The notes beneath the pieces are model-generated. The model made no database searches, was not told where the DNA came from, and saw only the letters and a list, made by a program, of their open reading frames with translations. From an uncultured Pelagibacteraceae bacterium (lineage in GTDB: Bacteria > Pseudomonadota > Alphaproteobacteria > Pelagibacterales > Pelagibacteraceae): a stretch of DNA of 64,000 bases. The translations under genes were made by a program, and so were the position numbers. Position 1 is the first letter of the stretch; the number at the start of each line of letters is the position of its first letter. Of this stretch, positions 1 to 64,000 are shown piece after piece. The DNA lies in NCBI GenBank assembly GCA_902543575.1, contig CACBYV010000004.1, forward strand, positions 47,558-111,557, given 5' to 3'.

Positions 1-125
1 GCATCATCCTCGTTTTCAAAAGGCTGATTAAAAATTTGAAATTCATATTTTGAAGATAATTTTTTAAGATCAATAAAATCTTTTGCAATATTTTGATAAT
101 CGTCGAGTACAGCTACTTTATGCAT
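1..125 (-). CDS. partial CDS (N-terminus only): putative D-isomer-specific 2-hydroxyacid dehydrogenase family protein
   Basis: Minus-strand ATG at 125-123 reads MHKVAVLDDYQNIAKDFIDLKKL... and runs off the window. The xKxAVLDDYQ N-terminus is typical of this family. Only ~41 codons are visible. It overlaps the stop of the upstream gene by 8 nt. Confidence 0.4.
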   Translation of the reverse strand, partial: MHKVAVLDDYQNIAKDFIDLKKLSSKYEFQIFNQPFENEDD

Positions 126-1023
126 TTTTTTTGTTTGAAAGTAATATCCCTGAAATAATAAATATTCCACCGATATAATGATAAAATAATAATACCTCAT
201 CAAATATTATCATTGCAAGAATTGCTGCAAGAATTGGCATTAAATGTAAATAAATTCCTGCCCTATTAGCACCTATTAAAGCAACACCTTTTATCCAGAA
301 AAAGAAAGAAATGATACCAGGCAACAAAACAACATAAGATAAAACAAGAATGAAATTTGTATTAATTGTAATTCGATTACCAATGTAAATATAATCTATT
401 GCATACATTGGAATAAGAAATATTACACCAAGACCAATAACAACTTGAAGTAAAGTTATGGGAGATAATCCATAATTTTTTTTCTTTAAAAGAGCTGAGT
501 ATAGTGACCAGGATATCATTGCAAATAATGCAAATAAATCTCCTTTTTCAAAAGCTAAATTTTTAAAGACTTCAAAATCTGCTTTTGAAATTATAAATAA
601 TACACCCAACAAAGAAAATACAACTCCCAATACTTGAAAGGTATTTGTTTTTTCTATTTTTAAAATTATAGAAAATAAAATGATCATAACTGGAACAGTT
701 GAAATCATGAGCACACCCGTAATTACTTGTGTAGTTTTTAAAGAATAAAAAAGTGCTGAATTAAAAATACTGACTGCTGTTATCCCTAGAAAACATAAAA
801 GATAAATATTTTTAAAAATTAATTCTTTTTTTTCAATCATCTCTTTGTAAGTAATAGGTAGTAAAATTAGAAACGCTAATGACCACCTTAATATATTTAA
901 TGATATTGGGGGTATTTCATTTAAACCTGCTATTTTTCCAACAATAAAATTTCCTGACCAAAACAAAGCTGCCAAAAAAAGCAAAATCGATGCAATTATA
1001 ATATTACTTTTATTTTCAAGCAT
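118..1023 (-). CDS. EamA/DMT-superfamily permease (substrate unknown)
   Basis: 301 aa, about 10 hydrophobic helices in two halves, with composition and length typical of EamA/RhaT drug-metabolite transporters. Confidence 0.75.
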   Translation of the reverse strand: MLENKSNIIIASILLFLAALFWSGNFIVGKIAGLNEIPPISLNILRWSLAFLILLPITYKEMIEKKELIFKNIYLLCFLGITAVSIFNSALFYSLKTTQVITGVLMISTVPVMIILFSIILKIEKTNTFQVLGVVFSLLGVLFIISKADFEVFKNLAFEKGDLFALFAMISWSLYSALLKKKNYGLSPITLLQVVIGLGVIFLIPMYAIDYIYIGNRITINTNFILVLSYVVLLPGIISFFFWIKGVALIGANRAGIYLHLMPILAAILAMIIFDEVLLFYHYIGGIFIISGILLSNKKNA

Positions 1024-1050
1024 TAAATAGACTACTATAAAAGAGTGCTT

Positions 1051-2292
1051 TTAACTAAACCTTATTGAACTGTATGGTTGTAGATCTAAGTTAGTATTCT
1101 CACCTGAGATCATTTTAGATATGATTTTTCCTGATATTGCGCCAAGTGTCCAACCTAGGTGATGATGACCAAATGAATAAAAAACATTTTTATAATTTTT
1201 TGAAGGACCTAGAACTGGGAGAAAATCTGGCAACGTGGGTCTAAAACCAAGCCACTCATCTTTATGCTCTGGTAAACCATCTAGCATATCCTTTGCATTT
1301 AATATTAAGTTTTTTATTCTCGATTTAGATGGAGAGTTTTCTAAACCTCCGAATTCTACTGTTCCAACAACACGCAATCCCTGTTCCATTGGTGTCATTC
1401 CAAAACCTCTATTTGCATATACAATAGGTCTTGAAATTAAATGGTCGTAATCTTTAAAGTGAACATGGTAGCCTCTTTCAGTATCTAAAGGAATATTTTC
1501 ATGTAATTTATCAGTTAATCTTTTTGAAAATGCTCCGCATGCAATGACTAGTTTATCAAAAATAAATCTTTGCGTTTCTGTTCTAAGAACTGGTTTTTCT
1601 TCATCGAAATCTATATCTTGAATATTTAATTTTAAAAATTTTCCACCTTTATTTACAAAATTTTCAAATAATTTTATTAAAATTTTTCTTGGATTTCTTG
1701 CATGCCTTGCATAATCATAAAATACACCACCATGATAAAACGGTTTTAAGTTTGGTTCTAAATCATGAATTTCTTTTTTATTAACTAATTGTTGTTTTAC
1801 TCCTAACTGATCTCTAATTCTAATTTCCAATTCTCTACTCTTCATATTTTGATCAGTCCAAACATAAAGAATTCCGTTATTTTCAACTAACCCGCCTAAA
1901 TCTATTTCATCAAATAGTTCATCAAAAGCTGGTAATGATTGATCTAAAATTTGATGCATATTTTTTGCTGTATGCATCATTTTTTCTTCCCTACAATTTA
2001 AGATAAATCTTGCAAACCAAGGGATCATTTTAGGTACATAGTTCCATTTTAAAGCCAAAGGACCTCTCGAGCTTATTAACATCGAAGGAACATCTGCTAT
2101 GACATCCGGTCTGTTTAAAGGAACGGACGCATAAGGAGAAAAGTGACCAGCATTTCCATATGATGCTGCGCTTCCTGGTTCTTCTCTATCAAAAAGTGTT
2201 ACTTGATAACCTTTTTTTTGTAAAAACAAAGCATTACAAACACCTTGTATGCCAGCACCAACAATTCCAATTTTTAGATTTTTTTCATCCAC
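1051..2292 (-). CDS. FAD-dependent oxidoreductase, DAO family (D-amino-acid dehydrogenase-like)
   Basis: 413 aa. N-terminal Rossmann motif KIGIVGAGIQG followed by LFDRE. Length and C-terminal GHHHLGWTLG region resemble DadA/DAO enzymes. Confidence 0.8.
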   Translation of the reverse strand: MDEKNLKIGIVGAGIQGVCNALFLQKKGYQVTLFDREEPGSAASYGNAGHFSPYASVPLNRPDVIADVPSMLISSRGPLALKWNYVPKMIPWFARFILNCREEKMMHTAKNMHQILDQSLPAFDELFDEIDLGGLVENNGILYVWTDQNMKSRELEIRIRDQLGVKQQLVNKKEIHDLEPNLKPFYHGGVFYDYARHARNPRKILIKLFENFVNKGGKFLKLNIQDIDFDEEKPVLRTETQRFIFDKLVIACGAFSKRLTDKLHENIPLDTERGYHVHFKDYDHLISRPIVYANRGFGMTPMEQGLRVVGTVEFGGLENSPSKSRIKNLILNAKDMLDGLPEHKDEWLGFRPTLPDFLPVLGPSKNYKNVFYSFGHHHLGWTLGAISGKIISKMISGENTNLDLQPYSSIRFS

Positions 2293-2364
2293 ATTGTAAA
2301 TATATTTTCTAAGATTTGCTTATTATATATGATATTTGATCGCGGGTTTATTTTACTTAGATTA

Positions 2365-4515
2365 TTATTTACCTATAGATATTAAGGTTAAGTCGTCACT
2401 TAGCTTTTTATCGCCAGCAGTATTAATTACCGTATTTGATATATCTGATAATTGTTTGCTAGAATCTGTGTTAAAATTCTGCTCTATTATTTTTAATGAT
2501 CCATCTATTCCTATTTCTTCACCTGAACTATTTAAGCTTTCAGATAAACCATCAGTAAATGCATAAAACCTGTTATTTTCTAGCTTAACTTTGTGAGTTG
2601 TATAGACCGATTTATCCTTTTGAAGTATTACGCCCATAGGTGGTGAATTACTCTCAAATTGTTCATAACTTCCGGATGATGATCTAATTATAGCTGGCTG
2701 ATGACCACCATTTACCCATCTTAATTCATCAGTCCTCATATTATATTCTCCCAATATACTAGTAACAAACATACCTCCAGTTTTAGTTAAAAATAGGTCA
2801 TTATTCATATGAAACATCATTTCATCTGGATCTACTTGATCTCTAGACATAATCTCAAATAAAGTTGATGCTTTTGCCATCACCATTCCAGCATGAATTC
2901 CTTTCCCCGCAACATCTGCAATAATGAAGTAAACACTATCATTATGAGGATAAAAGCTGAAGAAGTCTCCAGAAACTTCTCTAGCAGCAATATTAATTCC
3001 ATGCACTGGGTAATTTTCTAAATTTCTTTTTGGTAAAAAGTTTTCTTGGACTTTTACTGCAAGTTTTACTTCATTTGAAATTCTGTCTCTCCACACTTTC
3101 CTTTCGGCTTCACTGGTTTCTAGTTTGTTCATTAATCTATTATAATAAAGACCGATTACGCCCCCAGCGGTAAATGGATCTTGAGGGCCTCTGATTGTTA
3201 AATCACCAGACTCAGATTGTTTTTCTAAAATTGTAATTAAATCATGTTCTACAGAAGTTGCATTGTGTTCTGCAATATTAAGCCCTAGCTCTTCATGCAG
3301 TGGACTTACTCTCAATGGATAAATGTAATTTAAAATTTTTAATAAAATATATGAACCAAAAAATGAAAATACACCAATTGAAACAATTCCAATAAATTGT
3401 ACTTTAATTTGTTCTAGTCTAGATAGTCCTGTTCCTAAAATTTCAAGATCACTAAACAAACCTACAGCAATAGTGCCCCAAACACCTGCTGCCAAATGAA
3501 CAGGCACGGCACCAACAACATCATCTATTTCAAATTTATTTAAAAATTCATTTACAAAAATTGCAACTACCGCTCCAATAATTCCAACGAATATTGAAGT
3601 CACTGATGTCATAGAATTACATCCTGCTGTGATTGCAACTAATCCTGCGAGTGGTCCAAGAATTACATAATAAGGATCTGGTTTTTTAAATAATGCAAAT
3701 GAAATTCCAAGACCCGTCAGTAATCCAAAAGAAGCAGCAAGAAATGTATTTATTAAAATTAGAGGAACAGCTTCATCCATTGCACCATTACTTCCACCAT
3801 TAAATCCAAACCATCCAAACCATAAAATTAAAGTTCCCAAAACTGCCAGAGGGAAACTTGAGCCTGTAAATTTTCCTTTATTTGCATCTGAATATTTTCC
3901 TATTCTCGGACCTAAAATTAAAACAGCTGATAAAGCAATCCAACCACCTACAGAATGAACTATTGTGCTTCCAGCAAAATCAACAAATCCAATATCTGTC
4001 AACCATCCAGTTGTTTTAACTTGTCCAGTTACTGCAAGTAATTGTCTTGTAGCATCAATATTATTTAAATAACTAGATGACCATGCCCAATGTCCAACAA
4101 TTGGATATATAATTCCTGTAGCTATAATTGTAATTATTAAATATCCGTTAAATTTCATTCTTTCAGCAACAGCACCTGAAACAATTGTTGCTGCTGTTGC
4201 AACAAACATTGCTTGAAAGACAAAGTAAGTCATGTATTCAGCTTGATCGGTTTTAAAAAAGAATAAATCAGTTCCAAAATAACCATTAAAACTTTTTCCA
4301 AACATTAAACCGAAACCAAATAGCCAAAAAATTACAACTGCAAGACCAAAGTCAGCAGCATTTTTAAGAGCAACGTTAATGCTATTTTTGTGCCTTGAGA
4401 GACCTGTTTCCATACACATAAAACCTGCTTGCATAATGAAAACAAGAATTGCACAATCTATAACCCAAAGGGTATCAACAAATGATTTTACTGACTCCAG
4501 ATCAACACTCTCCAT
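2365..4515 (-). CDS. ammonium transporter (Amt) domain fused to a PP2C/SpoIIE (RsbU-type) serine phosphatase domain
   Basis: 716 aa. N-terminal ~410 aa carry Amt signatures (MQAGFMCMETG, DFAGSTIVHSVGGW, AVPVHLAAGVWG). C-terminal ~220 aa carry PP2C/SpoIIE signatures (SGDFFSFY, IADVAGKGIHAG, GGMFVTS, FTDGLSES, DDLTLISIGK). Single uninterrupted frame. Confidence 0.85.
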   Translation of the reverse strand: MESVDLESVKSFVDTLWVIDCAILVFIMQAGFMCMETGLSRHKNSINVALKNAADFGLAVVIFWLFGFGLMFGKSFNGYFGTDLFFFKTDQAEYMTYFVFQAMFVATAATIVSGAVAERMKFNGYLIITIIATGIIYPIVGHWAWSSSYLNNIDATRQLLAVTGQVKTTGWLTDIGFVDFAGSTIVHSVGGWIALSAVLILGPRIGKYSDANKGKFTGSSFPLAVLGTLILWFGWFGFNGGSNGAMDEAVPLILINTFLAASFGLLTGLGISFALFKKPDPYYVILGPLAGLVAITAGCNSMTSVTSIFVGIIGAVVAIFVNEFLNKFEIDDVVGAVPVHLAAGVWGTIAVGLFSDLEILGTGLSRLEQIKVQFIGIVSIGVFSFFGSYILLKILNYIYPLRVSPLHEELGLNIAEHNATSVEHDLITILEKQSESGDLTIRGPQDPFTAGGVIGLYYNRLMNKLETSEAERKVWRDRISNEVKLAVKVQENFLPKRNLENYPVHGINIAAREVSGDFFSFYPHNDSVYFIIADVAGKGIHAGMVMAKASTLFEIMSRDQVDPDEMMFHMNNDLFLTKTGGMFVTSILGEYNMRTDELRWVNGGHQPAIIRSSSGSYEQFESNSPPMGVILQKDKSVYTTHKVKLENNRFYAFTDGLSESLNSSGEEIGIDGSLKIIEQNFNTDSSKQLSDISNTVINTAGDKKLSDDLTLISIGK

Positions 4516-4578
4516 CTTTTCCTCTAAGTTATTATAAAAAAGTATACATCATAGATAATAGATGCTCAAAATAGGTTA

Positions 4579-4824
4579 TTATTCTTTTTTCTTCCAAATA
4601 TAATAGAATATATAAGGAGATACAGCTGGGACTATCCCAAACCAAAACCATTCGTCCCATCTAAAGCTTTTATCTAGCATTGGACTTTTTAATCCATTCC
4701 ACCATGTTAAATAACCAATTAGAATTATCCAAGCTAAACTTATAGTTAAATAAATTTGAAAGTTTTTTGGTAAACCTCCAGAAAAGACTACTTTTACTTT
4801 TTCTAAAATTTCTTGGTAATTCAT
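4579..4824 (-). CDS. small Trp-rich membrane protein, unknown function
   Basis: 81 aa with two hydrophobic helices (IYLTISLAWIILIGYL, WFWFGIVPAVSPYIFYYIW). Lies 7 nt downstream of the second pilin gene on the same strand. No recognisable family. Confidence 0.45.
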   Translation of the reverse strand: MNYQEILEKVKVVFSGGLPKNFQIYLTISLAWIILIGYLTWWNGLKSPMLDKSFRWDEWFWFGIVPAVSPYIFYYIWKKKE

Positions 4825-4831
4825 AAAATCT

Positions 4832-5245
4832 CTAACAATTAGTTCTTACAAAAGTACCAATTGCTGTCATTGTTATTTGACAACTTCCACCAGTTTCTTT
4901 TGCAAAGACTTTAAAATTTGTTGCATCATTAGCAATACAAAGCTCATATCCCATTTCTTGAGTAATACTATCCGTGCCACCCAATAAATTAGTTTCTATT
5001 GCTGTTGAAGTCGAAGATGTTGGTGAGCATGATGTGCCGGTGCTATTTCTATAATACATACCATTATCAGAATAGTACTCTGTTTGGCCTAATGAGATTT
5101 GTTGCATAACATTTTCGGCGGATCTTTTTTTTGCAGAACTTACATATCCATTGTAGCTAACAATGCCTACCGCAGCTATTATTCCCAAAATTGCAACAAC
5201 CACCAAAAGCTCAATGAGGGTGAACCCTGAGCTTTTGGAAGTCAT
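4832..5245 (-). CDS. type IV pilin-like protein (second pilin paralog)
   Basis: 137 aa. Class III signal MTSKSSG|FTLIELLVVVAILGIIAAVG with Glu at +5. Cys pairs in the C-terminal half. Confidence 0.85.
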   Translation of the reverse strand: MTSKSSGFTLIELLVVVAILGIIAAVGIVSYNGYVSSAKKRSAENVMQQISLGQTEYYSDNGMYYRNSTGTSCSPTSSTSTAIETNLLGGTDSITQEMGYELCIANDATNFKVFAKETGGSCQITMTAIGTFVRTNC

Positions 5246-5267
5246 AAAATTTTATTCAGATTAAAAA

Positions 5268-5738
5268 TTACTCAACAGTAATTGTTTTTTCTAAAACATT
5301 CCCTGAAGTTGAACATTCAGAATCTACTGTAAAGCAAGTCTTTACATCAATTGAAGTTGTCGAAGCTGCATTTAAATTAACATATCCACCAGTTCCAGTT
5401 GAAGTGCTACTTCTTACTGCCAAAGCACTAGTTGCGTATGGATTTTTAAAATCAGCGAAGGGTCCGTCAGTTGCTGTAGCTGCAGTAATAACTTTAGCTG
5501 CTGTCTTACCGCTGCAAGTTAATTTACCCCCCATAGCTGTGCTTTCACCTAAATTACATTTTTGTAATTCAGCAGAAATATATTTAACAACGTTTGCATG
5601 GGTTGATTTTGCTGCTTGTTTTTTAGCTCCTGATGTGTAGCCAGAGTATGCAACAACACCAACTGCTGCAAGAATACCGATAATTGCTACTACGACTAAT
5701 AATTCTATAAGTGTGAAACCTTTATTATTTTTTTTCAT
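5268..5738 (-). CDS. pilA: type IVa major pilin
   Basis: 156 aa. Leader MKKNNKG|FTLIELLVVVAIIGILAAVG with Glu+5. C-terminal Cys-x7-Cys loop (KTCFTVDSEC). First gene of the pilin pair. Confidence 0.85.
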   Translation of the reverse strand: MKKNNKGFTLIELLVVVAIIGILAAVGVVAYSGYTSGAKKQAAKSTHANVVKYISAELQKCNLGESTAMGGKLTCSGKTAAKVITAATATDGPFADFKNPYATSALAVRSSTSTGTGGYVNLNAASTTSIDVKTCFTVDSECSTSGNVLEKTITVE

Positions 5739-5764
5739 AAGTTAAGATCCTATAATTAATAAAA

Positions 5765-5780
5765 ATATGTGTATACATAT
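5765..5780. repeat. 16-nt near-perfect palindrome ATATGTGTATACATAT in the pilA / STAS divergent intergenic region
   Basis: Read directly: 7 of 8 mirrored pairs are complementary. Function (operator?) is unproven, and AT-rich palindromes are common by chance here. Confidence 0.5.
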
Positions 5781-5879
5781 AAATTATATCTTTTAAAAGG
5801 CAATATCTATACTGTAATAGTATTCAAAATGGGTCATTTTTGTTGATTTAGCAAGGAAATTTAATAAATATTAATATTT

Positions 5880-6179
5880 ATGTCATATAAAGTTACAGAA
5901 GAGGGCAACATATCAACGGTTCACCTAGATGGTGAAATAGATATGGACGTAACTGAAAAAGCAAAAGAGATAATAATGCCTTTAATTGAGGCAAAAAAAG
6001 AAGTTCATCTTAATTTAAAAGAAGTTCAATACATGGACTCGTCTGGAATATCAGTTTTAATTGAAAGTCACCAAAAAGCAACTGAACTTGGAACAAAAGT
6101 TATTCTGAAAGAGATAAGTAAATCAGTTTTAAAAGTAATTATGATGGCAAAATTAGAACAAATTTTAAACTTGGACTAA
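5880..6179 (+). CDS. STAS-domain anti-sigma-factor antagonist (RsbV/SpoIIAA-like)
   Basis: 99 aa. Conserved YMDSSGISVL motif; the phospho-acceptor-equivalent Ser54 codon is at 6039-6041. Immediately followed by an RsbW-like kinase gene. Confidence 0.85.
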   Translation: MSYKVTEEGNISTVHLDGEIDMDVTEKAKEIIMPLIEAKKEVHLNLKEVQYMDSSGISVLIESHQKATELGTKVILKEISKSVLKVIMMAKLEQILNLD

Positions 6180-6182
6180 TTA

Positions 6183-6614
6183 ATGAATGTAGCGATCAAA
6201 TCTATAAAAGAACAAAGGGATTTTGTAGTAAGTTCTTCGAGTTTGAAGCAGGTTAGATCATTCTCAAGAGAAGTATTTGAAAAAGTAAATATTGATCAAG
6301 ATTTAAAAGACGAGTTAGTTTTAGCTATTGCAGAGGCTGCACAAAATATTGTCAAACATGCATATCAAGGTGAAGATACAGATGACAAAATGGAGATTAA
6401 AATTTCATTAGAAAAAGGACATCTTGAGATTGGTTTTTTTGACAAAGGAAGACCCGTAGAAGAAAAAAATGTAAGACATAGAAAAATTGATGATATTAAA
6501 CCAGGTGGATTAGGAACTTTTTTTATTCAACAAATAATGGATGCAGTAGTTTTTAAAGAAGGTGAGAAGCCATGGATAAATCATTTAGTCTTAACTAAAA
6601 ATTTAAACTCTTAA
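6183..6614 (+). CDS. anti-sigma regulatory serine kinase (RsbW/SpoIIAB-like GHKL ATPase)
   Basis: 143 aa. N-box AEAAQNIVKHAY, G1-like FFDKGRP, G2 box KPGGLGTFFIQQIMD. 3-nt gap after the STAS gene. Confidence 0.8.
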   Translation: MNVAIKSIKEQRDFVVSSSSLKQVRSFSREVFEKVNIDQDLKDELVLAIAEAAQNIVKHAYQGEDTDDKMEIKISLEKGHLEIGFFDKGRPVEEKNVRHRKIDDIKPGGLGTFFIQQIMDAVVFKEGEKPWINHLVLTKNLNS

Positions 6615-7852
6615 CCGCCAATAATTGCACCAACATTAAAGATTGGTGAATACATGGCGATCATCAATCCACCAATCATTGTTCCCATAAATACAATCAT
6701 GATCGGTTCAATTAAGCTAGACATATTGTCTACCGCTGTATCAAATTCCTCTTCATAGTAAGAAGATACTGAAGTAAACATTTCATCTAAATTTCCTGTT
6801 TGCTCACCAACAGAAATTAGCTGACTGAAGGTAGGTGGAAAAACTGGTTCTTTTAAAAATAATTTTGTAAGTGTGTCTCCTGAAAAAACTCCTTTTTTAA
6901 CATTTTCTAATGCTTGAGTTACAACATCGTTATTACTTACTTGTTTAGCGATTTCTATACTTTCTAAAAGGTTTACCCCTGCTGCACTAAGATTACCCAT
7001 TATTAATGCAATTCTAGCAATCAATGATTTTAAAATCATATCGCCAAAAACTGGCATTTTTAAAACTCGTTGGTGCCACTTGTATCTAATTGTAGGAATT
7101 TTAGTTGTAGTATATTTAAATATAACAAAACCTATTATTGATACTATTCCGAGTGTTAGTCCACCAGCACCTCTCATAAAATTACTTGCATTCATAATGA
7201 CAGCTGTTGGGGTAGGTAATGCAACACCCATTCCCTCATACATTTCAGCAAAAACTGGAACAACTTTAATTAACATGAACACCATGACAGTTATCGCAAC
7301 CGTAAACATAACTACTGGATAGGTTAATGCACTTTTAATTTTCTTTTTAACTTTTTCTCTTTTTTCTAATGAATCTACTAATTTTAATAGGAAATCATCA
7401 AGTTTACCGCTGGCCTCTCCAGCTTTAATCAAATTTATATAAATATTATCAAATATCTTTGGATATTTTTCAAAACATTTAGAAAGAGTTATACCACCTT
7501 CTAAACTTTTTCTAATATCTTCAATAATTTCTTTCATAGTAGGGTGTTCTATTTGGTCTCTAAGCATCGTTAAAACATTTAAAATTGGCAAACCTGCTTT
7601 TACCATTGTTGCAAATTGCTTAGAGAAAAGCATTACATCTGCTGGAGTGACTTTTTTCTTACCAAAAGAAAAGCCACTTTTTTTGCCCTTTTCTTTTTCG
7701 GCTTTTTTCTTTTTAACTTTGATTAAGTTTGTAATTATTATTTTTTGTTCTTTAAGTTTAAAAGAGGCTTCTTCTTGATTTATAGCCTCTATTTCACCTT
7801 CAATATATTTACCTGCAGATATTCCTTTATAAGAAAAAGTTTCGGCTGACAT
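6611..7852 (-). CDS. pilC: type IV pilus platform protein PilC (GspF family)
   Basis: 413 aa. Duplicated GspF-type cytoplasmic domains with three TM segments, C-terminal EPIMIVFMGTMIGGLMIAMYSPIF motif. Adjacent to pilB. Confidence 0.9.
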   Translation of the reverse strand: MSAETFSYKGISAGKYIEGEIEAINQEEASFKLKEQKIIITNLIKVKKKKAEKEKGKKSGFSFGKKKVTPADVMLFSKQFATMVKAGLPILNVLTMLRDQIEHPTMKEIIEDIRKSLEGGITLSKCFEKYPKIFDNIYINLIKAGEASGKLDDFLLKLVDSLEKREKVKKKIKSALTYPVVMFTVAITVMVFMLIKVVPVFAEMYEGMGVALPTPTAVIMNASNFMRGAGGLTLGIVSIIGFVIFKYTTTKIPTIRYKWHQRVLKMPVFGDMILKSLIARIALIMGNLSAAGVNLLESIEIAKQVSNNDVVTQALENVKKGVFSGDTLTKLFLKEPVFPPTFSQLISVGEQTGNLDEMFTSVSSYYEEEFDTAVDNMSSLIEPIMIVFMGTMIGGLMIAMYSPIFNVGAIIGG

Positions 7853-7855
7853 TTG

Positions 7856-9604
7856 CTACTCCATAGAGAGAACTCTATCATACTCTCTAAAATTAAGATC
7901 ACCTGTTAGAATTAATTCTCTTCCCATATCTTGCATTGTCCTAAACCCTTCATTTGAAGCAATTTCTTTAAGCTCAGGGGTTGTTGCTTTTCTTAGGATT
8001 GCCTCTTTAATTGGTTTTGTAACATTTAAAATTTCATAAATACCCATTCTACCTTTATAGCCAGTATCTTTACATTTAGGACAGCCACTACCCTTTTGAA
8101 CTTTTGCCCTTGAAGCCTGTTCAACTGTAAATCCCAAATCAGCTAAAGCCTTAGGTGTTATGTCTTCATCTGGCACTCTACACTCTGAGCAGGTTTTTCT
8201 TGCTAATCTTTGTGCCAAAACAAGTGAAACGGCTGCACTAATCAAATAATCGGGTGTTCCCATGTTTTGTAACCTTGTAATGGTACTTGGTGCATCATTA
8301 GTGTGAAGTGTGCTAAATACCAAGTGACCTGTTAAGGCTGCTTTCAATCCAATATCAACTGTTTCTTTATCCCTCATCTCACCAACTAGAATTATTTCTG
8401 GGTCTTGTCTTAAAAAAGATCTCAGGGCAGTAGAAAAGTTAAAACCAATATCATCTTTAATTTGAACTTGTCCAACACCATCCAATTCATATTCGACAGG
8501 ATCTTCCGCAGTTAAAATATTTAGGTGAGGTTTAGAAACTTCTTTTAGAATACTATAAAGTGTTGTTGTTTTACCTGATCCAGTAGGACCTGTTACAAGA
8601 ACCAAACCTTGTGTTCCATGAATTGCTTTTCTTAAATTTTTTAGATCCGTTTCTTCAAAATTTAGTTGCTCTAAACTAATATCTCCAGCATCTTTATTAA
8701 GAACCCTCATTACTATTCTTTCATTAGTTGCTGTTGGTAAAATCGAAAGACGAAGATCAACTACTTTGCCATCAATTTTAAAAGGTATTGCTCCATCCTG
8801 AGGCAATCTTCTCTCAGCAATATCTAGCTTACCCATAATTTTAAATCTTGTAACTACAGCGCCATAATTTGAATGAAGAAATTTTTTGAAATGTTCTTGT
8901 TCTTGTAGAATTCCATCAAGTCTATATCTAACTCTTGAAGTAAATCTATATGGTTCAATATGAATATCAGATACTCCTGATTTAATTGCTTCTGCTACTA
9001 CAGCTGTACTAAATTTTATAACCTCAGATTCATTTTCAATAGCTTCAATATCTTCCTCAGGTGGTTTTTCTAAAACTTCAGCCTGTTCATCAACATCGTA
9101 GTCAAAAGTTTTTGTTTTTTCTGCATTTGTTTGTCTGATGTCAGATATAGTTCTTTCACCATCAGCTAAAAGTTTATCAACGAAACTGGAAATATCTGAA
9201 ACTTTAGCTGCATGAAGCTCAATATCCATTTTTGTTATAGTTCTCAAATTCCTCATCAAACTTAATTTGGAAATATCTGAGATTGCTATATGCAAAACTT
9301 TGCCTTCAATTTTAAAAGGCGCAATAAAATTCATATTAATATAATTAGAAGGAAGTACTGCTTTTAGCTCATCAGTTACCTCAACTTTTGATAAATCAAT
9401 CACATCTAAAGATTGATCTTTAACGAGAAGATCTAAAATCTTTTCTTCATCGGTCAAGTTTAGTTCGAAGACAGCATCTAACTGAGATTTTTCACCATCC
9501 CCTGATATCTTTTTAATCTCAGCTAAATCTTTTCCAGAAATAATATCTTGGTCAATTAAGATATTAATCAAGTTTATTTCAGATTCTCTACTTATATTAA
9601 TCAT
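7856..9604 (-). CDS. pilB: type IV pilus extension ATPase PilB (GspE family)
   Basis: 582 aa. N-terminal T2SSE_N-like domain, Walker A GPTGSGKTT, Walker B ILVGEMRD, His box LVFSTLHTND, tetracysteine CSEC...CPKC. Confidence 0.92.
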   Translation of the reverse strand: MINISRESEINLINILIDQDIISGKDLAEIKKISGDGEKSQLDAVFELNLTDEEKILDLLVKDQSLDVIDLSKVEVTDELKAVLPSNYINMNFIAPFKIEGKVLHIAISDISKLSLMRNLRTITKMDIELHAAKVSDISSFVDKLLADGERTISDIRQTNAEKTKTFDYDVDEQAEVLEKPPEEDIEAIENESEVIKFSTAVVAEAIKSGVSDIHIEPYRFTSRVRYRLDGILQEQEHFKKFLHSNYGAVVTRFKIMGKLDIAERRLPQDGAIPFKIDGKVVDLRLSILPTATNERIVMRVLNKDAGDISLEQLNFEETDLKNLRKAIHGTQGLVLVTGPTGSGKTTTLYSILKEVSKPHLNILTAEDPVEYELDGVGQVQIKDDIGFNFSTALRSFLRQDPEIILVGEMRDKETVDIGLKAALTGHLVFSTLHTNDAPSTITRLQNMGTPDYLISAAVSLVLAQRLARKTCSECRVPDEDITPKALADLGFTVEQASRAKVQKGSGCPKCKDTGYKGRMGIYEILNVTKPIKEAILRKATTPELKEIASNEGFRTMQDMGRELILTGDLNFREYDRVLSME

Positions 9605-11154
9605 TATAAAATTCTTGGTGCAATAAATACTAAAAGCTCATCTAGATTATCAGAGTTTGCTTTGCCTTTAAAGAGATTGCCTATCACAGGCATATTTCCT
9701 ATTGCAGGAACTTGATTTTTGTTATTTGCAATCACATTTTTCTTAATACCACCAATTACAACTATATCTCCATCTGCAACTAGTAATTTAGTTACAATTT
9801 CCATTTTATTAATCGGAGGTTCGTCAGATGAAGCTGTTCTATTTGGTGTATCGTTATTCACTTGAATAGTGAGTAGAACATTTCCATCACCAATGATACT
9901 CGGAGTTACTTCTAATTTTAAAGCCGCTTCTTTAAAAGAAGTTGATGTAGTCCCGTCAGATGTAGTTTGGTAAGGGATTTCCTCACCTTGAGTAACTGTT
10001 GCAACTTGATTATCTAAAGTAAATACCTTTGGATTTGAAATTGTTTTACCCATACCCATGCTTTCTAGTGCAGTAATCTCTGCTTTTAAAACTCCAGAGC
10101 CTGTTCTTCTTAAAATACCTATTCCACTTGTTGCTCCAGTTACTGGGAAATTAGACAATGTATCTGAAACACTACCTAATCCAGCACCATCTCCAGGAAC
10201 AGTTCCAAGCTCACTTCCTGAACTTGTACCCGCAACACCTCCTGCAATATTTCCAGCTCTATTATAATATCCACCAAGTCTAGCACCTAAAGCTCTTTCA
10301 AAATCTGAATTTGCTTCTACTATAAAAGCTTCAATTAAAACTTGTTTTGTTCTTATATCAATTTCTTTAATAACTTTATCAACAACATCTAAGTCTTTTT
10401 CCTTACCTCTTACTATAATTGATCTTGTAGTTACCTCTTCTGTTATTTGTATTGGCGTGTAAGAACTTTCTCCTGTAGTGGATGTAAATAATTCTTCAAT
10501 TGTAGATTTTGCTTGCTTCGGTGTTATATAATATAGTCTAAATATCTCTGAATATATTGGTTCAACACTGTCTTCTAATTCAACTTTCTTTTTTACAGCT
10601 TGTGCCCTTTCAGATTTATAAGTTTCTTGAGCGGTTAAAGTTTCTGGTGAGTGTACTCTTATTAAATTACTTGCAACATCCACATCAGATGCATAATTTT
10701 TCATATCTAACAAAGCCTGAAAGGCTTTATCCCATGGTACATCAATTAATTCTGCTGATATAGCCCCAGCTACTTCATCTCCAACTAAAACATTAATCTC
10801 TCCAATTTTACCCATTAATTTCATAGTTTCTTTATAATCTAAGTTCTTAAATTTAAGTGTTACTCTTTGTTTTAATAATGGGTAGTCGTCTGGAATAATT
10901 AAATAATTTCTTTGAGCTTCAGAAGATATTTTTTTTCTTTTGCCTAATTTTTTTCCATCTCCTTCAATTGGTTTAGGTCCCATTTCAAGAGTTTTTGATA
11001 TTTCTGATTGTCCTGATTTTACAACATCTTTATTTTTTATAAGAGGAACATTGTGTTTAAAAGGCTTGTCATATTTTTTCATATTTTGACATGCGTTAAG
11101 CACAAACAAAAATAAAACTAAACCAATATATGTAGATATTTTTTTAATAATCAT
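9604..11154 (-). CDS. pilQ: type IV pilus secretin PilQ (short form)
   Basis: 516 aa. Signal peptide ending VLNAC. Secretin core VLIEAFIVEA ... VPAIGNMPVIGNLFKG ... ELLVFIAPRIL. Confidence 0.88.
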   Translation of the reverse strand: MIIKKISTYIGLVLFLFVLNACQNMKKYDKPFKHNVPLIKNKDVVKSGQSEISKTLEMGPKPIEGDGKKLGKRKKISSEAQRNYLIIPDDYPLLKQRVTLKFKNLDYKETMKLMGKIGEINVLVGDEVAGAISAELIDVPWDKAFQALLDMKNYASDVDVASNLIRVHSPETLTAQETYKSERAQAVKKKVELEDSVEPIYSEIFRLYYITPKQAKSTIEELFTSTTGESSYTPIQITEEVTTRSIIVRGKEKDLDVVDKVIKEIDIRTKQVLIEAFIVEANSDFERALGARLGGYYNRAGNIAGGVAGTSSGSELGTVPGDGAGLGSVSDTLSNFPVTGATSGIGILRRTGSGVLKAEITALESMGMGKTISNPKVFTLDNQVATVTQGEEIPYQTTSDGTTSTSFKEAALKLEVTPSIIGDGNVLLTIQVNNDTPNRTASSDEPPINKMEIVTKLLVADGDIVVIGGIKKNVIANNKNQVPAIGNMPVIGNLFKGKANSDNLDELLVFIAPRIL

Positions 11155-11593
11155 CTGCCTCTCTTAATTGATTATTAAAATCAATAATCATATATTTACC
11201 ATCATCTTTTTTAAAGATAGCTTCTGTTAATCTTAAATCAACTAATTGAATTGGCCCTAAATATTGTCCAAGTGTAAGAGTTAAAACTTCTCCTCCAGAA
11301 TTAACTAATGAAATATAACTATGATCTTTACCTGAAATCAAACCTACTAATTTAAAATTATATAAGCTCAATTCATTTTCTTGCTCTTCTTCTGGTATAT
11401 TTCCTGACATCGAGCTAGTTCCTTCATTGCCAGCAAATGGATCATTTAAAGGAACTTCGTCTTCTTCTTGTAATTCTTTAGCGATTTCTTTTGCAGCGTC
11501 TAACACTTCTTGTTTTTGATCATGATTATCTGCAAAAGAAGTTTTCGATATTAAAAGAAATATTAATATGAATAATATTTTAGAAAAATTCAT
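11144..11593 (-). CDS. pilP: PilP-like pilus assembly protein
   Basis: 149 aa. Cleavable signal peptide (SKTSFA|DN), acidic linker, small C-terminal beta domain. Called mainly from its position between pilO and pilQ, with overlaps on both sides. Confidence 0.5.
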   Translation of the reverse strand: MNFSKILFILIFLLISKTSFADNHDQKQEVLDAAKEIAKELQEEDEVPLNDPFAGNEGTSSMSGNIPEEEQENELSLYNFKLVGLISGKDHSYISLVNSGGEVLTLTLGQYLGPIQLVDLRLTEAIFKKDDGKYMIIDFNNQLREADDY

Positions 11594-12218
11594 TTGGTAA
11601 ACCTACAATTGTTAATTCTCCAGTTGCAACTATCGCTCCAGTTGAATCGTTTTGTACTACACTTATAGTCTCTTTGTCAAAATTTAACATTTTATTCTGT
11701 CTAGACACTGCTCTTTTAAACTTAATGTAACCTAAGAAATTTCCCTTAATTTCATAATCTACTGGAATTTTGTAGTACGAGACCATTTCTTTTGTCAGAT
11801 TATTTTCTGCTTGATCTGTGACCCCGCCTTTTAAGACTGGTTTTGGTTTTTTCTTTTCAATTTTAGAAATCACAAGACCATTTACTGCAGCGTATTTACT
11901 AAGGCTCTGATATAGATCTTCAACTTCAGCTTTTGAATGAAATAAAGTTGATGTTTTTTCAAAGTCAGGTTTCATTTTTTTAATTCTTGCTTTGAAAGTA
12001 ATTATCTCATTTTCAAATTGTGCAATTTCATTTTGCTTTAAAATTTTATCATTATATTTTGCTTTTCTTTCTTTAACCATCGGATTTAAAATGATGTAAT
12101 AAATAATTAAAAATAATATGATTGCTCCAAAACCAGAGCCGAATTTAATTAAAGTTTTCTTTTCAACAGAAGCTAGCTTCTGTTTTAAATCATCCATTGT
12201 AATATTTTTTAAATCCAT
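11580..12218 (-). CDS. pilO: PilO-like pilus assembly protein
   Basis: Single N-terminal TM (FGAIILFLIIYYIIL), coiled coil, C-terminal domain. I prefer the ATG at 12218, which forms a TAATG overlap with the pilMN stop. The ORF track extends to a TTG at 12239. Confidence 0.6.
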   Translation of the reverse strand: MDLKNITMDDLKQKLASVEKKTLIKFGSGFGAIILFLIIYYIILNPMVKERKAKYNDKILKQNEIAQFENEIITFKARIKKMKPDFEKTSTLFHSKAEVEDLYQSLSKYAAVNGLVISKIEKKKPKPVLKGGVTDQAENNLTKEMVSYYKIPVDYEIKGNFLGYIKFKRAVSRQNKMLNFDKETISVVQNDSTGAIVATGELTIVGLPNEFF

Positions 12219-13936
12219 TAAACGCTCTCCAATACACAAGCTATTTTAAAGCCCTTCATAGTTTGCGAATTTTGCTGTTCATTAGGTAATGTCATGCTCG
12301 CTAAAGATGCTTGCGATATAAGCTTCTTATTATTTAAATTACTAATGAGTTTTAAAATGTCTTGATCGCTAAATGCTGATCCTTCGATTATAACTAGGTC
12401 TGCCCCATTATATTCTATAGACTTAAACTTAACTCTTTTAGGTACTGCTGATGCAATTTGAGCCAAAACTCTGAAACTTACAGTTTTATTTGACTTAATT
12501 GATTTGCTAAGTTGCAAAGATTTTAAAATAATTCCAATTTCTTTAGCATACTTATTTTTCTCTAAAGTTTTTAATTCATGAGTTTGGACAATTTCATCGT
12601 AATCGACAATTTTTTTATTTAAATCAGTTATTTGCCAAAAAGCGAAACCAAAAAGTACAATGTATATAACTGCAACAATTCCAACAACTCCTTTGAAAGC
12701 AAAATTTGAAAAAGCTTTTGCCTTTTTTTGCGCAATCATATTTTCTCTATTAGGTAATAAGTTTATATTCTTAACTGCGGTTACAAATTTATAGTATCCA
12801 AATACATCAAGTTTTCTAAATGCCAATCCCATCACAGTTGAAAAATATGAACGATTGTCAATTTTTACATCGTTTTCTAATTGAGCAGGAATTTTAATTC
12901 CTTCAAATGGATCAAATAAATTATATCCTGTATTGACCATATTTTTTCTAAAGCTGCCTAAATAGTCTTCTACATTTTGCAAATTAGATACTACTTTTAA
13001 GTTTCTAATCCTTTTTTCATATTTCTGTTCAAAATCCTGCACAGCTTGTTTAACTTGAGTCATGTATCTTCTTACTAAAGCGTCCATTTCCTCTTGGTTA
13101 TTACTTTCTTGGAGTGTTTTTCTATCCTGTGATCTTATAAAAATATCCGTTATGATTGGATTGTTCTCATATAGTATCATTACATAATTCTCATCTAGAC
13201 CAAATTCCAAAACTGCTGTTAAATTAGAATCTTCAATGGATCCTGCAATTTGATTAATTTGATCTACTGCAGATTTTAGTGCAAAACATTTAACATCAAT
13301 AATTACTGCATTAAGCCCACCTTTTTTAATAATATCTGTGTAGCTATTTATGTCTGATAGCTTTGAAGCTACAAATAAAATATCCATAGTATTTCCAGTT
13401 TTGTCTCTATTAATTACTTGATGAAAAATTGAATAATCATTTAAATTATCAGTTAACTGAACTAAATTTTCCCATAGTGAGTCTGTATCTATTGCTTTTT
13501 TTAATTCTTCATCAGTCATTAAAGGTGCGGTAACTACTCTTATAATTGCACTAGTGACTGGAATTGCTATTGCAGCATTTGTTGTTGTAATTTTCGATTT
13601 TTGTAAGGCTAATTTTAATTCATCAGCGACTTTATCTGGATTTTCTAAAACTGTTCCATTTTCAGGTAAGCCTTCAAATTTATGTACATAAAATCTATCT
13701 AATACCCATTGATTAGCCTTGTTACTTGAAACTTGTGATAATCTTATTTCATTAGATGTTAATTCAACACCTAAAATCTCTTCTCCTTTTATAGCTTGCT
13801 TGCCTAGCCTCTTTTTTAAAAATTTATCAAAAAATCCCTCTTTCTTCTTTTTGCCATCAGCTGCCTGAGGAACTGGAGGTGTATTGCCCTGTTCCTTACT
13901 TTTCTTTTTGAATAGGTTTGCAAAAGGATTTTTCAT
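12218..13936 (-). CDS. pilM: PilM-PilN fusion protein
   Basis: 572 aa. Actin-like PilM region starts at about aa 53 (ILGVELTSNEIRL). The PilN signature INLLP (aa 391-395, nt 12766-12752) is followed by the TM helix GVVGIVAVIYIVLFGFAFW and a PilN-like periplasmic part. Confidence 0.8.
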   Translation of the reverse strand: MKNPFANLFKKKSKEQGNTPPVPQAADGKKKKEGFFDKFLKKRLGKQAIKGEEILGVELTSNEIRLSQVSSNKANQWVLDRFYVHKFEGLPENGTVLENPDKVADELKLALQKSKITTTNAAIAIPVTSAIIRVVTAPLMTDEELKKAIDTDSLWENLVQLTDNLNDYSIFHQVINRDKTGNTMDILFVASKLSDINSYTDIIKKGGLNAVIIDVKCFALKSAVDQINQIAGSIEDSNLTAVLEFGLDENYVMILYENNPIITDIFIRSQDRKTLQESNNQEEMDALVRRYMTQVKQAVQDFEQKYEKRIRNLKVVSNLQNVEDYLGSFRKNMVNTGYNLFDPFEGIKIPAQLENDVKIDNRSYFSTVMGLAFRKLDVFGYYKFVTAVKNINLLPNRENMIAQKKAKAFSNFAFKGVVGIVAVIYIVLFGFAFWQITDLNKKIVDYDEIVQTHELKTLEKNKYAKEIGIILKSLQLSKSIKSNKTVSFRVLAQIASAVPKRVKFKSIEYNGADLVIIEGSAFSDQDILKLISNLNNKKLISQASLASMTLPNEQQNSQTMKGFKIACVLESV

Positions 13937-14061
13937 AATTTTTTTTCTAGATTTTAACTATATACTCAACTTTTACTAGAATAAAAACTTAGTTATCCAG
14001 TTTGGGGCATTTAGTAAAATTAATTGATAAATTATGTATAATTTATAGTAAATATATAAAT

Positions 14062-15078
14062 ATGTTTGAAAAGTTAGAAGAGCTTGCAAAAAATAATAAA
14101 AAAATATCTGATTTCCACATTAGATCGGGCTCCCCATTAGCCTATAGGCAAACAGGTGAAATTATAAAAGTCGAAGAAGTTAAGGTAACAGCTCAAGATT
14201 TAAAAGATTTATTGTCTATGAATTGTAATGAGCATGAGCTTAATAAGTTTGATAAAACACATGAACTTGATACCTCGGTTACATTAAGTGGACTAAGATT
14301 TAGGGCAAATTTTTATAAAACTATAAATGGGCCTGCATGCGTTTGTAGAAGAGTAGAAAGTAAAATTCCTGATATGGATCAGTTTAACTTACCACAATCT
14401 TTATATGATATTGTAGATTTTCATAAAGGCTTGGTTTTGGTCACAGGCCCAACTGGATCTGGAAAATCCACTACACTTGCAGCAATTGTAAATGAAATTA
14501 ATAAAACACGAACAGCAAATATTATAACTGTCGAGGATCCAGTAGAATTTATTCATAAAGATATTAAAAGTATTATTTCACATCGAGAAGTTGGAAAACA
14601 AACTGAAACTTTTGCTGCTGCATTGAAAGCTGCTTTAAGAGAAGATCCCGATGTAATTTTAGTTGGAGAAATGCGAGACCTTGAAACTATAAGTTTAGCA
14701 TTAACTGCTGCTGAAACAGGTCACTTAGTTTTTGGAACATTACACACTAGTGGAGCTCCAAGCACTATAAACAGAATAATTGATGTATTTCCACCTGAGC
14801 AACAAGAACAGATTAGAGCACAAATTTCTACATCTTTAAAAATGGTTGTTACTCAAAGATTACTTAAAACAAGAGATGGGATGGGTAGAGTTGGCGCATT
14901 TGAAATAATGAAATGCACAGCCCCAATTCAAAACTTAATAAGAGAAGCAAAAATTCACCAAATTCCAAGTATTATGCAAACAGCTGTTAGAGAAGGAATG
15001 ATTACTATGGAAAAATCTCTTGAAGAATTAGCAAAATCTGGGAAGATAGATCCCGGTGCAGCAAGATCAGAACATTAA
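14062..15078 (+). CDS. pilT: twitching-motility retraction ATPase PilT
   Basis: Walker A GPTGSGKST, ILVGEMRD, LVFGTLHTSGA, PilT-specific PIQNLIREAKIHQI. ATG at 14062 preferred; the ORF track begins at a TTG at 14002. Confidence 0.92.
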   Translation: MFEKLEELAKNNKKISDFHIRSGSPLAYRQTGEIIKVEEVKVTAQDLKDLLSMNCNEHELNKFDKTHELDTSVTLSGLRFRANFYKTINGPACVCRRVESKIPDMDQFNLPQSLYDIVDFHKGLVLVTGPTGSGKSTTLAAIVNEINKTRTANIITVEDPVEFIHKDIKSIISHREVGKQTETFAAALKAALREDPDVILVGEMRDLETISLALTAAETGHLVFGTLHTSGAPSTINRIIDVFPPEQQEQIRAQISTSLKMVVTQRLLKTRDGMGRVGAFEIMKCTAPIQNLIREAKIHQIPSIMQTAVREGMITMEKSLEELAKSGKIDPGAARSEH

Positions 15079-15706
15079 AGGTTTTACTATTTTAGAATTG
15101 CTAGTTGTTATAACAATTGTAGCAATTGTATCAGCTATTGGTTATCCAAATTTTATGAAGTGGAGAGAAGATAGAGAGATACGTGCTGCAATGGAGTCAG
15201 CAGCAACAATGTTATCTTCAATTAATAATTTATCACAAAGAGGCAATTTCCCTTTTGTTCAATTAAAAATTACACCTAATGGAACAACTAATACAACAAT
15301 AACAAGTAAAGGTATGAATGTTAAAACTTTATCTACAAGATTAAATAGTGGGAGTGTAATTGACTGCAATTTAACAAATAGTGGTTATTGGGATAATCAT
15401 TTGGTAGATAAAACCACAAAAGATGTATCAACACATATTAATGCTGAGGGCTCAGTTTGTTTTTCGCAGGATGGCACTCATTACAAAACTTTAGGTAAAT
15501 TAAATTCAAATGTAAATGTTACTGTAGAAGGTAGGATTACTAATCAATATTTAATCATTTGTTCAACATCTAATGCATCAGGCAGTGGCAAATGTCCCAC
15601 CAATCAGGCAGACGGTTTGAAACAACCCGCATATTTGGTAGAGTGGACAAGATTTGGTAACATAAGCAAATTTAAATGGAGTGGTAGTGGTTGGAATAGA
15701 CAATAA
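15056..15706 (+). CDS. minor pilin, FimT/GspH-like
   Basis: 216 aa. GTG start, prepilin leader MQQDQNIKG|FTILELLVVITIVAIV with Glu+5. First of four consecutive prepilin-like genes after pilT. Confidence 0.7.
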   Translation: MQQDQNIKGFTILELLVVITIVAIVSAIGYPNFMKWREDREIRAAMESAATMLSSINNLSQRGNFPFVQLKITPNGTTNTTITSKGMNVKTLSTRLNSGSVIDCNLTNSGYWDNHLVDKTTKDVSTHINAEGSVCFSQDGTHYKTLGKLNSNVNVTVEGRITNQYLIICSTSNASGSGKCPTNQADGLKQPAYLVEWTRFGNISKFKWSGSGWNRQ

Positions 15707-16277
15707 AATTAAAAAATGCGAAAAGGGAATGACATTGCTTGAGGCACTTGTCTCAACTGCAATAATAGGAATTGGTTTTGTTGCTGTTTTTCAAATGGTA
15801 AACTATTCAGTCCAATCTATAGATGTGTCTGGTGAAAGAACAAAAGCTAATTATTTAGTTTCAATGGTAGCAGAGGATCTTATTTCAGAAAAAGAGTCTA
15901 ATTCTCCGACAAAAGACGTCAAATTCATGGATTACTTATTAAGTAATAAGACTAGCTCAAATTCATCATGGAGAATGGGATCATGTTCATCGGGATCGAG
16001 TACCACAGGAAATTTTACTAATGCTGCTCAAAATAAATTTAAAAAGTGGGATGATCGTTTCTCGACGCGGAGAATTAAATGTAAAGGAGCACAAGATATA
16101 AAATATCTAAAAGTTTTTGATATTTGCAACAATAATGCCAGTGGGAATAATTGCACTTACAATAATACAAGAAATTATAACGGCACAGGAATATATGAAA
16201 AATGGATTGTTGGAAAAATGGAGGTCAATCTTAATAGTGGTAAAAAGAAAAAGTTTTTATATTTCCAGATTGATTAA
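15681..16277 (+). CDS. pilV: minor pilin, PilV-like
   Basis: 198 aa. Leader ...KKCEKG|MTLLEALVSTAIIGIGFVAV with Glu+5. Exact start uncertain (GTG at 15681). Confidence 0.6.
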   Translation: MVVVGIDNKIKKCEKGMTLLEALVSTAIIGIGFVAVFQMVNYSVQSIDVSGERTKANYLVSMVAEDLISEKESNSPTKDVKFMDYLLSNKTSSNSSWRMGSCSSGSSTTGNFTNAAQNKFKKWDDRFSTRRIKCKGAQDIKYLKVFDICNNNASGNNCTYNNTRNYNGTGIYEKWIVGKMEVNLNSGKKKKFLYFQID

Positions 16278-17116
16278 TGAAAAAAAAATTATCTAATATT
16301 GCTGGTGTTACATTAATTGAAATTCTTATTGGGATATTGATTTCAGTAATAATGATGGGAGCAATGTTCACATCTTATACTGTAGTAAACAACACGTACT
16401 CTCAAGTTACTGATCGAGCAAAAATTTCAACTGCTGGAAGAGACGTTGTTGGAATGATTATGAGAGATGTTAGAAACGCTGGTTTTAAATATTTTGGAGA
16501 TAATATTAAAACAACTAATGCTCATGCTCCAATTCTCATTACCAAAAGCTCAAATTTCAATACAAGCTGTGATAAAATAGATATTGTCTATGGTGGTGTG
16601 AATTATAATGCCACTAGAAATCCTAAATATCAGTATGAAAGATTTAAAGTAACTTACGAATGTAAAGCTTCAACAATTCCAGATAAAACTTCACCTAAAC
16701 TAAGTGGTGGCGGTTATCCACCAATAAAAGCTTTTGCAATTTATAAAACTAAAGTTAAATGGAATAACACCTCGAATAGTTGGGATAATCCATCAACTGA
16801 TGGAAATGATGCAACTTATCCATCACAGTTGATAGTAGATTATATAGTTGATTTAATATTTAATCCAATTGATGAAACTGGGGTTTTAATAAGCCCTCCT
16901 CCAACTCCCACAAATTCCAACAAAGATAAATTATATAAAATTAAAACTATTGATATCGCAATGACAGTAAGATCAACGAAAGATTTTTTTAGAACATCTA
17001 AAGTTAGAAAAGTATTAGCGATGATTGATAAAAAAAGAGACAAATCAAAAACCGATAAATATTTAAGAGATACTATTGTAGTAACGGCTCATGCTAGAAA
17101 TTTAGGATTAGAATAA
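16277..17116 (+). CDS. pilW: minor pilin, PilW-like
   Basis: 279 aa. Leader MKKKLSNIAG|VTLIEILIGILISVIMM with Glu+5. ATGA-type overlap with the previous gene. Confidence 0.6.
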   Translation: MKKKLSNIAGVTLIEILIGILISVIMMGAMFTSYTVVNNTYSQVTDRAKISTAGRDVVGMIMRDVRNAGFKYFGDNIKTTNAHAPILITKSSNFNTSCDKIDIVYGGVNYNATRNPKYQYERFKVTYECKASTIPDKTSPKLSGGGYPPIKAFAIYKTKVKWNNTSNSWDNPSTDGNDATYPSQLIVDYIVDLIFNPIDETGVLISPPPTPTNSNKDKLYKIKTIDIAMTVRSTKDFFRTSKVRKVLAMIDKKRDKSKTDKYLRDTIVVTAHARNLGLE

Positions 17117-17790
17117 TGAAAAAAAACGAACAAGGATTTGCATTAGTATTATCATTAGTTTTGATGTTAGCAATGTCGTTAATGGGTGGGGCTTTAATTG
17201 TTATTTCAGCAGGAGATCACCGTAGCAATAATAAGAGTGATGAATACCAGCAAACTTTCTATGTCGCAGAAACAGCTTTGATTGAGGGTGAAAAATATGT
17301 TCTTAATAAATTTTTAGGACCTTGGAATACATCTAACCATAAAAGAGATACTTCAAAAAGAGCTTTGCCAGCAAATCAAACTTCTGTTTGGAACGGCGCA
17401 ATGACAAAAAAAAATTATACAACAAGTGACAGCTTCTATTTTAATACTAGTACAAATTGTTATCAAAGTTTCTCAGAAATAGACAAAAGTACTCTTAAAG
17501 TTGTTGCATCCGAAAGTTGGAATTTTGGAAAAGTCTTAAGAGATAGTTTTAATACTAATGCATCAAACCAGGAAAAAACTGAAGCTGAGAGATTGCAGTC
17601 TTATTATTACGAGTTTTTTATATCGAGAATTGGAGCCGCACCTTTTAGAGGATACGGATCAAGCGTTAAAAAAGGCGCTACAGACAAAGGAAACGATGGA
17701 ATGGCCTATAGAGTTTATGGTTGTGGTATAAAAAAAGATGATGACAGAATGATTGTGGCACTAGAGAGCACTATTGTTCTTCCAAAATAA
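17116..17790 (+). CDS. pilX: minor pilin-like protein, PilX-like
   Basis: 224 aa. N-terminus MKKNEQG|FALVLSLVLMLAMSLMGGALIV, lacking Glu+5 as is typical of PilX_N. Position precedes pilY1. Confidence 0.55.
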   Translation: MKKNEQGFALVLSLVLMLAMSLMGGALIVISAGDHRSNNKSDEYQQTFYVAETALIEGEKYVLNKFLGPWNTSNHKRDTSKRALPANQTSVWNGAMTKKNYTTSDSFYFNTSTNCYQSFSEIDKSTLKVVASESWNFGKVLRDSFNTNASNQEKTEAERLQSYYYEFFISRIGAAPFRGYGSSVKKGATDKGNDGMAYRVYGCGIKKDDDRMIVALESTIVLPK

Positions 17791-17853
17791 TTTATAATAA
17801 TAAATTAATTTTGAGACAAAAATAAAGGTATAATGTATTAATTATAACTAATT

Positions 17854-18408
17854 ATGAAAAGATTAGTCCAATTTTTTATAATATTCTTTCTATTTTCAGT
17901 GCCTGCTAATGCTGCGTGTGATTTTATGATTAAAATTGGTGAGAAAGGCACAAAAGTATTTGAAAAGTTTGCAATTCCTCTGCCTGGTTTTAAAGGAATG
18001 TGGTACATGCCTGTTCAATCTCCAGAGGTTTGTCCTAATGATAATTTAAACGAAAATATTGCAGTAGAATATGTATTTTTAGGAGATAAACATGAACAAG
18101 CTAAATTAGCAGCTATAAGAATAATTGTTCTTAATGATGGAAATAATACTGAAAACAATAAATTAACATTGATGAATTATGCTAAAAAAGTTTATGGAGA
18201 TTTTGATACTGGTCAAAATCCTGAAATATTCAACAGCTATAATATTTGGGAAAACGGACAAAGTATTGTCATCTATAAAAGAATGTTAGATGCAAATGAT
18301 TTAATTGAAGAAGAAATTATGATTACAAATTTGGAATATGATAAAAAACTAGGTTTATTTTTTAACGAAATTGAAGCAGAAGCAGAAGGGTTTGATAAGA
18401 AGGAATAA
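17854..18408 (+). CDS. secreted protein of unknown function, translationally coupled to pilY1
   Basis: 184 aa. Signal peptide MKRLVQFFIIFFLFSVPANA|AC. TAATG overlap with the pilY1 start at 18408. No family recognised. Confidence 0.5.
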   Translation: MKRLVQFFIIFFLFSVPANAACDFMIKIGEKGTKVFEKFAIPLPGFKGMWYMPVQSPEVCPNDNLNENIAVEYVFLGDKHEQAKLAAIRIIVLNDGNNTENNKLTLMNYAKKVYGDFDTGQNPEIFNSYNIWENGQSIVIYKRMLDANDLIEEEIMITNLEYDKKLGLFFNEIEAEAEGFDKKE

Positions 18409-21400
18409 TGAATAAGATAAAAATTTTACTATTTAAAATTTTATTTTCTTTAATACTTTTAAGTAACTCAAGTTATGCAAAAAATATACCACCGGGTTCA
18501 GGGATTGGGGATGTTCCAGCAAATATATTAATCTTACTCGATAAATCTGGAAGTATGAGTGTCCGTATGACCAGTGGATCCGGATTTATGTATCCTTACG
18601 CTTCAGCAGCTGATAGCAGTGGAGATCTTTATATTGGACAATACTGGCGCTATGGGATTAAAAAATTCAATTACTCTACTGCAACTGTAGATACAACTTT
18701 TGCATCTAATGGAACATATGTGGGCTCTGGTAGTTGTAGAAGTTATTATCCTTTAAATATGAAAATTCATAATGGATATTTGTATGTAGCCTCTTATTAT
18801 GATCACAGAGTTTTCAGAGTAAATATATCTACTGGAGCATGTGACTGGAATCACTATATCAGATATCCAAGAAATATAGCCATTGATACTGGTAACAGCA
18901 TTCTTTATGCAAATGGGATATATGGAAATGCGGTCGTTCGAAATTTATCTACAAATACAAATATAAATTGTTCTTGGTCTGGTAATTTAAATGGTCAAAC
19001 CAGATATGGTTCAACAGCAGTAGATGCATCTGGAAATAACTTTTACAGCATTAGTTACTCTAGAATGTACAGATTTACAATAAATCAGTCTACAAGATGC
19101 CCAAATACAAATTATTCAGCACAATGGTACTGGGGTGGAAGTTATTCTTTTGGAATGGATAATCATCCCTCTGATGATAACATTTTTTATTTAAACAATT
19201 ATTACTCTCACAGAGTTGAGAAAATAACTTTAAATTCTTCTAAAAATAGAATTCAATCTAGAAAGACAGCAGGAAGATGCTGTACTGGTAAGTCATCATC
19301 AACAAATATTAGAATGTATTACCCATGGGGTGTATCAGTAGATAAAACAAATAATAGAGTGATAAGTACTACATATTATAAAATGTCAGTACATGCGTTT
19401 GATCTCGATCTAGGTTTTTTAAAAGAATTTGGTGGATCCTCTGGAACTAGAATGGATGGGGCAAAAGAAGCTATAAAAGCAATAGTAACTGACTCATCTT
19501 TAACTGCAGGAGTTAACTTTGGTTATGCTTATTGGTCATCAGGTGGAGCTGGTTTTAGATCTTGGAGTGGAAATATTACAACAGGAAGAGCTAATCCCTG
19601 TAATTCTCGAGCATGCTTAAAAGTAAGAGTTCATAAACAAGGTGCATCAAGGATAAACCAAATAATTGGAAGTTTAAACCCTGGTGGCGGAACAAATGCA
19701 GATGACTGGGCTAGAATTGCTGAAGATTATTATCTGAGCAGTAGTTATTCTCCAATTGATAAAAATTTATCCTGTCAAAATAGCTATATATTGGTTATTG
19801 GTGATGGTGATTGGTACAATCATAGCAGAGCTCAAAGTAGAGTTGTCAAACTTTTAAACAAACACAAAATTAAAACTTTTACCGTTGCATTTGGTGGAGG
19901 GTTATCAAGCAATGGTATTAGAAATTTCAGAAGAATGGCCCAAGCGGGTGGAACTAATGATGTTATAATTGCAAACACAACAGCATCGCTTAAATCACAA
20001 TTAAAAGCAGCGATATCACAGGTTATTGCATCTAAACTATCTTTTACTGCTCCTGCAATTACAGCTACTATAGAAAAAGGTGGATCATTATACCAAGCAC
20101 AGTTTGATTATATCCAAAATAAAGAATGGCAAGGTAAATTAACAAGAACAAAATTAAATCCAGATGGAAGTTTAGATCTTAATGATAAAGGAAATTGGGA
20201 CGCTTCAGACAAACTTGAAAAAAGAACAAGTGCTAGAAAAATTTGGAGCCAAGTGCCTGGGGTAGATTATAGAACAAATTATAATAACTTTGTTGATACT
20301 AATTGGAGTTCAATAAACACGCTATTTGAGACAACAGGGAATGAAGTTGCTGGATATCATAATAAAACTGATAGTCCATCAAATACACAAAGATGTAAAA
20401 ATGTTTCTTCGGTCAAAGATGCTGTCAGTGGTGTTAATGAAGATGATATTAAAGGACTAATCAATTTTATTAGAGGTAAAGACTATTTTGATTACGATGG
20501 TGATTGTAATTTAACTGAGAAAAGATCTAAGGCATTGGGAGATATATATCATTCTGAGTTGGTGGTTATTGGAAATCCAGAAGCTGAAACTGCATTTGTT
20601 GGTTCCAATCAAGAATCTTATTGGAGATCTATTAAAGGATATGATGCATGGGCAGCTTCTGTAAAAAGAGATGAAATCATTTATGTTGGTGCCAATGATG
20701 GAATGCTTCATGCATTCAATGCATCAAATGGAGAAGAAGAATGGGCATTCGTTCCTCCATTGTTAGCTGCATCTTTCCCAAGCATGGTTAATGTTAATTT
20801 AAATAGATCTGTTGGTGGTTCAAATGCAATTTATGGTGTAGATGGATCGCTGGTTGCACACGATATGTATTTCAAAAGTGCATTTGACAGCTCTAAACAG
20901 TGGCATACTATTTTAATGGTGCCGTATGGAAGAGGTGGTGGAGGTTTTTCTGTTTTAGATGTAACTAATCCTAAGAAACCGTTACATTTATACTCAGTTT
21001 TGAACGATAAAACTAGACGTGAAGTTCATATAATGGATCATAATGGAACGATAAATACATATAATTACATCCCAACATCATGGCCATTAAGCCAAATGGC
21101 AGAGTCCATTGCAGTCGGTGCAAGTCAATCAACTGACTTTACTTGTAAGACAGATCAAAGCACTAAATGTCAAACACACAATGTTTGGACAATACCTAAT
21201 GTAACTTTATCAAAATCAGATTTAAGAATTACAATAGATGATAAAAATTATACAAGCTTTAGTGTTACTACTAATCTTCAAGGCACAGAGATCAGATTAA
21301 ATAGAAATTTAACGTATTATGGTGGCGATCCAGGGGATGCATCAAAATCAAGCACAAATATGGGTGTATATTTAAGACCAGGTTCTGTTAATACTGGAGT

Positions 21401-22499
21401 AACGACACAACCAGAATATGATTATAGTCAACTTGGTGAAACATGGTCAGCACCTAGAATTTTAAGACTACCTAACAGTGGTGCAGGAGATACAAATATT
21501 GAGGATGATATTTATGTAGCTGTAATGGGTGGAGGATTTGGAACTCAATACGAAGGAGTTGGCTCTAATTTAACTATAGTTAATCTTGAAGACACAAGTT
21601 TCCCAGGAAGAATTCATAAATCTATCCCAATTGACGATTTAACAAGTAACGATATTGTTAATTCTACTCCTGGTACACCAGTCGTTATTACACCTGATAC
21701 AGCAAGAGGAGTGAATTATAGAGGAGCCTTAGTTTACATAAATGATTTAGAAGGAAAAATTACGAAGTTTAATTTAACTAATATGTCTGATGACGGTGCT
21801 GGGAGTGCTATTTCGTTGTATGATAGCACAACATTATTTACTGCAGGCTCTAATCAAACAAATGGAAGATATATGTATCATTCAATGGATGCAACAATTG
21901 GTCAAACAACAAATTCGTTGTGGTTATATACTGGTACTGGAGACTATGAAAGAATTGGATCCACTAATAAAGGAACAGATAATTTAATGCTAGGAATTAG
22001 TGATCCACATTACCCAGCTTACAGAGATGTAGCTGTTGCAACTAAAGCATCAGATTTAACAAATTGTAAAAATACAACTAAAGATACTACGGGAGCTAAA
22101 TGTCCTCAAACCCCTAAAGATGTTGGATGGTATATAACCTTAGATGATTTCCAAAAAGTTACAGCGGAGCCAACGGTATCTAGTGGTTTAGTATATTTTC
22201 CAATATATAAACCTAGCTCATCAGTTAATAAATGTAGCTTAGGTGATGCATTTATTTGTGGAGTAGATGATGAATGTGGAACAAATGTATCAAATAAACT
22301 TGGATCATTTAGGAATAAAAAAGATACTTGCATGTATGTAGGTCAGGGTGTTTTATCTAGAATAGTAGTTTATGCTAACAAGTTATTTGCAAATATTGCA
22401 GGTCAATCAACAAATGCACAGAAGAAAGATTTAGTTGTGCTTGATGCAGCAGCTGGAGGCACTTCTAGCTACAGAAGTTCTTGGAGACAGAACTATTAA
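18408..22499 (+). CDS. pilY1: PilY1-like pilus tip adhesin with N-terminal vWA domain interrupted by NHL-like repeats
   Basis: 1363 aa. Signal peptide, MIDAS DKSGSMS, later vWA elements GGTNADDW and LVIGDGDW. PilY1 C-domain signatures ALGDIYHSELVVIG and IYVGANDGMLHAFNASNGEEEWAFVP. Confidence 0.85.
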   Translation: MNKIKILLFKILFSLILLSNSSYAKNIPPGSGIGDVPANILILLDKSGSMSVRMTSGSGFMYPYASAADSSGDLYIGQYWRYGIKKFNYSTATVDTTFASNGTYVGSGSCRSYYPLNMKIHNGYLYVASYYDHRVFRVNISTGACDWNHYIRYPRNIAIDTGNSILYANGIYGNAVVRNLSTNTNINCSWSGNLNGQTRYGSTAVDASGNNFYSISYSRMYRFTINQSTRCPNTNYSAQWYWGGSYSFGMDNHPSDDNIFYLNNYYSHRVEKITLNSSKNRIQSRKTAGRCCTGKSSSTNIRMYYPWGVSVDKTNNRVISTTYYKMSVHAFDLDLGFLKEFGGSSGTRMDGAKEAIKAIVTDSSLTAGVNFGYAYWSSGGAGFRSWSGNITTGRANPCNSRACLKVRVHKQGASRINQIIGSLNPGGGTNADDWARIAEDYYLSSSYSPIDKNLSCQNSYILVIGDGDWYNHSRAQSRVVKLLNKHKIKTFTVAFGGGLSSNGIRNFRRMAQAGGTNDVIIANTTASLKSQLKAAISQVIASKLSFTAPAITATIEKGGSLYQAQFDYIQNKEWQGKLTRTKLNPDGSLDLNDKGNWDASDKLEKRTSARKIWSQVPGVDYRTNYNNFVDTNWSSINTLFETTGNEVAGYHNKTDSPSNTQRCKNVSSVKDAVSGVNEDDIKGLINFIRGKDYFDYDGDCNLTEKRSKALGDIYHSELVVIGNPEAETAFVGSNQESYWRSIKGYDAWAASVKRDEIIYVGANDGMLHAFNASNGEEEWAFVPPLLAASFPSMVNVNLNRSVGGSNAIYGVDGSLVAHDMYFKSAFDSSKQWHTILMVPYGRGGGGFSVLDVTNPKKPLHLYSVLNDKTRREVHIMDHNGTINTYNYIPTSWPLSQMAESIAVGASQSTDFTCKTDQSTKCQTHNVWTIPNVTLSKSDLRITIDDKNYTSFSVTTNLQGTEIRLNRNLTYYGGDPGDASKSSTNMGVYLRPGSVNTGVTTQPEYDYSQLGETWSAPRILRLPNSGAGDTNIEDDIYVAVMGGGFGTQYEGVGSNLTIVNLEDTSFPGRIHKSIPIDDLTSNDIVNSTPGTPVVITPDTARGVNYRGALVYINDLEGKITKFNLTNMSDDGAGSAISLYDSTTLFTAGSNQTNGRYMYHSMDATIGQTTNSLWLYTGTGDYERIGSTNKGTDNLMLGISDPHYPAYRDVAVATKASDLTNCKNTTKDTTGAKCPQTPKDVGWYITLDDFQKVTAEPTVSSGLVYFPIYKPSSSVNKCSLGDAFICGVDDECGTNVSNKLGSFRNKKDTCMYVGQGVLSRIVVYANKLFANIAGQSTNAQKKDLVVLDAAAGGTSSYRSSWRQNY

Positions 22500-22511
22500 T
22501 CATTAAAAATA

Positions 22512-25109
22512 ATGAAAAAGATTTTACTAAGTATAGTCTTCTTTTTTTTATTTAGTTCAGTTGGTTATGCTGGCCCATGTTTAACAACCATTGCTAGTGC
22601 ATCGACAAATCAATTAGCTTGCGCGGATGATGATATTTTAAAAGTTACTTCTGCTGGGTCAATTACTTACAGTGATAATAAGGCAGTTGATCTAGAAGAT
22701 ATCAGTGGAGTTCAAATTACTAATGATGGAACAATTCAAACAGAGAGCGGAACTAATAAACAAATCGCCATAAATGCTGAGTCATCTTTGAATACTACAA
22801 TTACAAATAACGGAACAATCAACTCAGATAATAAGTATGGTGTAATATTAAGTTATGCAGAAAATGTTGTAATTACTAATAATGCAGGGGCAACAATAAG
22901 TGCTGACGGTAATACTGCAATTTATGGAAAAAACGTTGGTAATTGTCATTTTAATGGTACTAATTGCCATTCAGATTTATCTGGTCAGTCAAATGGTGTT
23001 GGTCTTACACTACATAATCATGGAACCATTACCTCTCAACATGAAACCGTTTGGTTAGGTTCAGGAAGTTCAGGTGCTCACAGGAGCAAAGGTATTAAAA
23101 TCTATAACTATGATGGTGGAATTATTAAAACAACAGATGAAGGAGATAGTCCGATTAAAGGTTTTCATTTAGTTGATTTTGAATTTATTAATTATCAGGG
23201 AGGTACAATTGAAGGTGACGACAGACATGCAGTAAATACTGAACAATCTGAAGATATCAATTTTACTAATAATGGTACAATAACTGCAACAGATAAAAGT
23301 GCATTTTATTGTAAAACATGCTCGGATGTTACTTTTAATAATACCGGAACAATGACATCTGGAAATAACGCTGTAGTAATTTCAAACGGGGATAATATAA
23401 GTATAACAAATTCTGGAACAATAACTGCCACTGCTGATAATTCAGGTTTAAATATAAGTGCATCCGACGGTACCGTCGTTACTAATACAGGGACTATTTC
23501 TGGGGTTGATCATGGAATGCAATCTTCAAATGTAGATAATTCTACAATAACAAATCATGGAACTATTTCTGCAAGCTCCAATTCAGGATATGGACTAGTG
23601 TATGAAAATGATGGAACCAACAGAGTAAATAATACTTTAAACAATTATGGTACAATTAGCGCAACATCAGGTTCTCTTGCAGATGGAATTGGTATTGGAA
23701 AAGGTGCAAGTCCAATGTTTAATATTACGATAAATAATTATGGTACAATTTCAGGATCTGATGATTCTATAAAAATGCTTAATTCTTCAAACACGGGTAT
23801 AAATATAGTTACCAAAGGTGACGGTACATATGTTGGTGAGATTAACCTAAATGATTCATCGACAACAATGACATTAGATTGCAGTATTTCAAAAGATCAA
23901 AAAATAGAAATCCATAACAAAACAAATATGGTTATCACAAATAATCTTTGTGGAAACGATACCTATGAAATATTAGATAGCAATAGCGATCCAGATTCAG
24001 ATAATTCAGAAACAAATGGTTTCTTATATGTTTATGGTGAAGATTTAGATATTGATAGCCATAATAAAAAATATAGATCTGAAATATTTTTATCTAATTT
24101 AAATGATATTTTTAATTCGGTTTCAGAAGAAAAAAAATCTAGTGGATATTATTCTGTAAAAAAAAGAGACAATATTTATGAAAATGAAACAACAGGGATA
24201 ACTGGGGACTTTAAAATTGAAAATGATAATTTTACACCGTTTTTAAGTTATTCTAGCCAGCAAGCAAAATTTAATAATGGAGAGGCTTTAGATAGTGAAA
24301 ATTTAGCTATTGGTTTAAAAAAAGATATTGATTACGAGAAATTTAAATTTTCTGTTGTTTCAATTTTTGGATTAACTCAAAATAAATATTTAGATCTTGA
24401 AACTGAAACACAACAAACAATTTTAAAAGAAAATCTAGGTCAGTTTGCTGCTGTAAATTATAAAGCATCTAAAGAAATAGAATTTGATGATAGTCAAAGT
24501 TTAAATATTGAAGTAGATGGTAAATATGGTTTAAGAAGACTTCCAACTTACTTAACATCTTTTACAGATGGAGATCTTTCAGTTGATGATGCTGTTGATC
24601 AAGTATTATCAGGTGGATTTAATGTTGAGTATTCAAAATCTTTTGAAAATGGCTTCGTTCTTAAGCCATATACTGGCCTATCTTTAAATCAAACTTTGAG
24701 TGAAAAAATTGACATTGTTGCAGACGGTGAAAGAAAAGATATGGCCCATTATATGGATGATGATTTAGCAGTAAAAGCTGGTTTAAATATTAGCAAAAAT
24801 ACTGATAATTTCGGCCTAAACTTTAATCTAGAATTTAATGAACAGAATGGACTTAAAGACAGCCAAGTAAGTATTTCATTAACTAAAGTAATTCAAAATA
24901 ATATTAGCAAAAAAATAGAGGGTCTACCTATTGATCCAGAACTAGAAAAATTATTTGATCAATTACAATTAGCTAAAGAAAATGAGAGATTGGCTGACAT
25001 AAGTGGTAGAGCAGTTGAAGAGAATATAATAATGAAAGAAATGATTATTCAGTTGATAAAAGAAAATAATAAACTAAAGACTGAAAGAAATCTTCTATTA
25101 AAAAACTAA
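22512..25109 (+). CDS. autotransporter-like surface protein: beta-helix passenger with about 13 N-x-G-T-I repeats, putative beta-barrel, C-terminal coiled coil
   Basis: 865 aa. Signal peptide ...SSVGYA|GP. ITNxGTIxA-type motifs recur every 23-31 aa between about aa 68-440. Aa ~560-793 show alternating hydrophobic beta-strand patterns. The last 71 aa are heptad-like. Confidence 0.55.
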   Translation: MKKILLSIVFFFLFSSVGYAGPCLTTIASASTNQLACADDDILKVTSAGSITYSDNKAVDLEDISGVQITNDGTIQTESGTNKQIAINAESSLNTTITNNGTINSDNKYGVILSYAENVVITNNAGATISADGNTAIYGKNVGNCHFNGTNCHSDLSGQSNGVGLTLHNHGTITSQHETVWLGSGSSGAHRSKGIKIYNYDGGIIKTTDEGDSPIKGFHLVDFEFINYQGGTIEGDDRHAVNTEQSEDINFTNNGTITATDKSAFYCKTCSDVTFNNTGTMTSGNNAVVISNGDNISITNSGTITATADNSGLNISASDGTVVTNTGTISGVDHGMQSSNVDNSTITNHGTISASSNSGYGLVYENDGTNRVNNTLNNYGTISATSGSLADGIGIGKGASPMFNITINNYGTISGSDDSIKMLNSSNTGINIVTKGDGTYVGEINLNDSSTTMTLDCSISKDQKIEIHNKTNMVITNNLCGNDTYEILDSNSDPDSDNSETNGFLYVYGEDLDIDSHNKKYRSEIFLSNLNDIFNSVSEEKKSSGYYSVKKRDNIYENETTGITGDFKIENDNFTPFLSYSSQQAKFNNGEALDSENLAIGLKKDIDYEKFKFSVVSIFGLTQNKYLDLETETQQTILKENLGQFAAVNYKASKEIEFDDSQSLNIEVDGKYGLRRLPTYLTSFTDGDLSVDDAVDQVLSGGFNVEYSKSFENGFVLKPYTGLSLNQTLSEKIDIVADGERKDMAHYMDDDLAVKAGLNISKNTDNFGLNFNLEFNEQNGLKDSQVSISLTKVIQNNISKKIEGLPIDPELEKLFDQLQLAKENERLADISGRAVEENIIMKEMIIQLIKENNKLKTERNLLLKN

Positions 25110-26990
25110 TTTAAATATTTTTATAAAACCCAACTTATTGTCAGAATATACTTCTTCCTCAAAAACTTTAAAAAATATTTTATATTTATGTTTATCGTAA
25201 CTTGAAAGTTTATAGTAAATTTGTTGCAAAGTGTCAGATTTTAAAATATTTAATTTTTTTCTTTTTCCTAATAAAATAATAAATAATCTCAATTTGAGTA
25301 AATTAATTGAATTTATATTCAATATTGATCTTATGATTATATATATTAGTAGTGGAGCAAAAATCCAAACAAATATTTTTGAAAATTGTAAATTTAAGAT
25401 TTTTTCGACGAAATCTTTTCTTTTTTTATCATCATAAGATAGTAAATGCTGTGTCCATACAAAATCTGCATAATTGAAATAAAAACTTAAAGTTTTCATA
25501 AATCTTGATGAGAACAAACCTTTTGAAGAAAAGTCATCTGTGCTAAAAACATTATTTAAACTATTAATAATATTTTCTTTCGGAATAGCTCTTGTAGGAT
25601 CTACTCTCACCCAGCCCTTATCATCTAACCAAACTTCTGCCCAAGCATGAGTATCTTTTTGTTTAAATAAATAAAAGTTACCAATTTCATTCAGTTCTCC
25701 ACCATGGTAACCAGTTACAATTCTACTCGGTATGCCGCCTAACCTTGAAAGTAAAACAAATGTTCCTGCATAATATTCACAATATCCTTCTCTATCTTTA
25801 AAAAAGAAATTTTCATAATTATTTATTGATGTTTGCTTTGGACTTAAATTATAAAAATAAGATCCATCAGAAAATTTTGCGTAAATTTTATTTATAAAGT
25901 CCTCTTTTGTAGAATTATTATTTTCTTTAACCCATAGTTTTAATTTATTTGAAACTGTTTTAGGTAATAAAGTATAATAACTTTTAATATCCTCATCTAA
26001 GTCAAAAGTAGTTTTAATGTTATGAAATTTAATTTGTTTTTTTCTATCTATTAGATCTCTGCTAATAAATGTTTGATTAAATAAATCTTTTGAGATTTTA
26101 ATATTTTCATTTGCTAATTGTGAATTCTTTAAACTAGGTATCCACTTTTTTTTGTAAGGTTCTAAAATTATTTGGTAAGAATTATTTAAATCTGTCTTGT
26201 CAGAGATTTTAAAATTATCTTTAAATTTACTGAATAAAAAATAGCTAGATGATGGTCTCCAAGATTGATTGTTCTCCATATAGTCAAATATTTTTACCCT
26301 AAAATATAGATCATCTTGTTTATAACCATTGTTTATTAAGGTAAATATCTCCTCATCAGAATTAGAGAATTGACTAAAAGAGCCTAAACTTATTGTATCT
26401 GGAATACCCAAAGAACTTACTGAATTATCAAATAGTCTAAAGTTAACCTCTGCTCTTGGAAATATTAGATAAAATATGATTATAAAAGGAAATATACTTA
26501 GCCCAAATCCTAAATATTTTAAAATATTTTTAAAACTAAATTCCAAGAGTTCTCTCTGTTGAATAAGGTACATGTTTATTACTAATAAGATAATTATAGA
26601 CAAAGAAACTAGTGAGCTAATAATGCCTTGGTCTTTAATCAAACTTGAAACAGCAATAATCATACAAATTAAATTAAATGATAAATTATTATTTTTATTG
26701 GATAATTCAGAAAATTTGATGATTAGTAAAACGGCTAAACAATTTAAAAAATATTCTTCTGACATCACATACTGATTTAAAACAAGTTGAATGTATAAAG
26801 CTGCAATCGCAAATATTCCTATGAATATAGATTTATATTTAAAAATAAGATTAGAAAAAAGATAACTGATAAAAAATAATGCCGCCCAAAATATTAAATT
26901 ATTAAAAATTAAGTTTTTTGATAAATTAAAAATACATAATGCTAATAGAACATATGTAATTAAATTTATATTTTTATTAATTTTTAGCAT
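25098..26990 (-). CDS. membrane transglutaminase-like protein (TgpA-like: N-terminal multi-TM region + TGase core)
   Basis: 630 aa. About 6 N-terminal TM helices. Cys-His-Asp core EGYCEYYAGTFVLLSRLGGIPSRIVTGY ... DTHAWAEVWL ... GWVRVDPT. C-terminal TM helix. Confidence 0.85.
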   Translation of the reverse strand: MLKINKNINLITYVLLALCIFNLSKNLIFNNLIFWAALFFISYLFSNLIFKYKSIFIGIFAIAALYIQLVLNQYVMSEEYFLNCLAVLLIIKFSELSNKNNNLSFNLICMIIAVSSLIKDQGIISSLVSLSIIILLVINMYLIQQRELLEFSFKNILKYLGFGLSIFPFIIIFYLIFPRAEVNFRLFDNSVSSLGIPDTISLGSFSQFSNSDEEIFTLINNGYKQDDLYFRVKIFDYMENNQSWRPSSSYFLFSKFKDNFKISDKTDLNNSYQIILEPYKKKWIPSLKNSQLANENIKISKDLFNQTFISRDLIDRKKQIKFHNIKTTFDLDEDIKSYYTLLPKTVSNKLKLWVKENNNSTKEDFINKIYAKFSDGSYFYNLSPKQTSINNYENFFFKDREGYCEYYAGTFVLLSRLGGIPSRIVTGYHGGELNEIGNFYLFKQKDTHAWAEVWLDDKGWVRVDPTRAIPKENIINSLNNVFSTDDFSSKGLFSSRFMKTLSFYFNYADFVWTQHLLSYDDKKRKDFVEKILNLQFSKIFVWIFAPLLIYIIIRSILNINSINLLKLRLFIILLGKRKKLNILKSDTLQQIYYKLSSYDKHKYKIFFKVFEEEVYSDNKLGFIKIFKLVF

Positions 26991-27894
26991 TAGCTAGGTA
27001 TTTATAAATTTGATTTAATGATTTTTTGTTTTCATCAAGTAAGAAAATTCTTCCTTGATGTTTTACTGTTAGATTTATCTTATTTTGATGAAAATATTGA
27101 ATAATATAAACAGAATAACTAAGCAGTAATTCGAAAGCTAATTCGTTGTATTTGTCTAAATCTAAAATTAATTTCTGAGTTTTTTCTTTATCTTTAAATA
27201 TTTTAATATATTTTTTATCTATTGTTGATTTTTTCCAAGCTATTTTAGAATAACTATCTCCATTTTTAAATTCATCTATTCCATCAAATTCATCGGCATC
27301 AATTGATTTATGAATATTAAATTCATTTAAAAGTTCTTGGTTGGGCTTTATACTTTGTGGATAAACAATTATATCACAGTTGGGGTTATGATTTACTTTT
27401 GTTTTTATTACACCAAATGGATAAATTGAATTTAGAGTGATTGTATCCAATAAATATAGACCTCTCAATTTTTTATTATAATTTAATTTTAAATTATTAA
27501 TTTTTTGAGAGAAATTATAGTTTCCTATGTTTTGTTTTTGATAATTTATATTTATATTAAGTTTTTTTTCTTTTGATAAATTTTCCATTACAAAAGTTAA
27601 TTTATTATTTTTATTGGCCTCAACATAATATTCATTTAAAGAACTTATCTTTAAATTATTAATATTTTGATGCGATATAAGTATGGATATAAAAAAAATA
27701 AAAAAAATAATAATTGATAAAAGTAATCCTGAGTTATTTTCATAAAATACTGAAATCAAAAAACAAAAAAAAACAAAAAATGAAAGGCCAATGCCATTCA
27801 AATTTGGATAGATATATATTTTTGAATTGTTTTTTAATTTGAAGAAATTTTTAAAATTTATTTGATTGAATCTATTTAGAGACTGAATTGACAT
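26977..27894 (-). CDS. DUF58 family protein (vWA-like partner of MoxR)
   Basis: 305 aa. N-terminal TM hairpin. Motif DADEFDGIDEFKNGDSYSKIAWKKS matches the DUF58 G-x-F-x-x-[LI]-R-x-Y-x-x-GD-x-x-x-I-x-WK pattern. Lies between moxR and the TGase gene. Confidence 0.72.
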   Translation of the reverse strand: MSIQSLNRFNQINFKNFFKLKNNSKIYIYPNLNGIGLSFFVFFCFLISVFYENNSGLLLSIIIFFIFFISILISHQNINNLKISSLNEYYVEANKNNKLTFVMENLSKEKKLNININYQKQNIGNYNFSQKINNLKLNYNKKLRGLYLLDTITLNSIYPFGVIKTKVNHNPNCDIIVYPQSIKPNQELLNEFNIHKSIDADEFDGIDEFKNGDSYSKIAWKKSTIDKKYIKIFKDKEKTQKLILDLDKYNELAFELLLSYSVYIIQYFHQNKINLTVKHQGRIFLLDENKKSLNQIYKYLANAKN

Positions 27895-28772
27895 TAACTG
27901 ATATCAATTTTATCAAGGATCTCTTTATTCACGAATTCTATTTTTTCCTCTTGATTTAAAAACCTTATTCTATGCCTTAAAATATAAGGAATTGTATCTT
28001 TGATATCCTGGTGAGTTACATAATCTTTATTATTAATAATTGCCCAACCCCTAGCCAAATCAATTATTTGTTTTAAACATCTGGCAGAAACATAAATTTT
28101 TTGATCAAGACTTTGAATTCTTTGCTCTACACTTACAACATATTTATAAATCTCATCTTTAACAGTTATTATATTTTTTCTTTCTTTAATTTTTTGCCAA
28201 TCTATATTTTCAGATTTTTGTTGATCAAAATTAATTTCTTTCTTTAACATCTCTATTTTGTCGTCATCATTTAAATCTGATAAAGAATAGGAAATCATAA
28301 ATCTATCTAGTTGAGAATCTGGAAGAGAACTTGTTCCAGATGAGTCCATAGGATTTTGTGTGGCAATTACAAAAAAGGGCTCTGGAAGAGAGTGACTTAT
28401 TCCATCAATTGAAACTTTTTTTTCTTCCATTGCTTCAAGAAAAGCACTTTGAGATTTTGGACTACCTCTATTTAATTCATCTGCCAGAACAATATTTGTA
28501 AAAATTGGACCTTTCTGGAAATTCAATTTACCATCTAAAAAAATATTAAATCCAAGTATATCACTTGGTAAAAGATCTGAAGTAAACTGAACTCTTTTAA
28601 AATTTAGACCTAAACTTTGTGTAATAGCTTTAGCAAATGTTGTCTTGCCTGATCCTGGATAATCTTCTATCAATATACTTCCTTCAGAAACGATTGCTGC
28701 CAATGTCAATTTAATTTTCTCAGAATTGCCAACGACTATTTTAGAAGTATTACTTATTATTTTTTCAAACAT
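27894..28772 (-). CDS. MoxR-family AAA+ ATPase
   Basis: 292 aa. Walker A YPGSGKTTFAKA, Walker B/sensor IVLADELNRGSPKSQSAFLEAMEE, FFVIATQNP. Confidence 0.85.
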   Translation of the reverse strand: MFEKIISNTSKIVVGNSEKIKLTLAAIVSEGSILIEDYPGSGKTTFAKAITQSLGLNFKRVQFTSDLLPSDILGFNIFLDGKLNFQKGPIFTNIVLADELNRGSPKSQSAFLEAMEEKKVSIDGISHSLPEPFFVIATQNPMDSSGTSSLPDSQLDRFMISYSLSDLNDDDKIEMLKKEINFDQQKSENIDWQKIKERKNIITVKDEIYKYVVSVEQRIQSLDQKIYVSARCLKQIIDLARGWAIINNKDYVTHQDIKDTIPYILRHRIRFLNQEEKIEFVNKEILDKIDIS

Positions 28773-28784
28773 AAATTTAAATGA

Positions 28785-29549
28785 TTAATAAAAAATTATT
28801 GATCTAATATTACTTTCAAATATCAAATATATCAATGTTCCAAGAATAATATAAGGACCAAATGGAATTTGAGAAGAAAATTTTTTTGATTTATTTATCA
28901 AACTTGGCGCAACAGACAATAATGCAATTATTGATGATAGAAAAATCACAAAAGGTATTGAAAACCATCCAAACCAAAATCCAATAGCAGATAATAATTT
29001 AGCGTCTCCTAATCCCATGCCTTCTTTTTTTCTTATTTGTTTATAAAAAAAAATTATAGACCAGATAATTCCATATCCAAATATTCCGCCAATCAAGGAA
29101 TTTATATAATTAGGAAACATAGGATGCAAACTTGGTAAAAAAGATTTTATAAAACCTAGAGACATCATGGAAAAAGTTAAAACGTTTGGAATAATATAAT
29201 GTTTAAAATCGATAAAAAAAATTATTAAAAAACTTAAACTTAAAATTAATAAAAGTAGTGTTGTGATACTTAAACCATAAAGAATGTAAATAATTAAAAA
29301 TAGTAAAACACTCATCGCCTCTACTAATAAGTATTGCGAAGAAATTTTTTTGTTACAATTTCTACACCTACCCCTCAAGAATAAAAAAGAAATAATTGGA
29401 ATATTGTCCTTCCAGGTTATTAATTTATTACACTTTGGACAAAATGATCTTCCAGACACAACTCCTTTTTCTAAAGGTAAACGGTGAATGCAAACATTAG
29501 CAAAACTTCCCCAAAGTGCTCCTAGAACAAGTACAAATATGAAATCCAC
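28785..29549 (-). CDS. pilD: prepilin peptidase / N-methyltransferase PilD (A24 family)
   Basis: 254 aa polytopic protein. Cys motifs CPKC...CRNC, catalytic-Asp motif GMGLGDAKLL. Confidence 0.9.
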   Translation of the reverse strand: MDFIFVLVLGALWGSFANVCIHRLPLEKGVVSGRSFCPKCNKLITWKDNIPIISFLFLRGRCRNCNKKISSQYLLVEAMSVLLFLIIYILYGLSITTLLLLILSLSFLIIFFIDFKHYIIPNVLTFSMMSLGFIKSFLPSLHPMFPNYINSLIGGIFGYGIIWSIIFFYKQIRKKEGMGLGDAKLLSAIGFWFGWFSIPFVIFLSSIIALLSVAPSLINKSKKFSSQIPFGPYIILGTLIYLIFESNIRSIIFY

Positions 29550-29717
29550 AGAATATGATTATAATTTAATGTTTGATGTAATATGAATTAATCCGTCAAT
29601 TACATACTGCACCATTAAGACTGCATCCTGAAGATGGATGTATAAATTAGGTGTATTAATTATAATCTCCATTGTTGAAAAATTTACCAAAAATTGCTTA
29701 AAATACTAGTTAAATAA

Positions 29718-31007
29718 ATGTTTCTATTTAAATCAAAAAAACCGATCGAACCTAAAAAAGAAGCTGAACAAGTTAACGTTGATTTAGAGCTTGTCACAAA
29801 AATGAATCAAGACTTTGCTTTATCTCTTGATTTAAATGACACTCTTATGAATGCATTGCGGGTAATTATTGCAAGACTGAATGCAGAAGCTGCAAACATT
29901 TTTTTAATAAATGAGCAAAAGAAAAAATTTGAATGTATTGCATCACTTCATCAAGATTATTTGGATGAATATGAATTAGATCTAAAAGACGGTGTTATGG
30001 GTAAAGCTGTTCAGCAAAGAAAGTGTATTCGTGTAGGAAACGTTAGAAAAGATGTAAGAGAAATCGCAGAATTTTATTTTGACTTAGATAATAAAACAAA
30101 CTTTACAACATATTCAGTTTTGTGTTCGCCTTTGATTGCTGCAAATGAGTGTATTGGAGTTATTCATTGTTTAAATAAGAAAACTCAAGATAAACTATTT
30201 ATAGAAGATGATAGAAAACTTTTAGAAACGCTTTCTGCTCCTGCTGCACTAGCAATTAGAAATGCAAAAATGGCAAAAGAAATGGTTGAAAAAAATAAAA
30301 TTCAAAAAGAAGTAGAAATTGTAGGAGAGATTCAAAGATCTTTATTGTCTAAAAACAAAGAGAAAGACTTTCCTATTTCAGGTATCAATATTCCTGCCAA
30401 AGTTGTCTCTGGTGACTTTTATAATTTTTCAGATTTAGGAGATGGAAAATATGGATTTGGGGTTGCTGATGTATCGGGAAAAGGTATTAAGTCATCTTTG
30501 TTGATGTCAAAAGCATCCAGTCTTTATAGATGCTTAAGTAAAACTAATCTTTCAGCATCAGATTTATTATTTCAGCTAAATAATGAAATATGTGAAACTA
30601 TTTCAAGAGGTATGTTTGTTACGATGCTAATTGGAATATACGACTCAAATAAAAAAGAGCTACTTCTCTCAAGTGCAGGTCATGAACCTCCGTTGATACT
30701 TTCTTCTGATGGTACTTTCAGTAATTTTTCAGAAGCAGGCCCACCATTAGGCATCATGCCTAAAACGAAATATCCTGAGCACACCATTCCTTTTGAAAAA
30801 AGCTCAATGTATATTTTTACAGATGGAATTACTGAGATAAAAAATCCAAGCGGAGAAATGTTAGGATCTGAAGGATTTGAAAATTATATAAAAAAATATC
30901 AATCAACTCCAATTAATGAAAGACTTAAAACTATGATAGATGATATTTTGGGAGCTGGCCACTTACAAAAAGATGATTTAACAATAGTTGCTATAGATGG
31001 AAAATAA
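29718..31007 (+). CDS. GAF domain + PP2C/SpoIIE serine phosphatase
   Basis: 429 aa. N-terminal about 30-190 is GAF-like (ANIFLINE..., CSPLIAANECIGVIHCLNK). The C-terminus has SGDFYNFS, VADVSGKGIKSS, GMFVTMLIG, FTDGITE, DDLTIVAIDG. Confidence 0.85.
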   Translation: MFLFKSKKPIEPKKEAEQVNVDLELVTKMNQDFALSLDLNDTLMNALRVIIARLNAEAANIFLINEQKKKFECIASLHQDYLDEYELDLKDGVMGKAVQQRKCIRVGNVRKDVREIAEFYFDLDNKTNFTTYSVLCSPLIAANECIGVIHCLNKKTQDKLFIEDDRKLLETLSAPAALAIRNAKMAKEMVEKNKIQKEVEIVGEIQRSLLSKNKEKDFPISGINIPAKVVSGDFYNFSDLGDGKYGFGVADVSGKGIKSSLLMSKASSLYRCLSKTNLSASDLLFQLNNEICETISRGMFVTMLIGIYDSNKKELLLSSAGHEPPLILSSDGTFSNFSEAGPPLGIMPKTKYPEHTIPFEKSSMYIFTDGITEIKNPSGEMLGSEGFENYIKKYQSTPINERLKTMIDDILGAGHLQKDDLTIVAIDGK

Positions 31008-32138
31008 CTAATAGACTGATATCTGTTCCTGATTATAAATTTTACAACTCATAACAATACTCAACCCCAACATAATAGATAATAAAGATGATCCACCATA
31101 AGACATTATAGGTAATGGTGCACCAACAATTGGTAACATTCCTAAAACCATTGCTATGTTAACAAATACATATAAAAAAATTGCTGTAGCAAAACCAAAA
31201 CAGTATAATTTTGCAAAGAAGCTCCTTGAGACTAGTCCAACATTTATTATTCTATAAATTAATAATATGTATAAAAATAAAAGTATAATTGAACCAAGAA
31301 ATCCAAACTCTTCTGAAAAAAGTGTAAATATAAAATCGGTATGTTTTTCAGGTAAAAATTCTAGATAGCTTTGAGTTCCTTTTAAATATCCTTTTCCAAA
31401 AAAGCCACCAGATCCAATGGCTATTTTAGATTGAATTATTTGATATCCAGCTCCTAAAGGATCTCTATCAGGGTTAAAGAAAGTTAAAATTCTAGATTTT
31501 TGATAAGGTTTTAAAATGGATATAGCAAAAGGTAATGAGACCAGTAACAATAGTCCTGAGTAAACAAAGTATTTAATATTTAATCCTGCCAGCCAGATTA
31601 TCGCAATACCACTTCCTGCAATTAAAATAGAGGTTCCTAAATCAGGTTGTTGTATTACAAGATAACAAGGAACTATTAAAAGTATAATTGGTTGAATTAA
31701 AAACTTGATGCTTTGAATATCTGAACTTTGAATTCTATGATAATATCTTGCAAAACATATTATCACTGCGATCTTCATTAATTCTGAAGGTTGTAAATTT
31801 AGAAAGTATAAGTTTATCCACCTAGTAGCTCCTGATGCTGAAATTCCAAAAAATAAAACTACGAGTAATAAAATTAGTCCTATTAAATAAAATAAATATG
31901 CATTTTTATACCAAGTTGACACCCTTACAAAAGATAAAACTAAAAATAAACTAAAAAATACAGATAATCTAATTATGTGATTTTTTGTATAAAAAGAAAA
32001 TTTTCCTCCTTCGGTAGAATAAATTGCAAATACACTGATTGATCCGATAGCTAAAATTAATAAAATTAATAAATAATCTATTGATTTTAATTTGTCCAAA
32101 AAACTATAATTGCTTGCTGGTATTCTTTCTCTTAACAT
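31008..32138 (-). CDS. rodA: rod-shape peptidoglycan glycosyltransferase RodA (SEDS family)
   Basis: 376 aa polytopic FtsW/RodA/SpoVE-like protein (PEKHTDFIF, SYGGSS motifs) directly downstream of PBP2. Confidence 0.9.
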   Translation of the reverse strand: MLRERIPASNYSFLDKLKSIDYLLILLILAIGSISVFAIYSTEGGKFSFYTKNHIIRLSVFFSLFLVLSFVRVSTWYKNAYLFYLIGLILLLVVLFFGISASGATRWINLYFLNLQPSELMKIAVIICFARYYHRIQSSDIQSIKFLIQPIILLIVPCYLVIQQPDLGTSILIAGSGIAIIWLAGLNIKYFVYSGLLLLVSLPFAISILKPYQKSRILTFFNPDRDPLGAGYQIIQSKIAIGSGGFFGKGYLKGTQSYLEFLPEKHTDFIFTLFSEEFGFLGSIILLFLYILLIYRIINVGLVSRSFFAKLYCFGFATAIFLYVFVNIAMVLGMLPIVGAPLPIMSYGGSSLLSIMLGLSIVMSCKIYNQEQISVY

Positions 32139-34087
32139 TATGCTAAACTAGTATTTCCATTATTAAATTGTTCTCGTAATTTGTGTCTATCTATAATTCT
32201 TTTAATTAATTTACTCGCAAGCGGAGCTGCAGCTTTACTCCCAGATCCCCCATGTTCAATAATAACACTTATTGCATATCGTGGATCCTTATAAGGTGCA
32301 AAAGCAACGTATAATGCATGATCTCTTTTTTTGTAATCAATTTGTTCGGTATCTAAATCTAATTCTCTATCAAGATCAGTGATTCTTCTGACCTGTGACG
32401 TTCCAGTTTTTCCTGCAAATTGATACTTGGGATCATCATAACGAGATTTATATGAAGTTCCATATTGTTCATTTGTAGAACCAAACATTGCATCTAAAAC
32501 AAAATTAATATTAGACTTTTTGTGATACATTCTCTGATAATATTCAACATTTATATCATCTAAGTAATTTCTCTCATGCAAAGGGAAACTAGATTGATCT
32601 ATTTTAATTTTATTTATTACGTCCTTATAATTTATAGAGTCATCTTTTATGATATGGGGTTTTATTTTATATCCTCCATTTGCAATTTGTGCCGTCATTA
32701 AACAAAGCTGAAGTGGCGTAGTCTGAATATAACCTTGTCCTATTCCATTAATTACTGTTTCTCCCAAATACCAACTTTGCTCCAATGTACGTCTTTTCCA
32801 TTTAGTATCAGGAACCAATCCATTCTTTTCATCATTATAAAGATCTCCAAGTACATTGGTTCCAAGTCCATATCTTTTTGCAATTATAGATAATTTATCT
32901 ACACCAAGTAATCTTGCCATTTCATAAAAGTATATATCGCAAGATTGTTTGATGGCATTTCTCAACTTCATGTACCCATGACCTTCTTTTTTCCAACAAT
33001 GATATTTTACTCCGTATAGTTCATATGGATGCTTATGACCCTTGCATCTTATTGTTTTATTAGGATCTAGTATTCCATACTCAAGAGCTGCAAGGGCAAC
33101 TAATGGCTTAAAAGTTGATCCAGGAGAATAAAGTCCTGCAATAGACTTATTTATCAAAGGTTTTAAAGGATTATTTCTGATTTCTTGCCAATCTTTTTGA
33201 TTAATTCCATGCGTAAATTTGTTTGGATCGTATGTTGGTGATGATGCCATTGCAACAACTTCTCCAGTAAATATGTCCATTGCACATATTGAACCTGCTT
33301 TTCCTTTTAACAACTCTTGGGCATATTTTTGAATTTCTATATCTATTGTTAAGTTTACTTTATTACCCTGCCTTTCTTTGATGTAGTCTATTTGGCTTAT
33401 TCTTTTTCCAGATGCATTAACTTCGTATCTTTTTATACCGTAGTTACCTATTAACATTTTTTCTTGTGAACTTTCTATTCCATATTTTCCTACTTTTAGA
33501 CCTGGAACAAAATTTTCTTTTATCTCAGGTTTTTCAAGATCTTTTGGACTAGCATCACCAACATAACCAACTATATGTACCAAATCATTTGCGTAAGGAT
33601 AAAATCTAGATGTTGATAGTACAGGTTTTGCACCTTCCAATTCGTGTAAATATAAGTTAATTTTTGAGAATTGTTCCCAAGTTAAATTATCTGAAACTAC
33701 TAGTGTATCCCAAGGTTTTAATCTTTCTTTTTTTTTATATAATTTTTGAACTTGAAACTTATCTAATCCAATAATATTTTTGATTTTAAATATTGTTACA
33801 TCAAAATCATTTATTTCATCTAATATTAAGTGTAATTGAAACACTCTATCGTTACTCGCTAAAACTTTATTAAAGTTATCTACAATTATCCCTCGCTGTG
33901 GAGGAGTTTTCCATTCACGGATCCTATTTTTATCAGATAAAATTTCATATTTTTCTCTATCAGAAATTTGTAAATTGTATAATCTTGAAGATATACCAGC
34001 AAAAAGTAATATTTTTGCTGCAGCTAATATAAACATCCTCCTTGTTATAACTCTACCTTTTTCTATGTTTCTTCCTCTATTCAGCAT
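32138..34087 (-). CDS. mrdA: penicillin-binding protein 2 (elongasome transpeptidase)
   Basis: 649 aa. N-terminal anchor, SxxK (PGSTFKP), KTG (GKTGTSQ). Located between mreD and rodA. Confidence 0.9.
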   Translation of the reverse strand: MLNRGRNIEKGRVITRRMFILAAAKILLFAGISSRLYNLQISDREKYEILSDKNRIREWKTPPQRGIIVDNFNKVLASNDRVFQLHLILDEINDFDVTIFKIKNIIGLDKFQVQKLYKKKERLKPWDTLVVSDNLTWEQFSKINLYLHELEGAKPVLSTSRFYPYANDLVHIVGYVGDASPKDLEKPEIKENFVPGLKVGKYGIESSQEKMLIGNYGIKRYEVNASGKRISQIDYIKERQGNKVNLTIDIEIQKYAQELLKGKAGSICAMDIFTGEVVAMASSPTYDPNKFTHGINQKDWQEIRNNPLKPLINKSIAGLYSPGSTFKPLVALAALEYGILDPNKTIRCKGHKHPYELYGVKYHCWKKEGHGYMKLRNAIKQSCDIYFYEMARLLGVDKLSIIAKRYGLGTNVLGDLYNDEKNGLVPDTKWKRRTLEQSWYLGETVINGIGQGYIQTTPLQLCLMTAQIANGGYKIKPHIIKDDSINYKDVINKIKIDQSSFPLHERNYLDDINVEYYQRMYHKKSNINFVLDAMFGSTNEQYGTSYKSRYDDPKYQFAGKTGTSQVRRITDLDRELDLDTEQIDYKKRDHALYVAFAPYKDPRYAISVIIEHGGSGSKAAAPLASKLIKRIIDRHKLREQFNNGNTSLA

Positions 34088-34598
34088 GTTCTTGTTTTAA
34101 ACCTAGTAAATAAATTTGATTAAATATTTTTGCTACTGCTGGATAAATTAAAAATGAAAAAAAGGCTGTTGACATTAAAGTCCCATAACTAATATTTTTG
34201 TCAAAGAAAATTGCTAATACTGTAAAATGAATTGAGCTTACAATTAATATTGCAATAAAAAATAATATCCAATCGTAAATTAAATTAGGAACTAAAGTCC
34301 TTGTCCTAAAAAAAGAAGCAATAACACATAGTAAAAGATAATTTATTGATGAAACACCTATTGGTAAGTTTTGTACAACGTCGTTAATTACTCCTGCGAA
34401 AAAAATAAGCCCATAACCTAGCATCTCAGGTTTTCTCAACACCCAATAAAAAACAATTAAGTGAACAAAATTGAAAGATATATTTATTTTAAATACGTTA
34501 AACGAGAATGAGTAACCTGTTAGAGCAAAGAAAAATAATAAAATAATTGGAAAACTATTTAGTAAAAATTGATAAAATTTTATATCTCCTCTGGCCAT
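34077..34598 (-). CDS. mreD: rod shape-determining protein MreD
   Basis: 173 aa, about 5 TM helices, positioned after mreC. Confidence 0.7.
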   Translation of the reverse strand: MARGDIKFYQFLLNSFPIILLFFFALTGYSFSFNVFKINISFNFVHLIVFYWVLRKPEMLGYGLIFFAGVINDVVQNLPIGVSSINYLLLCVIASFFRTRTLVPNLIYDWILFFIAILIVSSIHFTVLAIFFDKNISYGTLMSTAFFSFLIYPAVAKIFNQIYLLGLKQEHAE

Positions 34599-35435
34599 TT
34601 ACTTATTTACCTGCACATAATTAAGTTGATTTAAGTTACTAAAAAACTTTACATACTTTTTATTATCCTGAATTATTATTTTTCCAACAGGAATTGATGC
34701 AGGAATTGTACCATCTGAACCTGAGGTATATACAATTTCATTCTCTTTTATTTCATTATCTTTCGGTAGGTATTCTAGCTCTGCATATTCATCATTCCCA
34801 TTTCCTGAGAGTATTGCATTGATGCCGCTTGGCTCAATAATAATTGGGATTTTGCTATTAAGATCATTAGCGAGTAATACTCTAGAGCTCAAAAAGTTAA
34901 CATTTACAACCTTTCCAATGTAATATAATCGATCTTTAACAGCTGATCCTAATTTAACTCCATTTTTTTGACCTTTATTAATTATCAAAGACTTTAAATA
35001 TGGACTTTGTTTATCCAATAAAATCTTTGTTAACATATACTCTTTAGAAAAAAGATCTCTTTCCTCTATTAATTTTTTTAGCAGAGCATTTTCTGATTTG
35101 TAAAAATCAACTTCTTTTCTGAGTGAATCAAGATCAAGGTTCTTATCTCTTAAAACTGAAAATTCTTCATACATACTCATATGATCTTGGAACAAATAAT
35201 ATTTGTCTTTAACATATTTAAAGGGACTTGATACTACATATGAGCCTCTAAATATTATATCTTTTGTGATTGACCTAAATTGATTAACGGGTCCAGTTTT
35301 AAAATACTCTAATGATAAAACTAGAATAGATATGATTAGAAGAGTAAATAATGAAAATTTTTGTCTGTTTCCTTTTTTTAGAAATGCTGAACGAATAGCA
35401 ATAATAAAATCATCTCTACTCGTTTCTGTTGACAT
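34599..35435 (-). CDS. mreC: rod shape-determining protein MreC
   Basis: 278 aa. N-terminal TM, coiled coil (ENALLKKLIEE), C-terminal beta domain. Positioned after mreB. Confidence 0.8.
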   Translation of the reverse strand: MSTETSRDDFIIAIRSAFLKKGNRQKFSLFTLLIISILVLSLEYFKTGPVNQFRSITKDIIFRGSYVVSSPFKYVKDKYYLFQDHMSMYEEFSVLRDKNLDLDSLRKEVDFYKSENALLKKLIEERDLFSKEYMLTKILLDKQSPYLKSLIINKGQKNGVKLGSAVKDRLYYIGKVVNVNFLSSRVLLANDLNSKIPIIIEPSGINAILSGNGNDEYAELEYLPKDNEIKENEIVYTSGSDGTIPASIPVGKIIIQDNKKYVKFFSNLNQLNYVQVNK

Positions 35436-35440
35436 AATAT

Positions 35441-36472
<1,032 letters not shown>

Positions 36473-36476
36473 TTAA

Positions 36477-38072
36477 CTATATTCCTTTCACTTTTTGATG
36501 TTTAATATTTTGAGAAGGTGCTTTTTTCTCACGTTTTATAAGCATTTTATTCAATGCATTTAAATATGCATTTGCTGATGCTACTAAAGTATCTGTGTCA
36601 GCTGATTGACCTACTGTGGTCCTATCATTTTCTTCAATTTTTACACTAACAGTTGCTTGAGCATCCGTACCTTCTGTTACTGCATGTACTTGATAAAGAG
36701 ATAATTTTACATCATGAGGAAATAATTTTTTTATACATTTAAATATTGCATCAACAGGTCCATCTCCTGTTTCTGTGGTATTTTTAATTTCGCCATATAC
36801 ATCCAATGTCATTTCAGCTTTTTGTGGTTCTCCTGTACCAGCAAATACTTTTAAAGATTTTAAATTAATCGCATTTATTTTATTATCTACAATTAAACTA
36901 TCATCAACTAACGCTACTATATCTTCATCATATATATGTTTCTTTTTATCCGCTAAAACTTTAAATTTTCCAAAAGCAGCTTGAATAATATCGTCTGTAA
37001 GATCTGAATAACCTAAGTCTGATAATTTATCCTTAAAAGCATGTCTTCCTGAATGTTTTCCCATAACAAGCGAGGTTTTTTTAACACCTACGCTCTCTGG
37101 TGTCATAATTTCATAAGTTTCTCTATTTTTTAGCATTCCATCTTGATGAATTCCCGACTCATGTGCAAAAGCGTTTTTCCCAACTATTGCTTTATTAAAT
37201 TGAACTGGAAAACCAGTAGCATTTGAAACTATTTTAGAGGCTTTGCTAATTAATTCTGTTTTAATACCTGTATTATATGGCATCAAATCATTTCTTGTTT
37301 TAATTGCCATAACTACTTCTTCTAATGCAGCATTTCCTGCTCTTTCACCTATTCCATTAATTGTACATTCTATTTGTCTTACACCTTCTGAGACTCCAGC
37401 TAATGCATTTGCTACTGCTAAGCCAAGATCATTGTGACAGTGTGCAGATAATATTGCTTTATCTATATTTGGAACTTTATTTTTTAAGTGTTTAATTGTT
37501 TTTGCAAATTCCTCAGGGATAGAATAGCCAACTGTATCTGGAATATTAATTGTTTTAGCCCCACATTTAATTGCAAGTTCAACAGTTTTACACATAAAAT
37601 CCATATCTGTCCTTGTTCCATCCTCGCAGGACCATTCAACATCATCAGTAAAGTTTCTTGCATATGTTACACTTTCTTTTATTGCATCTAGAACCTGATC
37701 ATTTGTCATTTCAAGTTTGTGTTTCATATGTAAAGGACTTGTAGAAATAAAAGTATGAATTCTAAATCTTGGAGCATGTTTCAACGACTCATGGCATGCA
37801 TCAATATCTTTTTTTAGTGCTCTAGAAAGACCACATGGAATTGAGTTTTTCATTATTTTACTTATTTCAGAAACTGCTTCAAAATCTCCTGGTGATGCTA
37901 TTGGAAAACCCGCTTCAACAATGTCTATTCCCATTTCATCAAAAACTCTAGATATCTGAATTTTCTCCTCGACACTCATAGATGCGCCTGGCGATTGCTC
38001 ACCATCTCGCATGGTCGTATCAAATATGTATAATTTTTCTTTATCTGACATTGTATTTTTTAGCCCGAGCAT
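36477..38072 (-). CDS. leuA: 2-isopropylmalate synthase
   Basis: 531 aa. IFDTTMRDGEQSPG, HCHNDLGLAVANA, C-terminal LeuA regulatory domain. An alternative ATG at 38051 gives MSDKEKLYIFDTT. Confidence 0.93.
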   Translation of the reverse strand: MLGLKNTMSDKEKLYIFDTTMRDGEQSPGASMSVEEKIQISRVFDEMGIDIVEAGFPIASPGDFEAVSEISKIMKNSIPCGLSRALKKDIDACHESLKHAPRFRIHTFISTSPLHMKHKLEMTNDQVLDAIKESVTYARNFTDDVEWSCEDGTRTDMDFMCKTVELAIKCGAKTINIPDTVGYSIPEEFAKTIKHLKNKVPNIDKAILSAHCHNDLGLAVANALAGVSEGVRQIECTINGIGERAGNAALEEVVMAIKTRNDLMPYNTGIKTELISKASKIVSNATGFPVQFNKAIVGKNAFAHESGIHQDGMLKNRETYEIMTPESVGVKKTSLVMGKHSGRHAFKDKLSDLGYSDLTDDIIQAAFGKFKVLADKKKHIYDEDIVALVDDSLIVDNKINAINLKSLKVFAGTGEPQKAEMTLDVYGEIKNTTETGDGPVDAIFKCIKKLFPHDVKLSLYQVHAVTEGTDAQATVSVKIEENDRTTVGQSADTDTLVASANAYLNALNKMLIKREKKAPSQNIKHQKVKGI

Positions 38073-38135
38073 AATACATGCTCTCGCTCAGATTGCAAAA
38101 TAATTTGAGAAAATTAACCCAATTTTAACATCAAG

Positions 38136-39176
<1,041 letters not shown>

Positions 39177-39725
39177 TTATTTAAATATATCTGCACCTCT
39201 TGTCATAGCTACGGCTCCTGTTCTTGAAACACTCACCAATCCAAATTTTTTTAAATCCTTTGACATTTTGTCTATTTCACGTCTTAAAGCTGTTATTTGA
39301 ATAACATTTGATTTTTTTGTTTTGTCTAGTAATACAGGATTATATTTTTTACAAGCTTTCAATGCACTTTCTAATTTATTGTTTGGACCAACAATTTTAA
39401 ATAACGCCATCTCCTTAAAGATGACTGCTTTATCTTCTCTTTTAAAATCTGCAACTTTATGAACAGGTACAAGTTTTCTTAATTGAAGTTTAATTTGATT
39501 AATAACTTGTGGTGTTCCTGTAGTTACAATTGTTATCCTTGATATTTTTAATTTTTCATCAACTTGGGCAACTGCTAAAGATTCAATATTATAACCCCTA
39601 CCGGAGAATAGACCGACTACTCTAGCCAATACACCAGCTTCATTGTCTACCCAAACAACTATAATATGTGTATCAAATTTCTCTTTTTTATTAGAAAAAC
39701 TATACGCTGATTTTGAGTTAGGCAT
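39177..39725 (-). CDS. ilvH: acetolactate synthase small (regulatory) subunit
   Basis: 182 aa. ACT domain (VDNEAGVLARVVGLFSGRGYNIESL). Abuts the large subunit gene. Confidence 0.9.
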   Translation of the reverse strand: MPNSKSAYSFSNKKEKFDTHIIVVWVDNEAGVLARVVGLFSGRGYNIESLAVAQVDEKLKISRITIVTTGTPQVINQIKLQLRKLVPVHKVADFKREDKAVIFKEMALFKIVGPNNKLESALKACKKYNPVLLDKTKKSNVIQITALRREIDKMSKDLKKFGLVSVSRTGAVAMTRGADIFK

Positions 39726-41491
39726 TAAACTAAGGACTTACCTTTGCCGGTAATTTTCTTACTTTCTTGATCTTTGGGACCTAAAATCATCTGATTATGA
39801 GGCTTTCCTGATGGTATCATTGGAAAACAATTCTCTACTTTATCAACCATACAATCAAATATTACAGGTCTATCTGTATTCAACATTTCAATAATTTTAT
39901 CGTCTAACTCTTCTGGTGTTTTTGCTCTTATACCAACACAGTTATATGCTTCAGCTAATTTAACAAAATCTGGTAAAGCAGCAGTATAACTTTCAGAATA
40001 GTTTTTATCATGTAAAAGTTCTTGCCATTGTCTGACCATACCCATGTATTGATTATTCAATATAAATATTTTAATTGGAAGGTTGTATTGTACAGCTGTA
40101 GACATTTCCTGTATTGTCATTAATACCGATGCCTCACCTGCAATATCTATAACTAATTTTTTTGGATGAGCGACTTGTACACCCACTGCTGCTGGTAAAC
40201 CATATCCCATGGTACCTAAGCCACCAGATGTCATCCAACGATTTGGTTTGTTAAATTTATAATGTTGTGCAGCCCACATCTGATGCTGTCCTACTTCAGT
40301 TGTAATGTATGAGTCTTTGTCTTTAGTCAATTCATACAATCTTTCAATCGCATACTGAGGTTTTATAGTCTCTTCACTTCCAATATAATCTAAAGATCTA
40401 ACCGACCTCCATTTTTGAATTTTTTCCCACCACTTAGAAGTTTTTTGTTTATTTGATTTTAAAAATTTTGATTTTTTTTGTTTTAAACTTTTTAAAGTAG
40501 ATGAAAGAACAGTTTTTACATCTCCCACAATAGCTAAATCAACCTTAACATTTTTATTAATAGAAGATGGATCTATATCAATATGAACTTTTTTTGATTT
40601 GGGTGAAAATTCATCTATTTTTCCTGTTATCCTATCATCGAAACGTGCTCCAATGTTAATCATTAAATCACAATCGTGCATTGCATTATTTGCTTCATAA
40701 GTTCCATGCATACCCAACATTCCCAAAAATTGATTATCATCACCTGGGAAAGATCCTAATCCTTGCAAAGTTGATGTAATTGGAAAACCTGTTGCGTAAA
40801 CAAGTTCCCTTAAAAGTTCACTAGCCTTTGGTCCAGAATTAATTACTCCTCCACCAGTATAAAAAATAGGTTTTGAAGATTTACTCATTAATTCAATTAA
40901 TTCATCAATGCTGTTTTGATTAAAATGGTTGTGAGATTTACCGTTTAATTTATTTTCTTTTTTAGGTTTTGAATATTTTGTTTTTTGAAATTGAATATCT
41001 TTTGGTATATCGACCAAAACTGGCCCTGGTCTACCAGTAGTTGCTACCTCAAAAGCTTTATGTATTGTACTAGCTAAATCATTTATATCCTTGACTAACC
41101 AATTATGTTTAGTGCAAGGTCTGGTTATTCCAGTTGTATCACATTCTTGAAATGCATCTGTGCCAATTAAATGAGTTGGAACTTGTCCAGAGATACAAAC
41201 TAGTGGAATAGAATCCATATAGGCATCTGTCAAAGCTGTAACTACATTTGTTGCGCCCGGTCCCGAGGTTACTAAAATAACACCTGGTTTACCAGATGAT
41301 CTTGCATATCCTTCTGCAGCATGACCTGCGCCTTGTTCATGTCTTACTAAAACGTGTTTGATTGATTTAAAATTTTGTAGTTCGTCATAAATTGGAAGAA
41401 CAGCACCGCCTGGATAACCAAAGATATGATCAACATTTTGATCCTCCATACACTTAAATACGATTTCAGCTCCAGAGTATAATTTTGACAT
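39725..41491 (-). CDS. ilvB: acetolactate synthase large subunit
   Basis: 588 aa. ThDP enzyme, GGLGTMGYGLPAAVG and ILNNQYMGMV motifs. Confidence 0.95.
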   Translation of the reverse strand: MSKLYSGAEIVFKCMEDQNVDHIFGYPGGAVLPIYDELQNFKSIKHVLVRHEQGAGHAAEGYARSSGKPGVILVTSGPGATNVVTALTDAYMDSIPLVCISGQVPTHLIGTDAFQECDTTGITRPCTKHNWLVKDINDLASTIHKAFEVATTGRPGPVLVDIPKDIQFQKTKYSKPKKENKLNGKSHNHFNQNSIDELIELMSKSSKPIFYTGGGVINSGPKASELLRELVYATGFPITSTLQGLGSFPGDDNQFLGMLGMHGTYEANNAMHDCDLMINIGARFDDRITGKIDEFSPKSKKVHIDIDPSSINKNVKVDLAIVGDVKTVLSSTLKSLKQKKSKFLKSNKQKTSKWWEKIQKWRSVRSLDYIGSEETIKPQYAIERLYELTKDKDSYITTEVGQHQMWAAQHYKFNKPNRWMTSGGLGTMGYGLPAAVGVQVAHPKKLVIDIAGEASVLMTIQEMSTAVQYNLPIKIFILNNQYMGMVRQWQELLHDKNYSESYTAALPDFVKLAEAYNCVGIRAKTPEELDDKIIEMLNTDRPVIFDCMVDKVENCFPMIPSGKPHNQMILGPKDQESKKITGKGKSLV

Positions 41492-41532
41492 TCAGACAAT
41501 CTAGCTGAAGTTGTGCTTATAGGTCAAGCAAT

Positions 41533-42453
41533 CTATGCTGATTTAGGAAATTTTTTTAAAAATGATTTAAGAGTATTAAATTTTATTTTTTGCCAATCAG
41601 ACATTTGTCCTCTTGCCCAAGTGGACTGTCTCTTGGCATATTGCCTTGTTTTTATTGATATTTTTTCTTTCAATTCTGTAAGATCTATTCTTTTGTCTAA
41701 ATATTCTTTAATCTCACTTAGACCAATAACTTTATTAGATGATAAATCTTTCTTAATTTGTAATTTATAAAACCTCTTAGCCTCTTTTATTGCCCCATCT
41801 CTCAACATATCATTTGTTCTTAATGAAATTCTCTCAAGTAACTTATCTCTGGGATAATCAATATGTAACTTTATGAAACTTTCTTGAGTAAAATCAGAAT
41901 ATGTTTCATTATACCAATCAAACAAAGATTTATTTGTAAACTTTTTTACTTCATAGGCTCTTATAGATCTTTGAGAATCGTTTTTGCTAATTTTTTTTTT
42001 GCAAAGTGGGTCTAGCTTAATAAGTTCAGAATAAAATTTAATTTGTCCTATTTTTGATTGTTTTTTTCTTATTTTATTTCGAAAGGTAGGTGGAATATCA
42101 GGGATTTTAACTATACCATCGATAAGTGCTTTAAAATATAAACCTGTTCCACCAACAAGAATTGGAATTTTATTGTTTTTCTTAATATTATTAATTTTTT
42201 TTTTGGCATCCTTAAGCCAATTTCCTGTAGAATAATTATCCTTTACACTTTTAAATCCATATAAGTGATGTTTTATATTCTTTAAATCATTTCGCTTTGG
42301 TCTTGCAGTAAGAATTTTTAATTCTTTAAAGATTTGCATACTATCTGCATTTATAACTTCACCATTTATTTTTTTTGCAAGCTGTATAGCAAATTTTGAT
42401 TTTCCAGATGCTGTTGGTCCTGAAATAAGAATTATTTTGGACTTTAAGTCCAT
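41533..42453 (-). CDS. miaA: tRNA dimethylallyltransferase
   Basis: 306 aa. P-loop ISGPTASGKS, IPILVGGTGLY. Confidence 0.9.
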   Translation of the reverse strand: MDLKSKIILISGPTASGKSKFAIQLAKKINGEVINADSMQIFKELKILTARPKRNDLKNIKHHLYGFKSVKDNYSTGNWLKDAKKKINNIKKNNKIPILVGGTGLYFKALIDGIVKIPDIPPTFRNKIRKKQSKIGQIKFYSELIKLDPLCKKKISKNDSQRSIRAYEVKKFTNKSLFDWYNETYSDFTQESFIKLHIDYPRDKLLERISLRTNDMLRDGAIKEAKRFYKLQIKKDLSSNKVIGLSEIKEYLDKRIDLTELKEKISIKTRQYAKRQSTWARGQMSDWQKIKFNTLKSFLKKFPKSA

Positions 42454-43871
42454 TAGTTTAGTTTAACACCAATATATCTTCTTTGATTATTGTTATTGTA
42501 AATTGCGATAAGTAAACTTTTATCATTACCTTTTAGGGCTAGTTTTACAATGTTATCGAGATCGCCAATGGTGTTGATTTTTTTCTTTTGTGCCTCAACA
42601 ATAATGTTATTTACTTGAAGATAATTGACTGGGCTATCTTTATCGATTTCTGTAATAACTAATCCTGTTGTATTTTTAGGTAGATTTCTTTCTTTAATAT
42701 CATCTTTATTTAGCAATCTCACTTTTATTTTTAAGCCATCAATTGTGTCTTCTTTTGGTTTTTCAGTTACTAATCCTTGAGATTTAAAGTCTTCAGATGT
42801 TTCCAATCTTCCAAGTATAATTTCCTTAGTTATTTCCCTTTTATTTCTCCAAACTTTTAATTTTACTTTTTTTCCAACTTCAGTTTCTGCAACTATTCTG
42901 GGAAGTTCACTCATTTCATTAATTTTTTTACCATCAAATTCTAAAATTATATCTCCAGCTTTAATCCCTCCCTTATCTGATGGACTATTTTCAGCTACAC
43001 TTGCAACAAGTGCTCCTCTTGGTTCATCTAATTTTTCAACATCTGCAATATCTTTTGTGACTGTTTGAATTCTTACACCTAGCCATCCTCTTTTAGTTTC
43101 ACCAAATTCGATTAATTGATTAATTACTTTTTGAGCACTATTAGAGGGAATTGCAAAACCAATTCCAATTGAACCTGATTGACCTAATATTGCAGTATTA
43201 ATTCCAACTACATCTCCATCCATGTTAAACAAAGGACCTCCTGAATTACCTTGGTTTATAGATGCATCAGTTTGAATGTAGTCTTCATACCTTGAAAGAC
43301 CAATACTTCTGTTTCTTGCTGAGATTATTCCAGCAGTAACCGTTCCACCTAAGCCAAATGGATTTCCAATTGCAATAACCCAATCACCAATTCTTGCAGT
43401 ATCAGAGTCTCCAAATTTAACTGGGGTAAATTTCTGATCTGACTCTATTTGAAGAACTGCCAAATCCATACCAGGATCAGCTCCAATTACTTTTGCCTTT
43501 ATATTTTTTTCACCATTAACTCTAACAAAAACATCCTCTGCACCCTGTATCACGTGATTATTTGTAATAACAATTCCTTTTTCATCTATTATAAAACCTG
43601 ATCCAAGCGCACTTGTCTGTCTTTTTTGAGGAGTTCCATAATCTTTGAACATATCTTCAAAAGGAGATCCAGGAGGAAATTCAAATGGAAATGGATTAGA
43701 CCTTGTTGTTACTGTTGTTGTAGTCGAGATATTTACTACTGACGGCATTAATTTTTCAGCTAGATCTGCAAAAGACGCAGGCATATTTGCTGCGCTGGAA
43801 GTATTTTGGATATTAATTGAAAATAATATTAGTAGTAAAATCTTTATGTATCTCATCTTTTTAAGTACCAA
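42453..43871 (-). CDS. degP: periplasmic serine endoprotease DegP/DegQ (HtrA family)
   Basis: 472 aa. Signal peptide, catalytic GNSGGPL, two PDZ-like C-terminal regions. Confidence 0.9.
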   Translation of the reverse strand: MVLKKMRYIKILLLILFSINIQNTSSAANMPASFADLAEKLMPSVVNISTTTTVTTRSNPFPFEFPPGSPFEDMFKDYGTPQKRQTSALGSGFIIDEKGIVITNNHVIQGAEDVFVRVNGEKNIKAKVIGADPGMDLAVLQIESDQKFTPVKFGDSDTARIGDWVIAIGNPFGLGGTVTAGIISARNRSIGLSRYEDYIQTDASINQGNSGGPLFNMDGDVVGINTAILGQSGSIGIGFAIPSNSAQKVINQLIEFGETKRGWLGVRIQTVTKDIADVEKLDEPRGALVASVAENSPSDKGGIKAGDIILEFDGKKINEMSELPRIVAETEVGKKVKLKVWRNKREITKEIILGRLETSEDFKSQGLVTEKPKEDTIDGLKIKVRLLNKDDIKERNLPKNTTGLVITEIDKDSPVNYLQVNNIIVEAQKKKINTIGDLDNIVKLALKGNDKSLLIAIYNNNNQRRYIGVKLN

Positions 43872-44038
43872 ATAATAAAAAAACCAATCACTGCAAATAT
43901 TAATCCACCAGTTCTTAACTGATTATCAGTAGCATCTTTTAATTTCATTATCATATTTTTCATTTTTGATGGAAATATGGCGTAAAGAATACCTTCAATA
44001 AAAAGGAATAGACCAAATGCTATGATCAATTCTCTCAT
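43853..44038 (-). CDS. DUF2065 (YjeT-like) small membrane protein
   Basis: 61 aa, two TM helices, conserved position between hflC and degP. Confidence 0.6.
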   Translation of the reverse strand: MRELIIAFGLFLFIEGILYAIFPSKMKNMIMKLKDATDNQLRTGGLIFAVIGFFIIWYLKR

Positions 44039-44043
44039 GAGAT

Positions 44044-44913
44044 TTACTCTACTTTTTGATCAATATTTCCGAAAAATTTAAAAAATTCACTGTCTGGTGA
44101 AAGTATCATTGAAGTCTCACCGCCGATTAAAGCTTTTTGGTATGCCTGCATAGCTCTATAAAATGCGAAAAATTCAGGATCTTGTCCAAAGGCGTCAGCG
44201 AAAATCTTGTTTTTCAAACCATCACCTTCACCCTTCATAATCTCAGATTTTTTTTGTGCATCTGCAAGTATAACGGTTACTTCTTTGTCAGCAGTTGAGG
44301 TAATTGTTACTGCCATCTCTGCACCTTTTGCTCTAAATTCTTTTGCCTCTCTTTCCCTTTCAGTTTGCATTCTTCTAAAAATTGCGTCACTGTTTGCTTG
44401 AGGAAGATCTGCTCTTTTAATTCTTACATCAACAATACTAATACCAAAATTTTCTGCTTCATTATTTACACCTTCTTGAATTAAAGACATTTGTTTTGTT
44501 CTATCTTCAGATAAAAGTGTTTGCAATTCTTGTTGACCAAGTACGTTTCTTATCCTTGAATTTATAATTGTTGCCAGTCTTGATCTTGCAACTCTTTCAT
44601 TTCCAACAGATATATAAAATTTAAGAGGATCAATTATTTGAAACCTTGCAAATGCATCGACTATTAATCTTTTTTGATCTGATGCAATGACCTCTTCTGG
44701 TGGTGTATCTAGATTTAAAATTCTTTTATCTAAGAATACAACGTTTTGTATGAATGGAATTTTAAAATTAATTCCTGGTTTCGATATAATTCTTTTAGGA
44801 TCACCAAATTGAAGAACAATAGCTTGATTAACCTCTTTTACTATAAAAACTGAAAAGTAAATTGTTGCAGCGATTAGTATTATTATTGGTAATAAAAATT
44901 TTCCAGCTTTCAT
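44044..44913 (-). CDS. hflC: FtsH protease modulator HflC (SPFH/band 7)
   Basis: 289 aa. N-terminal TM plus SPFH domain, follows hflK. Confidence 0.9.
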   Translation of the reverse strand: MKAGKFLLPIIILIAATIYFSVFIVKEVNQAIVLQFGDPKRIISKPGINFKIPFIQNVVFLDKRILNLDTPPEEVIASDQKRLIVDAFARFQIIDPLKFYISVGNERVARSRLATIINSRIRNVLGQQELQTLLSEDRTKQMSLIQEGVNNEAENFGISIVDVRIKRADLPQANSDAIFRRMQTEREREAKEFRAKGAEMAVTITSTADKEVTVILADAQKKSEIMKGEGDGLKNKIFADAFGQDPEFFAFYRAMQAYQKALIGGETSMILSPDSEFFKFFGNIDQKVE

Positions 44914-44914
44914 T

Positions 44915-46006
44915 TTAATTAGTTCCTGTCTTTAATTCTTGTAATGGTAGATATGGTACTACGCCTTCACCTGAATTTTTGTCGATTATTATTTTATTAA
45001 TATCAGCTAAAACTTCTTCCATTGTCTCAAGATACATTCTTTCTTGAGTTACTTTTTTAGCTTTTGCATACTCATTATAAATTGATAAAAATCTACTTGC
45101 TTCTCCTTCTGCCTTGGCAACAACTTCTTTTTTATAAGCTTCTGCTGCTTGAAGAATTTTTGCTGCTTCTCCTCGTGCTCTTGGGATTACATCGTTAGCA
45201 TATGCTTCTGCTTCGTTTTTAGATCTTTCCATATCCGCTCTAGCTGCCTGTACATCTCTAAATGCATCAATAACTTGGTCTGGTGGATCAGCTTTTTGAG
45301 TTTGAACTTGTGTAATTTGAATTCCACTTGTGTATTCATCTAAAATTTCTTGAATTATTTCTTGAGTATCAGCTTCTATGAGAGATCTACCTTCAGTCAG
45401 AATTGGTTGAATATCAGATCGTGCAATCACCTCTCTCATCGCTGTTTCAGCAGCTGCTTTAACTGTTCCTTCTGGATCTTGAATTTTGAATAGAAAATTA
45501 CCAGCATCTTTAATTACCCAAAATACTGAAAAATCTATGTTAACTATGTTTTCATCACCTGTTAACATTAAACTTTCTTCTGGAACATCTGCAACTCCGC
45601 CTGAAGAAAATCCGCTATCTCTTTCTGACCTAAATCCAATATCCATTCGATTAACTTTTGTGACCTTAGGGGTTAGTACATTTTCTATTGGAAAAGGAAG
45701 ATGATAATTTAATCCAGGTTGGGTAGTTTTAACAAATTTTCCAAATCTTAATACAACTCCTTGTTCATCAGGTAAAACTCTATAAAGGCCACTTAAAGTC
45801 CAAACAATTAGAAGAATTATCAGACCAATTATTATTGGCTTAGCACCCCCTTTGCCACCACCTAAAAATCTATTTATTATTGATTGTAATTTACTTATAA
45901 CTTCATCAATATTTGGGGGAGTAGGACCTTTTCTAAATCCACCATTTCCACTACCGCCTCCTCCTGGAGGTGATCCCCATGGGCTTTGATTTCTAAAATC
46001 GCTCAT
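44915..46006 (-). CDS. hflK: FtsH protease modulator HflK (SPFH/band 7)
   Basis: 363 aa. Gly-rich N-terminus, TM, SPFH domain, C-terminal coiled coil. Confidence 0.9.
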   Translation of the reverse strand: MSDFRNQSPWGSPPGGGGSGNGGFRKGPTPPNIDEVISKLQSIINRFLGGGKGGAKPIIIGLIILLIVWTLSGLYRVLPDEQGVVLRFGKFVKTTQPGLNYHLPFPIENVLTPKVTKVNRMDIGFRSERDSGFSSGGVADVPEESLMLTGDENIVNIDFSVFWVIKDAGNFLFKIQDPEGTVKAAAETAMREVIARSDIQPILTEGRSLIEADTQEIIQEILDEYTSGIQITQVQTQKADPPDQVIDAFRDVQAARADMERSKNEAEAYANDVIPRARGEAAKILQAAEAYKKEVVAKAEGEASRFLSIYNEYAKAKKVTQERMYLETMEEVLADINKIIIDKNSGEGVVPYLPLQELKTGTN

Positions 46007-46009
46007 AAT

Positions 46010-46031
46010 AAGACACTCTATATAGTGTCTT
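46010..46031. repeat. 22-nt palindrome AAGACACTCTATATAGTGTCTT (10 of 11 pairs) between divergent hflK and mrp
   Basis: Read directly. 8-bp perfect GC-containing arms AAGACACT/AGTGTCTT. Begins 4 nt upstream of the hflK ATG. Function unknown. Confidence 0.6.
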
Positions 46032-46060
46032 TATTAGTAAAAACAAGATAATGGTAAATT

Positions 46061-46885
46061 ATGGGTGAAAAAAAAGTAGGTTTAAGTGACACAACAAAGG
46101 CAAAAACTGAGCCAAAAACCTTCAGACGGAACCCAATTATTGGAACAAAGTTTACAATTGCAATATCAAGTGCAAAAGGAGGAGTAGGAAAGTCGACATT
46201 TGCCTCGAATCTTGCTTTGGCATTAAAAAAAATGGGCTTAAATGTTGGTTTGCTTGATGCAGATATATATGGACCATCATTGCCAAAATTATTCTCAATT
46301 AATGAAAAGCCTGAAAGTGATGGGCAAAAATTAAAGCCTATTTCAAAATATGGAATACAATGTATGTCCATAGGATTTTTAACAGAGGAACAAACACCAA
46401 TGATTTGGCGAGGTCCAATGGTTATTTCTGCGATAAAAACTTTTACACAAAAAGTTTTGTGGGAAAATTTAGATTTTTTAATTGTTGATATGCCACCAGG
46501 AACTGGTGATACGCAATTGACTTTTGCGCAAGAGATTAATGTGGATGGAGTAATTATTATATCTACACCACAAGAAATAGCCTTACAGGATGTAAAACGT
46601 GGAATAAGGATGTTCGATAAACTTAAAGTAAAAATATTAGGACTTATAGATAATATGAGTCATTTCGTTGGAGATGATGGAAAAAAATATGCAATATTCG
46701 GTGAAGGTGGCGTAAAAAAGACTGCTGAAGAATTTAAAAAAGATTTTATGGGAGAAATACCAATTGATCCTGAAGTTGGAAAGCAAGGCGATTTAGGTTC
46801 ACCAATAGTAGAAAGCAAGCCAGACCATGAGGTATCAAAAATATATTTTAAGTTTGCCGAAAAAATTAAATCAATTTATCTTTAA
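46061..46885 (+). CDS. apbC: Fe-S cluster carrier ATPase Mrp/ApbC (short form)
   Basis: 274 aa. Deviant Walker [20 protein letters not shown], CxxC-less short C-terminus. Confidence 0.88.
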
Positions 46886-47813
46886 GATCAAAAGCTTCCA
46901 TAAGTTCGTTCCATTCTCTTTTCGATAAACCTGTGTCATCGATAGAAACATTTTCACCTTTTATAAGTTTTTGAATAATAATTTTTCCTTTTGCAGAAAC
47001 TTCTGTTCCACCAACCCTATAATCCATAAAAGCTTCATAAGTTATTGGTACCCATTTTTTAACAGTATCAAGCATAGCATCAGCATAAGCTCTAATCTCG
47101 TACTGAGCATGATGATCTGCTCTGAGCCTCAAAAAATTCATCAGATTTAGTAAATCTGTTTTCCAATACCATTGAGTATAAGTATTTAATGTTAAGTTCA
47201 TTCTAGCAAGCTCTCTTGCTAAACCTACGGCATTTTCATCTATAGTTGATCCATCATATCTTTCATTAAGCATAGTTTCATAATTATTATAAGTTTGTTC
47301 AGCATCTCCTTTTAATAAATTCAAAACTTTTTTTGCTTTTTCTCCATCTAAAATATCACCTCTACCTTGTCTATTACTCTGTGATTGAGCGGCAAGATGT
47401 TGCGGCTCTGGTAGATAAAATTCTTTATCTAAAATCGAGTATCTTGCAGAGTATTCATTTACATTTGCTGTTCTATGTCTAATCCATTGCCTTGCTATAA
47501 ATATAGGTAGCTTTACATGATATTTTATTTCACACATTTCAAAAGGAGTACTGTGCCAATGTCTCATCAAATATTTAATTAAACCAGCATCTGTTGAAAC
47601 TTTTTTTGTGCCTTTTCCATAAGAAACTCTAGCTGATTGGACTACTGAAGTATCATCTCCCATATAGTCAACAACTCTTATAAAACCGTGGTCTAATATT
47701 GGAATTGCATCGTATAGAATTTTTTCAAGTTCCGGGGCTGTTACTCTTTTTGTTGAATTTTGCTGAGATTGCTGGTCTTTTATTTCTTTTATTTGTTCGT
47801 CAGTTAACTTCAT
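46866..47813 (-). CDS. thyX: FAD-dependent thymidylate synthase ThyX
   Basis: 315 aa. ThyX motif [17 protein letters not shown]. Confidence 0.9.
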
Positions 47814-47855
47814 GAATAATTTATTGAATCTATTGAATTTGGTTTTATATTATTA

Positions 47856-48115
47856 ATGTTGGTTTTCCAACTATGACGATAAACGAATTTCGTAATAACC
47901 ATTACGGACGTGGGGGCAGTACCCACCACCTCCACCATTTTCAACTTATGGGGGTGAATTAGGATCGACGGATGACTAAAAGTTATTCTTTCGTTCGGTA
48001 TTGTTCCGCCGTGAAGGGCAAATTTATAAATGCTAACGAAAGTTACGCACTTGCAGCTTAATTAACTTATTAATTAAGTTACGGGGTCCGGGGCACCTGG
48101 CAACAGAACGCCCCT
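47856..48115 (+). ncRNA. ssrA: circularly permuted (two-piece) tmRNA gene: acceptor piece ending CCA at 47937, ~12-nt spacer, coding piece from 47950
   Basis: T-arm GTGGG-GGCAGTA-CCCAC (47910-47926). The 3' acceptor strand CACCTCC+ACCA (47927-47937) pairs with the 5' GGGGGTG (47950-47956) and includes a G3:U pair. GGATCGACGG box present. Tag frame ends YALAA-TAA. Outer boundaries are approximate. Confidence 0.8.
48032..48061 (+). other. tmRNA tag reading frame ANESYALAA + TAA (resume codon assignment tentative)
   Basis: GCT AAC GAA AGT TAC GCA CTT GCA GCT TAA. Canonical (Y)ALAA ending. The stop is followed by hairpin TAACTTA-TTAAT-TAAGTTA (48063-48081). Confidence 0.6.
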
Positions 48116-48132
48116 AAAAAAATATTTGTTTT

Positions 48133-48218
48133 TGGTGCGGTCAGAGAGACTCGAACTCTCATGGGCTAGTCCCACACGGCCCTCAACCGTGCCTGTCTAC
48201 CAGTTTCAGCATGACCGC
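48133..48218 (-). tRNA. tRNA-Leu (anticodon GAG), CCA encoded
   Basis: The reverse complement folds as acceptor GCGGTCA/TGACCGC, a 3-bp D stem with AAACTGGTAGA loop, anticodon stem CACGG/CCGTG with loop TTGAGGG, a long variable arm, T arm GAGAG-TTCGAGT-CTCTC, and ACCA. Confidence 0.9.
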
Positions 48219-48276
48219 ATGTTATGCGGCAGATTAAATGAATGACAATTCTATTTCAAGTTGATAAGTTTTTTTT

Positions 48277-49266
48277 ATGGAATTTACTAGTGAAATAAAA
48301 AAAGCAACAAGCTCAATTTATAACAAAGTATCAAAAAAAATTCCTGAGATAGAATGGGCAACACATGCGCCTTATATTTATAAAATTAATAAATTAAAGA
48401 AAGAGAAGAATGCTGTAATTCTCGCACACAATTATCAAACACCAGAAATTTATCACGGCATTTCAGATTTTTCAGCAGATTCTTTAGCTTTAGCAGTAGA
48501 GGCTGCAAAAACAAAAGCAGATATAATTGTAATGTGTGGAGTTCATTTTATGGCTGAAACTGCAAAATTAATGAGTCCAGAAAAAAAAGTTTTATTACCA
48601 GATATGAAGGCAGGTTGTTCACTCTCTTCGTCTATAACAGGCGATGATGTAAGAAATCTCAAAAAAAAATACCCTGGTGTTCCAGTAGTCTCGTATGTAA
48701 ATACATCTGCTGATGTTAAAGCTGAAACTGACGTTTGCTGTACATCTGCAAATGCAGTAAAAATTGTAGAATCACTAGGAGTAAAAAAAGTAATATTTTT
48801 ACCCGATGATTTTTTAGCTAAATATGTAGCATCGCAAACCGATATAGAAATAATTTCTTGGAAGGGAACTTGTGAAGTTCACGAACAATTCAATGATCAA
48901 GAAATTAATGATATTAGAAAAGCTAATCCAGGTATAAAAATAATAGCCCATCCAGAATGTCCACCTGATGTTATACAAGCGTCTGATTTTGCAGGTTCTA
49001 CAAGTGGAATGATTAAATACGTAAGAGATAATCAACCAGAAAAAGTCATGATGGTTACTGAATGCTCAATGAGCGACAATGTACAAATTGATAATCCAAA
49101 TGTTGAATTTATTAGACCATGTAATCTTTGTCCTCATATGAAAAGAATAACTTTGCCTAAAATATTAGATTGTTTAGAAAATGAAACTAACGAATTAATA
49201 ATGGACAGTGAGACAATCGAAAAAGCAAGAAAATCTGTAGAGAGAATGGCAGAAATAGGCAGATAA
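48277..49266 (+). CDS. nadA: quinolinate synthase
   Basis: 329 aa. ILAHNYQ, VHFMAETAK, HPECP signature segments. Confidence 0.92.
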   Translation: MEFTSEIKKATSSIYNKVSKKIPEIEWATHAPYIYKINKLKKEKNAVILAHNYQTPEIYHGISDFSADSLALAVEAAKTKADIIVMCGVHFMAETAKLMSPEKKVLLPDMKAGCSLSSSITGDDVRNLKKKYPGVPVVSYVNTSADVKAETDVCCTSANAVKIVESLGVKKVIFLPDDFLAKYVASQTDIEIISWKGTCEVHEQFNDQEINDIRKANPGIKIIAHPECPPDVIQASDFAGSTSGMIKYVRDNQPEKVMMVTECSMSDNVQIDNPNVEFIRPCNLCPHMKRITLPKILDCLENETNELIMDSETIEKARKSVERMAEIGR

Positions 49267-49271
49267 AATCT

Positions 49272-50108
49272 GTGTCTAAAATTCAATTAAGTAAAAGTTT
49301 TATAAAATCATCATGTAAATTGGCTTTGAATGAGGACTTATATCCATCAGGCGATATTACTTCAGAACTAATTGAAAAAAACATTAAAAAAAAAGTTAAA
49401 ATGATATGTAATCAAAATGGAATTTTAGGTGGGATAGATTTTGCTAAAGAGACCTTTAAATTAGTAGATAGAAAAATAAATTTTAAAAATAAAAAAAAAG
49501 ATGGATCTCGAATAAGAAAAGGCGATGTAGTTGCGACTATTGATGGTAACCTAAAAAATATTCTAACTGGCGAAAGAGTAGCATTAAACTTTGTTTCCCA
49601 TATTTCTGGAATAGCAACGAAAACAAATATGTTTGTAAAAAAAGTTAGAAAAAAAACTAAAATATGCTGCACAAGAAAAACGATCCCAAATCTTAGAGTA
49701 ATCCAAAAATATGCTGTAAAATTAGGTGGTGGAACAAACCACAGATTTAACTTAAGTGATGAATACTTAATAAAAGACAACCATATAAGTTCTGAAAAAA
49801 ATTTTGAAAATTTAATTCAAAGAGCCATAAAAAAGAAGGGAAGAAAAAAAATTACAGTAGAGGTTGATAATTTATCTCAGTTAAAGAAAATATTGGGCCT
49901 GAAATTTGATAGAATTTTGTTTGATAATATGAGTTCAAAAAATTTAAAAAAAGCAGTCAAAATGTCTAGGAAATTTTATGAAACTGAAGCATCAGGAGGA
50001 ATTAACTTAAAGAATGTTAAAAATGTTTCCTTTACTGGTGTAGATAGAATTTCCGTAGGATCTTTGACTCATTCAATAAATGCATTAGACTTAAAATTGG
50101 AAATATAA
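49272..50108 (+). CDS. nadC: nicotinate-nucleotide pyrophosphorylase (quinolinate phosphoribosyltransferase)
   Basis: 278 aa. GTG start. TRKTIPNLR, GGGTNHRFNLSD, VEVDNL motifs. Follows nadA. Confidence 0.88.
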   Translation: MSKIQLSKSFIKSSCKLALNEDLYPSGDITSELIEKNIKKKVKMICNQNGILGGIDFAKETFKLVDRKINFKNKKKDGSRIRKGDVVATIDGNLKNILTGERVALNFVSHISGIATKTNMFVKKVRKKTKICCTRKTIPNLRVIQKYAVKLGGGTNHRFNLSDEYLIKDNHISSEKNFENLIQRAIKKKGRKKITVEVDNLSQLKKILGLKFDRILFDNMSSKNLKKAVKMSRKFYETEASGGINLKNVKNVSFTGVDRISVGSLTHSINALDLKLEI

Positions 50109-50111
50109 AAT

Positions 50112-52775
50112 TTAATTTAATTTTTTTAATTGAGCTTGAGCAGCAGCAAGTCTTGCAATAGGCACTCTATATGGTGAACAGGATACATAGTCTAAACCAG
50201 CGCGTGCACAAAAGTCGATACTTTTAGGGTCACCTCCGTGTTCACCGCATATACCAAGTTTAATTTTTTTGTTAATTTTTCTACCTTTTTTTGTTGCAAT
50301 TTCTATCAAATCCCCAACTCCGTCGTCTATAGAAACAAATGGATCAACATCGAAAATTTTATTATCAATATAATCATTTAAAAACTTACCACTATCATCT
50401 CTGCTAATTCCAAAAGTTGTTTGTGTTAAATCATTAGTACCAAAACTAAAGAATTCTGCATGTTTAGATATATCATCTGCTTTGATTGCTGCTCTAGGGA
50501 GCTCAATCATTGTACCCACTAAAAAATTTAGTTTTGTTTTAGTTTTGTTTTCAACTTCTTTTGCAACTTTAATTACTAAATCTTTCATTATTTTTATTTC
50601 TGCTTCAGTCGATACCAAAGGTATCATGATCTCTGGAATAATAGATTTTATGTTTAGTTTTTTACATTCAACTAATGCATGAAAAATCGCAGTACACTGC
50701 ATCTCGTATATCTCTGGAAATGATATACCCAATCTACAACCTCTATGACCGAGCATTGGATTTTGTTCGTGCAGTTCTGTTATTCTAACCTCTAATTCAG
50801 AACTTTTGATATTTAAAGCATTTGCTACATCGCTAATTTCTTTTTGATTTTTTGGTAAAAATTCATGAAGTGGTGGATCTAATAATCTAACTGTAACCGG
50901 GAGACCATTCATAATTTTAAAGATATCAATAAAATCTTTTTTTTGAAAAGGAAGTAGTTTCTTTAAAGCATTAGCCCTATCTTCTTTTGATTTTGATAAA
51001 ATCATTTCTCTCACAGATAAAATTCGCTCTTCATCAAAAAACATATGTTCAGTTCTACAAAGACCTATTCCTTCAGCTCCAAATTCTCTAGCAGCTTTAC
51101 TATCTAGAGGCGTTTCAGAATTAGTTCTAATTTTTAGTTTTCTAAATTTATCAGCCCAGCTCATAAGTTTAGAAAAATCTCTTGAAATTTCAGGTTTAAC
51201 AGTTTTAACCTCTCCTTTTATAATTCTACCAGTTGATCCATCAATAGTAATTAAATCACCTTCTTTAATTTCATTATTTTTCGTTTTAAAAATTTTATTT
51301 TGGTAATCTATTTCTATTTCGCTTGAACCAGATACACAAGGTCTGCCCATTCCTCTTGCAACTACTGCAGCATGACTGGTCATTCCTCCTCTTGCAGTAA
51401 GAATTCCTTTAGCTGCATGCATTCCATTAATATCTTCAGGTGATGTTTCTACTCTTACTAGGATTGTATTTTGCATCATTCCATTTAATCTCTCAGCTTC
51501 ATCAGAAGTAAATACTACTTTTCCACTAGCTGCTCCTGGCGAAGCTGGAAGGCCTTTGGCTATTACCTCTAAATATGCTGTTTCATCCAAAGTTGGATGA
51601 AGCAAAGTATCTAATGAATTTGGCTGTACTCTTAGCACTGCTTCTTTTTTTGTTATAAGTTTTTCCATTGCCATATCGACAGCAATTTTTACTGATGATT
51701 TTGCAGTTCTTTTTCCAGATCTTGTTTGCAACATCCATAACTTATTATTTTCAACTGTGAACTCTACATCCTGCATATCTTTATAATGCTTCTCTAGTTT
51801 GATAAGAATATTTTTTAGATTTTTGTAAACTCTAGGCATAGACTCCTCCATTGAAAGAAGTGTCTCTTTTGCATCTTTTCTAGCTTTCTTGGTTATATGT
51901 TGGGGGGTCCTTGTTCCCGCAACAACATCTTCTCCTTGAGCATTTATCAAATATTCACCATAGATTTCATTGATTCCATTTGAAGGATTACGTGTAAATA
52001 CAACACCTGTCGCACAATCATCACCCATATTACCAAAAACCATGGACTGAACATTTACTGCAGTTCCCCACTCTGAAGGTATATGATTTAATTTTCTGTA
52101 AACCTTTGCTCTGTTACTCTCCCATGACAAAAAGACTGCACTAATTGCACCTAGTAATTGTTCATTAATATTTTGAGGAAAATTTTTTTTTGTTTTTTCT
52201 CTTACAATATTTTTAAAGTCTTTGATCAATCCATCCCAATCATCTTCATCCAAATCAGTGTCTAGCAAAACACCTTTTGTAAGTTTGTAATTTTCAATTA
52301 ATTCTTCAAAATTGTAACTTTCAACACCCATAACAACATTTGCATACATTTGTATAAATCTTCTATAACTATCTTTTGCAAATCTCATATTTGATGTTTT
52401 ATTTGCTAAAGCAATCACAGTTTTGTCATTTAGTCCAAGATTTAAAATAGTATCCATCATTCCTGGCATGGATACTCTCGCGCCAGATCTTACAGATAAC
52501 AACAAAGGATTTTTCAAATCTCCAAATTTTTTACCAGAATCTTTTTCAATATTTTTTAATTCTTTATTTATTTCATTTATGATTTTAGGCTTTAATTTCT
52601 TTTTATTTTTATAAAATAAATCACAAACTTCAGTAGAAATCGTAAATCCAGGTGGGACAGGTAAACCCATCCTTCCCATTTCTGATAAATTTGCACCTTT
52701 GCCTCCTAAAATATTTTTTGGGTTTTTTATTTTTATTGTGTCTTTAGATTTAAAATTAAAAACTAATTTTGGCAT
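50112..52775 (-). CDS. ppdK: pyruvate, phosphate dikinase
   Basis: 887 aa. Phosphohistidine motif GGMTSHAAVVARG, C-terminal PEP-utilising domain (GICGEHGGDP). Confidence 0.95.
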   Translation of the reverse strand: MPKLVFNFKSKDTIKIKNPKNILGGKGANLSEMGRMGLPVPPGFTISTEVCDLFYKNKKKLKPKIINEINKELKNIEKDSGKKFGDLKNPLLLSVRSGARVSMPGMMDTILNLGLNDKTVIALANKTSNMRFAKDSYRRFIQMYANVVMGVESYNFEELIENYKLTKGVLLDTDLDEDDWDGLIKDFKNIVREKTKKNFPQNINEQLLGAISAVFLSWESNRAKVYRKLNHIPSEWGTAVNVQSMVFGNMGDDCATGVVFTRNPSNGINEIYGEYLINAQGEDVVAGTRTPQHITKKARKDAKETLLSMEESMPRVYKNLKNILIKLEKHYKDMQDVEFTVENNKLWMLQTRSGKRTAKSSVKIAVDMAMEKLITKKEAVLRVQPNSLDTLLHPTLDETAYLEVIAKGLPASPGAASGKVVFTSDEAERLNGMMQNTILVRVETSPEDINGMHAAKGILTARGGMTSHAAVVARGMGRPCVSGSSEIEIDYQNKIFKTKNNEIKEGDLITIDGSTGRIIKGEVKTVKPEISRDFSKLMSWADKFRKLKIRTNSETPLDSKAAREFGAEGIGLCRTEHMFFDEERILSVREMILSKSKEDRANALKKLLPFQKKDFIDIFKIMNGLPVTVRLLDPPLHEFLPKNQKEISDVANALNIKSSELEVRITELHEQNPMLGHRGCRLGISFPEIYEMQCTAIFHALVECKKLNIKSIIPEIMIPLVSTEAEIKIMKDLVIKVAKEVENKTKTKLNFLVGTMIELPRAAIKADDISKHAEFFSFGTNDLTQTTFGISRDDSGKFLNDYIDNKIFDVDPFVSIDDGVGDLIEIATKKGRKINKKIKLGICGEHGGDPKSIDFCARAGLDYVSCSPYRVPIARLAAAQAQLKKLN

Positions 52776-54839
52776 TTATGCTTCTATTTTTGAAAAGTTA
52801 AAATAATTATCGAAGCTTTTACACAACATTTTTAAAAGTTCTAGTCTGTTTTTTTTAATTAATTCTTCTTGATCATTAACTATTACATTATCAAAAAACT
52901 CATTAACCTCTATTTTGGCACTAGAGAGTGTTTTAAGACTTTCATCATAATCCTCGTCTCTACCTATGCTTGAAAAATACTTTCTTATAGTATGTATTTT
53001 TTTATAAAGATTTTTTTCATAATCATTTTTAAAGAGACCAGGATCGGCAGAACCAACAATTTCTAGTTTTGATTTACTTTCGCTATTTAAAATATTTGCA
53101 GATCTTTTATAAATTGCAATAACATCAAGACCGAAATCTTTTTTAATATTTTTATTCAAATTTAATGATTTATTAAAAATTTTTAGTAAATCATCTATTC
53201 CATAAGAATTAGTGGAGCATTCAATAATATCCGACCTAATATTTTTTTCTTTTAAATAATTTTTTAATCTATCTAAAATAAAATCTCCCAATTCATAATT
53301 TATCAATTTTGAGTCAAAAGAGTAATTTTGCTCTTTGTATAAATTTATTGAATAATTTATTAGATCTCTTAATTTTATTTTTTTTTGATTTTCAATTATT
53401 AACCTTAATAAACTAATTGCCATTCTTCTTAAAGCATAAGGATCTTTTGAACTAGTTGGTTTGAGATTAATTCCAAAAAATCCAACTAAAGAGTCAATTT
53501 TGTCACTTAACGATAATGCTATGCTGTATGGTTTTTTTGGAACTTTACTATCAATTCCACTTGGTAAGTAATGCTCTGAAACAGCTAAACTTATTTCTTC
53601 GTCAAAACCTTGCTCTCTTGCGAAATATCCACCCATTACGCCTTGTAATTCGGGAAACTCTCCAACTAAATCCGACATCAAATCTACTTTGCAAATTGAG
53701 GAGGCAATTTCTATCTTTTCTTTACTTATTAAAAGTTCATCTGATATTCTTCCGCTAAGTTTTCTTACTCTTTGTATTTTATCAAAATAACTTCCCAACC
53801 CCTTAAAATAATTAATTTGCTTCAATCTAGACACCTGTTTAACTAAATTTTGAGACTTATTTCTATTCCAAAAAAATTCTGCATCTGCCAACCTTGCATC
53901 TACAACATTTTGATTTCCTAATTTAACTAATCCCTTTTTGTCATTGCAATCTGCTACAACTATAAAATTATTTGTTATTTTATTTTTGCTATCAAATGTA
54001 GGAAAATATTTTTGGTGATTCTGCATTGTTATAATAAGTATTTCTTGTGGAATTTCTAAAAATTTCTTATTAAACTCACAAACTAAAATTTTTGGTTTTT
54101 CAACAATATTTATTATTTCGTCCAACAGTTTTTCATTCACTTTTATATGAATTTTTTTTTGATTAGTTGCCTTGTTTATTTCTTTAATTATAAATTCTTT
54201 CCTTTTATCTTGATCAATTGTTACTCCTTTTTGTTTAAAAAATTTTATATAAGATTTAAAATCATCAAAATTTTTTACGTCATCTTCTAGATCTTTATCT
54301 GTAAAAGTTTTATTCGAACTATGTAAATGGTTTAATTTAAATTCAATTATTTTTTTATCAAATATAGCTAATATTGATTTTAACGGTCTTCCCCAATATA
54401 AATCATGATTGCCCCATTTCATTGATTTTTTCCATGAAATTTTTAAAAGTAAACTTGCAATACTTTCTTTTAATAAATCGTATGTTTTTATTTTTTGCGA
54501 TGGTTTGTTGTAGAAGTAAAATATGCCTTTTTCAGTGCTTTTTTTGAAAACTTTTTCTTTACTTATTTTATTGGATTTTAAAAATCCTTCCAAAGCCTTT
54601 TCTGGAGCATTTATATTAGGACCTCTAATTTCCTCTGCTTTTTTTATTACATCTTTAGATATCTTATTTATATGAACAATGAGCCTATTTGGAGTTGAAA
54701 AAATATTAATCTTACCTTTAACTATAATTTCATTATCATCAAAAAATTTTTTAAAAATTTGTGTTAATTCATGTCTAGCATTGATTTGTAATCTGGAAGG
54801 TATTTCTTCACTAAATAATTCAAGGAAAAATTCAGACAT
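52776..54839 (-). CDS. glyS: glycine--tRNA ligase beta subunit
   Basis: 687 aa. N-terminal FLELFSEEIP. Follows glyQ with a 1-nt gap. Confidence 0.92.
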   Translation of the reverse strand: MSEFFLELFSEEIPSRLQINARHELTQIFKKFFDDNEIIVKGKINIFSTPNRLIVHINKISKDVIKKAEEIRGPNINAPEKALEGFLKSNKISKEKVFKKSTEKGIFYFYNKPSQKIKTYDLLKESIASLLLKISWKKSMKWGNHDLYWGRPLKSILAIFDKKIIEFKLNHLHSSNKTFTDKDLEDDVKNFDDFKSYIKFFKQKGVTIDQDKRKEFIIKEINKATNQKKIHIKVNEKLLDEIINIVEKPKILVCEFNKKFLEIPQEILIITMQNHQKYFPTFDSKNKITNNFIVVADCNDKKGLVKLGNQNVVDARLADAEFFWNRNKSQNLVKQVSRLKQINYFKGLGSYFDKIQRVRKLSGRISDELLISKEKIEIASSICKVDLMSDLVGEFPELQGVMGGYFAREQGFDEEISLAVSEHYLPSGIDSKVPKKPYSIALSLSDKIDSLVGFFGINLKPTSSKDPYALRRMAISLLRLIIENQKKIKLRDLINYSINLYKEQNYSFDSKLINYELGDFILDRLKNYLKEKNIRSDIIECSTNSYGIDDLLKIFNKSLNLNKNIKKDFGLDVIAIYKRSANILNSESKSKLEIVGSADPGLFKNDYEKNLYKKIHTIRKYFSSIGRDEDYDESLKTLSSAKIEVNEFFDNVIVNDQEELIKKNRLELLKMLCKSFDNYFNFSKIEA

Positions 54840-54840
54840 T

Positions 54841-55725
54841 TTAATTTTGTGTTTCTACCCAAATTTTTCCAATTTCTCTTGTTAGATCTCTTATCCTTGC
54901 AATATATTCTGCTCTTTGAGCAACACTTATAACTCCTCTAGCATCTAAAATATTGAACACATGACTTGATTTTAAACATTGATCATATGCTGGAAGAGAA
55001 ATTTTCTTTTCAATTAATGATTTTGCTTCTTCTTCGAGCATATCAAAAATTTTAAATAATTTATCTGTGTTTGCATACTCAAAATTATAGGCTGAAAATT
55101 CTTTTTCAGCTTGATGAAAAACATCTTTGTATAAAACTCCCTCATCATTCCAAATTAAATTAAAAACATTTTTTTTACCTTGAATAAACATACATAATCT
55201 CTCTAAACCATAAGTAATTTCAACAGATATTGGATTGCATTCCATACCTGCCATTTGTTGAAAATAAGTAAATTGAGTAACTTCCATACCATCGCACCAT
55301 ACTTCCCATCCAAGACCAGCAGCACCTAAGGTTGGACTTTCCCAATCATCCTCTACAAATCTGATATCGTGCTCTTCGTATTTAATGCCTACTGATGAAA
55401 GACTATTAAGATACATTTTTTTAATATCTTTTGGTGAAGGTTTTATTAAAACTTGAAATTGATAATAATGTTGCAAACGATTAGGATTTTCTCCATACCT
55501 TCCATCTGTTGGTCTTCTTGATGGTTGAACGTAAGCTGTTTTCCATGGTTTAGAACCTAATGATCTTAGAGTTGTTGCTGGGTGAAATGTTCCTGCACCA
55601 ACTTCTAAATCATAAGGTTGTAAAATAATGCAACCTTTTTTTGACCAGTACTTTTGAAGATTTAAAATTGTATCCTGAAAAGAAATAAATGATTTTGGAT
55701 TTTTTGTTTTTTTTTTAGAAACCAT
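54841..55725 (-). CDS. glyQ: glycine--tRNA ligase alpha subunit
   Basis: 294 aa. Highly conserved [26 protein letters not shown] segment. Confidence 0.95.
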
Positions 55726-56521
55726 ATTTTTGCCAAATAGATCTTTCTTCTAAAACACTTATCAATTTATCCGCATGGTCTTCTGAAGACGAAAGTTTTT
55801 TGGCAAGCCATCCTTTAGATTTTTCAAATTTTTTAATTTCAACATCTTCACCATATTTTTCTCTCAATATTTGTTCTGCATTCCCTATTCCATCTATCAA
55901 ACCAAGTTTTAAAGATGTTTTGCCAGACCAAAATTCTCCAGAAAAAAGCTCAACATCAGTTTTGTTTAATTTTGTTGATCTACTTTCCTCTACAACATTA
56001 ATAAATTCTTGGTGAAGTTCCAGTTGAATATTTTTTAATCTTTGAATGTCCTCTTCTTTCTCGTCTAAAAAGGGGTCCAGAGTACTTTTATTTTTTCCAG
56101 CTGTATAAACCCTTCTTTGAACCCCTATTTTTTGAATTAAATCTTTAAAACCAAAAGAAGAATAAATTACTCCTATTGATCCGATTATAGAACTTGCATT
56201 AGCATAAATCTCATCACCTGCACATGCAATTAGATAGCCTCCAGATGCAGCAACATCTTCAGCAAAAACTATTACTTTTTTTTTGTTTTTCTTAGACTGT
56301 TCTCTAATAAATTTATATATTAGATGTGATTGAACGGGTGAACCACCTGGTGAATTAATTGAAATTGCTACAGCCTCTGCTTTTTTTACTGAAAAAGCTT
56401 TTTTTATCATTTCTTCTTGAGAGGAATATTCTATTCCTTGTTTAAACTTTCCAACATTTCCTATGACACCGGTAAGTCTTAAATGACTAACAATTTTTTT
56501 TTTTTTAAAAAATGAAAACAT
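55715..56521 (-). CDS. sppA: signal peptide peptidase SppA, 36K type (S49 family)
   Basis: 268 aa. INSPGGS and AASGGYLIA catalytic-region motifs. Confidence 0.85.
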
Positions 56522-56629
56522 ACAAATGATTATAAAAATTTTACTTAATTATAAAGCTACTTATAGTTGAAGAATTAGGTGCGTCAATTGATAAGTATAT
56601 TAATAAACTTAATGTAATATTTTGAATTT

Positions 56630-57643
56630 ATGGGTTCAGTAGTTCAATTAAAAAAGCAAATAACTAATGCGTATACAGATTTAGTAAATTCTGTTGATGA
56701 AAAACTAAGTTTAGTTGAAGACAAAATTTCTTATAAATTAGATAGTAAAGTTGAGCTTGTTAAAGAAATGACAACTTACCACATGACTAGTGGAGGTAAA
56801 AGATTAAGAGCATTGCTTACTTTGGAGTGTGCTAAATTGTGTGGATATACAAAAGGTATTAGAGATGTGAACCTAGCTGCATGTGTTGAACTTATACACG
56901 CGGCAACTCTTATGCATGATGATGTAATTGACGGCGCAGATTTAAGAAGAGGCAAAAAAACTACAAATAAAATTTGGGGCAATCAGTCATCAATTCTTGT
57001 TGGGGACTATTTATTAAGTAGATGTTTTGAAATGATGGTTGAGGATGGAAGTATTGAAGTATTAAAACTTTTATCTTCTACATCATCAACTATTGCTCAA
57101 GGAGAAGTTTTGCAATTACAACATAAAGGTGACTCTGAAATGTTAGAAGATACATATTTGAATATAATTTCTTCTAAAACTGCAGCTTTATTTTCAGCAT
57201 CTTCAAAAGTTGGGTCGATAATTACTGATAAAGACAATAAATTTAAAGATGCACTAGAATTCTATGGAAAGAACCTTGGATTAACATTCCAGATTGCAGA
57301 TGACACACTTGACTATAACTCAGAATTAAAAATGTTTGGTAAAGAGATAGGGAAAGATTTCTTTGAGGGCAAGGTAACTCTCCCGATTATTTTATTAAAT
57401 CAAAAATTATCTTCAGATGAAAAATTAGTTTTAAAAAAAATATTTGAACAAAATAACAGATCTAAAGAACAATTTGACTATGTGCTTACATTGGTAAAAA
57501 AATATAATATAATTAATGAGTGTTACAAAAAAGCGGAGCACTATATAGGTTTAGCATCAAATTCATTAAGTATATTTCAAGATTGTGAAGAAAAAACTAT
57601 ACTCAAAAATTTAACTTCATTTAGTATTAAAAGAAAATTTTAA
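56630..57643 (+). CDS. ispB: polyprenyl (octaprenyl-type) diphosphate synthase
   Basis: 337 aa. First and second Asp-rich motifs LMHDDVIDGADLRRG and QIADDTLDY. Confidence 0.88.
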   Translation: MGSVVQLKKQITNAYTDLVNSVDEKLSLVEDKISYKLDSKVELVKEMTTYHMTSGGKRLRALLTLECAKLCGYTKGIRDVNLAACVELIHAATLMHDDVIDGADLRRGKKTTNKIWGNQSSILVGDYLLSRCFEMMVEDGSIEVLKLLSSTSSTIAQGEVLQLQHKGDSEMLEDTYLNIISSKTAALFSASSKVGSIITDKDNKFKDALEFYGKNLGLTFQIADDTLDYNSELKMFGKEIGKDFFEGKVTLPIILLNQKLSSDEKLVLKKIFEQNNRSKEQFDYVLTLVKKYNIINECYKKAEHYIGLASNSLSIFQDCEEKTILKNLTSFSIKRKF

Positions 57644-58263
57644 GGTGATAAGAGAATTTTTTTCCAATCATTATTTTCTTTAATATATTTTAATCTTTCG
57701 TGAATTCTATTTTCACCATCTAACCAGAATTCAATTTCGTGGTGTTTTAACCTCCATCCTGACCAATGATCAGGTCTTGGAACATTATTTTCATCTTTAT
57801 AGAGATCTTTAAATTTTTTTATAGATTGGTTTAGCTCTTCTCTATCTTTTAAAATTGAACTCTGATTTGATGCCCATGCACCAATTCTACTTCCGTAACT
57901 TCTGGATTTATAATAATTATCAGCTTCTTCATCAGAAACTTTTTCAGCAGTACCAACTATTCGAATTTGTCTGAGTAAACTTTTCCAATGAAAACACATC
58001 GAAATGTTTGGATTCTGCTTTATAGAATTTCCCTTATTACTATTAAAGTTAGTGTAAAAAACAAATCCATCCTCTCCATAATCTTTGAGCAATACCATTC
58101 TTACATTCGGATAACCTTTTTCGTTAATAGTGCCTAGAGCTAATGCATTTGGATCATTTATTTCTGTTTTCTTTGCCTCGTTGTACCATTCAGTGAATAA
58201 TAGTATTGGATTATCGAGATCTAGAAAGCATTTATCTAACCCTAAAGAATTTTTTTCGTTCAT
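57640..58263 (-). CDS. pdxH: pyridoxamine 5'-phosphate oxidase
   Basis: 207 aa. PNVRMVLLK, RIGAWASNQS, EFWLDGENRIHER motifs. Confidence 0.9.
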   Translation of the reverse strand: MNEKNSLGLDKCFLDLDNPILLFTEWYNEAKKTEINDPNALALGTINEKGYPNVRMVLLKDYGEDGFVFYTNFNSNKGNSIKQNPNISMCFHWKSLLRQIRIVGTAEKVSDEEADNYYKSRSYGSRIGAWASNQSSILKDREELNQSIKKFKDLYKDENNVPRPDHWSGWRLKHHEIEFWLDGENRIHERLKYIKENNDWKKILLSP

Positions 58264-58295
58264 AATTTAACCAAAATAATTTATATAATAATATA

Positions 58296-59381
58296 ATGTC
58301 TTTTAATACATTTGGAAAATTTTTTCGATTTACTACATGGGGTGAATCTCATGGTCCAGCCATAGGATGTGTTGTTGATGGTTGTCCTCCGAATATTAAG
58401 CTTAATATCAGAGACATTCAGTTAGAATTAAACAAAAGAAAGCCTGGTCAGTCTAAATTCACAACCCAAAGAAAAGAGGATGATAAAGTAGAAATTTTAT
58501 CAGGAACATTTGAGGGTAAAACAACTGGTACACCTATCTCAATGATTATCTTCAATAAAGATATGCGTTCTAGGGATTATAAAAATATTAAAGATAAATT
58601 TAGACCTGGTCATGCTGATTATACATATTTTAAAAAGTATGGAATTAGAGATTATAGAGGTGGAGGCAGACAGTCAGCGAGAGAGACTGCTTCAAGAGTG
58701 GCAGCAGGGGCAATAGCAAAACAAGTTTTGCAAAATATTATTGGGAAAAAGTACAGTGTAATTGGAGCAGTAACACAATTAGGAATACTAGGATGTGACA
58801 CAGAAAAATGGAATGACAGTTTCATCGCAAAAAACCCTTTATTTTGTCCTGATAAAACAGTTTTGAAATTATGGGAAAAATATTTACTTAAGATAAGAAA
58901 AGCTGGCTCATCATGTGGGGCTATTATAGAAGTAAGAGCAAGAGGTGTTCCTGTAGGATTAGGAGCTCCAATTTATTCAAAATTAGATATGGATTTAGCA
59001 TCAGCAATGATGAGTATTAACGCAGTAAAAGGGGTAAATATAGGATCAGGAATGAACTCTGCTCAACTTTCTGGTGAACAAAATTCTGATGAAATGTCCC
59101 AAACAGGAAAGAAAACAAAATTTAAATCGAATAATGCTGGGGGAATTCTTGGAGGTATTTCTAGTGGTCAAGAAATAATAGTTTCTTTTGCAGTAAAACC
59201 AACTTCATCAATTCTTTCTCAAAGAAAAACAATTAATAAATTTGGAAAAAATACTTCAATTTCAGTCACAGGGAGACATGATCCATGTGTAGGTATTAGA
59301 GCAGTGCCTATTGGCGAAGCAATGATGCATTGTGTAATTCTTGATCACTACTTAATGAATAAAGCTCAATGTGGCAATTAA
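58296..59381 (+). CDS. aroC: chorismate synthase
   Basis: 361 aa. [26 protein letters not shown] motifs. Confidence 0.95.
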
Positions 59382-61288
59382 TTAGTTTTTTTAATTAAAA
59401 CTTTAGAATTTAGAGTTTCTAAAACCTTCGCTTCAATAGATTTAGCATCTAGACCAGCTTCTTTATACATTTCTTCTGGTTTATCTTGGTCTAAAAATTT
59501 ATCAGGCAAAATCATTGATCTAAATTTTATATTATTATCTAATAAATTCTTTTCATTTAAGAAATGATTTACATGAGCTCCAAAACCTCCTATAGAGCCT
59601 TCTTCCAACGTAATTAGCACTTCATGATTTGTTGCAACTTGCCACATAAGATTTTCATCCAGAGGTTTTGCAAATCTAGCATCTATAATTGTTGGATTAA
59701 TTCCCATTTTTTTTAAACCTTCTACCGCCAATAGACATTCTTTTAATCTGTTACCAAAACTTACTAAGGCAACTTTCTTACCTTCTCTTATAACTCTACC
59801 TTTTCCAATATCTATTTTTTCATTGATATCAGGTAATTCTAAACCTGCTCCATTTCCTCTTGGATATCTAAATGCACATGGTTGATTATTAATATCTACT
59901 GACGTATTGACCATTCTTACCAATTCTGCTTCATCACTTGCTGCCATAACAATAAAATTAGGTAAAGTTGATAAATAAGTAATATCAAAAGCACCTGCAT
60001 GAGTGGCTCCATCAGCGCCAACTAAACCAGCCCTATCAATTGCAAATCTTACTGGTAAACTTTGAATTGCAACGTCATGAACTACCTGATCATAAGCTCT
60101 TTGTAAAAATGTTGAATAAATTGCTGCATAAGGCTTATAACCCTCTGTTGCTAAACCTGCAGCAAAAGTAACAGCATGTTGTTCAGCAATTCCAACATCA
60201 AAAGTTCTGTCCGGGAAAACTTTACTAAATGCGTCCATTCCTGTCCCAGATGGCATAGCAGCAGTTATACCTACAATTTTACTATCTTTCTTTGCATGCT
60301 CTATTAGTGTATTTGCAAATACCTTTGTAAAAGCAGGAGTTTTAGTTGTTGATTTTTGTTGAACTCCAGTTTGAACATCAAATTTTGTAACTCCATGATA
60401 CTTATCATCAGATTTTTCAGCAAAACTATATCCTTTCCCTTTTTGAGTTTTTATATGAATTAGTATTGGACCATTATGATTACTTTCTTTTGCATTTTTT
60501 AAAATTGGCAATAGTACATCTAAATCATGACCATCAATTGGACCAACATAATAAAAACCTAATGAATTAAATAATGTACCGCCTGTGACAGCCGATCTCA
60601 AAAAATCTTCTGCCTTTCCAGCCTTTTTGCTAAATCTTTTTGAAAATGATGAAATAATCATTTTAACAGTTTCTCTGAAACTAAAATAAATCTTACCTGA
60701 AAAAATTTTAGCAAGATAAGATTTCATTGCGCCAACTGGTTTTGCAATTGACATATCATTGTCATTCAAAATTACGATCATTTTTGTTTTTGAGTCTCCA
60801 GCATTATTCATAGCTTCATATGCCATTCCTGCGCTCATAGCACCGTCACCAATAACTGCTATAACCTGATCTGATTTATTTGATAATTTATTTGCTGTTG
60901 CAATACCAAGTCCAGCAGAAATAGAAGTGGAACTATGAGCTGCACCAAAAGGGTCAAATTCACTTTCCGATCGCTTTGTAAAACCAGATAATCCACTTCC
61001 TTGTCTTAAAGTTCGTATTTTATCTTTTCTTCCTGTTAAAATTTTATGAGGGTATGATTGATGACCAACATCCCATATCAATTTGTCCTTAGGTGTGTCA
61101 AAAACATGATGAAGTGCTACTGTTAATTCTACAACACCTAAGCCCGCACCTAGATGACCACCTGTTTTTGAAACAGCATCAATCATTTCGCTTCTTACTT
61201 CTTCTGATAGAACTTTTAATTCTTCATTATTGAGTTTTTTAATATCTGAAGGAAAATTAATATTATTTAAATATTTGTAATTTTGCAT
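59378..61288 (-). CDS. dxs: 1-deoxy-D-xylulose-5-phosphate synthase
   Basis: 636 aa. [29 protein letters not shown], transketolase-like domains. Confidence 0.95.
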
Positions 61289-62158
61289 TTATTTATTTCT
61301 ACTTAATATAAATTCAATTGTCTCTTTTAAATCACTAGCATTATTTCCATAGCTAACTAAATCATTAAATATTTCTTTTTTTAGTTTTGAAGCATATTTA
61401 ATAGCATTTTTATATCCTAGTAAACTTATTAATGTTGCTTTTCCCCTTTTTGAATCTTTATTTGTTTTTTTTCCTGCAGTTCTTGATGTACTGCTATAAT
61501 CAATTAAATCATCTGCAATTTGAAAAAGTAAACCAATTTTTTCACCAATAATTGAGAATTTTTTTATTTGATCTTTTTTATTTGTCAAAATAACTGGAGA
61601 CAAACAGCTGAATGAAAATAATTTTCCAGTCTTTTTAATCTCCATATCTATAACTTTTTGTTTAGAAACTTTTTTTCTTTCATAATTTAAATCCAAAAAT
61701 TGACCTCCAGCTATTCCTTGGTGACCTGATGATTGAGATATTAGATTTATTAGGGATATTTTTTTATTGTTATTTATATTGAACTTTGGATCAGATAAAA
61801 TTTCAAAAGCTAATGTCAAAAGAGAGTTTCCAGCTAAAACAGCTGTTGATTCTCCAAATTTTTTATGTGTAGTTAGTTTACCTCTTCTAATATCATCATC
61901 ATCCATACACGGTAAATCGTCATGTATTAGTGAATAAGCGTGTATACATTCAACAGCTGAACTTAAATATAAAAGATATTTTTTTTCTATATTAAAAATT
62001 TTTCCAACATCAAAAATAAGCTTAGATCTTATTTTTTTTCCTCCAGGAAATAAACCATACTTAATAGGTATAATTAGATCTGTTTTTTTTTGTTTTGCTA
62101 AGTAATTTTTTAAAAATTTGTTTACTTCATTAATAGTTTTAACTAATTTTTTTTTCAT
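61289..62158 (-). CDS. ispA: farnesyl diphosphate synthase
   Basis: 289 aa. LIHDDLPCMDDDDIRRG and FQIADDLIDY. xseB-ispA-dxs order. Confidence 0.88.
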   Translation of the reverse strand: MKKKLVKTINEVNKFLKNYLAKQKKTDLIIPIKYGLFPGGKKIRSKLIFDVGKIFNIEKKYLLYLSSAVECIHAYSLIHDDLPCMDDDDIRRGKLTTHKKFGESTAVLAGNSLLTLAFEILSDPKFNINNNKKISLINLISQSSGHQGIAGGQFLDLNYERKKVSKQKVIDMEIKKTGKLFSFSCLSPVILTNKKDQIKKFSIIGEKIGLLFQIADDLIDYSSTSRTAGKKTNKDSKRGKATLISLLGYKNAIKYASKLKKEIFNDLVSYGNNASDLKETIEFILSRNK

Positions 62159-62393
62159 TTTTTTTTGATGTTAATTCTTCTATTTTTAGCTTGGTACTTT
62201 CAGATATATTTTTTGAGTCCTTTTGAAATTTTTTTTCTATTATATTGTTTAATTTTATTAAATATTGATAATCTTCAATGGATTCTTCCAAATTTTTTTT
62301 ATTTTCTAATTTTTTAATTAAACGATCTGCTATATCTGTGAGTTCACTCAAAGATTTTAATTCAATATCATCTGGCAAAATTTTTTCATTCAT
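62139..62393 (-). CDS. xseB: exodeoxyribonuclease VII small subunit
   Basis: 84 aa helical protein in the conserved position upstream of ispA-dxs. Sequence support alone is modest. Confidence 0.7.
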   Translation of the reverse strand: MNEKILPDDIELKSLSELTDIADRLIKKLENKKNLEESIEDYQYLIKLNNIIEKKFQKDSKNISESTKLKIEELTSKKNEKKIS

Positions 62394-62413
62394 ATAATAG
62401 TTTGTAATATTAT

Positions 62414-63349
62414 ATGAAAATTAATGATTCAAATATTAAAAAAGCAGTAAAATATTTAAATAATAACGAATGTATTGGAATACCTACAGAAACTGTCTAT
62501 GGATTAGCTGCTAATGCCTATTCTGATATAGGCATTAAAAAAATATTTAAATTAAAAGGAAGGCCTTCTGATAACCCCTTGATAGTTCATTATTATAATA
62601 TTAAAGATTTGGAAAAAGATTGTGAGACAAATACTTTGTTTTATAAACTTTATAATTCATTATGCCCTGGACCAATTACCTTTATATTAAAACTAAAAAA
62701 TGAAAGCAAAATTTCAAAAAACGTTACTAATAACAAAAAAACATTAGGTGTAAGATTTCCAAGTCACCGAACCGCTAGAATATTATTAAAATCTTTAAAA
62801 TATCCTTTAGCAGCACCAAGTGCAAATATCTCTGAAGGGATAAGTCCGGTGACAAAAGATGATGTATATGATGAATTTGGAGAAAAAATTAAATTTATTC
62901 TAGAAGGTGGAAGATCAAAAGTTGGTGTTGAATCTACAATAATAAGTTTAGTAAAAAAACCCCAAATTTTAAGATTGGGCGGTTTAGATATTTCTATATT
63001 AAAAAAAAAATTAAAAATAAATTTAAAAACTAAATTGCATGGTAAAAACAATATAAATTCTCCAGGAAGAAGAAGAATTCACTATTCACCAGGTATACCC
63101 ATTAGATTAAACGCAGTTAAAATAAAAAAAGATGAGGCATTTATTCTAATTAAGAAGAAAAGAGAGAATAACAAGAATTATTTTTACTTAAGTAAGACAA
63201 ATAATCTAATGGAGAGTGTTAAAAATTTATATAAAACACTGAGAAAAATTAAGAAGCTAGGTTACAAAAAAATAGCTGTACAAAGAATACCAAACCGAAA
63301 CTTTGGATTAGTAATTAACGATAGACTTCTTAGAGCATCAAAAAAATGA
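62414..63349 (+). CDS. tsaC: L-threonylcarbamoyladenylate synthase (Sua5/TsaC, YrdC + Sua5 domains)
   Basis: 311 aa. GIPTETVYGLAANA, KGRPSDNPLIVH, SANISEG motifs. Confidence 0.88.
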   Translation: MKINDSNIKKAVKYLNNNECIGIPTETVYGLAANAYSDIGIKKIFKLKGRPSDNPLIVHYYNIKDLEKDCETNTLFYKLYNSLCPGPITFILKLKNESKISKNVTNNKKTLGVRFPSHRTARILLKSLKYPLAAPSANISEGISPVTKDDVYDEFGEKIKFILEGGRSKVGVESTIISLVKKPQILRLGGLDISILKKKLKINLKTKLHGKNNINSPGRRRIHYSPGIPIRLNAVKIKKDEAFILIKKKRENNKNYFYLSKTNNLMESVKNLYKTLRKIKKLGYKKIAVQRIPNRNFGLVINDRLLRASKK

Positions 63350-64000
63350 AAAATTTAGTAGAAGTTAAAAATATAAAAAAAAATTATGGAAAGAATGAGG
63401 CTGTCAAAGGGATAAGCTTTAACATAAAACAAGATGAAATTTTGGGGCTATTAGGTCCAAATGGTTCAGGCAAAACAACAACTATAGGGATGTTATTGGG
63501 GCTTTTAAAACCAACTAGTGGAGAAATTTTTATAAATGGTCAAAAATTGGAGGGAAATAGAATTGAAATCTTAGAACAAATTAATTTCATATCTCCATAT
63601 ATAGAATTACCAAAAAAACTTACAGTTAAACAAAACCTAACCGTTTATGGAAAATTATACAAAATAAATAATATTAATGAGAGAATTGAATTTTTGTCAG
63701 AAAAATTAAGATTAAAGGGATTGCTTAATAGTATTACAGGAGAATTATCTTCTGGACAAAAAAATAGAGTAAGTTTGGCAAAAGCACTAATCAATGAGCC
63801 TAAGGTATTGCTATTAGATGAACCAACTGCGTCTTTGGATCCAGAGGTAGGTGATTTTGTTAGGTCCTTTTTGGAAGATTACAAAAAAGAAAAAAAAATA
63901 TCCATACTTCTTGCTTCTCATAATATGAATGAGGTCACTAGGCTTTGTAAATCAATTCTAATGATGAAGGACGGAATTATTATTGATGAAGGAAATCCTG
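63346..64000 (+). CDS. ABC transporter ATP-binding protein (partial, runs off window)
   Basis: ATGA overlap with the tsaC stop. My translation gives MKNLVEVKNIKKNYG..., Walker A GPNGSGKTT, signature LSSGQKNR, Walker B LLLDEPTASLD. Not in the ORF track because it has no stop within the window. Confidence 0.85.
   Translation, partial: MKNLVEVKNIKKNYGKNEAVKGISFNIKQDEILGLLGPNGSGKTTTIGMLLGLLKPTSGEIFINGQKLEGNRIEILEQINFISPYIELPKKLTVKQNLTVYGKLYKINNINERIEFLSEKLRLKGLLNSITGELSSGQKNRVSLAKALINEPKVLLLDEPTASLDPEVGDFVRSFLEDYKKEKKISILLASHNMNEVTRLCKSILMMKDGIIIDEGNP

Follow-up and report, generated by a model that had tools for sequence, protein, structure and literature searches.

Introduction

In Myxococcus, the N-terminal domain of PilY1 is found at the extreme tip of the pilus (PMC7541494). 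The ComC protein of Acinetobacter is a tip adhesin of type IVa pili in which a vWA scaffold carries a lineage-specific insertion (PMC10374093). This insertion, a finger-like protrusion, takes the form of an antiparallel hairpin of two beta-strands with ~90 residues; it is functionally important, varies between lineages and is encoded in a cassette with the minor pilins (PMC10374093). The vWA domain of Pseudomonas aeruginosa PilY1 (aa 48-368) is also oversized, with ~320 residues (PMC8806160). P. aeruginosa PilY1 shares with the SAR11 protein described here its signal peptide, the N-terminal vWA domain, in which the DxSxS...T...D MIDAS is perfect, and the C-terminal PilY1 propeller (3HX6); its gene, too, follows fimU-pilVWX. 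An NHL propeller is not reported for the P. aeruginosa protein.

More distant systems share single features with the SAR11 head. The integrin headpiece likewise unites a beta-propeller with a MIDAS-bearing vWA domain in a single adhesion head, and ligands bind where the two meet or close by. In RrgA and PitA, inserted arms surround the metal site. RrgA (2WW8) and PitA (7W6B) are pilus-tip proteins with a vWA domain and a MIDAS, and both were matched in our analysis by sequence profile or by fold; unlike the SAR11 protein, they belong to sortase-assembled pili, carry arm or hairpin insertions and have no PilY1 C-terminal domain. Stand-alone NHL domains (Thin, TRIM71, Brat, the PknD sensor and the bacterial "6-bladed beta-propeller" proteins) consist of six NHL-motif repeats of ~45 residues.

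No group of heterotrophic bacteria is more abundant in the surface ocean than SAR11. SAR11 cells have been seen with filaments that are thought to be pili, but adhesion was observed neither in culture nor in the environment, and the function of the pili is an open question (PMC12636525). Here, we have analysed a window of 64,000 nucleotides from an uncultured Pelagibacteraceae bacterium, which contains a pilY1 gene with an unusual head.

Results

The pilY1 gene and its pilus cluster

The open reading frame at 18408-22499 of the window encodes a protein of 1363 residues; it lies on the + strand, as do all features given below. Its C-terminal PilY1/PilC beta-propeller (aa 701-1363 and the stop codon; 20508-22499) matched Pfam PF05567 at residues 710-854 (E = 4.7e-11, 42.7 bits against a cut-off of 28.1), and the structure of P. 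aeruginosa PilY1 (3hx6) was matched by residues 701-861 at E = 4.3e-13. Two more blocks of the domain could be aligned to the PilY1 protein P0042. The EF-hand-like calcium site (DxNxDGxxD) was absent from the C-terminal domain of the window protein; the sequence VDMNSDGFID of P0042 aligned to TPDTARGVNY, and the acidic ligands of the P0042 site were replaced. Since such a site is not universal among the PilY1/PilC family, its absence does not exclude the protein from membership. The motif is said to have been defined by Orans et al. in 2010.

The pilY1 gene is adjoined by pilC, pilB, pilQ, pilO and a pilM-pilN fusion, then by pilT, fimU, pilV, pilW and pilX, which judged by their sequences make up a complete type IVa pilus cluster. 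The minor pilin genes are located upstream in the same operon and on the same strand as pilY1: a fimU-like gene (15056-15706), pilV (15681-16277), pilW (16277-17116) and pilX (17116-17790), with matches to N_methyl, PilV (TIGR02523) and PilX_N. The same gene order was kept in 70-77 of 80 related loci. This genomic context defines PilY1, and together with the PF05567 and 3hx6 matches it identifies the reading frame as a SAR11 (Pelagibacteraceae) PilY1, the predicted tip protein of a type IVa pilus. By analogy with Myxococcus and Pseudomonas, the SAR11 protein would also be located at the pilus tip.

Directly upstream of pilY1 lies a gene for a conserved secreted protein of 184 residues (17854-18408), whose stop codon overlaps the pilY1 start codon. 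It was found at this position in 77 of the 80 loci and had no family match in the Pfam and NCBIfam scans. The protein is possibly an accessory factor of PilY1.

PilY1 itself starts with a putative Sec signal peptide (aa 1-24, ending with NSSYA in front of KN; 18408-18479). The model shows a helix at residues 3-19 followed by low pLDDT, and a signal peptide-like N-terminus was kept in 68 PilY1 orthologues. The middle region (aa 546-700; 20043-20507) contains the acidic motif DYFDYDGDC and has a mean identity of 0.60 among the orthologues; its first 55 residues were modelled with low confidence.

A predicted vWA domain in two pieces

Of the two vWA pieces, the first (aa 25-52; 18480-18563) opens with a conserved KxLPPGSGxGDVPAN lead-in, which is followed by the modelled strand beta1 (aa 38-45; 18519-18542) and the MIDAS loop D45-x-S47-x-S49 (18540-18554). 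The loop is part of the sequence ILILLDKSGSMS at residues 40-51. The second piece (aa 346-545; 19443-20042) begins with GTRMDGAKEAIKAIVTDS at residues 346-363 and extends in the models from alpha1 (aa 348-360) through alpha7. It contains the strings GGTNADDW (aa 427-434), SYILVIGDGDW (aa 459-469) and IKTFTVAFGG (aa 487-496), and the MIDAS residues Thr429 (19692-19694) and Asp466 (19803-19805). An insert of 293 residues keeps helix alpha1 (starting at aa 348) apart from strand beta1 and its DxSxS loop (aa 38-49). A preliminary description had placed D45 at 18540-18542, the end of the insert at residue 345 (19442) and the helix about 295 residues downstream; these positions and all quoted strings are present in the sequence. 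D45, S47, S49, T429 and D466 were each invariant in 68 of 68 full-length orthologues, and the MIDAS DxSxS...T...D is complete in sequence and predicted to be a metal site.

Whole-protein scans with Pfam and NCBIfam found only the PilY1 domain in the native protein and neither a vWA nor an NHL match. The split was therefore tested on a spliced sequence, in which the two vWA pieces of the window PilY1 were joined and the insert was removed. Residues 16-48 of the spliced sequence aligned to positions 1-34 of the Pfam profile VWA_2 (E = 3.4e-5, 24.9 bits, cut-off 27), and the profile VWA was matched at its positions 74-169 (E = 1.9e-4, 22.2 bits, cut-off 23.8). The C-terminal vWA part alone, unlike the spliced sequence, gave no Pfam vWA match. 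The relatives P0085, P0104 and P0086 exceeded the Pfam vWA threshold. A profile of spliced homologues matched solved vWA domains, namely 4cn8 (1.1e-4), the LapA vWFA domain 9no5 and RrgA 2ww8, in alignments that run through the splice junction.

We then modelled the spliced window sequence with AF2 in an alignment to full-length homologues. This led to one compact domain (pLDDT 87, pTM 0.86) with the Rossmann-like alpha/beta order b1-a1-b2-b3-a-a-b4-a-b5-a-b6-a. Foldseek matched the model over ~220 columns to solved vWA domains (E ~1e-8); integrin I domains were the best fold matches, and TRAP, PitA, vWF A3 and LapA vWFA were also found (TM 0.75-0.78). When the native residues 1-600 were modelled, residues 38-45 formed a strand, with a mean pLDDT of 92 for the block of residues 41-50; the two-domain model had a pTM of 0.62 and linker blocks with a pLDDT of 65-77. 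Taken together, the profiles and models support that the two pieces form one vWA domain.

The packing of DKSGSMS into the downstream vWA fold, as it had been proposed, is supported by the AF2 strand, the spliced fold, the alignments crossing the junction and the insert-free relatives described below. A second beta1-DxSxS motif was not observed downstream in the vWA region; the only further D-x-S-x-S of PilY1 is DASKS at residue 977, inside the C-terminal propeller.

The insert as a six-bladed NHL propeller

The insert (aa 53-345; 18564-19442) starts two to three residues past the last MIDAS serine, within the loop that joins beta1 to alpha1. In the AF2 model of residues 1-600 it has 24 strands in six groups of four with a pLDDT >90. 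The modelled blades 1 to 6 correspond to 18585-18731, 18732-18863, 18864-19004, 19005-19139, 19140-19307 and 19308-19442, respectively. The sequence shows six repeats that follow the pattern [YF]-P-x-x-[IV]-x-[IV]-D-x-x-G/N-x-[IL]-Y-[IV]...R-[IV]-x-[KR]-[IF]. Six NHL-type repeats had been noted earlier, with four strings quoted as examples; these four are present and make up the six repeats together with two more. The repeat spacing, given then as 41-58 residues, was 39-59 residues when measured from the YP-equivalent positions, a small discrepancy.

With Foldseek, the insert found propellers, the best size-normalised match being the six-bladed Pizza6 (TMt 0.76). A profile of the insert family matched the solved NHL domains of Thin (1e-20), TRIM71, SOQ1, Brat and PknD with E-values from 1e-20 to 9e-11, and Pfam NHL (PF01436) was found in 13 of 15 family inserts (best 1e-9). 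The window insert alone reached 17.1 bits against Pfam NHL, under the cut-off of 20. A repeat HMM built from the canonical NHL repeats of a relative detected four significant repeats in the window insert (E = 5e-13). This HMM match and the profile match to NHL domains at 1e-20 show that the repeat pattern is not due to chance. The four-stranded blades, the Foldseek hits and the NHL profile matches bear out the earlier proposal of a propeller at residues 52-345, and from sequence and model together residues 53-345 were confirmed as a predicted six-bladed NHL propeller.

Four cysteines of the insert, C110, C145, C188 and C231, are nearly invariant. Only seven positions are invariant in the insert alignment, and these are largely glycine, cysteine and core aromatic residues. 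We considered whether the propeller could be an enzyme at the pilus tip, e.g. a lactonase or an SGL/YvrE-like hydrolase. The homologues P0043 and P0086 bear the JGI name "sugar lactone lactonase YvrE", and the inserts of P0086 and P0104 matched Pfam SGL (E = 2e-15 and 7e-11), though no single stretch was significant by itself. However, the lactonase names are automatic annotations, the best matches were the non-enzymatic NHL domains of Thin, TRIM71, Brat and the PknD sensor, and no conserved catalytic or metal-binding constellation was found in the insert alignment. An enzymatic propeller is therefore highly improbable.

Distribution of the insert among relatives

Relatives of the window PilY1 head are encoded in 205 species-representative genomes, as found by a locus search with an alignment of 7 sequences spanning the ~600 N-terminal residues of PilY1. 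The best 80 of the 205 matched over essentially all 600 residues, and 79 of these 80 are Pelagibacteraceae or Pelagibacterales records, including Ca. P. ubique HTCC8051. An insert of 251-410 residues was present at the site of the window insert in 81 of 90 representative relatives. The layout is therefore not a peculiarity of the window gene; as far as sequences can tell, a propeller inside the vWA domain is the normal PilY1 of the Pelagibacteraceae. One locus (L081) has a GC content of 29.7% and a PilT that is only 46% identical.

In the insert-free relatives P0117 and P0186, the same motifs are joined directly and read LDxSGSMGGT-NIAIAKKGIKALV. P0186 matches Pfam VWA without a break from profile position 1. 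In one subgroup of insert-bearing relatives, with P0086 and P0104, the repeats of the insert are of the canonical NHL type (E = 1e-43 and 1e-30 for Pfam NHL), and VWA follows after the repeats, starting at profile position 7-20. In a homologue search, free-standing NHL proteins of bacteria shared up to 60% identity with the P0086 insert. The search with the N-terminus of P0086 was dominated by generic NHL proteins. In the lineage of the window, the insert is strongly diverged from the stand-alone NHL repeats; it also differs from them in its nested position within another domain and in its four nearly invariant cysteines.

The insert is part of a continuous reading frame

The failure of Pfam to find a vWA domain in the native protein, and the database gene calls P0011, P0018 and P0019, which begin right after the insert, could point to an artefact, i.e. 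a chance or vestigial DxSxS motif or a fusion or assembly error with no real split domain. However, the same continuous reading frame with an invariant MIDAS was present in 68 independent genomes. In addition, marine metatranscriptome contigs carry the insert and cross both junctions without any joint, and all structure and profile tests were concordant. We give an artefact almost no credence.

A genuinely split gene was rejected for P0019, the one of the three calls that was checked. On the contig of P0019 the neighbouring genes are broken up as well, a sign of frameshifts from the assembly. A removal of the insert in the manner of an intron or intein was likewise rejected, since the RNA contigs are contiguous across both junctions. 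The junctions (SM/SV and SS/GT) have no intein residues.

Variation and selection

Among the 68 orthologues, the mean pairwise identity was 0.41 for the insert, 0.60-0.62 for the other PilY1 regions and 0.87 for the beta1-MIDAS segment. Compared with the window, pilT was 84-99% identical, and the insert was 27-58% identical in most loci. The dN/dS of the insert was 0.16-0.21 versus 0.03-0.12 in the rest of the gene, values that place the insert under purifying selection overall. The cluster is otherwise conserved, and its fastest divergence is seen in the insert and in the adjoining 184-residue gene, which diverges about as fast as the insert. The divergence of the two is correlated (Spearman 0.85), which is inseparable from their shared phylogeny. 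The identity of the gene downstream of pilY1 is decoupled from that of pilY1, suggesting recombination at the border of the cassette.

The rapid divergence of the insert and its neighbour and the apparent recombination at the cassette border would fit an escape from phages or grazers that bind the pilus, with the propeller as an exposed, exchangeable surface. The dN/dS, however, is purifying rather than diversifying, and the insert fold, the four cysteines and the motifs of blades 1 and 6 are conserved. Escape would also be compatible with a binding function. We regard escape as the cause of the variability as very unlikely. Such variability is also expected of a module that is merely tolerated or surface-exposed.

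Discussion

Our analysis indicates that the SAR11 PilY1 head is a split vWA domain with a MIDAS and a nested NHL propeller, and there is a good chance that it works as a two-module tip adhesin. The adhesive role is what we infer for this head. To our knowledge, every vWA domain has its beta1-alpha1 loop on the MIDAS face. The propeller would therefore be tethered there, distally on the pilus, and, by vWA topology, should sit beside the ligand-binding face. The invariant MIDAS would bind an acidic group of the target in a metal-dependent way, and the variable propeller, especially blades 3-4, would supply or tune the specificity for the target. Retraction of the pilus would then draw this target, which might be a surface, a polymer or DNA, towards the cell.

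In the searched literature on PilY1 and SAR11 pili, we found no description of a propeller nested in a PilY1 vWA domain. The preliminary description knew of no described PilY1 with this layout. This holds, within the searched literature, for the propeller inside the PilY1 vWA domain, but not for the principle, as lineage-specific insertions into the vWA domain of PilY1/ComC are already published (PMC10374093). In contrast to the ComC finger, which is located at other vWA positions (PMC10374093), the SAR11 insert is a complete six-bladed propeller of 293 residues directly past the MIDAS serines. Compared with P. aeruginosa PilY1, the SAR11 protein has ~290 extra residues, which form a domain of their own in the loop between beta1 and alpha1.

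The short distance of two to three residues between the insertion and the MIDAS serines raises another reading, in which the propeller is a lid or regulator over the MIDAS that is displaced by force or ligand, making the head auto-inhibited or mechanosensitive. For A. baylyi ComC, additional folds have been described that surround the MIDAS motif like a shield (PMC10374093), and mechanosensitivity with an involvement of cysteines is reported for the vWA domain of P. aeruginosa PilY1 (PMC8806160); the SAR11 insert has its four nearly invariant cysteines. A pure lid, however, has no need to be the most variable segment of the protein, and SAR11 is without obvious surface-sensing behaviour. We consider a lid unlikely and prefer the two-module adhesin.

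A more specific form of the two-module adhesin would be that the propeller and the MIDAS make up one composite, integrin-head-like binding site at the SAR11 pilus tip with a variable propeller face, a proposal that is tentative and rather doubtful. In integrins, the alpha-I vWA domain is inserted into a propeller of seven FG-GAP blades, whereas in SAR11 a propeller of six NHL blades is inserted into the vWA domain. No homology is implied between the two arrangements. If the composite site is true, the metal would hold the acidic group of the target and the propeller face the rest, and the alleles of blades 3-4 would set the targets of the ecotypes (polymers, DNA, particles or partner cells). 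This would give a first molecular access to what SAR11 pili do.

The split explains why the vWA domain was missed by domain scanners and how some homologues came to be named after a sugar lactone lactonase. For protein architecture, the locus offers a natural case of a propeller nested in a MIDAS loop, the inverse of the integrin alpha-I arrangement, with insert-bearing and insert-free relatives both at hand for comparison. For SAR11, the propeller-bearing head marks the likely contact surface of the pili. The distal head, predicted as a bimodular unit of an invariant MIDAS and a fast-evolving propeller, could be expressed alone and screened for ligands.

Results

The pilY1 open reading frame (18408-22499, + strand) encodes 1363 residues. 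Its PilY1 propeller domain was detected at residues 710-854 with a Pfam score over the threshold, and residues 701-861 matched the structure of P. aeruginosa PilY1 (3hx6, E = 4.3e-13). On the same strand, pilT, a fimU-like pilin gene, pilV, pilW, pilX and a gene for a secreted protein of 184 residues lie 5' of pilY1; pilC, pilB, pilQ, pilO and a pilM-pilN fusion are found on the opposite strand. Together, the pilus genes around pilY1 make up a type IVa pilus cluster that is complete. The fusion is a single ORF of 572 residues (12218-13936, - strand) with PilM_2 and PilN Pfam domains.

The preliminary description had proposed that a single vWA domain of PilY1 is split at its MIDAS, the metal-ion-dependent adhesion site, by a propeller of six NHL-like repeats. 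The segments quoted for this were all found, ILILLDKSGSMS at residues 40-51, GTRMDGAKEAIKAIVTDS at residues 346-363, GGTNADDW, SYILVIGDGDW and IKTFTVAFGG further downstream, and the four repeat strings. As described, D45 is encoded at 18540-18542, and 19442 is the last base of residue 345. In the native protein no Pfam match to a vWA domain was obtained. When residues 53-342 were removed, VWA_2 matched residues 16-48 (profile positions 1-34, E = 3.4e-5) and VWA matched at profile positions 74-169 (E = 1.9e-4), both with scores slightly under the curated cut-offs. The C-terminal part on its own matched neither vWA model. A profile of ten homologues spliced in this way matched the solved vWA domains of PTMP1 (4cn8, 1.1e-4), of LapA (vWFA, 9no5) and of RrgA, a pilus adhesin (2ww8). 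In these matches the splice junction was traversed by the alignment, as exemplified by vPaniLiLLDksgsmsags...ketrlegakeaikaivt, which aligned with MDSNILIVLDISGSMADAS...LSRLELAKQAISALL.

The spliced window sequence was modelled with AlphaFold2, using full-length homologues as alignment input. This yielded a single compact domain with the canonical order of vWA elements (pLDDT 87.2, pTM 0.86), for which Foldseek returned integrin I domains, vWF A3, TRAP, PitA and LapA vWFA (E ~1e-8, TM 0.75-0.78, ~220 columns). In the model of native residues 1-600 (pLDDT 83.6), a strand was formed by residues 38-45, the block 41-50 had a mean pLDDT of 92 and helix alpha1 began at residue 348. Among relatives free of the insert, P0117 reads ANVLIMLDTSGSMGGT-NIAIAKKGIKALVQDPEL, and P0186 reads LNVIFLVDSSGSMFSGGKYLAVKSAIESVLDSS with a contiguous Pfam VWA match from profile position 1. 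All five MIDAS residues (D45, S47, S49, T429 and D466) were without variation across 68 full-length orthologues. The sole other DxSxS of the protein is at residue 977, in the C-terminal domain. Six independent lines (Pfam, solved structures, the two models, the insert-free relatives and the MIDAS residues) agree that the vWA domain is really split; for the two-domain model, the way beta1 would pack is judged indirectly, from these lines.

Between residues 63 and 342, the model of residues 1-600 showed 24 strands that fall into six four-stranded groups, mostly with pLDDT >90. Cutting the insert at the modelled blade boundaries revealed six units that share a pattern of the type YP-x-x-[IV]-x-[IV]-D-x-x-G/N-x-[IL]-Y-[IV]...R-[IV]-x-[KR]-[IF]. 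The number of repeats was therefore as first described, but their spacing was 39-59 residues instead of 41-58. Foldseek returned beta-propellers, and the top size-normalised match was Pizza6 (TMt 0.76), a designed six-bladed protein derived from an NHL domain. A profile from 15 diverse inserts matched solved NHL domains, namely those of Thin (1e-20) and TRIM71 (2.8e-17) and those of SOQ1, Pizza6 and Brat; the PknD sensor was matched at 9e-11. Pfam NHL matches were obtained in 13 of these 15 inserts; the insert of the window scored 17.1 bits, under the cut-off of 20. An HMM of the canonical repeats of the homologue P0086 detected four significant repeats in it (E = 5e-13). These results identify the insert as an NHL propeller of six blades, much diverged in the lineage of the window; the initial observation is real, and its interpretation as a vWA domain split by a propeller is supported.

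The Pelagibacteraceae assembly AG-918-A03 was 99% identical to the window across the 600 N-terminal residues of PilY1. Relatives of this region were found in 205 species-representative genomes, and in the best 80 the match spanned practically all 600 residues. Among these 80, 79 were Pelagibacteraceae/Pelagibacterales records, including Ca. Pelagibacter ubique HTCC8051, and one was labelled a Rhodospirillaceae MAG (L057). To survey the insert, 1.84 billion cluster representatives were scored with residues 343-1200, and in the matching proteins we measured how far the alpha1 equivalent lies from DxSxS. An insert of 251-410 residues was present in 81 of 90 proteins, a gap of <=15 residues in 6 and one of 16-100 in 3. 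The nested-propeller PilY1 is the standard SAR11 form.

A second, remoter insert-bearing group has proteins of ~1065-1250 residues; one member, P0100, is labelled Pelagibacteraceae at NCBI. Textbook NHL repeats were found in the homologues P0086 (Pfam NHL E = 1e-43) and P0104 (1e-30), followed by VWA beginning at profile position 7-20. The P0104 locus is a syntenic pilus cluster from an organism of 29.7% GC, with PilT only 46% identical to that of the window. Between the P0086 insert and free-standing NHL proteins of bacteria, identity reached 60%, which fits an origin of the nested domain by insertion of a stand-alone propeller. The combination of NHL, VWA and PilY1 Pfam matches is already visible in precomputed annotations. 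JGI gives the name 'sugar lactone lactonase YvrE' to P0043, an NHL protein, and to P0086 and P0201, which are insert-bearing PilY1 homologues; in these homologues the automatic name comes from the nested propeller, and the name masks their pilus function. The gene calls of P0011, P0018 and P0019 begin at the Met of TRM-GA..., directly behind the insert, which gives the look of a split gene. At the locus L083 (2938-7100), the pilY1 region consists of ORFs of 339, 852 and 186 residues. The adjoining SpoIIE and CHASE2 genes are also fragmented, which points to assembly frameshifts there and disfavours a real gene split.

Within the Pelagibacteraceae, mean pairwise identity was 0.87 for beta1-MIDAS, 0.41 for the insert and 0.60-0.62 for the other PilY1 regions. 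Blades 3 and 4 were the most variable (0.33-0.34), 1 and 6 the least. PilT was 84-99% identical to the window, the insert 27-58% in most loci. In two close pairs dN/dS was 0.16-0.21 for the insert and 0.03-0.12 for the rest of pilY1. Constraint thus acts on the insert, although less than on any other part of pilY1. At least 20 metagenome runs from marine samples contained the exact allele of the window, and so did metatranscriptomes, where RNA-derived contigs, from runs that may include some DNA, spanned both insert junctions jointlessly.

The 184-residue ORF (17854-18408, + strand) lies between pilX and pilY1, and its stop overlaps the pilY1 start. It has a Sec signal peptide, occupies the same position in 77 of 80 Pelagibacteraceae loci and had no Pfam or NCBIfam match. 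Its divergence is about that of the insert (32-67% identity in most loci); the distant locus L081 has an ORF of 171 residues in this slot. The protein may serve as an accessory factor or a chaperone of PilY1. In the C-terminal domain, the EF-hand-like calcium site, which we take to be DxNxDGxxD, reads VDMNSDGFID in the homologue P0042 and aligns with PDTARGVNY in the window (~21690-21716, residues ~1095-1103). Since the acidic ligands are missing, calcium control at this site is probably lost, judged from the alignment. An acidic motif, DYFDYDGDC (20481-20507, residues 692-700), just ahead of the C-terminal propeller, is kept in the homologues inspected and could be an alternative metal site.

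On the 3' side of pilY1, a secreted protein of 865 residues with NxGTI-type repeats (22512-25109, + strand) is encoded in 49 of 80 loci; a Pfam search gave no significant match. Its identity does not follow that of pilY1; in locus L037, for example, it is 95%, against 33% in the insert. This decoupling suggests that recombination has a boundary at the pilY1 3' end. It may be related to the 'autotransporter adhesin', a much larger gene, beside coastal SAR11 pilus genes (PMC12636525). Elsewhere, ARAGORN reported a tmRNA with an asterisk (47842-48218, tag ANESYALAA), a flag that we take to mean a permuted tmRNA; a tRNA-Leu(gag) called on the opposite strand (48133-48218) overlaps the 3' end of the tmRNA.

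Discussion

It is established that every vWA domain has its beta1-alpha1 loop on the MIDAS face, from which we infer that the propeller is tethered there. The PilY1 N-terminal domain is located at the extreme pilus tip in Myxococcus cryo-ET (PMC7541494), and a P. aeruginosa study cites the same position (PMC8806160). From the tethering and the tip position we propose that the head is a tip adhesin of two modules. Its MIDAS, which is invariant, would capture an acidic group in a metal-dependent manner and the variable propeller would supply or tune the specificity. Alternatively, the propeller on this face could be a lid over the MIDAS, or its variability could be that of a pure decoy surface. 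That it is an enzyme is the weakest alternative, because the insert has nearly zero invariant polar residues and its top matches are non-enzymatic NHL domains. An adhesive function of the nested-propeller head is the reading we favour.

Inserted arms are also present in the vWA domains of the Gram-positive tip adhesins RrgA and PitA, both of which were matched by the vWA domain of the window in profile or fold searches. Integrins also pair a propeller with a vWA domain, but there the nesting is reversed. P. aeruginosa PilY1 has an oversized vWA domain (residues 48-368) with a perfect MIDAS. The vWA scaffolds of Acinetobacter ComC/PilY1 carry lineage-specific insertions, one of them a finger of ~90 residues that is required for function, and it was concluded that insertions of different origins modify the scaffold (Iruegas et al. 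2023, PMC10374093). That PilY1 vWA domains carry insertions is, as a principle, already published. In the searchable literature we found no description of an NHL propeller in PilY1 or of a SAR11 PilY1 structure; what is new is that the lineage-specific insertion in the vWA head of this PilY1 is an NHL propeller, complete and placed at the MIDAS loop. This unusual architecture is a concrete target for finding what SAR11 pili bind.
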